The position numbers and the translations under genes were made by a program. A DNA stretch of 62,211 nt, the filler included, from Collodictyon triciliatum (Eukaryota), in assembly GCA_043381765.1 (NCBI GenBank). It is 5 parts of 5 records of this genome, joined end to end, with 100 filler letters (N's around TTAATTAATTAA, not from the genome) between each part and the next. Parts side by side here need not be neighbours in the genome. Positions count along the whole stretch, not along the records: positions 15,840 to 31,061 come from JBHJMP010000462.1; 4 more parts are not named here. One strand, written 5' to 3'. The notes under the pieces are model-generated. The model worked only from the letters and a program-made list of their open reading frames with translations. It did no database searches and was not told the DNA's origin. This document shows, in pieces, positions 1-62,211 of the stretch (positions within the stretch are counted from its first letter, which is position 1; each line of letters begins with the position of its first letter).

Positions 1-35
1 AAAAAAAAAAAAAATTAAAAAAAAAAAAAAAAAAT

Positions 36-68
<33 letters not shown>

Positions 69-146
69 GAAAATTATCATAAGAATTTTCATTCGGCCAA
101 TCATATTTTTAAGATGCAAACATTATTATTATTTAAAAATTGTAAG

Positions 147-1594
147 GAAAGGGTGATCCATGGATGAGTAAAGAGTTTAGAAAAAGGCTCGTAGGAAATG
201 AAGTGGCAGGTTGTCTCACTTTCCTAAACAATTCTAATCCAGTTGTATCCAGAAGTCTATGCCTGTAATTTTTAAAGCCCTTTGTGACGAGATATACATT
301 TATTTAAGATATTACCAATTGAACATATTTTTTTTTATTAAATTGGAATAGAGCCTATTGAACCTGAAGGGCTTTTTTCTTCAATTATTGAGTTTCAAGT
401 AAAATTATACCTCAATAATAAGGCTATCGTAGACCCACATCACTGGATGACATGTAATTTGCCTTTATGAACATGAGTTTTTTTTTTTTTTAGTTTATTG
501 AGTTTTATGTATAAACAAAATGGAAAAGAGCAATCATGTGATTGTCCTATATTATCTTAGTTGAAATAATTTTGGTGATATACTTATATTGCAAACGACC
601 AAAATTCTAGCATGGTGGTCTTGGCCAGTCCTTGTCCGTGGTCTAGCTTTTTGGGGAGGGCGAGAGCCTACTGACCCTCAGAACACTAGAAGGTCAATTT
701 ACTTATTAGGTATGTAAAAAACAACACAATTCAATAACAATTCAATAACAATCCAATAACAATCCACCTAAAGCGCCAAACTCAATGTTAATGTTTTTGT
801 TGATTTGTGTTAATCATGAAAAGTCTGGTGAATGGTTGCTACATTTTGCTCGACAGGAAATCCTCTCGTGTGGTGGAGTGCGACGTTGGCCATAGTTTTT
901 TACATTTGTTTTATTTTCTATATTCCCTATAGGTAATAGTGCATACTTTTCTCTTTTAAATCTACATGCAATCACATGTCTCAAATGCATTTTTTTTATC
1001 CTTCTTTCTTCGATCTCCAACCACCGAATTTTGCTTTACCTTTACTACAAAGTGATTCACCTTCCCTTCTTATACATAGAAAATCACCGATGAACTATCA
1101 TGAAAAAAGATATATCAAAATTGGCGCTCTTCTCGTTGGAGGCTACATGTTCAATTGGCTACCATTCATCTTAATAGCACGTGTCACATTTCTGTACCAT
1201 TACATGCCTTCCTTATACTTTTCGATTTTGATGGCCGGACACACGTTGGATTCATTTTTACCGCAGTAATTTCACTTCTGCTCAGCGAATATATGACCTT
1301 TTACTATCATGCTATCCAAGTTCACTTTAACTCATATATTCCAACACTGTATAGAAATTATCTTAACCGAAACAAAGTATTCATCCTTATCGGAATTGTT
1401 TACATCACAACATTCGTGTATCACTCTCCTCTTGTTTACGCTTTTCCTATGACTCAGGTTTAAAATGATACACTCCATTCATTCAAGTTAAATGCGTGTC
1501 AATAACAACCCAAAATAATCAGAATGAGCTTATTTTGTTTCAAAACGCACAGGAGCAACGAGATGCACGAAAGTGGCTTCCTTTGTGGACCTAG
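147..1594 (+). CDS. Dolichyl-phosphate-mannose:protein O-mannosyltransferase (PMT/POMT, GT39), 3' portion, multi-exon; 5' part lies outside the window
   Basis: Phase-consistent spliced exons give GDPWMSKEFRKRLVGN...EFQVKLYLNNKAIVDPHHWMTSWWSWPVLVRGLAFW...IYLLGNPLVWW...GYMFNWLPFILIARVTFLYHYMPSLYF...RKWLPLWT*. These match the PMT C-terminal 4-TM motifs. Stop TAG at 1592-1594. Confidence 0.9.
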
Positions 1595-1920
1595 GTTTTT
1601 TTCCTGGACAAGCTTTTCACCTTTCTTGTCCAAAAGAAAAAAAGAAAGACAACATTTTCCTGCTCATCAGGACACAAGCTGAATGATAAAATAAAGAAGT
1701 GAATTCAGCGCATATTAGTTTATTGTGTTGCTTCACGCTTATTTCCCTTTATGCGCACAACTAATTATATCCAATTGCGCGTAGCTATATGGTGATTTCA
1801 ACTGACGAGTATATGAGCGATGTTATGATAGAAAATAAATCTTGCAACAGTCAACATACACATAAAAAAAAAGATATTACCAACCATATATTGCCATACA
1901 CTCCACTTTATTTTTCATGC

Positions 1921-4900
1921 TCACTTTGATACGGAGAGTATTCTGAAACATCCCCGCCAGAGATAGGAAGAGCTACAAACAAAAGCAATAAGAATAAGAA
2001 ATACCGTCACATGATTAGTAGCATATAAGTAACGCAATGGCCTTTTTGAATTGATAAAAGGAAAAGAGAAAATACTTTCGATGGAGTAGTTTCGCGGAGT
2101 CTTGATTGCGTTGAAAATAAACTTTGGAACATATCTTTCGAAGGTGATTACAAAGTCTTTGATTTTCTGGCGACTAAGCGCAGTGGCCAAGGCGAATACA
2201 ACCAGATTAGAGATGGCAATCAGTATCACAAGGCTATCTCCAATTCGTTGAAGAGTTGCGACATATCCGATGAAAAAAGATAGGGTGATGGTGTATAGGC
2301 TAATCAATTCCAAGATGTTTTCTTCAGGATTTTGGAAAGGCTCATATATATGCTGCACCAATATGCTCAACTATTTGAATGAAGGAAATAAATATTTCTT
2401 GTTTGCTAAAATAAAATAAAACGGATAATTTGAATGGAAAATGATGTTGTAAAAGGGAAACTAAGTATATACAGATCTTATTGATAAAAGGGTTAAATAT
2501 ACTCAAGTCTTACTTGAAGTATGCAAAATATGATAACAGATAGCAATGAAGGGTTGGTATAGGGTATTGTTTGTATGGTGAAGGAGATCAAAAGTCTCCT
2601 TGCAAGTATAACCATTTCCCACCAGTAGTACTTCTGTTATTCGAATGATTAGCATGGCGTCTTCAAGGCGAGCAAAGGAGCGCACTGTATATATACATAT
2701 AAACAATACTTTTTTGTAGGGAAGGTAGAGGAATCCATAACGCCTTGTTTCTGCTTCATCTTTCTCTTGAAGATTGACGTTTTTGAGGATATAGTAAATT
2801 GCGATGGGCAATCCCATTATGTAAAAAACAAAAGCTATGAGCGATACAGCAAGGAGACTACTGTATTCTGCGGATGGAGTGGAACATTGAATCCACGGGA
2901 GTGTACTCAAATACCACTTATCGCTTCCCTTATCATACAAAGTGCATCCAAAGCTTCGAAAAACCTCCAGACCAACTCCGTAGTAATTTGAATGGAGAAA
3001 AAATATAGACAGAAAACATATCTAAGAGAATTTGTTTCAGTCTTCAGTATCTCATTTTAGTACTGTATCACAATTCCTTTTTTCTTTTATCATCATTTCA
3101 ATTACTACTATAATGGTGTCTAGTCGATGAGACGGAAAGTTTCTTACCTGATCGCGATACGGAATGTTTTCAGAAAGCGATGCATAAATGAATAAGAAAA
3201 CGAGAGCGACGCCAACGAGAAGCTTAAAAAGCATGAAAGAGTAGGTAGGGAACGACGTTGCGAGACATTCCTGTTTTAGAATCAAGGTGTTATAAGGTAT
3301 GCAGGATGAGGGGAAAATTCAAGATTAAGAAACCACTGATGCTTCAACAAAGAAAAAAAATGATACGTTGTATTTCAAAACTGAACGACTGATTAATGTA
3401 AATAAAATTAACAATTGAGGGAATCGATGCATTTGAAGGCGACGATGTTATATCAACTATTTGTGATAAGGCCTCTCCGAGGTCAAGTATATTTGTGGAC
3501 AATATGGACAAGGTTTGTAAATGAAACAAAACAATCTTGATTACACCTATATGAAAAATGGTCATGGATTGCGAGGAAGTATTTTTAAAATGAAATTTAT
3601 TAATTTATGATTACCAGTATCTGACGGAGGAGTGTTGATTAAATGGGAGACAAGTAGCACATAACCTATCACCATCATTACAATGACCATCACAACTAGG
3701 ACTTTATTGCACTTGACACAACGATTTCCTTGCACTTGATAATTTTCTGAACATTTAGAACAAAGTCTTTCCTAAAGAGAGAATGAAATTTAGATGTTTC
3801 AGCAATTTTTTTGGATTACATCAAGATGCAAAGAATAAACTTTGAATCGAATAAAGGAAAAAAATGCAAAGAATAGAACCAAAAATGTCACTATCTGATA
3901 TGTTTGCTGGTGGCTTCCAGTGCATATGTAAAAGAAGAAATAAATTTGATTCAGCAAACTTCATATCCATCGCTACAATAACTTTCAGCCGAGTTACTGA
4001 TATGGCATGCATCGTTGAATGGACACGTGATAATCTCTTTAATTTCATCATCTGAATCAAATGAAGGCCAGCAGTCATCCATTACAAATCCCCCAGGGCA
4101 GTTACAATCGTCTGGACAGGTTATACAATCGTTTCTTGCTCCAAAATATCCGGGAATACATCGGCAAAACTCATAAAAGTAGTAAGACGGGTCCATATCA
4201 ATTATACCGCTATTATTGAAAGCTGCGATAAGCGGGCAATTGAACTTTTGGTCCAGAGTGAACTGCTGGTATTGAGGCAAAACTTCAGCGAATGGAGGTA
4301 ATGCTTTTCCCTGCGGATAATCAGTTACCATCGAGTTATTGGTAATGTCTAACGTCTTTAACTTCGTAGCTAGAGCGTATGTATCAGGAAATGCACCAGT
4401 AAACATATTATTTGAGAAATCCATCGTGCTCATTCCTACTGGCAAATACTTTGGTAAAGACCCAGATATTTTGTTGAAACTAACATCAAAATAAAACAAA
4501 GGAATTTCTCCAAGTCCCTCGAATCTAGAAAACTGGTTATGCGACAGGTTCAAAATGATGAGTGATGTCAAATTCTCTACATTTTTGATTGAGCCTGTGA
4601 AATAATTTGAGCTGATATCTAATTTCGTTAAAAGAAGATTCTCTTCGAAAGAAGGCATATCGCCTTGAAATGAATTCGAAGCCACGTCCATAACTGTAAG
4701 AACTGGGCAATGGACAGGAGGAAAAACTCCCGTCAAGTTGTTTCCATCCATTTCTAGAACTTCCAACTTTGTCATGTTCAATAATGGCATGTTACCTGCA
4801 AACCTGTTCCCACTCAATTTGACTGTCCTTACATTTATTAAACTGTCAATCGCATCAATTGTGCCATTCATTTTATTATCTGACAGGTCAAATATGAGAA

Positions 4901-6320
4901 TGGTTGATTGCTGGAAGTTAGGTATTGTTCCTTCTAAAAAATTTCTTCCAATACTGATCTCTTCTATGAACGGATTTTCGTCGAAAGTATGCAGAGTACC
5001 TCGAAAGTTATTTTGTATGAGACCAAGTCCTCTAAGATTTGGCGAGTTTGGAAATTTTGGCAACATGTCATCTAGTTTGTTAACAGAAACATAAAGCCCA
5101 ATCAACAAGGGTGTATTATCGAAAGTGGGCAATGTTCCTTGAAGGTAGTTACCAGTGAATGAAATTGTTTTGATGAGTGGGATGTTTCTAAAATTAGGGA
5201 TTGTGCCTCCGATGATGTTGGTATCTGTGGCAAAGAAGTTCAGCAAAGGATAATCCATGTCTGCATCTGATTCATCAGTAATTCTGTTATATCGAATATT
5301 ATAAAATTCTAGGAGGGGACTCTCTATCATAGTAATAGATCCAATTAGTTTATTGCTCTCGAAACTGGCCAGCCTAATTTGAGTCGAATTGTAAAAAGAT
5401 GGTATTGTTCCTTCCAAGTAGTTTCTTGATAAAATTAAAAGGCTTAGATAACTCATATACTCAGATTCGGGTATTAAACCAGATAAATAATTTCGCTCTA
5501 GGTTTAGCACACGAATGTATGGAAGCTTGAAATTTGGTATTGTCCCAGTAATGTAATTGCTAGAAAAGTCTAAAAGTCGAAGAGTTGAAAAGAACTCAAG
5601 TGCATTTGCGACATCTGGGAGCTTTCCATGCAAATTGTTGCTATGTAGAGTGAGTGCGATAACCGCCTGACAAATGTTTTTTTTTAAAAAAAGAAAAATA
5701 CATAAGGAATTTGAAGAGATTATGTTTTCAAAACATACCGGACTTTGAAACCCTTGAAAGATACACACCACACCGAACCAGTCACAATAAGAAATAGACG
5801 TATTTCCCCAATTCGTCTGGACAAACCAATCTTCTCCACCAAGAGTCGTGTATATCATCATTAGATTTTCGTACGCGCTTGTAGTATTCTCTGTGTTATC
5901 ATTAGAATACACAGTGCTTCGTTGAATTATCATATCATCTTCATCGGGGAAGTTATTATTCCTATTGTCATTCTTTCTTTCATCCAAGTTTGTATACAAA
6001 CGAATGTCTTTGAACTCATCTAATTTACGAAAGAAAAGGATGCCAATGTAAGTTTGTGTGTCAATCATACTAATATTAATTGATAGGGCTTATTTTATTG
6101 GTTATCATAGAAGAGGGGACATAGAAAATACCTTCGAACATGTATGAAATAGCTTATATAAGTTTATTTTATGTGATAAGTTACCAAGGTTCCTTCTGCT
6201 GGGCTGAGAATCGCTTGGGCACGTTTCATAGAAGGTCTCAAGTAAAAGGCTGATGGCTTCTTCGCGAGATATGGACTCCAGTTTATCGACAGAAAGACTA
6301 CATACACTGGCTCCTTGACT

Positions 6321-6419
<99 letters not shown>

Positions 6420-6613
6420 GACTTTTTGACTTGAAGTTCATCTACCCTCTCGTGACTGTGGTATTGTAAAGAAAATAGTATATGCCCGTTTTTCTCTTTG
6501 TCTTTCTTTTTTTTTTTTAAAAAAAAAAAATAAAAAAACCTATGCCGCACAAGGGAGGCAAGAATAACCGCCAATAATAGACATGTAGCCGATTTTCTCG
6601 GTGTCCTTGGCAT
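1921..6613 (-). CDS. Leucine-rich-repeat, Cys-rich, multi-pass transmembrane receptor-like protein (multi-exon; exact 3' end uncertain, stop near 1908-1921)
   Basis: Signal-like N-terminus (MPRTPRKSATCLLLAVILASLV) and an LRR N-cap (W...CDWFGVVC). About 20 LxLxxNxLxGxIP repeats lie in exon 3960-5666, followed by Cys-rich CRCIPGYFG...CSDGYE-RLCSKC and about 8 hydrophobic segments including RRYGFLYLPYKK-YYWWEMV. The provided 705-aa ORF includes a 72-nt in-frame GT-AG intron (5667-5738). Confidence 0.85.
6322..6419. repeat. (AAT)n microsatellite in first intron of the LRR gene
   Basis: Perfect tandem AAT run. Confidence 0.97.
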
Positions 6614-6759
6614 CCTTTGCTGCTCTCTTCTACGTGTTCTTTCTTATTTAGCAAAATGATCAGTAGGAGACGCGAAAGAAGTATACGAGAAGTATCAAAA
6701 AAGTGGGCCAGAAAATACAAGGACAAAAGAACTATTCCACCCAGGACAATGCAAAAGAA

Positions 6760-6796
<37 letters not shown>

Positions 6797-6872
6797 GTTT
6801 TTGTTTATTTAGCTTGAGAAACGTCCCAACGAGAAAATTAGTTTGGGAATGGCGTTATCGTCTTTCCTTCGA

Positions 6873-7293
6873 TCATTGCGGTTCGGTAGGGAAGGTGAGG
6901 GTTCCGCTCGAGTGACTCGTTTCAAAAACATCATTGAAGTTTCCGTATACTTGCTTAAAATTGTCCACAAGCTCATCAAGGTTGCAAATCCTGTGCAATA
7001 AAAATAAAGAGAAGAATAAAATAAACAAAGAATGAGTGTACGTCCCCAGCTTCCGGAACTTCACAGAAAGGCTGCTTAAAAACTAAAGCCCTTTATCTCA
7101 CTCGGCTATTGCTTGAAAGGGATAACATCATAGCGTCTTTTTCTTTTCTTTTGCTGACTATGAAATAATTATGTCACATTTGAGGGAATTCATCCAAAGC
7201 CCGCGATAGCGCTTCTAAATGAAATTCGAGCCTTTCCATCAGAAACCTAGACAATCGAAAATACGGAGCAAAAAAACAAAACAAATAACAACG

Positions 7294-7351
<58 letters not shown>

Positions 7352-7592
7352 GTTTCATAATAAACAAAGTTTTAGTTTTTCTCTTTTAGATAAATGGTAT
7401 AATTATTTTTTTAAAAATAAATAAAATTATGAAAACATTATGCCAATTTACGTGTTCAGTTGACGAGTAGAGTCTGCGCAGTAGAAACATTCCGCATATG
7501 CATGTGATAATCTGACGCGAGCCTGAACAATTAAGAAGCTTAATACTACCACTCACGCGATGTATATACCAAAGAAAAGGTTGCTATACATA

Positions 7593-7654
<62 letters not shown>

Positions 7655-7760
7655 NNNNNNNNNNNNNNNNNNNNNNNNNNNNNNNNNNNNNNNNNNNNNN
7701 NNNNNNNNNNNNNNNNNNNNNNNNNNNNNNNNNNNNNNNNNNNNNNNNNNNNNNAAAAAA

Positions 7761-7828
<68 letters not shown>

Positions 7829-9455
7829 AAAAAAAGAAAAAAAAAGAAAAAAAGAAAAAAAGGCGTGTGACATAATATTCTTATATGAATATATTTGGAA
7901 ACATTATACTTGAAGAACTAGACGAGATATCTCAACCAATGGCTTCAATTCTTTTTTTTTTTTTTTTATTAATTTAAAATTGCAAAATGAGTACCAGATT
8001 ATAAATAGTTCTAAAAAACCAAGAGGAAAATCAATTGTATGACAAATAAAAAAAAAGCCTATAAATAAAAAAAAATAAATGAAAATCCAAGCAAACCTTC
8101 ATCCTGAGAGGAACATGATACAAATTTTTCAAGCAATTTCGAAGTAATCTCTCCGTTGATTGCGTGAGCGAAATATCGCAATTGGTGATGAGACAACCTT
8201 ATCAATATGTCGGAATAATTTAAGTATAAATATAAATTTGATAAACATATACAAAAAGAGAATGACATCCAAAATTAAAAAAAGCAATCGAGTGACGTTT
8301 TCAATTATGATACATGTAATTTGTTTGGTACACTACTTCATATGATGTCCTATTGGCTTCTTGTGAAGACCAAGTCGAATCATTTCCCTCTAATATAAAG
8401 ATTTTATTTACCACCAAAACTTTTAGGCAGGAAATCATGATAGACTAAAACTAAAACTAAAACTAAAACTAAAACTAAAAAGAAAAAGAAAAAGAAAAAG
8501 AAAAAGAAAAAGAAAAAGAAAAAGAAAAAGAAAAAGAAAAAGAAAAAGAAAAAGAAAAAGAAAAAGAAAAAGAACATGAAATACACAAGAGGTAAAGTTT
8601 ACAGTCGATAAATTAAGATGATTTTATCCGTAAAATGTACCTCAAAACTGGAACAAGAGTGATGAGCCGATGTAGGCCCCATACAAACCCAGCAAAATTC
8701 TGAAGAGCTGAATTAATCAACAATAAATAAATGAGAATAGACATCCAATCAGCTTCTACATGGAAATCAACAAAAGACCGAAATGAAAAAGGAGGGGATA
8801 TGAAATAACAGAACGGAAATAGTTCCTCAAAAGAGAAAGGAAAATATTAAACTACCATGTTTTGCACTTGACCCAATTAGCGCTCTTTTAAGTAATATCG
8901 ACAAATTATTCCAGTTTTCAAAAAAAAAAATAATTTTTTTTTTAATGAGCGGATTCACCAATTTCACCTAAATTGAAGTTGTACTCAACATATTGATACA
9001 TTGTGGAACTAACCTTCTCTTTTTCCTGCACAAAGCTGCATCTAACGCAATGTCGGTTCCTTAATTGAGCGTAAGTAGTTAAGAAAGCAAAGATAGTACA
9101 ATCAAGGAAATAAAAATTGTCTTTACAGAACGGAATCTTTGGATTCGTAAAAGGATATTCTAATGCTATCTTGATGAACTAGTGTGCTCTCAGTCCATTT
9201 AGAAAATGTATCGCACGACATCGGCCAGTGTCCAGGACTTACTTTGCAGATCAAACTAAAATATATTAATGCGCCACCCAATCACCACGAGAAATAATGA
9301 ATGTAGCAAAATTCCATAATAACGTCATGATGATTGCAAAACAAAAAATTATATCTTCGATAAAACATGCTTACCACCCGTGATATCCACATTCACAATC
9401 AAAATCACTTAGTTCAGATGCGATTACAAATCGAGTGCATTTTGAATTAGGACAT
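6873..9455 (-). CDS. Ariadne-type RBR (IBR-RING2-Ariadne) E3 ubiquitin ligase-like protein, 5'-truncated at contig join; catalytic residues substituted
   Basis: Small spliced exons give the IBR (CPNSKC...CECGYHGCLICKVSPGHWPMSCDTFSKW), RING2 (CVRCSFVQEKEKSANWVKCKTCSSEFCWVCMGPTSAHHSC) and Ariadne domain (LVLQARVRLSHAYAECFY...FLMERLEFHLEALSRALDE). Confidence 0.85.
7594..7860. repeat. (AAC)n and A-rich tract flanking a 100-N gap (7655-7754), intronic
   Basis: Tandem AAC, then poly-A/AG after the gap. Confidence 0.95.
8444..8573. repeat. (ACTAAA)n-(AAAAAG)n compound microsatellite, intronic
   Basis: Tandem hexamers. Confidence 0.95.
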
Positions 9456-9587
9456 CTATGTCCATGTGTAAAAGAAAAAAATAAGATAAATTGTGAATAA
9501 ATCTTATGTTACACGATACATTTAACTCACAAATAAATTTTGAAAATGAAGCGTTCATTCAATGCAACTATAAATCATTTCTCTTAC

Positions 9588-9714
9588 AAGAATGAGAATA
9601 ATAAGAATGAGAATAATAAGAATGAGAATAATAAGAATGAGAATAATAAGAATGAGAATAATAAGAATGAGAATAATAAGAATGAGAATAATAAGAATGA
9701 GAATAATAAGAATG
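9588..9714. repeat. (AAGAATGAGAATAAT)n 15-mer minisatellite at contig end
   Basis: About 8 perfect copies running into the N gap. Confidence 0.95.
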
Positions 9715-9814
9715 NNNNNNNNNNNNNNNNNNNNNNNNNNNNNNNNNNNNNNNNNNNNTTAATTAATTAANNNNNNNNNNNNNNNNNNNNNNNNNNNNNN
9801 NNNNNNNNNNNNNN
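9715..9814. other. Artificial contig spacer N44-TTAATTAATTAA-N44
   Basis: Six-frame stop linker at 9759-9770 within Ns; genes on both sides are truncated. Confidence 0.95.
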
Positions 9815-9996
9815 AGAAAGAGAAAGAGAAAGAGAAAGAGAAAGAGAAAGAGAAAGAGAAAGAGAAAGAGAAAGAGAAAAAGAAAAAGAAAAAGAAAGAG
9901 AAAGAGAAAGAGAAAAAGAAAAAGAAAAAGAAAGAGAAAGAGAAAGAGAAAGAGAACAGGAATCAACAAAATCTTTTATTTTAGTCATCCCCTCAC

Positions 9997-12900
9997 GTTG
10001 ACGTAATCCTTGAGAACATAGCGAGCGGAACGAGATTCATCTGGCATACCATGCACAGTCATAAAGCCGCGGAGTTCTGCGCAAAAGTGATTATGATTGT
10101 GCGAGGTAATGGATAAAAGCTATCTTTAGAGTGACAATAAGCACCAAAGATTCCATTTAAACAATAAATTCAAAGCTCTAGATGATTTATGGAGCATACT
10201 AGCATGAGAACAAAGAAGCTCTGATCCGGTGGGTGGCCTGCTCGGGTCCTCGTCAAGACTTGGTAAGGGAAGAACTATACCGTATGTCTGCTCCAAAACG
10301 CGGCGAGGTATACGTTTAGTGACCTATACATGGATATCCATGTTAATGGAAGAGCATTTTGTTATTAGTACAGTGGTTATCATCATCTTGTGAACAATTG
10401 ATGCGTTACTAATTCACAAGGAGCCCGGTAATCTCTAAGCTGATCGATGGGAAGAATTCCGTTGCACACGAGGTCAGCCTTAGAATTAAACGAAAATTAT
10501 TCCCGAATTCCATCATTCAGAGATACGCCCAACAATTGTAAGGTGCAACAACGATAACAACAAAACCTTTGATGTAGTGAACGAAGGGAACACCAAGCCA
10601 GGGCAATCGCAAAGTGTCATACCATTCTCGAGAATAAGGGTCTGCGAATGTGCAGCATGAAAAAGAAAAGTCAGTAAATATAAATAAAAAGTAGTTTATG
10701 GTTGTCCTCTTCATTTTATTTTTTTTTTAAAAAAAAAGGTTAAGAGAGAACCTGAAAGTGTTTCGTTTTGCCAGGTGTCGCAGCGACGGCCACCTTTCGA
10801 CTTTTAAAGAGCGCGTTAATAGTGGAGCTCTTACCGACATTAGGGTAACCTACCATCCCGACAGTACCGGGTTTACCTGATGCATTTCATACGATCAAAT
10901 CAAATCTTTCAGCCACATTGATGGAATTAGAATAAAAACAAAGACACATCGATGTATGAAAAATGTGCATATTATTTAATAATGATTAGATTAAAATGAG
11001 GAACCCTCTTCAGCCACTTTTTTGGCAAGTGCATTAAGTTCTTCCAGCAATTCAGCACGGTTGTGGATATGTGCAAGATAATCATCCTCATCACGTAAGC
11101 GTGCGTCTGGAGTAAATCTAAGCATGGATGGGTCTATGGGATCTGTTTGTTTTCCACTCCAAAAGTCAGACAAGATATATTATAAAATAGTAAGTTATCT
11201 GCACAATCTCCTCTAACAAGGCTTATTCAGCATATAAGATTGCGATGTTGATCGCGAAACAAAACCTTCTACAAAGTCTTCCTCCTTGGAAGATTTGTCT
11301 AATTTTTCTTGCTCTGAAAAGGCTGAGAAGAAAATGTGGCGCACAGCCATTCTTCCAAAGTAACGGCACCATAAAATTCTATTGATGGGTTCCAATTACA
11401 TGAATCCTATAGCTTCCTCATGAAAAATCAATATGTGTACATTTATTAGGTTGCATAATTTATTTGCACCAACCTGAAACTTCTTGGTAACAAATCTGCC
11501 TTGTTGATGACCAAGAGATTTATCTTGTTAGGATCAATCTCCCTATTCGTTTCATGGGAATTATAAAAACAAAAAAAAAAAAAAAAAACATATTAGCAAA
11601 AAGCCATCATCATTGTATCACTCTGTTCTTTGTTAGGAAAGGGTACGTCATATTAATTGAGCAAGTACTTCACATATGACTCCAAGTCTGAAGACCTAAA
11701 GAGAAGGGGGTTTCTGGCATCTACAATCTGGACGACGACATCACTCCGTTCGACGACGCGCCAAAGTTGTCTCCATATTTCTAGATTTTTCTCAAAAGGA
11801 GTTATAGTGGCATTCTCCTCTTGTTCGATCCTGTGCTCAAGTGAGGTAATGTAAGGACGAGACGAGCAATCCGCCACAAGATGTAATTTGTAAACCATGT
11901 CTTTGCTAGTATTTTATATTGATATAAACCTGGCCAGGTTTCGTCTCCACTCCATGAATATCTCACGCTCGTTCTGGTCCACTTTCTCAGCGGACATCGT
12001 ATCATCCCATGGAGGCCTTTTCCATGTATCAAATGTGTTGTTGTTGGGGGGGGGGGGGGGGGGGGGGGCTGGTTCTTTTTTTTTTTTTTTTTTCCCTTAC
12101 AAATTTTTTTTTTTTTTTTTCTGTAAATTTTTTTTTTTTTTTTTTGCCCCCGTAAAANNNNNNNNNNNNNNNNNNNNNNNNNNNNNNNNNNNNNNNNNNN
12201 NNNNNNNNNNNNNNNNNNNNNNNNNNNNNNNNNNNNNNNNNNNNNNNNNNNNNNNNNTTGTCTCGCGTGCGTTGGGGAGTAGGAGGGAGTTGGGAGGGGT
12301 GGGGCTGTGGGGTGTGTGGGGGGGGGTGGGGGGGGGGGGGGGGGGGGTTTCTCTTTGCTTATGCTTCAAAAATATTGGCACACAAAATAATTACGATAAT
12401 ATAGTAACAAATATAAGAGACAATACCTTCTTGGAATAACCATAAAGCTCTGGTGCTGTTGCATGATTTCATATTGCCTTTCTGGGTTCTCAGCAGGCAA
12501 TGGAAGGGCTTTGGTCAGCCAGAGTTATACTCGGGTTTAGAACATGACACTCACACTTTCGCATGAATATGGAAAATAAAAACATAAAAAAATGGGAGAT
12601 TAAAGGAGCAACGATTTTTGTTTTTTTTGTTTTTGTCCCATATTCGTATTGGCCATGGATCGCTACGAAAAGACCAGCGCATACCTCGTGAAGTTTCGTC
12701 TCCAATCACAAGAATGTTTTCCTTTTCAGCCACGAACTGAGTCTCAGCCAAGATTGCCTGGTCCAAAAACTCTTGAAGATCACTGCACTCAGTAATAGAA
12801 TAAACCTTGCGACTCGTGTCCTCAATGTCGGTTGTATGAAGCTGTTTTATGTGATGCAAATAAAGAAAAGCTTGAGAACAACTCAGCGTTTTCATGTAAC

Positions 12901-13071
12901 AATATACTTTCTTGGATAAGCCAATAAAGATATATACATGTGGACATGTAGTATGAAAGAACTCACGTTCTGCAGTGTTGCTTCGCCACCAACAAGAGTG
13001 TTTCTGGAGAAGTGTCGATCCTTGATGAGCGCCCGTCCGAGTGTGCTCCCACTTTTCCCTTTTCTTCCCAT
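9997..13071 (-). CDS. LSG1: Large subunit GTPase 1 (60S export GTPase), 3'-truncated at contig join
   Basis: [23 protein letters not shown]...[104 protein letters not shown]. Confidence 0.95.
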
Positions 13072-13128
13072 ATTGACCTTTCGCTTTTATTCGCTCTTGT
13101 TCTAACAAGAATCCTCTATGAATACGTA

Positions 13129-13216
<88 letters not shown>

Positions 13217-13987
13217 ATATATAAAATAGAAAAGCACGAAATATAATAAAAACGAACTTAAGGATATGTTGTTGAATGAAGCAAAAAAAAAAAAAAATCG
13301 TGGAACAAAGCGGAGAAGTGGGTAAAGGTACAAGGAGAAGCGGACTGGCTCTCCGATCAATGACTTTTCCCAACACACAGTTTGTTGTGCGATTGATCCT
13401 TCCTTCCTTCCTTCCTTCCTTCCTTCCGCCTCTGTGCGCTGTGCTGTTCTTGCATCTCCCATTCTGATGCGAAACACATAATATTCGACTGAAGACCACA
13501 TCCACATGTGGAATTTAAAAATAATTTCACCACGGGATGTTTTCTATCGGCAGCAATTGCAATACAGCAACAGAGCCGGACGGGGTGACGTGGCAGTCGG
13601 AGCTTCTGAGAATCGAGCGAGAATAGGTTTGATGGACAAAAGGCCAAACGTTGGCAAAGTATCGTACGGTGCATCGACGCCGATAACAAGGCTATGGAAC
13701 TCACATTACCTGATTTAAGGGCCACATCGCTATTGCCTGTTATTTTCCACAAGCAGAGGCCGAGCGCAGTGTCCTTGTGGTGTTTTATTTTATTATATTT
13801 TCTTTCTCTTTTCTTTTCATGTGACTTGGCAAACAAGAGATGAGTGAGGAGTAGATTGAAAGTCATTTAGGGCCAGAAGAAGCAGAAGGGGGAGTTGAAT
13901 CGACGTTGATTTTTGCTTGGTCTTCATTTGCCACGTACTTTTATGAGGGACTTTGTCACTGATCTTAAATTACGTCGGCTAGTCTCC
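13072..13987. promoter_or_regulatory. Divergent intergenic region between LSG1 and MDM12 (putative bidirectional promoter)
   Basis: Head-to-head ATGs about 0.9 kb apart; long poly-A at 13132-13213; GC-richer core near 13500-13770. Function is inferred from position only. Confidence 0.45.
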
Positions 13988-15407
13988 ATGGCACTCAAGT
14001 TCAACTGGCCTGTGATTCAGTCATTGGAAGAAAACCTCATACACACACTGAATGAGAAACTGGCGGCAGTGGAGAAGCCAGACTTTATCGGGGATCTAGT
14101 GATTCAGGAGATATCGTTTGGTAATAAAGTTCCTGACGTAGAAATCTTGGATATAAAGCTGGTTTGTTTGATTGCGTACATGAACTATCTTTTAAAGTAG
14201 CGTATGGCACGGGTGCGAATATGCTTTTGTGACTCGAGTCAAATACATAAAAAAGCATGATTATTGTTATTTTGCATAAACATCTTTCCGTTAATTCGTA
14301 GCATAATCATGAAATTATATCGTGATAGGTTTTTAATTTCTCTTTCTTTCCTATTGTTGTTGTGTATTGTTGTACTTTCCTTTTGTCTTTAAATCTTTTT
14401 TGATGCCTTTATCCAGAATGAAGAAGCATCTGGAAACGGGGCTGGAAGTTACTCTTATGCACCTGGCCAAGCGGTAAATACCGGCAAAAAGTCTCGACAT
14501 GAACTTCTGACGGCCAAAAAAGCCATGGAGATTGGCATTCAAACCACTGTTCGTGTACTTTACAACGGAGACGCACGATTTAAAATAGCCACAGAGCTCC
14601 GTATCAACAAACCACTACCCAACTTTATTGTCTTCCCACTCACCTTGGCGGTGTTCAATTTCTCCTTCAATGGTATGTAGGATCTAGATTCCGCAACCCA
14701 AGATCAAGACGATCATATTATGCGCCCTTTTAATGGCTTTTTCGTAGTAGGTTCTGCGCAGACTTTTTTTTCCCTTATTCGAAGGTTCTGCGCAGACTTA
14801 TTATTGAAAGCACAAGAAAGAAAACAAACGAAATATTCATCATTAGTTCTAATTAATGCTTTGGTTTGAAATAGCACAACTTGAAATAATATCTACATCT
14901 TCTGCTATCGATATTATATGCAACACATTGCTAGGACAAAACAGTTCCCTAGGTAACTTACCAAAAAAATTTATATGGTTGAATTAGACTTAATTAGCAT
15001 CATATGATGAAGATGTGTAGTCAGTTCAGTTTTTTTTTCGAATCGCGCATAATGCAGACGATTATGCATCACTCAAGTGATACCTTACCCAAAAGAAACA
15101 TCTGATATTAATACTTTTTTTTTTTGAAAATATATCATAGCCTTTCTTTTCTCATCAATTTCATGTAGTTTCAGGCTAAACTTGATCTAATTCCAAGATT
15201 GTATTAGGCCCTGATATACTCAACTTCCGAGTACAAGCAGAACTTGGTGAAGATGGAGAGAAGCTGCCTCAGGGCGTGGAAAATATCGAGAAGTTTGTCC
15301 TTGAGCAACTGAAGCAAATTCTCACCAGCCGGTTCACAATACCTCTTAACAAGCCGACCCTCAAGATTTCATCAGACCCACCACTCCAGAAGATAGCCTC
15401 CTCTTAG
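13988..15407 (+). CDS. MDM12: ERMES SMP-domain subunit Mdm12-like, 4 exons
   Basis: MALKFNW...KPDFIGDLVIQEISFGNKVPDVEILDI; YNGDARFKIATELRINKPLPNFIVFPLTLAV; FRVQAELGEDG...VENIEKFVLEQLKQIL. No TM segment, which favours Mdm12 over Mmm1. Stop TAG at 15405-15407. Confidence 0.8.
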
Positions 15408-15496
15408 CTCAAATACGATACGCATCACGGTTGCAACACATTCTTTGATCTTGTTTCACCGCCTTATCATTTCCCCCGTAAACCTCCTCTTAACCA

Positions 15497-15627
15497 AAAC
15501 ATCAAAGCATCAAAATGTAAAAACATCAAAACATCAAAACATCAAAACATCAAAACATCAAAACATCAAAACATCAAAACATCAAAACATCAAAACATCA
15601 AAACATCAAAACATCAAAACATCAAAA
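15497..15627. repeat. (AAAACATC)n octamer tandem repeat downstream of MDM12
   Basis: About 16 units, near perfect. Confidence 0.95.
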
Positions 15628-15739
15628 TGTAAAAGATGAACAAAACGACCAACACGGTCCAAATAATTGGGTCTGTTTGTGCAGTTTGATTTATTAGACT
15701 TTCAGTTAGCATCTGGCGCATGAGTTGTTGAACAGAAAA

Positions 15740-15839
15740 NNNNNNNNNNNNNNNNNNNNNNNNNNNNNNNNNNNNNNNNNNNNTTAATTAATTAANNNNN
15801 NNNNNNNNNNNNNNNNNNNNNNNNNNNNNNNNNNNNNNN
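15740..15839. other. Artificial contig spacer with TTAATTAATTAA (15784-15795)
   Basis: Same 100-nt spacer design as at 9715. Confidence 0.95.
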
Positions 15840-16307
15840 TTTTCTTTTTCTTGTTTCTTTTTTTGTTTCTTTTTTTGTTTCTTTTTTGTTTCTTTTTTTG
15901 TTTCTTTTTTTATTTCTTTTTTATTTCTTTTTTATTTCTTTTTTTATTTCTTTTTTGTTTCTTTTTTGTTTCTTTTTTGTTTCTTTTTGTTTCTTTTTTG
16001 TTTCTTTTCTTGTTTCTTTTCTTGTTTCTTTTCTTGTTTCTTTTTCTTTTCATTACAAAAAAATTGCCAATGCGAAAATTTTTCATTTTTTTTTTGTTTA
16101 TATTGAACTGGCAACTTGTTTTGCATGTAAATTTTAGGACTTGGTTTGGAGGACAATGGCTCTGTGATATTCATTCGGACTTGTATATTGGTCGATAGGG
16201 TACGAACATGACACTAATATCTTATCACATCAAAAAGGAAAAGTTGCATTCTACACTATGCATTATGTATTTTTCCTGTTAAAATATCAATTAAACCATA
16301 CTTTTAG

Positions 16308-19300
16308 ATGAAGAGCATACGAAACGAATCCAAGGGAAAACGATTCAAAAAGTGGTTACCAGCACCCCGAAAATATATGACCTCTAAGCCACTTGACTTA
16401 ATCATATATGACGAACGCGTTATTCGCATATTTTTGTCCTCTACCTTCCGGGATATGCAGAATGAAAGAGACCAATTTTTCCAACACGGGGCTGTAGAGT
16501 AAATACTTCACATGGTTGAAATTATCATTTCATCTCATACTCTAAACTGTCAACATGTTGATATAGGTTGAAAAAAATAGCCAAATCGAATGGGTTTGAG
16601 CTCGTTTTTATTGATTTACGATGGGGGCTTACGTCGAAAGATAGTAATGAGGGCTGGGTAAACGCACGATTATTTTTCTTGAGAAGCCGTTGCGGTGTTT
16701 CTGAACTATTTGAAACATGTAAGGTTGTTATTCGATGCCTGGACTCTATATCCAAATGCCCATATTTTGTGTGTTCCCTGGGCGCACGCTACGGATGGAT
16801 ACCAGATCAGAGGAAGACTGAGCTCAATATATCGGAGAGGCTCATTGAACTCCAGAAGGAGAAGCATAACGCAACTGTTGATGATATATTCATAGAATGG
16901 AGAGCAGAGACTACGATTCGATTTCCTTTCATTGAGCTCATCCCGGGGCTGAGTGTCACCGAATATGAAGTATTTTTGATCAAATTACCTCCTATTTAAT
17001 ATTATACAGGTCATCCCCAGAACCGAATCTTAATACTGAACATAATTCGCACACATAGATCCAGTTTGCTGCCTTAATATCCAAACCGGCATGCAGCAGG
17101 GTTTTCTTTTATTTCAGAGATACTGAATTTGCCCTATCAAACGCGAAATCTGATGCCGAAAGGATATTGTTTCAAGCAGAGAATGAAGAATCCGTACGTT
17201 TCAGAGGGCGCCATTAGCTTTGCCACTTTTTTTTTCAAAAAATAAATTGCCATACTGCACTAACTAATGCTATTTGATTTTTTAGAGGAAGAGGCAAGAA
17301 AACCTAAAGGATAGAATCAAGAAAATGTACGGCTACGTCACGTATCAAAGACCAAAAGATTTTTCTGACCTTGTGGCGTACCACTTGGCTTGTGCATTCA
17401 AGAAGGATTTCTCTAACATAGTTGTAATTATTTTTATTTTATGGTTATGATAATTATTATGATTCTATTGATATTCATATACTTTTTCATGGGAATTCTT
17501 GATATTTCTATTTATCCATTTGAAGTTACATCTGAATTATAATTGCAAAGGAGAGAGATCCTGAAGACCAAGCCCAACACCAATTTATGATGCACAGACT
17601 TACCGGATTTGCTGGACGCCAGGATCTCATCAGAACCTTAAATGAGAAGGTATGAGGTTCTCATTCAATATTCCGACATAATTGAGTTGATTCAGGTGTT
17701 TTTTAAGAAAAAGTACATATCATATAAATCCTTTGACATGTGCATCATACATGCCAAGATTTGGTCCCGTTTGATGGGCTATTCCTCAAATGTTCTTGTC
17801 TTGGCTGCCCCCTCCGGCATTGGAAAATCGTCTCTAATAGCAGCTACAATAAAGCGACTTTCTGATTTGAATATTCCTGAATTAAAAACAATTTATCACT
17901 TTGTCAGCTGTACAAGCGCTAGTAACTACTTGGAATGGTAGATTCGTAATATTCAAACATCGGATACTAGTGTTTTTATCCAATATATCTAAATATCATC
18001 ACTGATTCAATATGTACACATTTATGTAAAGTATATCTTCAAGATTCTGGAAATTGGCTTTGAGCATTCTTGGGATAGTGAATGATTCAGATGGGGAAAC
18101 CTTGGGTATTTGCGCTACATAAAAATAATCTGATTTTCAATCAGGAGATAGTGATTAATTATGCATTAACCGATAACAAAATTCCTGAATAGAAAATGAG
18201 AAAAGCAGCCTACATGGACTCTTCAATATGATCGAAAAACAAGAGATGTACTTGAATATTTAACATACGAATTACCCACTTTATAATTAAACATATTCTA
18301 AAAGCATACTCATTAGGGTACAGAAAATTGTTTTCATAATTGATGCGGTCAATCAAATTCTGCCTTCTAAAGAAAACCCAGCTCCTCATTTGCTGAAATG
18401 GATGCCGAAAGTAACACCTAAAAACACTGCGCTTGTCGTATCTACTATTGACTCCCACCCGTCATATCAGGTTCGCACTTCAATAATAATCAACGATATG
18501 AATTAGCACATACACGCGTTTGGAAAAAAAATATTTTCTTGCTAACGAATATTTTTTTGCCTATAATGTATTGCAGTCAATAATTAAATGTGGGTCGGAT
18601 GTCGTTCCGATATGTGGCCTCAGCTTAGATGAGATTAGAGAGAGCACAGAGATATATCTCCAACGATTTGATAAAACAATGAGTGAAAAGCAAATGAGAT
18701 TGATTTTGGAGGACTCAAAAGATACAGGTTACATGTTGATGTTATAGCCGACTTTCCCTTTATTTTTTCCTGCCAAAAAATCAACCAAAAGATAACTAAT
18801 TGAAAACCAGTAAATTATTTAAAATGAAAAACTAAAGTTTATAATTTAATTTACTATGTGAAAATTGCTTACTAATCCACGAATTATTTCCGTCCAATTT
18901 TATTAAAATTATCTTTTCGTAAAACCGGCCAGCCCATCCACTTTATTTGAGAGTTGTTTTGGATGAGATACGAATTTATGGTGTCTACGAAAGAATTGAA
19001 TCAGAACTCAGCTGCTTATTAATGACCAATGGTGTTGTAGAACTTTTCTCATTAGTCATAAAGCGATGGCAGGAAAAGTACAATAGGGAAGGTAGAGCCA
19101 AAAGAACAAACACATAACCAGATAAGGATATTTTGTTGTTTTGGATTAACCCATGTCAAAACTTCCCTTTTTTTATTATTATTTTATTTTCACAATCCTG
19201 TCTTTTGGTACCCACATTTAGATTGCGCGATAGTGGACTCTTCCATGAAGGTTTTGTTCGTTTCGAGGATTGGATTGAGTGAACGAGATCTGGATAACTA

Positions 19301-22300
19301 TTTAGAGTTTGTTCTTGGGAATAATTTTGATGTTTCTGAATGGTATAGATAGTTCATCCAAAATAAACATCCCGATAAAAATATGTGCAATAGAGTTTAA
19401 TTTTGCGGTAGCTACTCATCAACAGTTCTGATAGCACCATTTTTTAAAATAAAGGAAATCATTCTTTTTCACCCTGATCGAGTCTCTCTTCGTGAGAAAT
19501 GGAAGGTTTTTTTTTATCATTTTTTCGAAAGAGATTGCCCGCGCTATTGTAGTATTCCTTTTGATAAAATTCTGTCGATCCATATTCTTTGAAAAACTTC
19601 CATGCTGTAATTAGATACATGTTTTTTCATCTTCTCCTTCTGGAGGCAACCGGTGGTTACTTCTTCCCTGATAAGGAAAGCAAGGCTGAGACCCATAGCA
19701 CTTATGGAAAGTGGCTTCTTAGCAATTACTCGGAATCTACTGATGTAGAGGAAGAAACAGCTGCGGAAATTTGTTTTCAGCTCCTTTCTGGAGAAAACTA
19801 TGAGCTATTGGTGGAATATTTAAAGCAGGAGCACGTAATAAATTTTACATGATTTTTTAATTTGTACGCTCCTTTTTTTTTCTTTACAAATGTGATATTA
19901 TACATAAACCTGATGAAGTATGCTAAATATTTTTAAAAAACTTTGTTAATTTTCCGAGGCAATATTACTCTAGCATTGGAATGATTTCATCCACTCTCCT
20001 GATTATTTAACACGAGGTTAGGTTGTTGTACTTATGCTCAACAGTCGCTACCGATACGAATTTTTCAAATGCTGGAGAATAATCAACGAGAAGAAAGTGG
20101 ATGATTATAGAGCCGTGTACAAAGATTATGCTAGAGTATAACGATTTCTATAAAGGATTACTACAAACGTACCTTTTTTTTTTTTTTTACCTCTCCTCTT
20201 TCAACTAACGGAACATTCAGTCATTGAAAAAAATAGGAGACATACTCGTAGAATTCTTTTTTGAAAACCATGAAAATTCCTATTTGGTTCCAGTTTTACT
20301 ACAACGATGCTCCAAAAAGAAATCAGAAGGTTTTACATCGATTTCAAAAACTTTCGGCATCCTATTCTATATTTCATTCAGTAGAAATGTATTTTCTAAC
20401 AAAAAGTACAACTTTAGAATCAAAACTTGCCGATTATCTTACATTGGGTCGAATCTACAAAAATATGCAAAAGTATAACCACTGTAATAGTTACTAAAAA
20501 AAAAAAATTCAATACAAACATCGAAACGATAATATGATTGTAATCAAACTAATCAATATATCTTGTGCTGCAGTTGGAGAGAGGCCAACATCTACTTTGG
20601 AAAATGCCTTGCAATCAGGGAGCAATATAAAATTCAAAATCAGGATAGCCTCTCTTTTTTATATGATGAAATTGGGTGTATCTATCAGTATGAAAATAGG
20701 TTAGGGCTCATATATTACAATTCCATTTAATTTTTCTTAGTTTAAGTTGGTTAGAAAAACTTTGGAATGAATGCCAGGACTTTATTCCTGTAGAATCGAA
20801 GAGGCATTGTCAGAATACAAAAAATCGTATGATCTTCGTATGAAACTTGGCCATGAAAGTGAATTACCCATCGCTGTTTCTTTTGATCGATTCGGTGATA
20901 TATATTTGAAAAGAAAAATGTAATTTGCTACAAATTTAAAACATATCTATGCTTTTGTTATACATGCCCCATGAGATTCTTTTCCATCCATAAGTGTAAA
21001 CTTTGCTTTAGGTATGATGCAGCAATCTCAGAATATCAGAAAGGAATGGACATCCGGACCAAGGAAGTTGGTCCTGAACATCCCCTCGTTGCTCTATCTC
21101 TTCAAAATATTGGACAAGTATTTCTTGAACAGAGGAGGTTAAAAAATTGAATTGGATTGGTTGAATTTTAAACTTTACTTATTCTTTCGAGTAATAATCG
21201 ATTTCTATGTAGTTTTGAAGATTCAAGATTTTACCATGATAAGGCAATTTTGATTTTGGAGAAATCATTCGGAAAGAAGCACCCCTCAGTCGCAGAGGCA
21301 CTCTTGCTCATCTCAAAATTACATTTAGCTGACCAAATGTATTAGATTTTACAATTGTTTTTTTTTCCTTTATTCGATTCAAAGTAGATTTTACAATTGT
21401 AATGCAAAATATGGTGTGTGTATGAAAAAAATTCAATAAGGGGTGGAAAAGAAGATAGAATATGATGATATACTCTAATTATCTTGGAAATTTATTACTT
21501 GATAGGTACAACACCAGCGTACCTTTGCTTGTTGATGCAATTGCAATATTCATTGAAACCATTGGCGAAATTCATCCCAGAGTTGCTGAATGCTATGAAT
21601 TACTTGGAAATATTTATCATGGACAAAAAGAGTATGTCTTTATTTAGAGCCTCGAAAAAGAAATTTAATAAAACTAGTATTATTTTTTAAAAAGTTATCA
21701 AGCTTCCCTGGCTGCATTCATCAGAACTATGGAAATTAAAAAAATCATTCTTGGTAACAAGCATCCTGATTATGCCGCTTCTGTAGAAGATGTTGGTCGA
21801 ACTTATTTTGAAATTCAAAGGTGACAATTAGTTAATAGATATTTTTCTCTTATTTCTCTTTTTCTTTTTCTTTTTCTTTTTTTCTTTTTTCTTTTTCTTT
21901 TTTCTTTTCTTTTTTCTTTTCTTTTTTCTTTTCTTTTTTCTTTTTCTTTTTTCTTTTTCTTTTTTCTTTTTCTTTTTTCTTTTTTCTTTTTTCTTTTTTC
22001 TTTTTTCTTTTTTCTTTTTTCTTTTTTCTTTTTTCNNNNNNNNNNNNNNNNNNNNNNNNNNNNNNNNNNNNNNNNNNNNNNNNNNNNNNNNNNNNNNNNN
22101 NNNNNNNNNNNNNNNNNNNNNNNNNNNNNNNNNNNTTTTCTCTTTTTTTTTTCTCTTTTTTTTTCTCTTTTTTTTCTCTTTTTTCTCTTTTTTCTCTTTT
22201 TTCTCTTTTTTCTCTTTTTTTCTCTTTTTTTCTCTTTTCTTCTCTTTTTTTCTCTTTTTTTCTCTTTTTTCTCTTTTTTCTCTTTTTTCTCTTTTTTTCT

Positions 22301-24688
22301 CTTTTTTTCTCTTTTTTTCTCTTTTTTCTCTTTTTTTATCTCTTTTTTCTTTTTCTTTTTCTTTTTCTTTTTCTCGTGTTTACACGTAATGCTGCCTATT
22401 ATCGTGCACACTCGAAAATAGATATGTCTCATACCAATACATTATTAGCCTGCAATATTCATATATTTCCTCTGTATGATGTTTAAATATCATTTGGTAT
22501 ATAGCTTCACTCATGCAGTCAGCAGTTTTCAAGAAGCAACAATCATAAGAGAGGAGACAAAGACTTTAACATCAATGGCAGATACCAATCAAATTGAAAA
22601 CATCCTTCGACTTCTTACAGAAAAGAATATATTTAACCCAGCACTTGTTTTATACAAGTCTCTGATTGAGCATTTCAAGATTAAAAACTCTTTGAATTAC
22701 CATGGTGTTTGGAATTCTTGTGAAAAAATTAATGCTATTTATGATAGAAATCAGATGCACGACGAAGCCATATCATTTTGGGTGGAAATGAGGGATCAAT
22801 TTACAGAGAAACTTGGATTGACTCATCCAAGAACTCTTAATTCGTGTGAATATCTGTCATATCACTCTAAGAAAATAAATGTAAATATGGAACCTATTCA
22901 ATTTACTTGCGTACAAAAATTTATCGCTGAACATGTACATGATGCGGATGTGGATGTTGGCTGGTCTGAAGAGAAAACAACTGCGGGCTTATTCAAAATA
23001 GTATATATGTCAAGGAGAAACGAATCAAAGGCAAAAGCTGCGTCTTACGCAATTACCTTTCTTAATTTCATGGACCAATCATTCTTTGGAATGGACTTAT
23101 CCAACATTCAAATACAAAATGCAAACCTTTGTAACTCAAACATTGATGGAACTAACTTCATCGGCGCAAACTTGAGCGGAGTTAACTTTGCAGACGCATA
23201 CCTTGGGGACTGTGTTTTCAACAACGCTATCATGGATGGTGTGAAGTTCGGGTTGCGCAGAAAAGAACTCAAAGGCCACAGAAATCACGTTTTCAAGATT
23301 TGTGAACTTCCAGGGCCCAAAGGAGAAAACTGGGTGGCAACTTGCGGTTATGACAAGACTATTCGCGTGTGGGATTTAGTTGTTGGGAAGGAAATAAAGT
23401 TACTAGAGGGCCATGAGGACTATGTTATAGCTATTGTATGTACGGAAGGACCCAACGGAGATTATTGGTTGCTGTCTGGAGGTGGTGACAGAGTTGTCAT
23501 TGTGTGGGACTTAATATCTGGGAATGAAATAAAAAGGCTAGATGGGCACGCAAACACGATATATTGTCTAGCAATTATTCAGGGACCTGGTGGTGAAAAA
23601 TGGCTCGCCTCCGGAAGTGGAGACAACACTATTCGAATCTGGGATATGGCCAACTTTTGTCATATCAAGACACTTAGAGGACACTTAGATTATGTTAGAA
23701 GCGTATGTGCCGTAATTAGGCCCGATGGAAGTCCGTGGCTAGCCTCTGGAGGCGATGATTCTGTTATTAACATATGGGATATGTCAACCTCTGAACGGCC
23801 TCATGAATTAAAAGGCCATTCTGCAAGTGTCACATGCCTTTGTACCCTGAACAAACCTGACGGGGAAGCCCTATTGGTCTCAGGAAGCAGTGATAGGACA
23901 ATACGTATTTGGAATCTAGAGACGCAAAGCCAGATTTTAAAGCTGGAAGGCCATACAAACTACATATGGAGCATATGCACCATCGCAGGACCGCATGGAG
24001 AAAATTGGTTGGCGTCTGGGAGCAGCGACAAGACAGTTTGTATATGGGACCTTACTAATGGGAATCAAGTTAAAGTTTTGAAAGGGCATATCGATGGTGT
24101 TTGGAGTGTTTGTAATGTGCGCATGCGACATGGAGATATCTGGTTGGTGTCTGCAGGTAACGACGGTGTCATTCGCTTATGGGATATCTTCAACGATGAG
24201 CAGACAATATTAAATCAGGAACTTAGGCAAAGGATGAAAAGTGTGGATGAATCGGTTGCAAGTGAAAGTTCAGAGGTGCAATCTACAAGAAGGATCACAA
24301 AGACATACTCTAGTAGAGTAGAATGTGGCCATGTGCAAATCCGAAGCACTGTGGGTTTGAGTTGGTATGACAAGATGCTTCTGCTTTCGATTGGAGCTGT
24401 TTCATTCGACAGTGACTTCATTGCGTACTGTGAATCTGGAGAACTGACCGGGTTTCAAATAGACATGGTCATAAAATGCTACGAGAATGGATGGGGTGTT
24501 GGGATTGACCTGGAGAAGGCAGCGTACTGGGCCAAGAGGAAACAGCTCCTGGTATGCATTTTGCTACGCAGCAAGACAGAACTAAGCTATTTATTTCTAT
24601 ATATATGAATGGAATACGGGAATGGATATTCATAGGCGCCGACATTTTAATTGACTTGAACATTTTGCAGGGATCCAGTGAAGGCTGA
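16308..24688 (+). CDS. NLR-like STAND protein: DUF4062 - NACHT-type P-loop NTPase - TPR array - pentapeptide repeats - 7x WD40 - SEL1-like tail (more than 20 exons; true start and last exon uncertain)
   Basis: DUF4062 motifs IRIFLSSTFRDMQNERD, FIDLRWG, LGARYGWIP and LSVTEYEI. Walker A APSGIGKSSL and Walker B VFIIDAVNQ, then HPLYLRVVLDEIRIYG. TPRs of the GxxHPxVA type. Pentapeptide tract AASYAITFL...MDLSNIQIQNANLCNSNIDGTNFIGANLSGVNFADAYL. Seven GH...WD/WN repeats. Tail CYENGWGVGIDLEKAAYW. Confidence 0.88.
21855..22375. repeat. (TTTTTC)-type polypyrimidine tract with 100-N gap (22036-22135), in the intron between the TPR exons and the WD40 exon
   Basis: Low-complexity T/C tract on both sides of the gap. 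Confidence 0.95.
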
Positions 24689-25274
24689 CGAGAAAAGAAA
24701 AGCATCACCGCTGCTGTTGGCTGCGGACTCTGCTGCGCGGCAATCCCAAAAGCAAAAAGATAACAACCGCATGACCAGGAACTAAAATAAATCAGTTTTT
24801 TTGAAAAGCCTGACTTCACGAAATACTTTAAATGAGTGTGCTGTAGTGTCTGCTCCAAATATATTGGCCCATCGTTCAATAGGGAAGACAATGTTTCGAC
24901 GCAGCAGCAAATGAAAGAGAGGAAAGATAAGCGCAGGAGGTTTTTGTAGCACAGACGCTTGTTCATCTAATTGTGGAAAATAAATATAAATATATAATTT
25001 ATTGAATTGAACATGAGTTTTGTACTAGATACTATATTTTGCACTTAAAATTATAGTATTATATGTTTAGAGATACCCATGTTTATAAATATTCAAACCT
25101 GAATCTTTGTCCTTGAGAATCAACCACTATGCGCGATAGCAACCCATCTTTCTCGCTTGGCTGCTGTTGCAGTGGAATCGAGTCTGTCTCAAAGCAAAAG
25201 TAACGCTGTTTCAACAGCAAAGCGTAGGAGAGCAGCAACACAGGAATCTTCGGACCAAGAGAGAGCCTTGAGCT

Positions 25275-30869
<5,595 letters not shown>

Positions 30870-30967
30870 GTAATTTAAGTCGTGTATCATATTCTACGAA
30901 GGGGTCTGTTTGGTGCTACAACTTCATATCACAATAACAAGAAATTCATCCCTTTTTTTATTTTTAT

Positions 30968-31258
30968 TATTTTATTTTATTTTATTTTATTTTATTTTAT
31001 TTTATTTTATTTTATTTTATTTTATTTTATTTTATTTTATTTTATTTTATTTTATTTTATTNNNNNNNNNNNNNNNNNNNNNNNNNNNNNNNNNNNNNNN
31101 NNNNNTTAATTAATTAANNNNNNNNNNNNNNNNNNNNNNNNNNNNNNNNNNNNNNNNNNNNAGTGAAAGAGTAAAAGAGTAAAAGAGTAAAAGAGTAAAA
31201 GAGTAAAAGAGTAAAAGAGTAAAAGAGTAAAAGAGTAAAAGAGTAAAAGAGTAAAAGA
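30968..31258. repeat. (TTTTA)n and (AAAAGAGT)n microsatellites flanking the contig spacer 31062-31161
   Basis: Tandem units either side of N-TTAATTAATTAA-N (linker at 31106-31117). Confidence 0.95.
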
Positions 31259-31571
31259 GAAAAGGAGAGAAAGAAAGAAAGAGAGAAAGAGAGAAAGAGA
31301 GAAAAGATTAGAAGAAAAGAGAAAAAGAGAAAAGAGAAAAGAATTATGGATAAAAAGAGAAAAAGGGAGAAGAATTGAAAAAAATGAAAAGAATTATGGA
31401 AAAAAGAAAAGAAGAAAAGAGAAAAAGAGAAAAAGGGAGAAGAATTGAAAAAAATGAAAAGAATTATGGAAAAAAGAAAAGAAGAAAAGAGAAAAAGAGA
31501 AAAAGGGAATAAGGGAAAAGAGAAAAACAAAGAAAAAAAGAGAAAGGGAAAGGAGGGGCCAGCGAACCTAC

Positions 31572-31707
31572 AAGAGACTTTTTCGATTATGATCACATTA
31601 AAGATGAGCTCTGCGACGATCAGCAGGCGTGTCATGACGGGCGTGTAGCGCGGATTCGTGAGATAATCAGCGAAAAGAACGCCCAGTTGTCGCACACTCG
31701 AAGACAT
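31572..31707 (-). CDS. ALG3: Dol-P-Man:Man5GlcNAc2-PP-Dol alpha-1,3-mannosyltransferase, first exon only (rest lost at contig join)
   Basis: MSSSVRQLGVLFADYLTNPRYTPVMTRLLIVAELIFNVIIIEKVS, then T|GT donor. This fits the ALG3 pattern LLxAExxxxxxIIxKVxYTEIDW, but the YTEIDW itself is not visible. Confidence 0.65.
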
Positions 31708-32206
31708 TCGTTCCGCTTCTGACTCGGCAGGCCGGCGATTCTTTCAGGCTTTGCTGGATTTCCTTTGCAGCTCAAGAGTGAAAAAAGAAATAATGAAACC
31801 TTGCACGAACGAAAAGAAATATGAGGAGACTGAAAAGTTGTATATATAAAGAAAAGAAAAAAAACGGGAAAGAAGAAGAAAAAAAAAAAACTCAGCCAGC
31901 AACGTATGCTCCAAGAAGCGCCGCAAAAAAGTGAAAATGAAAAGACTTTGCTTGAAGGATACGCACGTTTTCATACCATTTTTGGAATGATTACGCCAAT
32001 CGCGAAACGACCGAAACCAAACCAAATCAAAGGTGGCTCATAGTAAAATAATCAACAAAATGAATCATATTTCCATATATATGTATTCAATATTTCATGC
32101 AAAAAATAAGATAAAAAGGAAAAGAACCCAATTCATGCACCAGATTGATGCACTTTTTCTGCTTTTAAGAAGATGCAATGGCATACGTGTGTGCATATCC
32201 AATCTT

Positions 32207-32371
32207 TTATGATGTCGAAGCAAGTGTCCCACAGAGAACCGCATCACAGCCAAAATGGCTCCACCGTGCGTTTGTGATTCGCTGCATTTGAAGGTAATAT
32301 TTGCTTGTATCATTCAATTCATTCTTGTGCATTCGAAGCCATGTGGCTTTGCGTGATTCGGATGCGTTGTC

Positions 32372-32434
<63 letters not shown>

Positions 32435-33972
32435 TTGAATTGTGAATTGTGAATGCATAGAGTAAATATAAATACAAACATGTGTGAGAGAAAGTTGGGA
32501 AGAAAAGACTCGATGGCCACCAACCTGATGCAATCAATCGATACGATGAATAGGTATCAGGAGAAGAAAAAAATAGGAGGGAAAAAGGAAAAAAAGTTCA
32601 AAATAATTCGATATTACGATACATAAATGAAATGAAATCAGAACGATTATAGCGTAATATTTAATCAGAATTATATCAAATCAACCAGTTGTGGACTGAT
32701 TGTGATGACGACTTGATCAACAATATCTGCATATTCTGATATCAGAACCTCCAAAACGGATGCACCGCCCTCAATCATCACACTCGAAATAGACTCTGGT
32801 AAACTTTCTGCGGTGTGTGATTAATACTGAATATTGCGCACATGCTGAATAGTGAATGCATTTTGCCTTCGTCTGAAATACATTGATGAATAAGTGGAGT
32901 ATAGATGTATAAGGTTTGATCTTAAAAAAAGAATACATCATTTGCATATTCGTCATATATTCATGTCCTTTTCCTATGAAAAAAAAAAAGAAATCATCAG
33001 CAAATACCGATAGCGTGTTTCAGATTTATGAGTCTCTTTTCAGAACAGAGCGGTATTAATTTCGCTCCGGCTTCAATCAAAGCCTCTTTCTTTGCCTCGA
33101 TACCACCAACAAATTCGTTCTCATCTTAATCAGAAAAGATGAAAGTCAGATGGTACAAATCAAAAATACTATCCCTGCGGTCTCATGTGCTGTAGATAAA
33201 CTTCTTTTTTATACTATTATTTTTGATAACATAAGCATACGAAGATAAACAGAATATTTTCTCTCACGATATATTATCATAGGTCTTCGGCATCGTGGGT
33301 CAGTAAAAAGCTTTCTATCGAGGGGCGTTTCAAGTCTCGCGTCCAAAATGACAGGCTGCGGATTATCACCTAAATTCAAGGATGCTGATCAAACGATTGA
33401 AGGCGTATTGATGATTCTTTTGCGACTTGTAATAAATTTGTAGTGAATGGATTGAAATGAAGTTTCTCATCAAATGAATTATACCTTAAAAGATAACGAA
33501 GCAAAACAAAACAAAAAAAGAAAGAAAGACGCAATCATTCGTTCGTAAACCTTCTACGAATCGGACATTCAATGAAGGGTTGTCTACCACAACAGTGTTC
33601 TTTCCTACCATTATGGCATCATGGCAACTTTGTTTTGTATGAATAATGAAGAGAAGAGGAAATTGAAAATGAGCTTCATCCGAATTATGATTCCACGATA
33701 CATAATTGAATGATATCACTTCGAGTCAAGCCCTTGCAAACGTGCATACCTCCTTAATGAATGTGTCATCTTCATCGACTCTTCGCAACTGAGAACCAGT
33801 TGAGTTCCTTGATGGGGTATATAAGTCAATTACAATCGGCCTGGAGCAAATCACGAGAAAAATAAAATAAAATCGCAAGATGGGAAAATTCTTTTGTTGG
33901 TAGAAACATATATTTTATTTGGATGATTTCGATATTTGTTTTGTTCGTAGGGATTGTAACCAACAACAACGG

Positions 33973-34003
<31 letters not shown>

Positions 34004-34679
34004 GATAATGATAATGATAATGATAATGATAATGATAATGATAATGATAATGATAATGATAATGATAATGATNNNNNNNNNNNNNNNNNNNNNNNNNNNN
34101 NNNNNNNNNNNNNNNNNNNNNNNNNNNNNNNNNNNNNNNNNNNNNNNNNNNNNNNNNNNNNNNNNNNNNNNNATGATAATGATAATGATAATGATAATGA
34201 TAATGATAATGATAATGATAATGATAATGATAATGATAATGATAATGATAATGATAATGATAATGATAATGATAATGATAATGATAATGATAATATAAAA
34301 CCTTTTTTTCCAGTGATAGACCCGTCCAAGCTCTGTGCGTACGTTACTGTGACATAGGGCCTTTTCTGTGTCTGCCGGAACGATTCGCAACGCTCTTTGA
34401 ACCTAAGGTATGGTCAAAAATATTCTTGGCGCGCTTGAGCTGGCTCCTCCCAAGTATATACGCAATATTTTTTTTCCAAAACAAAGAAAAAGACAAAGAA
34501 AAATACAAAAAGAAAACAAAAACAAAAAAAAATACAAAAACAAAAACAAAAACAAAAACAAAAACAAAAACAAAAACAAAAACAAAAAAGAAAAAAATAA
34601 GTTTTGAATAAGCGACCGACTTTCTCGCACCGCCTGCGAAGTCACCACCGATGCGACTCAGTGCCTCGTCTGCGGACAT
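32207..34679 (-). CDS. RIB7: 2,5-diamino-6-ribosylamino-4(3H)-pyrimidinone 5'-phosphate reductase (stand-alone RibD_C / Rib7-type), about 9 exons
   Basis: KRPYVTVTYAQSLDGSI; LSCEESMKMTHSLRSCHDAIMVGKNTVVVDNPSLNVR; NPQPVILDARLETP; SVMIEGGASVL; VDQVVITISPQLVGG; FGCDAV. Stop TAA at 32207-32209. Confidence 0.88.
33977..34293. repeat. (GATAAT)n microsatellite with 100-N gap (34073-34172), RIB7 intron
   Basis: Perfect hexamer tandem on both sides of the gap. Confidence 0.96.
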
Positions 34680-34958
34680 CCTCACAACCGTTTTCCTGCC
34701 CCGCATAAAACAACAACAACACGAACCGGACAGAAAATAAACAACACGCAAACAAAAAGACTCAGCACAGTTTGTTGTTCCACCACATTTCACACAAGCT
34801 TCTTTTTTACTCGTTCGTGTTTATGCTTTCAGAAAGAAAGGTTGAAGCAAAGAACACGCCAAACTGATTGTTTGATAGGGATTGTTTGATAGGGATTGTT
34901 CGACACGCCAAAAGAATAGATGAGGAGGCGAAACCAGAGACGGCAGGAATGCGCCGAC

Positions 34959-44771
<9,813 letters not shown>

Positions 44772-45315
44772 ATCGATCTGCGATGTTCTTGACCAACCGA
44801 ACAAATGAATAATACGATATTTTATTAGCTGGTTTTTTTTGTTTCTTTTGCTTTGTGTATTTGGTTTTTGTTTTGTTTTTTGTTTTGTTTTTTGTTTTGT
44901 TTTTTGTTTTGTTTTTTGAGCCTTTATCCGCCACACGTGTGGAACAATATATACGGGCAGTGGGACTCGGTCATCAGATGTCCCTTGGCTTTTGCGTACT
45001 TTTTCTCTGCTTTGATTGGACAAGACTTGGGAAAAAGGAGAAGAGAGGGAAGAAGGGACATATGAACCACAGGGGAAAAGGGGAGACAGGCGCTAGTGTG
45101 CCGCTATGCCATAACGCATATATGGAACATTCCATAGCAGGAATGGAAAGAGGTATCTTACGGTACATATGATACGATGCTTTTCATTTCCTGTTTTGGG
45201 GGTGCATATCCGCGGGATATGTCAAAAGTCACTCTTCTGGCAGTTTTTGCGGGCGCTGTGCGACGTGCCCCTCCCAAAAGATTCAAAATGAGCCAGCATG
45301 TGAAGATGTTGCGTA

Positions 45316-48300
45316 CTACAAGAGGTTTGGATTTCGCTGGCAGCGATTATTTTTCAAGACTAGATGCTCGCATGATTCTGCCACAACCAACTTCGCGTTA
45401 AAATCATACCCAAACACGATGCAGCCATCGCCGGTGGGATTAAAGAAAATACTCTGGGGAGTGATGACCGAATCAACTGCGGTTCTGCACTTCGCTTTTG
45501 AAGAGATTTGTGTAGGCGAGTATTTTTGCAGTTCATCCCAACTCCAATTCAGCGCATACAAAGAGACTTTGTCAGTGATTCCGACAATTTGGTGACCCTC
45601 ATTGCAGGGAGGCCGGAGCTGCAAACTTGAATTAAGCACGCAGAGCCTTTTGAGTTGAATTGTCGGCATCTCAAGGTCGTTAAAGTTCACATATCCCTCG
45701 ATTTTTTCCTACAGGACTTGCGCTGGGTGTTGATGAAACGTGAAGTGGCTCAAGCTGCAAGAGCCGTCAGCAGGTATACAGGGGAGTAATCTTTCTGCGG
45801 GAATAACCCTCTTGTTGAATGATTCTATCGTCTCTTCGTCCTTCTTCTTGGAAACGATGAGAGGAATAAGGGAAACTGGTTCGTGCGGGGATTCCGAGTA
45901 GTGATATATCACTGATTTCAACTCTTCTACTATTTGATTTAGGTAGGTAATGCTCTCCGTCCTGGAATAATCTTTCTTTTTATGATGAACAGACAAGTCA
46001 ATCGCGAGAACAAGTATCCTGGAGTGGACATAGTAAATCTTGTGAAATTTATCCCTCCATTTTAAGAGAGTAGCTTTTTTAATCCCCTATGCAGAAAGCT
46101 GCTGCGCAAGGGGGATGGCTCCGGATATCGCACGCAGAGGCGATATCAAGACATTGCTCACATCCTCTGCGTGGTTGTTGTGTATAATCAAAACTTAAAG
46201 TCGGTTCACTAGGTGGGTACATCTCTATCACAAACGAGATTTCATCACCGACATTTTCCACATGCAAGTCTTGCGTGCTATGGCTAAAACAGTGTGTTGG
46301 TGCTAGATCCTGAGCCTTGAGTGAAAAGGGCACCTTGTCCCTTTCAACGATGAGGAATTCGACTTGTGGTATGCCCTTATGTGTAGGTACAATTCGCTTC
46401 CAGAATAAATGATTTGCCACAACAGGTGCAGCTTCTTTAGATTGAACATATGCATGTCTTATTTTTGTGAATATGGTGCGCATTGATATTGTTAGATGAA
46501 CCGAATCATCTGAAATCATGTGAAAAGTAGTATTCCTGTACTCATTTATGTAATCCAAAACCTCTAGTGTCACAACATACGGTGAAAAGTCAATTTTTTT
46601 GGAGCGCAATCAAAGTCCCATAACCACACTATTGTCGGTGTTTGTCAGTACATACGATTCAGATAAATTATCATGAAGCAAAAGAGATATGGCCCCATAA
46701 TCGGGTTCATTAATGTTGTCCAGGAAGCTATAGCCTCCGTATTGCCGTTCCCTACAATAAGAGAACACGAAACGCCAATTTTAGGTCGAATATCTTTGTT
46801 GTCAGTGCGTAAATGGATGATAGACTGTCGTTCCATGTTCAGTTTTTTTATCCTACATATATCGGACTCCATAATATTGTTGCATGAGACATAGTCGCTG
46901 GTCCTAAATTCATTCATCCTTGACAACTCTGCTCTAGGTACGGTTTGACTATAGAATATGATTTTAAGTGCGCTGGTGGATCAAATATGAGACTCCCTGA
47001 CCTGTCTATTAGTTGCAATATGAATTTTTTGTCAAAAGAAAGGTCATCCGCGATTGGACTTTCTCGGCCAGCCTCATAAATTGATACATGACTTTTCCTG
47101 AAGCAAATAACATAATCCCTATCGCGAGCTAGGATGGTTTCTGGTCCAACTATAGTAGATATGATGCCGGATACGATCTCTTTTCCAAGATGCAAGTGTT
47201 CTTCCCACGAAGAAAAATAGCGTAATAACTGTCTATTCCTGAGTCACTCAGCTTCTTTAAATATGATTCCTCAACCCCACAAATAGACCAATGGACGAAT
47301 GGTCCACAAAAGATGCTAACAAAATGTGTTTGAGAATGTCATAGTCACTGCTAAAGATATGTGTCGACAGAGGTGCGATACTGGTGTACCAGAAGCAGAG
47401 GGTTTGACTGTTCCTTGAAAATCTTGCAAATGATTTAATATAAATTCTCTTTCATTCAGTGAAACGTAGCATTTTACATAATCCATCACATGGGGAATCA
47501 TGTCAAGTATCTAGACGTTTCATTTGTTGAGTTAGTGAAGAATAAAAATACTATATTCGATTTTTCTTTTTTTCTTTTTCTTTTTCTTTTTCTTTTTCTT
47601 TTTCTTTTTCTTTTTCTTTTTCTTTTTCTTTTTCTTTTTCTTTTTCTTTTTCTTTTTCTTTTTCTTTTTCTTTTTCTTTTTCTTTTTCNNNNNNNNNNNN
47701 NNNNNNNNNNNNNNNNNNNNNNNNNNNNNNNNNNNNNNNNNNNNNNNNNNNNNNNNNNNNNNNNNNNNNNNNNNNNNNNNNNNNNNNNTTTTTCTTTTTC
47801 TTTTTCTTTTTCTTTTTCTTTTTCTTTTTCTTTTTCTTTTTCTTTTTCTTTTTCTTTTTCTTTTTCTTTTTCTTTTTCTTTTTTTATATTTCTGCAATCT
47901 ACTCTTGAAGGATTCATAAATATGTAGGATATGGTATTACTTAGACAATAATTCGACGTATTCTCAAAGGGGATGAATCGGCTTTTTGATAAAAAAAATC
48001 CTTGGTGCGATGGTTGAAGTAATCAATTAATAGATTTCTGGACGAGGTTGGCTGGCTTAAAAAAAAGTGAGTTAAATAACTGAGCCAAAAAAAACCAGGC
48101 AATTTATACAAATATCAAAATTGAATTGGAAAACTTGTTTTTAACTAATAAAGAATAGTCTTGCCTGTACTGATGTTCATCATAAAAAATCCTATTACAG
48201 AAATTTTTCTTTAGTGTTTCAACGAAGGCAAAATAATTTTTGGTAAGCACCTCATGGTCATTGTTAAAAAGGTCTGCCACAGAAAGTATTCCGCCGAGCG

Positions 48301-51300
48301 ATATCCCGCCAGGAACCACTCTTGTTTTAGGTATAAAGTGATTTTAAAAGAAAAATGGGAAAAGAAAAAGAGAGTTTTGAAACTGAAGTTGAAAAAGAAA
48401 AGAAAAAATGAAATAAAACAGCCAGCATGCCAGGGAAAATGTGGATAATTATTTGTGTAAATTTTACGAAGTTGGGCTAATTCTAATTGACAGAAATTTG
48501 TAAAGATTAAGTACAACTGGCTGGTGGATAAGATAAAGCTGTAAATTACCTCATGGCGATGCTGTAAATGATTTACTTTGTCAGTTGGATATCAACAGGC
48601 AGTTTCACGCACAAATGTCCGTATTTTGTCAGCTATTTCATGAAAATAAAATGTTAGACATTGAATGAACTTAAAAAAGATTTCATGAAAGATTATAGCT
48701 GTTTATTCCCATTTACTCGAAAGTCGCGTCTGAAACCAGATATTGCCCCTTTTTTTTTTATGAGGGAGGAAACGACAGCATCTATTTGGCTATTTGAGGG
48801 TTCTAATATTAATTCAGATAATATTTCATCAAAATCCCCGTATTAGGACATTTTCGATTTAATGCGTAATAGTAGCAGCTCAATATCAATCCTGTAGTAA
48901 GATTTTGTAAGCAATAGCAAGGTGCAGTATACTAAACTCCCAAATAACCCGTTTACACTTAATTAAATGATACTTGATATTTCTACTCTTAGTTGTTTTT
49001 TTTTAAAAAAAAAAAAACAACTGTTTCATACCTTTCAATTTCTGATTTTCCATATGGTCTGAATACTTCTTTCATCCACCATCTAGGGAAAACATCAATA
49101 GTGATTCCTGTGTGTGTTCTTCCTACTCGAACACTTCTCTGTCTGCACGATACCAAGGAGCACCATGTAGTCTCAAACCTGGCCAATTCGTAAATATCGT
49201 CATACCTTATAAGTTATCTGGGAAAATCAGGGAATATATCATCTTGTAACCTTTTTTAATAGTCTTCTCGATTTTTGAAAGATACATCTATTATATGATA
49301 TCAATATATTCTTCTCGTCAAATCAAATCGAGAAAATGAAACCGAATTTCTTTAGTTTATCCATCGTTGATGACAAATGAAACGCTTGGTATTGTAATAC
49401 TGCTTTCGGCAATGTTTGTCGTTAGTACTGACTTCAAATGCTCAGAAGGAGGTGTCTATATTATATTAAATCAGATTTTCTGAAATCGCATGAAAATAAT
49501 AAAATAAGAATGTTATTTTAAGGTAAAAAAGAATAGCTAAGCGAACTTATGATAGAGGACATTTTTAAGATGATGATACAAAGTATGCTTATTATATTAA
49601 TATTTAGAAAAGCATTAAAAAAAAAAAAGAGCTCATTTGTGCATTTGGTCCTTGTAATATTCATTTTGTAAACGTGTAAATTATCAAAAGTGCCTATTTT
49701 GATCATCTTGCGAAGAAAACGAGTGAATCATTATGAAAGATACAGGGACGGGTATTTCTTGTAACCTTTGCTTAATCTACCCATAAACTTCATCGATTTG
49801 ATTCAGCCCAGGTGGGAATTTGAGTACACAAGAATCTGGCATGCATACTGTTTTCTGTACGAAGGTTAATTATGAGATGATTCCAGGTACAGTAGGTGAT
49901 TATAAGGAATACATGAAATAGTAGGTATTTATTATATTCTAAAAAGATAAAAACACAAACTCGAGTTGATCATTTAACTAGATTTTCAATATTTATACCA
50001 AGTTTGTTGATCTGAAATAGTCCTCACGATTAACTGATATATTAGCTCCTTTTTGGATTTCAAGTATTGATTTTTATTTACAAAGTAACTTCGACCATGC
50101 CTTTCTAATGAGAATTGAAATCGCTATATAATATAGGATAGATGAGTTTTTTGCTATTTTCTTCCTTTTTTTAAGATTTTTTTTATTCTTCCTTTCAACT
50201 TTTGTGCAGGACCGAGGGGGTTCCTTTTTTTAAGATATTTCCTATTCCTGTTGTGTTTTTAGTCCAGGGAATTAATAAATACTTATGATGGAATAGTATA
50301 TGATTGATTTTTTGAACATGCGCCTCGGAAATATGGCACATATCGAGGTAACATTGGTATCGCTCCTTTTTTTTGTGAAAGAAAATACCCATGTTGCAAG
50401 TTCATCCAGAGTCAAATCATAAACAGGATGTCTCTTCGAACCAATTATCAATGGCTGACTGACAGTTAAGTCAACTCCAGAAAAGTACCTGGTTACAGAT
50501 GAAATATTCATAAGTGATAAATTGGTAAAAGAGGCATTCAAACAAGTATGCTGGATGCATTCAACATAAGAACAAACCCACTTCATATCCTACATGAGCG
50601 AGTGATGAAGCGGCAAACATTTTATTTGTATTATTCCTTTCAATTTGTACGATGAAGTGGTGTACTTTTAATGTAAATAATAATCCAAAGTAGCCGACAT
50701 CACTAATAGTTTAACATGAGGAAACCTAATTATGTATGATTTTTAACTTCCGATGATAATAAGTCGATAGACCATAATAGTTCACATTTCGTTCAAAAGA
50801 CATAGATGTGCGAACTTTTTTGCGACTTTGGAGGTGACAAGAAGAAGCAAATCAATATCGACAATTCGTTCGTGCGTTTCTTCTATAATGATGTGAGTAT
50901 ACTTTGATATCTCCTCTGGCTTTGAGTGCAACATGGCCTATTAGGGAGTAGCGAAGCCTTTTTAAAATCAATTCATTTTAAGCTATATTTGATTTTAAAA
51001 TAAAACAGCACTTGAGGAATGAATGTGAAAAAAGGTTAAAAAAATTATAAACAAGACTTGAAGTGCGAATCCTGCAGTTGCAATGGTGATGCGTGTATTT
51101 TGGGACACTGCAGACTCCATCGAGATTCGATATCCAACAATATCACCAAATGCTGAATCGGTAAGGTCGGAGCATCTCTTGGAGAGCGCTTGAGCAGCCA
51201 GTCTTCTTGGTTGCATGACTAGGATATTCGGCCGGACATCCAATCTGGCATGGAATGCGTCATAATGTGGTATGGAACCAGAGAGGCAGAGTATCTCATT

Positions 51301-51685
51301 CATAAGAGCAGGTGGGATTCAAACAAAATATCTTACGTGGTTATATATTTATACATATTTTAAAAAAATGGAGAAACCTGGCCCAATGCTGGTGCAAATA
51401 GAGAGGCACGTAGGTACTTTTGCCGCACCCAGCGTCGCCCTGGATAATAACAACGTTGTGCGCCATGACAGCCGAGGCGATTTCAGCCCGGTGCGAATCC
51501 GCATTTCTGGTCTCGTGTGATGCTGCTGCGTTTCCATTGCCTTTGCTTCTGACTTGCTCAACCCCAGACAATGCTTTGTCCCAGTTCCTCTCTTTGTCCA
51601 ACTCCCGAAGTCTTTCCATCGGAGCTGCGTGCTGCTTGTTTGTGTCTGTTTCTGCAAGAAATCTATCGTTTGATGAGAAGAACAT
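45316..51685 (-). pseudogene. Decayed, intron-retaining DEAH-box RNA helicase pseudogene with a long unrecognised C-terminal region (both ends approximate)
   Basis: Motifs GDAGCGKST, QPRRLAA, IIIEETHER (Walker B D>E), VMSATL, TNIAESSITIP, QRSVRVGR and HA2 LTKYG...LPVD. In-frame stops at 49357-49359 (VINDG*TKEI), 48843-48845 (KMS*YGDF) and 45709-45711, with probable ones at 49777-49779 and 48573-48575. Frameshifts across 46000-47320. Expected GT donors read GA (50684-50685) and TT (50568-50569). Confidence 0.85.
47561..47886. repeat. (TTTTTC)n microsatellite with 100-N gap (47689-47788)
   Basis: Perfect hexamer tandem. Confidence 0.96.
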
Positions 51686-52135
51686 TTATAATTCTGGAAA
51701 ATTAAATATATTGCTTATAAAAATTTATATTGTTCACTAAAATACAATTAAATGCCATAAAATATATTTTAGTCAATAATATAATGCTGCTGATTATGTA
51801 TATTTGGTTGTGTAGTGTTTTAGGTACTGCGAGCCACATTCCGCTATTTTGGGTATTTACCGAATCCCCAAACTCCCAAAAATCCAACAACCAATCCCAT
51901 TTATGGAAGGAGCCTGTGACGTGTGGTTTCGCAGCAGATCACTATTTGTTTCCAGCCACAAAGCCCGAAGCCGAACCACACACAAAGAAATACATCAGAG
52001 CGACGAAGTAAAGAATAGCCCAAACACTTTCCTGCTGCAGAGAAGAAAGAGGCCCTCGGCAGTCGAAGTGAAAGGAGTGATCGCAAAAGACAAAAAAACA
52101 AAAAACGAAAAAACAAAAAAAAAAAAAAAAAAAAA

Positions 52136-52235
52136 NNNNNNNNNNNNNNNNNNNNNNNNNNNNNNNNNNNNNNNNNNNNTTAATTAATTAANNNNNNNNN
52201 NNNNNNNNNNNNNNNNNNNNNNNNNNNNNNNNNNN
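52136..52235. other. Artificial contig spacer with TTAATTAATTAA (52180-52191)
   Basis: Same 100-nt spacer design. Confidence 0.95.
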
Positions 52236-52379
52236 AAAAGAAGAAAAAGAAGAAGAAAAAGAAGAAGAAAAAGAAGAAGAAAAAGAAGAAGAAAAAGAAG
52301 AAGAAAAAGAAGAAGAAGAAAAAGAAAAAATGGGACGGAGGTAAACAAAGAAAGAAAAAATGCAAAGTTATAGCCGTAC

Positions 52380-53071
52380 TTTCCCATAATAATGCGGGAA
52401 TCGTTCCTCATCTTCAATCACATGAGCAAAGCCGCCACTTCTACTTCCAAACTCTACATGAAAGTATGGGAAATCTTTCGGAATAGATCGACTGTTTGAA
52501 GGATTGGAGAAACGAAGTGAGGGGAGTGAGTCGATTCATGCGCCAAATAAAGAGATAATTAAATGAGTAAAAGAAAACTAATCAATCAAATAGGTGCATA
52601 AAATCGAATCCTCATCATAATTGATCAAACAAACCGAAGTCCTTTCTTGCTGGTATCAATGAGCTTCTTGTTCTGAGACCATTCTTCATCTGACTCCATA
52701 ATGGCTTTCTATTCAAATGATGCCACCAAGATAAATGATTCAGTTTTTATTTTTCTTCCCTTTAATCTGTGCAAGATGAGGAGCAATGACCCGGACATTT
52801 CATTGAGTTTATGTATTTTAAGTGATTCGATTTTCTTTGTCTTTCTCTTCTATTTGTCTGAGGGCTACTAACTCTATAATAAAGAGGTGCATCATGTGCC
52901 AACTCCATAGGAAGCGGGATACACTCGATGAACATATGTCTTTTTTTCTTGTGGTTCGTGTTGGTTTCGATAAAGATGATACCCTTAGGGGAAAAAAAGG
53001 TTTGTAAAAGTTGGACCATCAATTATATCTCGTAACAATATAAAATATAATTCATAACCTATAATCCATAA

Positions 53072-53146
<75 letters not shown>

Positions 53147-56100
53147 AGACAAAGTAAATAGAATAGATCGATTCTGTTCTCACCAATCCGATGCTGCTCA
53201 TCATTTTCGAAAGGGATTTTTTGAAAATCTGATATGACGGGAGGGATATTGAAAATTTCTTCCATAAAACAAACAAACAAACAAACAAACAAACAAACAA
53301 ACAAACAAACAAACAAACAAACAAATAAACAAATAAACAAATAAACAAATAAACAAATAAACAAATAAACAAATAAACAAATAAACAAATAAAGAAACAG
53401 ACAAACAAGCAAGCAAAACAAAACAAAAAAACAGCATATCCCATTCAGGGAGCAAAGTGGTTTTCCTAAATTTAATCCTCAAAAGCTAAATTACCTCAAT
53501 CTCCTCGAAAACCTCTTCATCAGCAGCGATAGAGGAATGAATGTGGGCCATTGGTACTATTTGGCATTGGTAGGGATGCAGTATACCGCGCTGTTTATTT
53601 GGTTCATCGGATTTTTTTTAGGAAGTGATTTGCCGATAAGAGACAATCACAAAAGGGGATAATACAAAACTCTTAAAATGGATGATCAAAAAGAAAAAAG
53701 AAAAAAGAAGTTGATATCAATTGGTAATTTGATTTCTTTTGGTCGATTATAAGGTTAAATAAATACGTCTGGGATGCTCAGGTAGACTTTCTCTCCATAG
53801 GCGATAGCAAGATGCTTTTGTCTTTTCGGTGAATCAAAGCAAAACCAACAATTTTCCTGAATACTTTGTTCGATGTTGTACTCTAAAAGAGCATAAATCA
53901 TGGAAGAATTAATTCTTATAAAACTTGTACAACCAATTAAAATGACGCATAATTATCAGCAGGGTTCAAGGAAAATGAAATTGACACGCAGTAAAGACAA
54001 AAGAAAAAACCTTTCAAAAGTTTTTTTTCTTGTCTCTTCTGCTGTTTCTCAGTTGACTGCTTCTTCCTGTGTTCGTCGAAGACAGACATGTCTTGGTCTA
54101 ATTCATAATCTTCATCGAACCCTTTTTCCTTCTCGGATATAGTGTTTGTATAAAAAGTCTTAATTATGGCCAGAAATTTATCTGATTGTTAAATTTAACA
54201 ACACGTTGTGATTCACGCTTATTTTTCTTAAGTTGTATGTGGTTGATGTAGAACTGAATCGGTTGTTGTACTATGAGAGTTATTTTAAACAATTATTCTG
54301 TTTGATCGAATTTAAGTCGAGATTGCTGACATTCTATTTAGGATATCCTCTGCGTACACACAATTGTTATTTACATATATGGGTATATTTGGAGGAATCT
54401 TCTATTGTGTACTTGCAACCAACGATACATCGAAAGAAAATCAAAATAAACAGGGGTGCTGGTTGAAATAAATAAACATGTGAAAGCAATTCACACAAAC
54501 CTTGTATCGAGAGTTACGAGTGATGTTTTGCGCCATGACTGCATCCTGGTCGATGAAGCCCTCTTTTTTCTAGAGCAGGAATTTGGTGGCGTGTCAATTA
54601 CAACAAAATAAAAATATAAATTCGTCGACTCTTAAAATTAAAAATAACTAAATAGTATGCTTAGATTCATAAACCCCATTTTCTAATTTTTATTGTTTTA
54701 TTTTTCTAAAAATACGTATTGGGAAAAATTGCTTGAGAAATAATTAAAGGCAAATATCTCAAGATTACCGCTAAAATATTTTAAATTTACAAATAAAATA
54801 TAAATTGAAAGGAAGAACAAAGAAAATTAACATATAAAAATTGGATTAACTATTATATGATTTTCATTGTGCAATTACCTCACGTTCCATCAGCTTTTCA
54901 AGAGAGACGTGATCGTCGTTGAAAAAGGCTGTCCTGTTCCCATCCTTGTCGTACATCTGTTGGTTTATTATATTTTTTGAAAGAAAGTTTATGTTTCGGT
55001 TGAAAATGAAATGTAAACAAATGGAACACAGTATTAGTAGTATAGAATATATCACGATAATAGGTTAAACCAAACATTGGCTCTTTTTTGTGTCCGGTGT
55101 TGCTTATCTCCATGAATTTCCTTAGCGAGAAGCTTACCATCTTGATCTGATTACGCGAGTTAAGCTCATTGATATTCAATTGAAGGCAACAGATAAAATA
55201 ATACAGTATATGTTGCACCTTCGTATTTGTTTTTGTTTTTCAAAGAGGGAAAACTGACCAACTTGTGGTAGAACCACGACTTTTTTGAGGGCCCTTAATG
55301 AGACAATATTTCACGTAGGGACATAATGGAAGATGTTTAATAGGGTACTATATTTTCTTTCGATTGTTTATATTGGTTTTGGTGCAAAAAAATATATGTT
55401 TTTATACAAGAGAGGTATCAGTTGTGAAATACCATATGAAGAGGGGCAGTTGTGCTCAATGAATCTATAGATCCATAGACATACTTACGGAAGAGGTTTA
55501 GATTGGATATATTCCATCTGCTTCTTAATCGCTTCGTACATCGCTTGATCACCCTTCATCTGAGCCTTCAAAGCTTTTCCTTCCAAAATGTTGGGGTCGC
55601 TTATCTCTGGGAAAGGAAAATTAAGTTCGGGCATTGCAGCTAGGGATTCATTCTCGTCGGGCAAGGTGGACGTAATTCCAATATGCGGAAGATTGTGAAG
55701 ATGAGATGGAGGTTGTCCTTTCTCGAATGGCGAATCTGCTGATGGTTCTGACATATTTACGGTTGAACGAGAGGCGAGAACGGGAGTAGATTTTTCGCTC
55801 GATATCGGTGTGTTATCGGACTGATCTTTTGTCCATCTCAACGCTGTGCTTAAAGATGGAGATCTCATCTGAAGTTTAGAGGACGACAGGGATTCTTTTG
55901 GTGTCAACTTCTGCTGAGGAGTTGTTCTTGGGGAGGGGGTGGACCTATATTCGAGCAGAATAATCATTAATTGCGCAATAAAGCGAGTGATAAAAGTTCA
56001 AAAAGCAAACATATAACTAAAGAACATGGGTCCTCTATATAAAGTTTTGTACAAAATGTTTTAAAGATAAAAAGTACATGCTTTTCCCTTCAATCGCAAG

Positions 56101-58243
56101 CAGATTAAGGTTCTATTTGTATTTTTTTTTTTTAAAAAAAAAAAGGCATCAATTTCATCGAAAAAATCATGATAGATTTCAAAATTTTTTTTATTACTGT
56201 CCAAACGGAGATATAACATGTATTATTTATGTCCCAGTATATCACGGCAATATCAAATAAATTATATATATATATATATTGGAGGTTTTTGTTTCATTAA
56301 AAAAAATTACTCCATAACGGTCCATTAGGACGTCTTCCAACTTTCGACCTTGTTCGGATGCTAACTCTTTGGCTCTCTGCAAGGCTCTAAGCTTCCATCC
56401 CATCCCGCCATCACCTATACTCTGTCGGTTTGAGACTAAAGAGACATCATCCAAATTAGTGGGTTGAAATAGAGCAGACATAGTTGTTTGGGATATTTCG
56501 AATCAATAAGAACTTCTATTTCAAGAAAGCCTTTTCTCTGGCGTCGAAATACAAGAAGAAGCTAAGTGGGCCAAAGAACCAATAAATGAATATATCTAGA
56601 AGATATTAAATTGCAACCAGGAGTAGATTTATCTTCTTCGGCTTTGGCATCATCTTTGTGTTTTTCATTCTTTAAAGGTTCCTCAACCTTTTCCTCAGGT
56701 GCCTATCAAATAAAGGACATTATGGTTCAATTACGGCAACGACAAAATATCCTAATTAACTGCCATATTCATAAATCAAATTGAGAATTCTTGAGTTACT
56801 ATTGTTGTTGGTAAATCTAATAATGTCGACACGAAGTGACAAGATAGCTATAATCACATTTTCTGGTCCTCTGGCCCTTCTAGTGGAGACCATTGGTATT
56901 GTCATCCAGTCCTCTCGCTTCAGTACAGGTTTTTCCACTTGCTCTGAGTCTTCCTTTGTGTCATAATGCGAGGCCGATGCAAAATCTTCGTTTGCTTTGG
57001 AGGCTTTTGTTTCAGCGGGTACCCATTCTCCTTCGCTGTCGGAGGCGTCTGACCTATTTGTACTGCTGTCGTCAGAGTCAGAGTCTGAAGACGATGAGGA
57101 GGAGCCTGACTTTTTAACTTTATTCTATCGAAGAGAAATATTGATGTAAGTGCTCTTCAGGTTTTTTCTAAAAAGAATAAAAAGTCCGGAAGGAAAGAAA
57201 ATTAATGAAAGGAAATTAAAATAATGATATGAGAAAAGTGCATTATTCAAATTGTGTACGCAAACCAGCAGAAAACATTTGTAAAGTGTGGGACTCACCT
57301 TCCTCCTTTCCCTTTCCTTTTCCTTTTCCTTCTTCTTCCTACGCTTTTCCTCCTTCTTTAGCTTCTTGAGCTTTTTCTTTTCTTTTTTTCGATCTTTCTT
57401 TTCCTTCTTTTGCCGCTCCACCTATCGTTTTATGTTTGTAGTGGTTAATTGCAAGGTTTAACAAACTGAGTGAGTGAGATGGGGGCTTCCGCAGCACATG
57501 AGGAGAAAAGAGGAGAAAAGAGGAGAAAAGAGGAGAAAAGAGGAGAAAAGAGGAGAAAAGAGGAGAAAAGAGGAGAAAAGAAGAGAAAAGAAGAGAAAAG
57601 AAGAGAAAAGAAGAGAAAAGAAGAGAAAAGAAGAGAAAAGAAGAGAAAAGAAGAGAAAAGAAGAGAAAAGAAGAGAAAAGAAGAGAAAAGAAGANNNNNN
57701 NNNNNNNNNNNNNNNNNNNNNNNNNNNNNNNNNNNNNNNNNNNNNNNNNNNNNNNNNNNNNNNNNNNNNNNNNNNNNNNNNNNNNNNNNNNNNNAAGAGA
57801 AAAGAAGAGAAAAGAAGAGAAAAGAAGAGAAAAGAAGAGAAAAGAAGAGAAAAGAAGAGAAAAGAAGAGAAAAGAAGAGAAAAGAGAAAAGAAGAGAAAA
57901 GAGAAAAGAAGAGAAAAGAGAAAAGAAGAGAAAAGAGAAAAGAAGAGAAAAGAGAAAAGAAGAGAAAAGAAGAGAAAAGAAAAGAAAAGAAAAGAAAAGA
58001 AGAGAAGAGAAAAGAAGAGAAAAGAAAAGAAAAGAAAAGAAAAGGTGACGTGAAGAAACCCGCTGGATGATGCTCAGAAGGAAAGAGAGCAAAGTAAATA
58101 CTTGCTTCAAGCTCTTCCTGTTTGCGTTTCTTTGTGATCATCTCATCGGCGAAGCACTCCTTCACAAAGTCGCGCTCCTGCGTAAACTCCAGCAGTTTTT
58201 TGCGGGAAATAACACCCTCTGGGATATCATCGTCGGAGCCCAT
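52380..58243 (-). CDS. CWF19L2: CWF19-like protein 2 (spliceosome/lariat-associated, CwfJ C-terminal domains), 3'-truncated at contig join
   Basis: [68 protein letters not shown]...[13 protein letters not shown]...[10 protein letters not shown]...[39 protein letters not shown]...[10 protein letters not shown]. Confidence 0.93.
53266..53391. repeat. (AAAC)n-(AAACAAAT)n compound microsatellite, intronic
   Basis: Tandem tetramer and octamer units. Confidence 0.95.
57500..58043. repeat. (GAGAAAAGA[A/G])n polypurine decamer repeat with 100-N gap (57695-57794), first intron of CWF19L2
   Basis: Tandem decamers. Confidence 0.95.
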
Positions 58244-58951
58244 CTGAAGAAAGATCCTACTTTTCAGAAGCACAGATGCACAAAGGCCAAAACCACAGGC
58301 GAGCACACAAGATGACAAGAAGGAGCGAGGCAAAGGAACGGAGCACAACAACCCAAACAGCAGTCGATACAGAACGTTCATCGAAGGAGAATCACGCGAG
58401 TGGCGAGTCGGGCTGTTGGAGTCTGTTTTTTCAGTTGGCAATAAATGTTGACGTTTGTCGACGTCACTATATAGTTGTGGATTATATTTCCAAACCCTGT
58501 TGTTTGTCCTGTGCCTGGCTGAAAAATAACACAGCAGATACTTTTTGTGGGTGAGACTGATGGCATCGTTGCTTTTCTATCTATTATCATGCAAATACGT
58601 GCGTGTACTGAAAAAAATAATAATGTTACATGTCCAGGGTTTGGAAGATGAAAAATTCAAATCTTTATTAAATTGAGTCGTTTTCAAGCATCCTTTGACA
58701 TACTTGGCCACCCTCCGGGAAGAGGATAGGAGCGACATACAAGGGATGTATAATAGGAAGAGGATGAGAAATAAGGAGAAGAAAAAAAAAAGAAGGAAAG
58801 GTTTAGATGACGAGGTGCAGATGAAAAGAAAATAAAAAGGGTAGGAAAGAAGAAAGCAACAGAGGCAAACGCACAGCAACAGAATGAAAGAAAAAGGTTA
58901 AATCACGTCCGTCTAGAGACTCGAGATTGATTGGGTATTCAACCAGTAGTG

Positions 58952-61084
58952 TTACCTATTTTCTCTCCAATTGAGGTCGTAATTGTGCGTTGATGAGGTG
59001 TTTCCGTGGGTTCCATAGTTTGCTTTTGAATTACCGCCTTTGCTTCGATTCCCTGAACTGCCGCTTTGGCTCCCAGTCGGCGCTTGGCTTCCATTCGGCT
59101 TGGGCTGAGACTTTGGACTCACCGGTGACCTGCGCGTTTCGGTTGTGGTTGCTTCCCTGGGCGATTTTGAATCTGATGGTGGATTTGTAGCCATCTCTGT
59201 CTTTTGTTTGGAAGTTGCATCGCGCGGAGAGGTTTGATGGGAGTCTTTCAGAGCGGCTGCGTCCCCTCGAGGTGTCTCTATTTCACGCGAAGGTGGTTCA
59301 GGAACAGATTCCACCGCACTTTCCTTCTTCAAACTGCTTGTTGCAGTTACGGGAGAGCTCTCTGGGGTGCTCAGCTTTATAAATACCATGCGCACGCCTT
59401 GTCGAGATTGATTATTGATTTTTTGTGAGCCCGGCGTGTTTGGAGACTTTGGAGGCAGACTAGAACTGGGTGTTGTAGGCTTTTGATTCGTCGTCGGAAT
59501 ATGCGGTTCGAGTTTTGTCTCCGGTTTGCCCGGCTGCTTGTCCACTTGCTTGGGGTCTGGGGTTCGGGGTTGGGGGTTAACTTTTGTTTCAGACCTACCT
59601 GTTTGCACCGGTGGCTCGACAGGAGGGGTGACTGATTGCCGTGACGGCTGTGAAGTTTGCTGGGGTTGACTTTTGATCGTTTCCTTCGTCTCTGTCTTTG
59701 CTGGTTGAGGTTGTGGGGTTGTCTGTTGGGATGAGGATAGCACCGTAGCTTGCACCTGCAGTTGTGGCTGTGGCTGTGGCTGTTGCACGTTGCTTTCAGT
59801 GCTGGCTTGTGGCTGTGTTAAAGTAGCGGGGGTTGACGGAACGATTGCATTTGGTGTCGTCGTTTGCTTCTGAGGCTGTACGCCAAAAAAGTATGTGACT
59901 GCTCTCTGGGCATAAAAGATGTAGTCGGGATGAGCCGAAAAGTTTAACCGAGTCCACAACTCTTTCACTCGAGTGATGTTTGGATCGAAAGGCACTTTGC
60001 ATTCCTGGAGACTCCATGTCGATGGCCAGATTTCATAGGGATAATACCCCAACAACGGGATGAATTTCCATGTAAAGCTTGGCCCGTATCCCTGACTCGT
60101 CGGGGAATCGGACAAAGCGTGAATACCTGTATTGCCAAAGAGCTCTGGGCTTTGTTTTAGCCTATCCAGGTTAGGGTGATTTCGTGGGACAAACTCTTCA
60201 TAGGGTGGGAAGGCTGCGTCTCGAAGAAAATCAGAGGTCGGGTTGGATAGGTGATGAAAGGTCAAGAACTGGCCGCGGATATATGGTGTTGTGTGATGGT
60301 GGCACAAAATAGGGAACCATAGTACAGAGAACCACGAGTCTGGGTGGATGTCATCACTGGATCCATGAAGAAGAGCCTTCAAAGCTGCACGTGGTGATGG
60401 GAGAGAGTTTGATTCCTCGCCAAAATTCTGGTTTCCTTGGCCTTCTTCGGTGGAGGCCAGATGCATGATTTGTTCATAAAGAGGTCGTCTCATATTCGGC
60501 TGTGTGTTTTCGAGAAACTCATACCAGACAAGTGGGGCATTTTCCTTGCGCTCCTGCCTCTGTGAAGCCTCATCTGATGAGCCTACCAAAGAATTGGAAC
60601 CGGATGCTGCCTGGGCGTAAGTCTTGCGAGAAGCTTGGGAGGAGTTTGCAGACGGCACGTTTCCACGCGCGGCTGCGATGTGTGTTGGGTAAAAGATTTG
60701 CATGGCAGACAAGTAAGGCACAAAGTATGTGTGAACTTTGACGTTTTCGAGGAGCATCGGCACTTCAAAGCCATACGGCCGATCATAGAAGCACCAGACA
60801 TCCGATAGAAGAAAGGCATTTATGGATGGGCTGTTTTCATGGAGCCCTGCACTGAGCGGCTCTGCATTGTCGACTGCGTTATCGCCCGTAGTTGAGTGGC
60901 TGGTCTCTGCTGGTTGCGGAGGAATTCCAGAGTCTTGTGCTTTCGGCTTCCGATTAGTCCGCCAGTCAAAGGAGCGAACCGTAGGTGTGGTGTGGAACAG
61001 AAACTGATCGAGATTGGTCGGATGAGTTTGCTGCGTCGGTGGGTTTGGCAGATCGGTGCTCGGGGAGGCAAGGTTTGCTTGCAT
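58952..61084 (-). CDS. DUF789-family protein with long Gln/Pro/Thr/Ser-rich C-terminal tail; single uninterrupted ORF
   Basis: TNLDQFLFHTTPTV; FLLSDVW...YGFEVPMLL...YFVPYLSAMQIF; YEFLENTQPNMRRPLYEQI; SDDIHPDSWFSVLWFPI; FLTFHHLS; HPDYIFY. First ATG at 61082-61084; an upstream exon cannot be excluded. Confidence 0.85.
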   Translation of the reverse strand: MQANLASPSTDLPNPPTQQTHPTNLDQFLFHTTPTVRSFDWRTNRKPKAQDSGIPPQPAETSHSTTGDNAVDNAEPLSAGLHENSPSINAFLLSDVWCFYDRPYGFEVPMLLENVKVHTYFVPYLSAMQIFYPTHIAAARGNVPSANSSQASRKTYAQAASGSNSLVGSSDEASQRQERKENAPLVWYEFLENTQPNMRRPLYEQIMHLASTEEGQGNQNFGEESNSLPSPRAALKALLHGSSDDIHPDSWFSVLWFPILCHHHTTPYIRGQFLTFHHLSNPTSDFLRDAAFPPYEEFVPRNHPNLDRLKQSPELFGNTGIHALSDSPTSQGYGPSFTWKFIPLLGYYPYEIWPSTWSLQECKVPFDPNITRVKELWTRLNFSAHPDYIFYAQRAVTYFFGVQPQKQTTTPNAIVPSTPATLTQPQASTESNVQQPQPQPQLQVQATVLSSSQQTTPQPQPAKTETKETIKSQPQQTSQPSRQSVTPPVEPPVQTGRSETKVNPQPRTPDPKQVDKQPGKPETKLEPHIPTTNQKPTTPSSSLPPKSPNTPGSQKINNQSRQGVRMVFIKLSTPESSPVTATSSLKKESAVESVPEPPSREIETPRGDAAALKDSHQTSPRDATSKQKTEMATNPPSDSKSPREATTTETRRSPVSPKSQPKPNGSQAPTGSQSGSSGNRSKGGNSKANYGTHGNTSSTHNYDLNWRENR

Positions 61085-61276
61085 CGTGGGGGACAACAGA
61101 GCCTTGTTTTCTGCGCTGGGAAAAGGAGTTTTTTTTTTTATTTCTTTCTTTTCTCTTTCTGAATAGTTCTTTCCTCAAGCTATTCACAAAAAGGGGTGAT
61201 TTTCCTGCAAGTTACAGTATGTTTGAATCTGTTTTGTTTCTACTTTCTGGTCGCCCCTTTCCTTTTTTTTTTTTCT

Positions 61277-61341
61277 TCTTTTACTTCTTTTACTTCTTTT
61301 ACTTCTTTTACTTCTTTTACTTCTTTTACTTCTTTTACTTC
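61277..61341. repeat. (TTTTACTTC)n nonamer repeat
   Basis: About 7 tandem units. Confidence 0.9.
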
Positions 61342-62211
61342 TTTTTTTTCTCTGGAGTGGGGTTTCAATACTGGCTTTGTCGCTTTTGCTTGCTGTTTCG
61401 AAAACTAAGGTGTGCCTCATCGTCGGTCGAGTGGCACGGTGGTGTCTGAGAATAATGGGTTTTCTCGGTCATTTCTGGAAACTATAATAAAATCACATTT
61501 TTAATTATTCTGGTTCATCACGTTTGTGTCTTTATCTGCTTCATAACAAAAATTTTATACATACTAATGTATATTTAGATAAAGACTATCCAGCAGAGTA
61601 CCTGCGGTCCATGAGCCATGACCACGGTTGATTATGCGTTTTGCAATGTCCCAAGTTGCAGCGGCCTGGTCTTCGATGGGCCGTGGCAATCCTCGAGGGA
61701 CGCCGGACAGCCTTGATACAATCGCTGGCATCATGGCAAACACTTGCCACATGCAACTCAGGCTGCCTTGGCCTGCCGCTGAGTCCCTGACGTGCTCCAC
61801 ATTTCTAATCCCGAAAGAAACAACCACGCCAAACGGCTCTTTCGGCTTCTGCGCAAATACGGTCATTATTTACGGCGCAGAAGAGACATCTTGCCAGTAA
61901 GAACGCTGCTGATCGCCATTGTCGGAGAGGCAATCAGAAAGCTGGCATGATTCACGTCTGAACCTTAGTTTGAAACTAAAATCAAAACACCGAAACAAAA
62001 AAGAAGGGAAAGGGATTATTTATACAGAAAATAAAAAATACAGAAAATAAAAAATAAAAAATAAAAAAAAATAAAAATAAAAAATGAAGAATAGAAAATA
62101 GAAAATAGAAAATAGAAAATAGGAAATAGAAAATAGGAAATAGAAAATAGGAAATAAAAAATAAAAAATAGGAAATAAAAAATAGGAAATAAAAAATAAA
62201 AGTAAAGAATA

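Follow-up and report, generated by a model that had tools for sequence, protein, structure and literature searches.

The window, the whole stretch of 62,211 nucleotides analysed here from Collodictyon triciliatum, carries a gene on the plus strand at 16308-24688, and all features described below lie on that strand. As modelled the gene consists of 26 exons and 1720 codons in one open frame, the spliced model being open across 5163 nt, and each of the 25 introns is bounded by GT..AG. For eight of the 25 introns (2-4, 5, 7, 8, 9 and 25) runs X1 and X3 supply cDNA contigs that show the GT..AG joint, and the remaining 17 introns were placed by homology and the open frame only. The loose ends of these contigs presumably represent the SMART template-switch oligo. 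Positions 23065-24550 are covered by X1 RNA contigs, and 21653-23064, including the intron with the N gap, has no RNA-contig cover in the two runs. Two X3 contigs (20340-20594 and 20586-20944) leave introns 18 and 19 unspliced and reach into intron 20; they represent pre-mRNA or carried-over DNA. In the model exon 7 begins at 17759, a start at 17696 having been rejected. The 5' end may be incomplete; the ATG is located 470 nt downstream of a contig-join spacer (N44-TTAATTAATTAA-N44, 15740-15839), and the approximately 280-340 extra N-terminal residues of the homologs were found nowhere in the window. The encoded protein is composed of a NIR (DUF4062) domain, a NACHT module of the TEP1/NPHP3 type, nine TPR units, two helices with a pentapeptide beta-helix, a seven-bladed WD40 propeller, a beta cap and one Sel1-like repeat. 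Every domain named in an earlier note on this DNA is present, with a weak Pfam match for Sel1.

DUF4062 is now named NIR and is a TIR-like NADase domain. It is encoded by exons 1-4 (16308-16498, 16567-16657, 16724-16969 and 17059-17193; model residues about 35-221), and the assignment of 16308..17193 is based on Pfam, the RNA joints of introns 2-4 and the alignment with TEP1. With single exons, Pfam DUF4062 gave 21.1 bits on 16308-16499 and 25.1 bits on 16562-16996 (cut-off 24.7), and PF13271 is in the precomputed domain list of the homolog P0271. The E-value of the local NIR HMM is not independent, because the window's own sequence was in the HMM. All core NIR motifs align with TEP1 and with DUF4062-NACHT-TPR proteins. 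The SVTEYE motif is located at 16952-16969, with the codon of E176 at 16967-16969, and R48, R116 and E176 of the model align with R908, R976 and E1008 of TEP1, where E1008 is the catalytic Glu; the TEP1 numbering was obtained via Mus caroli TEP1 (P0297; R915, R983 and E1015) with human spacing and an inferred offset of 7. The domain is therefore a member of PF13271 by sequence profile and also retains the catalytic Glu and the Arg pair. According to two preprints, NADase activity needs E1008 in TEP1 and the equivalent residues in bacteria; the two preprints also state that full-length human NWD1, NWD2 and NPHP3 have no NADase activity in vitro, so that a conserved Glu is no guarantee of activity.

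Exons 5-16 (17286..20135) encode a linker and the NACHT module, as indicated by Pfam fragments, phmmer and the RNA joints of introns 5, 7, 8 and 9. The P-loop GIGKS (Walker A) is found at 17816-17830 and Walker B, FIIDAVNQ, in exon 10 (18317-18470), followed by helical and winged-helix parts as far as 20135, and by these features the module belongs to the NACHT STAND NTPases of the TEP1/NPHP3 clade. Pfam matched fragments of NPHP3_N and NACHT at 17642-17938 and 18291-18503 with 18.0 and 17.5 bits, both below the cut-off, which is expected since the exon ORFs are pieces. A phmmer search with the linker-NACHT region gave P0123 at 1.8e-145 and P0271 at 2.2e-137, and P0123, 42.6% identical to the model, retrieves DUF4062-NACHT-TPR proteins and TEP1. 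These proteins, in the case of TEP1 those of animals, are the nearest relatives without pentapeptides, in agreement with the earlier view of the 5' part as NPHP3/TEP1/NWD-like. NACHT queries from Mortierella and P0125 gave no match with the NACHT of the window.

The TPR array starts in exons 17-24 (20221..21820), delimited by the gene model, TPR_12 and colinear homologs. Exons 19-24 (20574-20699, 20794-20919, 21012-21137, 21213-21338, 21506-21631 and 21695-21820) are 126 nt each, encode one 42-residue TPR unit apiece and all end in phase 2, and TPR_12 (PF13424) scores 32.7 bits on 20899-21147 at a cut-off of 30.1, which places the array in this family. About three degenerate units follow at the start of exon 25 (22505..22874, residues 1-123 of P0001), giving a total of nine units of 42 residues. 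The degenerate units were recognized by hhalign, in which the family linker profile matched the gene's TPR units in register (88.5%, E 2.7e-6, columns 1-119 on 1-119), and by AlphaFold2, which predicts six paired helices in residues 2-123 of P0001. Between the two parts of the array lies intron 24 (21821..22504), of 684 nt as assembled, with a 100-N gap at 22036-22135 amid T/C-rich microsatellites. The donor GT is at 21821 and the acceptor AG at 22503-22504, and the resulting splice (CAA AG|C TTC) enters exon 25 in the same phase and at the same repeat position as in the five preceding TPR introns. A three-way alignment has no indel at the junction (residue 1032/1033), and the TPR region measures 473 residues in the window model (WIN), 471 in P0123, 468 in P0271 and 470 in both P0272 and P0126, so that the gap conceals no exon. 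The earlier claim of a phase-consistent splice that completes a TPR is thereby borne out by phase, repeat register and colinearity alike.

The remainder of the protein is encoded almost entirely by exon 25, the single exon of 2047 nt at 22505-24551 that had already been described. AlphaFold2 models this exon with a mean pLDDT of 85.2 as TPR hairpins, a beta-helix, seven blades and a helical tail. The module head (22968..23255, residues 155-250 of P0001; PF00805 and AlphaFold2) consists of two helices, LFKIVYMSRR..AASYAITFLNF, and pentapeptides running to the final MDGVKFG, so that both strings reported earlier (LFKIVYMSRR..AASYAITFL and MDGVKFG) are present in the translation. Pentapeptide PF00805 scores 56.3 bits on 22506-23270 (E 2.3e-15, cut-off 20.2), a clear membership, and one-residue strands with a 5-residue spacing are predicted for residues 197-250. 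The WD40 propeller (23265..24185, residues 254-560) was assigned from PF00400, AlphaFold2 and Foldseek: PF00400 matches seven stretches with 183.6 bits, the model contains 28 strands with pLDDT mostly above 90, and the top Foldseek match is the 7-bladed propeller 5yzv_B with a target-normalised TM-score of 0.88, which identifies a propeller of seven repeats. The tail (24321-24551) comprises a short beta cap plus four helices that contain one Sel1-like repeat, based on a weak Sel1 match and on homologs. The SEL1-like motif of the earlier note is present as a Sel1-like repeat, but PF08238 matches weakly (15.7 bits, cut-off 30.7, E 0.023), and from the homologous tail of P0221 and the modelled helices 620-681 the repeat is best described as Sel1-like rather than as a Sel1 member. 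The tail is homologous in P0272, P0124, P0123, P0126, P0271, P0125 and P0221, the last of which continues with four Sel1-like repeats. Intron 25 (24552-24670) has RNA joints in both X1 and X3, and the last exon (24671-24688) adds GSSEG and a stop codon.

The gene is a member of a small family that had not been described before and that has so far come to light only in transcriptome assemblies of protists and in unlabelled contigs. In blastp the model matches P0123 in one HSP (residues 5-1615 on 344-2024, 42.6% identity) and P0271 over residues 2-1615 on 282-1917 (37.0%). The same layout is found in independent Trinity transcripts, at full length in P0123 and P0271 and in part in P0272, P0126, P0133 and P0124; EukProt is the source of the Trinity ORFs P0123, P0271, P0272 and P0124. 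The number of WD40 repeats varies between members, from the seven found here to a region of about 900 residues in P0123, as judged from repeated tblastn matches, and the precomputed domain list of P0272 includes MIB/HERC2 (PF06701). Since P0123 and P0271 share the complete layout although they are no more than 37-43% identical to the model, the fusion must be old, and as it predates the divergence of the members it is neither a recent capture nor a scaffolding artefact.

The helices-pentapeptide block is normally found behind a different NACHT, as the earlier note had stated for Mortierellaceae fungi, their Mycoavidus endosymbionts and ciliates. It directly follows the classical, Mortierella-type NACHT in 20 of the 32 stored proteins that carry it, and a WIN-type NACHT in six. 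Among the bacterial ORFs sampled from 78 loci the classical NACHT directly precedes the block in 27 of 34, and the Sel1-like tail is present in none of the 34. By title these loci include 49 from Mycoavidus, one from Glomeribacter, three from Tatlockia and one from Coxiellaceae, a taxon spread that is biased because the pattern AAANAIT[IL]L was the only one scanned for. The Mortierella alpina protein P0316 has the order classical NACHT, block and WD40, and the Paramecium protein P0077, with pentapeptides and WD40, was also matched. In the block tree the nine rows of the family fall into a single group (92/74, recovered in 93% of 200 bootstrap trees), which is not starred and which joins P0221 and L036 at 97/95, and a clade of Mycoavidus, Glomeribacter and Mortierella (100/98) stands apart from them. 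P0271 has a long branch in this tree. The partner of WIN is P0271 in a tree of the N-terminal halves (six rows; 98/96) but P0272 in the block tree (89/69), so that the two show neither congruence nor firm conflict. P0125 and P0221, both unlabelled, combine a classical NACHT with the tail seen in the family, and L036 carries the label of a Bacteroidetes MAG.

An artificial origin of the gene, by a misjoin at the N gap or by reading two neighbouring genes (DUF4062-NACHT-TPR and pentapeptide-WD40) as one, is extremely unlikely. The 100-N gap does lie in an intron with different repeat motifs on either side, the junction has no RNA cover, and the scaffold has many gaps and four contig-join spacers; but a single HSP with each of P0123, P0271, P0272 and P0126 runs colinearly over the junction, the phase and repeat register are those of the other TPR introns, and exon 25 opens with a half TPR unit, within which the homolog P0013 also begins, and is preceded by no ATG-led start of its own. 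The real fusion in one gene proposed earlier thus holds on the colinear HSPs and the open spliced model. A recent capture of the module private to this lineage, by retroposition or transfer from a bacterial endosymbiont, was inferred in the earlier note and is highly improbable. In its favour, the 2047-nt exon is free of introns and the 3098 nt of coding sequence before it hold 24 (P about 3e-6 if placed uniformly), intracellular bacteria are rich in relatives of the block, and the Mortierella blocks nest within the Mycoavidus/Glomeribacter clade, indicating that such transfers do occur; 10.1101/2021.12.02.471044 states that Mortierellomycota received their NACHT-PPR-WD40 receptors from Mycoavidus. 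Against this, the layout is not peculiar to this genome, recurring in P0123, P0271 and the partial transcripts, and the tree places the family block together with P0221 and L036 and with no named endosymbiont clade, contrary to the nesting that had been anticipated. The tail missing from the sampled bacterial ORFs and the single-pattern bias of the bacterial taxa also speak against a capture, as does the GC3 of the module (0.437), which is near that of the 5' exons (0.395). Moreover, the start of the intron-free exon falls within the TPR array, some 140 residues before the module boundary, and therefore does not mark a captured piece. We thus regard the locus as a single genuine gene that is transcribed, neither an assembly artefact nor a one-off capture. 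Its product would be a large switch protein resembling immune receptors, with a head of the NAD-cleaving type and three successive kinds of repeat sensor. We hold its anatomy, single-gene status and family membership, taken jointly, to be nearly certain. A single old fusion is well supported and very probable. The family would have arisen once, when a DUF4062-NACHT-TPR gene gained the whole C-terminal cassette (helices, pentapeptides, WD40 and Sel1 tail) behind its last TPR units. The donor would have been a classical-NACHT protein.

As to function, an NLR-like switch in which the repeats restrain an N-terminal NADase appears the most likely. Judging from analogous proteins (APAF-1, TEP1 and the bacterial Avs/NACHT proteins), we infer that at rest the C-terminal repeats would be folded back onto the NACHT module. 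A ligand on the WD40 and/or TPR surfaces would then lead to nucleotide exchange and oligomerisation, bringing the NIR domains together and switching on NAD+ hydrolysis. For NADase activity together with an immune or cell-death role the chances seem evenly balanced. The same gene might instead encode a scaffold or housekeeping STAND protein with a NIR domain for protein-protein interaction, as has been suggested for certain TIR and NIR proteins of animals; this is unlikely but deserves weight. The colinearity and moderate conservation of the family, at 37-43% over about 1600 residues, are unlike a hypervariable receptor, the N-terminal extensions of the homologs and the MIB/HERC2 domain of P0272 suggest cytoskeletal or ubiquitin contexts, and the three inactive human proteins of the preprints point the same way. 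Against this reading stand the catalytic Glu and both Arg, which are retained, and the very variable number of WD40 blades, which is usual in sensor arrays. An old-fusion STAND/NLR-like gene with the proposed NADase switch is probably the best overall explanation. More tentatively, the helices-pentapeptide-WD40-(Sel1) unit could be a portable sensor cassette swapped between unrelated STAND NTPases and added here behind a TPR sensor, resulting in a two-input NLR; a NIR NADase head would then be under two independent ligand-binding arrays. The occurrences bearing on such a cassette span the classical NACHT of bacteria, fungi and protists and the TEP1-type NACHT found here.

Among known systems, the NIR-NACHT-TPR NLR-like proteins (TTC41/NPHP3-like; P0273-P0277) share the motifs SSTFRDM, DLRWG, RYGW and S(V/I)TExE, the NACHT clade and a C-terminal array of 42-residue TPR_12 units with the window gene, but they are only 24-25% identical to P0123 and end after the TPR without pentapeptide, WD40 or Sel1. 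TEP1, a vault/telomerase protein and a NADase according to 2026 preprints, has the same succession of NIR, NACHT and WD40 with equivalents of R908, R976 and E1008 conserved, and P0123 matches animal TEP1 with E 1e-31 to 1e-13; it differs in having TROVE and vWA in front and many more WD40, and in lacking the TPR array and the pentapeptide block. The receptors of Mortierellomycota, Mycoavidus and Glomeribacter, whose NACHT-PPR-WD40 architecture is stated in 10.1101/2021.12.02.471044, have AAxNAITxL helices, a beta-helix running to xFG and WD40 like the block of the window gene (phmmer 6e-10 against P0316), but a different NACHT abuts the block directly and NIR and TPR are absent. Membership of the window gene among these receptors was rejected, its block lying about 460 residues behind a NACHT of another type. 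P0221 and P0125 have the beta cap and Sel1-like tail, and P0221 with L036 is the nearest relative of the block, whereas the NACHT of P0221 and P0125 is of the Mortierella type and both lack NIR and the TPR array. As mechanistic analogues, APAF-1 and bacterial Avs/bNACHT proteins, of which PsAvs2 has a NIR effector, combine an N-terminal effector, a STAND NTPase and autoinhibiting or sensing C-terminal repeats in the way proposed for the window gene, but their NTPase clades, effectors and sensors are different.

The gene model at 16308–24688 (+) consists of 26 exons with 5163 coding nucleotides and encodes a protein of 1720 residues; all 25 introns have GT..AG ends and a length of 63–205 nt, except one of 684 nt that holds an N gap. 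When the exon ORFs were compared with Pfam, the elements that the earlier note had listed for this gene were all found where it had placed them. DUF4062 scores 21.1 and 25.1 bits in single unspliced exon ORFs against a cut-off of 24.7, the NPHP3_N and NACHT fragments stay under the cut-off, as expected for pieces, and there are matches to TPR_12 (32.7 bits), to the pentapeptide repeats (56.3 bits) and to seven WD40 repeats (183.6 bits). For Sel1, the tail gives a weak match of 15.7 bits against a cut-off of 30.7. Exon 3 gave nothing meaningful against PDB sequences with phmmer (best E 0.7), and residues 1–270 of the exon 25 protein (P0001) gave a single weak match among longer proteins. The whole of P0001 returned mostly generic WD40 proteins, and one pentapeptide cluster in the ESM Atlas with a score of 0.76 is a lead.

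The junction across the gap-holding intron has three independent lines of support. Each of exons 19–24 measures exactly 126 nt, codes for a single TPR unit of 42 residues and ends in phase 2; exon 25 is entered in the same phase and at an identical point within the repeat. About three more degenerate TPR units follow in the same register over the opening 120 residues of exon 25 (hhalign 88.5%, E 2.7e-6), so that TPR, pentapeptide and WD40 repeats are joined in one uninterrupted exon regardless of the gap, and an AlphaFold2 model has six paired helices at the start of this exon. Finally, HMMER searches with the block of two helices and pentapeptide repeats over 1.84 billion representatives, together with a word-indexed search, returned the homologs P0123 (2619 aa), P0271 (2401 aa), P0272, P0124, P0126 and P0133, the first four of which are Trinity ORFs from EukProt. 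The gene product aligns to P0123 in one HSP, residues 5–1615 on 344–2024, with 42.6% identity, and is 37.0% identical to P0271, and in both alignments the junction at residues 1032/1033 is free of indels. The TPR region is equally long in five family members, indicating that no exon is hidden in the gap. Exon phase and register, the TPR units of exon 25 and the colinear homologs thus bear out the proposal of one fused gene across the gap.

The 5' end of the gene model is provisional, since the homologs carry some 280–340 further N-terminal residues for which a homolog-extension search of the window gave nothing beyond chance, the sole match with E ≤ 0.01 being the start of exon 1 itself. This extension (residues 1–343 in P0123 and 1–281 in P0271) has a calponin-homology-like look. 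Other members differ elsewhere: P0272 has extra domains at the C-terminus (PF06701 MIB/HERC2 in the precomputed list), and the TPR-like linker is present twice in residues 208–498 of P0124.

A contig join is found 470 nt before the ATG. The four joins of the window (9715–9814, 15740–15839, 31062–31161 and 52136–52235) have the form N44-TTAATTAATTAA-N44, which we take to be a six-frame stop spacer for joining contigs, and the order and orientation of contigs across them may be arbitrary. The scaffold is of low GC content (about 35%) with many gaps, and its six 100-N gaps, which are of another kind than the joins, are all located in microsatellites. An open frame of 740 codons at 58952–61174 (-), with a high content of Pro, Gln, Thr and Ser, lies in the only GC-richer part of the window (about 47%). 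A 712-codon open frame at 3951–6089 (-) is rich in units like leucine-rich repeats, has a Cys-rich stretch after them and looks like a receptor-type LRR protein; a tandem repeat (KTSKHQNI)n in open frame is found at 15397–15639 (+), just upstream of a contig join, and an exon-sized open frame at 28395–28943 (+) has an end that may resemble the first part of the AAA+ box in the large subunit of replication factor C.

Evidence for transcription comes from contigs of the sequencing runs X1–X3 placed on 16200–24800; none of these runs is registered as RNA, and the contigs are taken as cDNA because of their GT..AG spliced joints and their SMART-type loose ends; the loose ends are presumably the SMART template-switch oligo. 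Eight joints match introns of the model (2, 3, 4, 5, 7, 8, 9 and 25), and RNA joints place an intron at 16658–16723 and an additional exon at 18193–18247. One contig ending at 17756, with 14 unplaced letters, is compatible with an acceptor at 17758|17759, and the start of exon 7 in the model is set by this contig end and the homolog alignment. The stretch 21653–23064 is without RNA contig cover in X1–X3, and the junction across the gap intron is therefore not among the joints seen in RNA. Two X3 contigs within 20340–20944 read through introns 18 and 19 without splicing, and one of them starts beside the internal A-run at 20488–20499, which suggests oligo-dT priming on pre-mRNA. Two further joints, 20197>21358 in X3 (CT..TG, with 40 other letters between) and 20194>21354 in X2, are non-canonical and lie on T-runs, and were taken to be foreign transcripts matching low-complexity sequence.

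According to two 2026 preprints, DUF4062, renamed NIR, is a TIR-like NADase of bacterial defence and human TEP1, where E1008 is catalytic and R908 and R976 are within the active site; many NLR-like proteins of eukaryotes are described as carrying the domain N-terminally, and NWD1, NWD2 and NPHP3 as inactive in assays. The equivalents in Mus caroli TEP1 (P0297) are R915, R983 and E1015, with a constant offset of 7 deduced from the spacing of the two arginines, and a MAFFT alignment pairs them with R48, R116 and E176 of the gene product, in the motifs SSTFRDM, RYGW and SVTEYE. With the glutamate and both arginines kept in sequence, the NIR head of the family is probably active. The NACHT domain has GIGKS and FIIDAVNQ.

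That the block usually stands behind another NACHT type agrees with its distribution. Among 32 stored proteins with helices and pentapeptide repeats, 20 have the Mortierella-type (classical) NACHT directly before the block, six, which are the family members, have the NACHT type of the gene model, and six are fragments or have neither type. When one genome of each prokaryote species was searched for the pattern AAANAIT[IL]L, taken from a narrow alignment of the block, 78 loci came up: 49 in Mycoavidus, one in Glomeribacter, three in Tatlockia, one each in Coxiellaceae, Bdellovibrionales and Bacteroidetes, nine in one gammaproteobacterial MAG, ten in other proteobacterial MAGs and three in Myxococcota. 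In translations of 34 of these loci, the Mortierella-type NACHT is present in 27 and WD40 repeats in 31, and none has NIR, the NACHT type of the gene model or the tail. The tail, a beta cap with a Sel1-like repeat, is common to the family and the classical-NACHT proteins P0125 and P0221, and continues as four Sel1-like repeats in P0221. The gammaproteobacterial MAG chromosome OZ257148.1 carries at least nine NACHT-pentapeptide-WD40 loci (L039, L047, L054, L058, L060, L063, L065, L066 and L075), an expansion on a scale similar to that of Mycoavidus.

In a tree of 65 rows over the block of about 100 residues, with few columns and many open forks, the nine family rows form one group (92/74), eight of them at 98/88, and P0221 and L036 cluster with this group at 97/95. 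Mortierella is nested in the Mycoavidus/Glomeribacter clade (100/98), reproducing the transfer described in 10.1101/2021.12.02.471044, and Kibby et al. report fungal NACHT homologs in fungal endosymbionts. L036:2–2650, a contig of 2.65 kb assigned to a Bacteroidetes MAG, encodes a classical NACHT and the block; its block is the nearest to that of the gene model among named records (E 1e-28), it is 32% identical to P0221 over 926 columns, and it could be either eukaryotic DNA placed in the wrong bin or a genuine relative from bacteria.

The linker before the block resembles the family and TPR arrays alone and not the classical-NACHT proteins, which places the fusion point inside exon 25, about 140 residues after its start. 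A single old fusion is the simplest history of the family: a NIR-NACHT-TPR gene would have gained, behind its terminal TPR units, the whole C-terminal cassette from a protein with classical NACHT such as P0221 or P0125. Proteins P0273–P0277 are NIR-NACHT-TPR relatives, 24–25% identical to P0123. An exon of 2047 nt without intron has P ~3e-6 under uniform placement, which is compatible with the arrival of a piece without introns that was attached to the former last exon, and could also be due to later intron loss. The GC3 of 0.395 against 0.437 gives no compositional signal on the origin of the cassette, and its donor may be eukaryotic or bacterial, as the nearest relatives favour neither (no taxon label, or, for L036, a short MAG contig). 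Within the family, the trees built for each half, of six and eight rows, have too little resolution for a comparison of their branching. As to the role of the repeats, two sensors in the gene product are possible, but the TPR array could just as well serve as a spacer or as an arm for autoinhibition.

In the library searched, no publication combines DUF4062 with pentapeptide repeats, and these proteins may already be among the EukProt hits and architectures tabulated in the supplements to the NIR preprints; the six papers found there that join NACHT, pentapeptide and WD40, and the two that join pentapeptide repeat, WD40, TPR and NLR, concern bacterial systems. The family is a compact transcribed case of a probably active NIR head on a TEP1-type NACHT followed by three successive kinds of repeat. 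It shows the pentapeptide-WD40 cassette, which is familiar from gene exchange between fungi and their endosymbionts, in renewed use on another NTPase chassis unrelated to the first. This makes domain-swap experiments and ligand hunts concrete, without being a new class of system, and should interest specialists in NLR evolution and NAD-based immunity. NIR was recognised as an NADase common to bacterial defence and human TEP1 only in the 2026 preprints. The repeats would hold the NACHT closed until released by a ligand, and oligomerisation would then activate cleavage of NAD+ by the NIR head, a switch to be expected by analogy with APAF-1, TEP1 and the bacterial NIR-bearing Avs proteins.

What the first reader, a model, noticed from the sequence alone, without database searches (positions are those of the whole stretch)
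20574..21820. Six consecutive 126-nt, phase 2-2 exons, one TPR unit each, in an NLR-like gene
Seen in sequence: exons 20574-20699, 20794-20919, 21012-21137, 21213-21338, 21506-21631 and 21695-21820 are each exactly 126 nt (42 codons). All are AG/GT-bounded, phase 2 at both ends, and cut at the same position of the TPR (after the GxxY helix). The units are highly divergent from each other. Any subset could therefore be skipped, duplicated or swapped without a frameshift (64 skip combinations in principle). Established: STAND/NLR proteins use TPR arrays as ligand sensors, and one-repeat-per-exon organisation with exon shuffling has been described for NB-ARC-TPR genes of the brown alga Ectocarpus. 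Inference: this may be a modular sensor-diversification system in a protist innate-immune receptor.
Basis: partly seen in the sequence, partly recalled or inferred. Interest (0 to 1): 0.8.

Follow-up and report, generated by a model that had tools for sequence, protein, structure and literature searches.

The report
One TPR repeat per exon, fixed array
Six equal-sized exons each encode one repeat of the sensor-like region of a large signalling ATPase gene in an unidentified eukaryote, but relatives carry the same repeats in the same number and order, so this looks like an old exon duplication and not a working diversity generator.

Summary
Six 126-nt, AG/GT-bounded, phase-2 exons (20574-21820) each encode one 42-residue KLC/NPHP3-type TPR period. 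They are exons 19-24 of a 25-exon, 1733-aa model (16308-24608) built DUF4062, NACHT-like P-loop NTPase, TPR, pentapeptide, WD40.

No run of this kind arises by chance: it is the only chain longer than two among 54 comparable segments in the window. Four transcriptome-derived relatives (37-45% identical) align across all six exon junctions with one 1-residue gap.

The diversification reading is not supported.
- All five genes have the same number of 42-residue periods.
- The native order is the best of 720 permutations against each of three relatives.
- The units are 10-29% identical to each other and the introns share nothing.
- The window holds no pseudo-exon or orphan TPR exon.

The only informative RNA run confirms splicing in the 5' part. 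Over exons 18-20 it gives only unspliced contigs, so neither these junctions nor exon skipping could be tested.

Most likely this is an ancient tandem exon-plus-intron duplication, now a fixed array. One-TPR-per-126-nt-exon is already published for Ectocarpus NB-ARC-TPR genes.

The parts
16308..24608 (+). Whole gene model: 25 exons, 1733 aa, all introns GT..AG. The 3' end is uncertain and a further short intron near 24552-24670 is possible.
   Evidence: Hand-built model is open throughout. Seven 5' introns are confirmed by spliced contigs of run X1. The model aligns to P0001 over aa 5-1594 at 43% and to P0152 over aa 1-823 at 53%.
16308..16969 (+). Exons 1-3 encoding the DUF4062 domain
   Evidence: Pfam DUF4062 on exon 3: E 1.9e-5, 25.2 bits against cut-off 24.7. 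The homologous part of relative P0152 matches PDB 11gz_A, telomerase protein component 1, at 3.4e-15.
17759..19342 (+). Exons 7-13: P-loop NTPase module (Walker A in exon 7), NACHT/nSTAND1-like
   Evidence: Exon pieces give only weak hits: NPHP3_N 0.0022, nSTAND1 0.0029, NACHT 0.022. Relative P0152 passes the nSTAND1 (32.0 against 27.1) and NACHT (27.4 against 26.7) cut-offs.
20221..20472 (+). Exons 17-18: first, 54-residue TPR-like unit (u0), split by an extra intron. It ends in phase 2 at the same repeat position as the six exons.
   Evidence: It is 61% identical to P0001. Pfam gives no hit.
20574..20699 (+). Exon 19, TPR period u1 (126 nt, phase 2-2)
   Evidence: Two strain SNPs are both synonymous third positions. 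No Pfam hit. The relatives-only HMM is weak at 0.26. It aligns to relatives with one 1-residue gap.
20794..20919 (+). Exon 20, TPR period u2
   Evidence: Relatives-only HMM 1.2e-5. No Pfam hit.
21012..21137 (+). Exon 21, TPR period u3
   Evidence: Pfam TPR_12 3.6e-7, 30.7 bits. Relatives-only HMM 4.4e-12.
21213..21338 (+). Exon 22, TPR period u4
   Evidence: Pfam TPR_12 7.7e-4. Relatives-only HMM 8.8e-9.
21506..21631 (+). Exon 23, TPR period u5
   Evidence: Pfam TPR_12 2.1e-3. Relatives-only HMM 8.3e-7.
21695..21820 (+). Exon 24, TPR period u6
   Evidence: Pfam TPR_12 9.4e-4. Relatives-only HMM 3.7e-11.
21821..22504 (+). Intron 24 (684 nt as assembled), phase 2: T/C-rich microsatellites around a 100-N run at 22036-22135
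   Evidence: In all four relatives u6 runs straight into u7, so no unit is expected to be hidden here.
22505..22880 (+). Start of exon 25: three further degenerate 42-residue periods (u7-u9) with no introns between them
   Evidence: They align position for position with relatives. Pfam does not recognise them, nor does the relatives-only unit HMM.
23055..23294 (+). Pentapeptide-repeat segment
   Evidence: Pfam PF00805, 1.6e-19.
23244..24245 (+). WD40 propeller (seven repeats)
   Evidence: Pfam WD40 2.1e-55 with 7 stretches, and TEP1-type propeller models.

Best explanation
The six exons are the middle of a ten-period TPR array in a large STAND ATPase. Its domain order is DUF4062, NACHT/nSTAND1-like NTPase, helical region, TPR, pentapeptide repeats, WD40 propeller.

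The regular structure is best explained as a relic of tandem duplication of a unit made of one 126-nt exon plus its intron. That would account for one 42-residue period per exon, with a phase-2 intron at the same repeat position seven times in a row. The duplication happened before this gene family diverged.

Since then the units have diverged by point substitution only, and the array is fixed in number and order. The exons are most likely spliced constitutively.

By analogy with other STAND proteins, the C-terminal repeats would hold the NTPase off until a ligand binds. This step is inferred and not shown.

Shown: anatomy, homology, and conservation of unit number and order. Inferred: the duplication origin, constitutive splicing and a sensor function.
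For: - Same length, phase and repeat position at seven consecutive junctions. It is the only such chain in the window.
- Intron density in the TPR part (1 per 126 nt) equals the rest of the 5' gene (mean exon 130 nt). Only the regularity needs a special cause.
- Units are 10-29% identical and the introns share only short low-complexity matches. Any duplication is therefore old.
- Five family members (the model plus P0001, P0183, P0151, P0015) have u0 plus nine periods of 41-42 residues, with no unit gained or lost.
- The native order of the six units scores best of 720 permutations against each of three relatives.
- No orphan or inactivated TPR exon lies in the introns or elsewhere in the 62 kb.
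- The four relatives come from transcriptome assemblies (EukProt Trinity names), so full arrays are present in their mRNAs.
- Run X1 compared with the window: 8 differences in 1191 exon bases (7 at codon position 3, 6 synonymous, both in exon 19 synonymous) against 6 in 303 intron bases.
Against: - No RNA contig shows any of the six exons spliced. The two X1 contigs there (20340-20594 and 20586-20944) run straight through predicted introns 18 and 19 and into intron 20, while contigs of the same run are spliced in the 5' part. Exons 21-24 have no real cover, so constitutive splicing is not shown.
- Three of six donors are not GTA (GTT, GTT, GTG), while all seven RNA-confirmed donors are GTA.
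- The TPR exons are the most divergent part of the protein: 32% identity to P0001 against 41-61% elsewhere. This would also fit a fast-evolving sensor.
- Intron positions in the relatives are unknown, so duplication of exon plus intron cannot be told from intron gain.
- Paralogues elsewhere in this genome could not be searched, because no genome is held.
Confidence: 0.72

Rival explanations
1. One reading: the symmetric exons are used as cassettes. Exon skipping, or recent duplication and swapping, produces receptor variants with different TPR surfaces, as proposed for brown-algal NB-ARC-TPR genes.
For: - All six exons are 126 nt and phase 2-2, so any subset can be skipped in frame.
- The TPR exons are the fastest-diverging region (32% against 41-61%).
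- Weaker donors (GTT, GTG) in three of six.
- Relatives carry Trinity isoform numbers up to i10. This is only a hint, since such numbers also arise from SNPs and retained introns.
- A published precedent exists (PMC3341825; alternative splicing of repeat exons in ROCO genes, PMC11378527).
Against: - Unit number is the same in four relatives and unit order in the three tested.
- No pseudo-exon or orphan exon.
- Units and introns show no recent duplication.
- No skipped joint appears in the one run laid, although that run has no spliced contig in this region at all.
Confidence: 0.08
2. The TPR array was first intron-less, as in the bacterial-type TPR_12 arrays that are the next-best database matches. 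Introns were then gained independently at the equivalent site of each repeat.
For: - The three last periods (u7-u9) and everything downstream have no introns.
- Outside the family, the best matches to the TPR part are bacterial or metagenomic TPR proteins.
- The gene is generally very intron-dense.
Against: - Seven independent insertions at exactly the same codon position and phase are very unlikely without a strong target site.
- The exon-exon junction sequences share no common motif: the exon ends are ATAG, AAAT, GGAG, AAAT, AAGA and AAAG.
Confidence: 0.12
3. The six segments are not functional exons, because the locus is a decaying pseudogene or the TPR part is not spliced as modelled.
For: Only unspliced contigs cover exons 18-20 in run X1.
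Against: - A 5202-nt frame is open across 25 exons.
- The model is colinear with four expressed relatives, with one 1-residue gap in the TPR region.
- Strain differences are concentrated in introns and at third codon positions.
- The 5' exons of the same gene are spliced in X1.
Confidence: 0.04

Closest known systems
Ectocarpus NB-ARC-TPR genes with repetitive TPR exons (Zambounis et al. 2012, PMC3341825; passages read)
   Same: A STAND NTPase followed by a TPR array in which each 42-residue period is one 126-nt exon. All exons are of equal length and in frame, so they could in principle be shuffled or skipped.
   Different: - The NTPase there is NB-ARC; here it is NACHT/nSTAND1-like with DUF4062.
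- Ectocarpus loci carry inactivated TPR exons in introns, and their arrays cannot be aligned between paralogues. Here there are no pseudo-exons and arrays align unit for unit.
- The paper describes each exon as a whole 34-residue TPR plus linker. Here the cut lies inside the motif, at position 17/18 of Pfam TPR_10. I did not compare the Ectocarpus sequences myself.
- This gene adds pentapeptide and WD40 modules.
- Teng et al. 2023 (Plant J) on alternative splicing of these genes is cited in PMC11378527, but it is not held and I did not read it.
TEP1 / NWD1-type DUF4062-NACHT-WD40 proteins of animals
   Same: The order DUF4062, NACHT-like NTPase, WD40 propeller. The DUF4062 of relative P0152 matches a solved fragment of telomerase protein component 1 (11gz_A, 3.4e-15). 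Exon 25 matches TEP1 propeller models.
   Different: This family inserts a ten-period TPR array and a pentapeptide segment between the NTPase and WD40. Its relatives carry an N-terminal CH domain. That NWD1 has this architecture is recalled and was not tested here.
Nephrocystin-3 (NPHP3) and kinesin-light-chain type TPR (Pfam TPR_12, TPR_10, TPR_NPHP3, NPHP3_N)
   Same: A 42-residue TPR period with the G-x-x-HP linker. There are weak NPHP3_N and TPR_NPHP3 hits, and P0015 scores TPR_12 at 4.5e-40.
   Different: The hits to the NPHP3-specific models are below their cut-offs. NPHP3 has no DUF4062, pentapeptide or WD40 part (recalled).
One-LRR-per-72-nt-exon ROCO genes of brown algae (PMC11378527, passages read)
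   Same: One repeat per exon, all phase 2, symmetric.
   Different: A different repeat type and a different NTPase. Shuffling and alternative splicing are reported there and neither is seen here.

Membership tests
Brown-algal NB-ARC-TPR family with repetitive TPR exons | NB-ARC nucleotide-binding domain | tested here: not met
   NB-ARC scores only E 0.17 on the 69-aa stretch around the P-loop and is not among the hits on exon 7 proper. Relative P0152 hits nSTAND1 and NACHT, with no NB-ARC at E<=0.001.
Brown-algal NB-ARC-TPR family with repetitive TPR exons | TPR domain encoded by 126-nt (42-aa) exons | tested here: met
   Six such exons. The paper's figures are 13 of 24 loci and 124 exons.
Brown-algal NB-ARC-TPR family with repetitive TPR exons | Inactivated TPR exons inside introns; arrays not alignable between paralogues (signs of shuffling) | tested here: not met
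   No extra TPR match in the window at i-E<1 other than the gene's own units and one 0.65 hit on the opposite strand at 18634-18675 (tblastn). Arrays of five family members are colinear.
DUF4062-NACHT-WD40 STAND proteins (TEP1/NWD1-like) | DUF4062 domain N-terminal to the NTPase | tested here: met
   Exon 3: 25.2 bits against cut-off 24.7. P0152: 5.8e-11. PDB TEP1 fragment: 3.4e-15 through P0152, and 0.058 directly.
DUF4062-NACHT-WD40 STAND proteins (TEP1/NWD1-like) | NACHT-type P-loop NTPase | tested here: inconclusive
   The window's NTPase is split over seven short exons, and the spliced protein could not be handed to Pfam. The pieces score NACHT 0.022 and NPHP3_N 0.0022. The 53%-identical P0152 just passes NACHT (27.4 against 26.7) and nSTAND1 (32.0 against 27.1).
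DUF4062-NACHT-WD40 STAND proteins (TEP1/NWD1-like) | C-terminal WD40 propeller | tested here: met
   WD40 2.1e-55 with seven stretches; Beta-prop_TEP1_2nd 3.2e-30.
KLC/NPHP3-type 42-residue TPR (Pfam TPR_12) | Match to TPR_12 above the gathering score | tested here: met
   As single exons, one of six passes (30.7 against 30.1), three more have E<0.003 and two give no hit. Colinear relatives pass clearly: P0015 4.5e-40 and P0001 3.5e-40.
NLR in the strict sense (NACHT or NB-ARC plus LRR sensor) | Leucine-rich-repeat sensor domain | tested here: not met
   No LRR hit in any exon of the gene. The sensor-side repeats are TPR, pentapeptide and WD40.

The most novel reading that the evidence does not exclude
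The six symmetric TPR exons are used as skippable cassettes, so that one locus yields several receptor isoforms with different TPR surfaces, perhaps on challenge. This would be a second, independent origin of the brown-algal NB-ARC-TPR strategy, in a NACHT-class protein of another eukaryotic lineage. The unspliced contigs over exons 18-20 and the weaker GTT/GTG donors would then reflect regulated splicing.
Probability: 0.07. Interest if true: 0.6.

Novelty: new member of a known kind. Interest (0 to 1): 0.25.

Why it matters
It adds a second, apparently independent case of one TPR period per 126-nt exon in a STAND ATPase, outside brown algae and with a different NTPase class.

Its main value is as a counter-example. 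A perfectly modular, symmetric exon array can be evolutionarily frozen, with the same units in the same order in relatives only about 40% identical. Exon symmetry alone is therefore not evidence of shuffling or isoform diversification.

The domain combination, DUF4062, NACHT-like NTPase, TPR, pentapeptide and WD40, with a CH domain in relatives, may interest people cataloguing STAND proteins of protists.

Tried and rejected
- **Whole genome:** none is held, so paralogues and orphan exons outside the 62 kb could not be sought.
- **RNA runs:** no RNA holder is listed as such. One guessed-RNA run (X1) held 0.16 of the words. X2 and X3 matched only low-complexity T-runs. X1 gave no spliced contig over the TPR exons and no cover of exons 21-24, so exon skipping is untested. 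The 20197>21358 'joint' has 40 foreign letters between T-runs and I treat it as spurious.
- **ORF-maximising splice model:** it picked junk open frames through introns and microsatellites, and was replaced by a hand model checked by homology.
- **The search for homologous proteins on exon 25 residues 1-245, longer proteins:** nothing.
- **Metagenome locus scans:** two scans, with the family alignment and with exon 25, gave 389 and 42 pattern matches and no confirmed relative. Intron positions in relatives therefore remain unknown.
- **The listing of cluster members:** switched off, so the organisms behind the relatives stay unknown.
- **Earlier findings of the scan:** nothing relevant.
- **Rfam and tRNA scans of the window:** nothing.
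- **N-terminal CH-domain extension of relatives:** tblastn against the window found no match at E<=1.
- **Papers:** Teng et al. 2023 is not held. Supplements of PMC3341825 were not seen, and they may hold the exon phases and positions needed to compare intron placement.
- **Structure prediction:** not run, because the spliced protein cannot be handed to that tool.

Full report
**Observation**

Joined, they are open only in frame +1, giving 252 residues. I built a full gene model by hand: 25 exons from 16308 to 24608, 5202 coding bases, 1733 aa, every intron GT..AG. In it the six segments are exons 19-24, each entered and left in phase 2.

The same cut also ends exon 18 at 20472 and begins the last exon at 22505. 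A phase-2 intron therefore sits at the same place of the repeat seven times in a row.

Stacked, the units show the kinesin-light-chain / nephrocystin-3 type of 42-residue TPR. Each exon ends 4-5 residues after the G-x-x-Y/F/H motif. Pfam TPR_12 matches four of the six exons at the same profile positions, although only exon 21 passes the gathering score and exons 19-20 give nothing.

TPR_10 matches start at profile position 18 of 42. An exon is thus one period but not Pfam's repeat unit. By the usual TPR consensus (recalled) it carries helix B of one TPR, the linker, and helix A of the next.

**Chance and circularity controls**

The window holds 54 AG..126..GT segments open in the phase-2 frame on the two strands. 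Apart from this chain of six, no chain exceeds two.

A profile built only from 24 units of four relatives finds five of the six exons on the + strand in the predicted frame (i-E 1.2e-5 to 4.4e-12). Exon 19 is found weakly, at 0.26.

**The gene**

- Exons 1-3 encode DUF4062 (exon 3: 25.2 bits against cut-off 24.7).
- Exon 7 holds a Walker A loop. The NTPase pieces give only weak NPHP3_N, nSTAND1 and NACHT hits, because the domain is cut into short exons.
- Exon 25 (2104 nt, no intron) holds three further degenerate 42-residue periods, a pentapeptide-repeat segment (PF00805, 1.6e-19) and seven WD40 repeats (2.1e-55).

**Relatives**

An exhaustive HMMER search with exon 25 gave 279,965 hits at E<=0.001, nearly all generic WD40 proteins. 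The top hits align from the TPR tail onward. Two word-based searches added more. The close relatives carry EukProt Trinity names, so they come from transcriptomes.

Against my spliced model:
- P0001 (2619 aa) aligns over aa 5-1594 at 43%.
- P0183 (2401 aa) aligns over aa 2-1594 at 37%.
- P0151 aligns over 428-1597 at 39%, P0015 over 561-1592 at 40%, and P0152 over 1-823 at 53%.

P0152 passes Pfam's cut-offs for DUF4062, CH, nSTAND1 and NACHT. Its DUF4062 matches a solved fragment of telomerase protein component 1 (3.4e-15). The family is therefore a TEP1/NWD1-like DUF4062-NACHT-WD40 STAND protein with a TPR and pentapeptide insert. It is not an NB-ARC protein and not an NLR with LRRs.

**Test of the exon model by homology**

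In a MAFFT alignment of the TPR region, the model and four relatives are colinear across every predicted junction. The only indel within the six exons is one residue in unit 1. A wrong donor or acceptor would have shown as an indel. No unit is missing between exons 24 and 25, so the 100-N run in intron 24 (22036-22135) should hide no exon.

**Test of the diversification idea**

- All five genes have one 51-54-residue first unit and nine periods of 41-42 residues.
- For the six exon units, the native order gives the highest summed BLOSUM62 score of all 720 permutations against each of P0001, P0015 and P0151. The unit-by-unit best match is the diagonal for 5, 5 and 4 of 6.
- By percent identity over nine units, the diagonal is best for 6, 6 and 8 of 9.
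- Within the gene the units are 10-29% identical. DNA identity is 36-48% against 27 +/- 4% for shuffles, and the introns share only short A/T-rich matches.
- No orphan or inactivated TPR exon is found in the introns or elsewhere in the 62 kb.
- There is no paralogue in the window.

This is the opposite of the Ectocarpus picture. There, pseudo-exons lie in introns and arrays of paralogues cannot be aligned (PMC3341825, passages).

- The TPR exons are the least conserved part of the protein (32% identity to P0001 against 41-61% elsewhere).
- Three of their six donors are GTT or GTG, whereas all seven RNA-confirmed donors are GTA.

**RNA**

One run, X1, held 0.16 of the sampled words. Laid on 16300-21840, it gives spliced contigs with GT..AG joints for seven 5' introns and a loose end that looks like a template-switch adaptor (recalled), so it is cDNA.

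Over the TPR region its two contigs (20340-20594 and 20586-20944) are colinear with the genome. They run through introns 18 and 19 and into intron 20. Exons 21-24 have no real cover. These may be nascent RNA or carried-over DNA. They neither confirm the junctions nor test skipping.

X1 differs from the window at 8 of 1191 covered exon bases: 7 at codon position 3, 6 synonymous, both in exon 19 synonymous. It differs at 6 of 303 intron bases. This fits a coding frame under constraint, on very few sites.

**Interpretation**

The regular exon pattern is best read as the trace of an old tandem duplication of an exon-plus-intron unit, older than the split of these family members. After it came divergence by substitution, with no gain, loss or reordering.

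Intron density in the TPR part equals that of the rest of the 5' gene (mean exon 130 nt). Only the exact repetition of position and phase calls for duplication. Independent intron gain at seven equivalent sites is the main alternative. It cannot be excluded without the relatives' genomic loci, which two metagenome scans did not provide.

A sensor role for the TPR-pentapeptide-WD40 part, and any immune role, rest on analogy with other STAND proteins.

**Novelty**

One 42-residue TPR per 126-nt exon in a STAND ATPase is published for Ectocarpus. Alternative splicing of repeat exons is reported for brown-algal ROCO genes and, by citation only, for NB-ARC-TPR genes (Teng 2023, not held).

My searches of the held library for 'DUF4062, NACHT, TPR' and for 'NB-ARC-TPR, exon shuffling, alternative splicing' listed no paper that, by its title or abstract, describes this architecture. 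I did not open those papers.

This is a new member of a known kind, and an instructive negative case.

Noticed in passing
window 16308-24608: Strong 5'/3' asymmetry. There are 24 introns in the first 3098 coding bases (mean exon 130 nt) and none in the last 2104-nt exon, which holds three TPR-like periods, the pentapeptide segment and all the WD40 repeats. This could reflect 3'-biased intron loss or a separately acquired intron-less module.
   Followed up: partly
window 20340-20944: Contigs of run X1 are unspliced here, running through predicted introns 18 and 19 and into intron 20, at depths (4.7-5.9) similar to the spliced 5' contigs (6.0-8.8). An A-run in intron 18 (about 20487-20497) is 4 A longer in X1. 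Internal priming on nascent RNA is a possible cause.
   Followed up: no
window 21843-22372 and about 15840-16100: Long T/C-rich microsatellites (units TTTTTTC and TTTTCTCTT) flank the N run in intron 24. A similar CT-rich array and N runs lie just upstream of the gene's start.
   Followed up: no
whole window: There are 14 runs of N. Six are 100 long. Eight come as pairs of 44 N separated by 12 bases (for example 9715-9758 with 9771-9814, and 15740-15783 with 15796-15839), an odd and regular pattern.
   Followed up: no
upstream of window 16308: Relatives P0001, P0183 and P0152 extend 280-420 residues further N-terminally, and P0152 has a CH (calponin homology) domain there. tblastn finds no trace of this in the window. 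The window gene may lack it, or exons may lie in gaps or be too diverged.
   Followed up: partly
window 16658-16723: Intron 2 (66 nt, confirmed by a spliced contig) is in frame and free of stops. Its retention would insert 22 residues into DUF4062.
   Followed up: no
window 24540-24790: The gene's end is uncertain. A GTATGC donor at about 24552 and a CAG acceptor at about 24670 could splice off the last codons, and the residues just before resemble a Sel1-like motif (the motif is recalled).
   Followed up: no
window 3954-6089 (-) and 58955-61174 (-): Two long open frames without introns: a 712-aa leucine-rich-repeat protein (LRR_1, 5.4e-19) and a 740-aa DUF789 protein (3.2e-33).
   Followed up: no
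window 27013-27597 (+), 15397-15639 (+), 25813-25935: Repetitive coding-like tracts: about 5 copies of a roughly 30-residue unit ending in ...[13 protein letters not shown], tandem KHQNIKTS units, and a long AAT (poly-Asn) run.
   Followed up: no
window 28395-29900 (+): The exons look like replication factor C large subunit, with a BRCT-like stretch and a GPPGIGKT P-loop. This is by eye and recall only; the one piece tested gave no Pfam hit.
   Followed up: no
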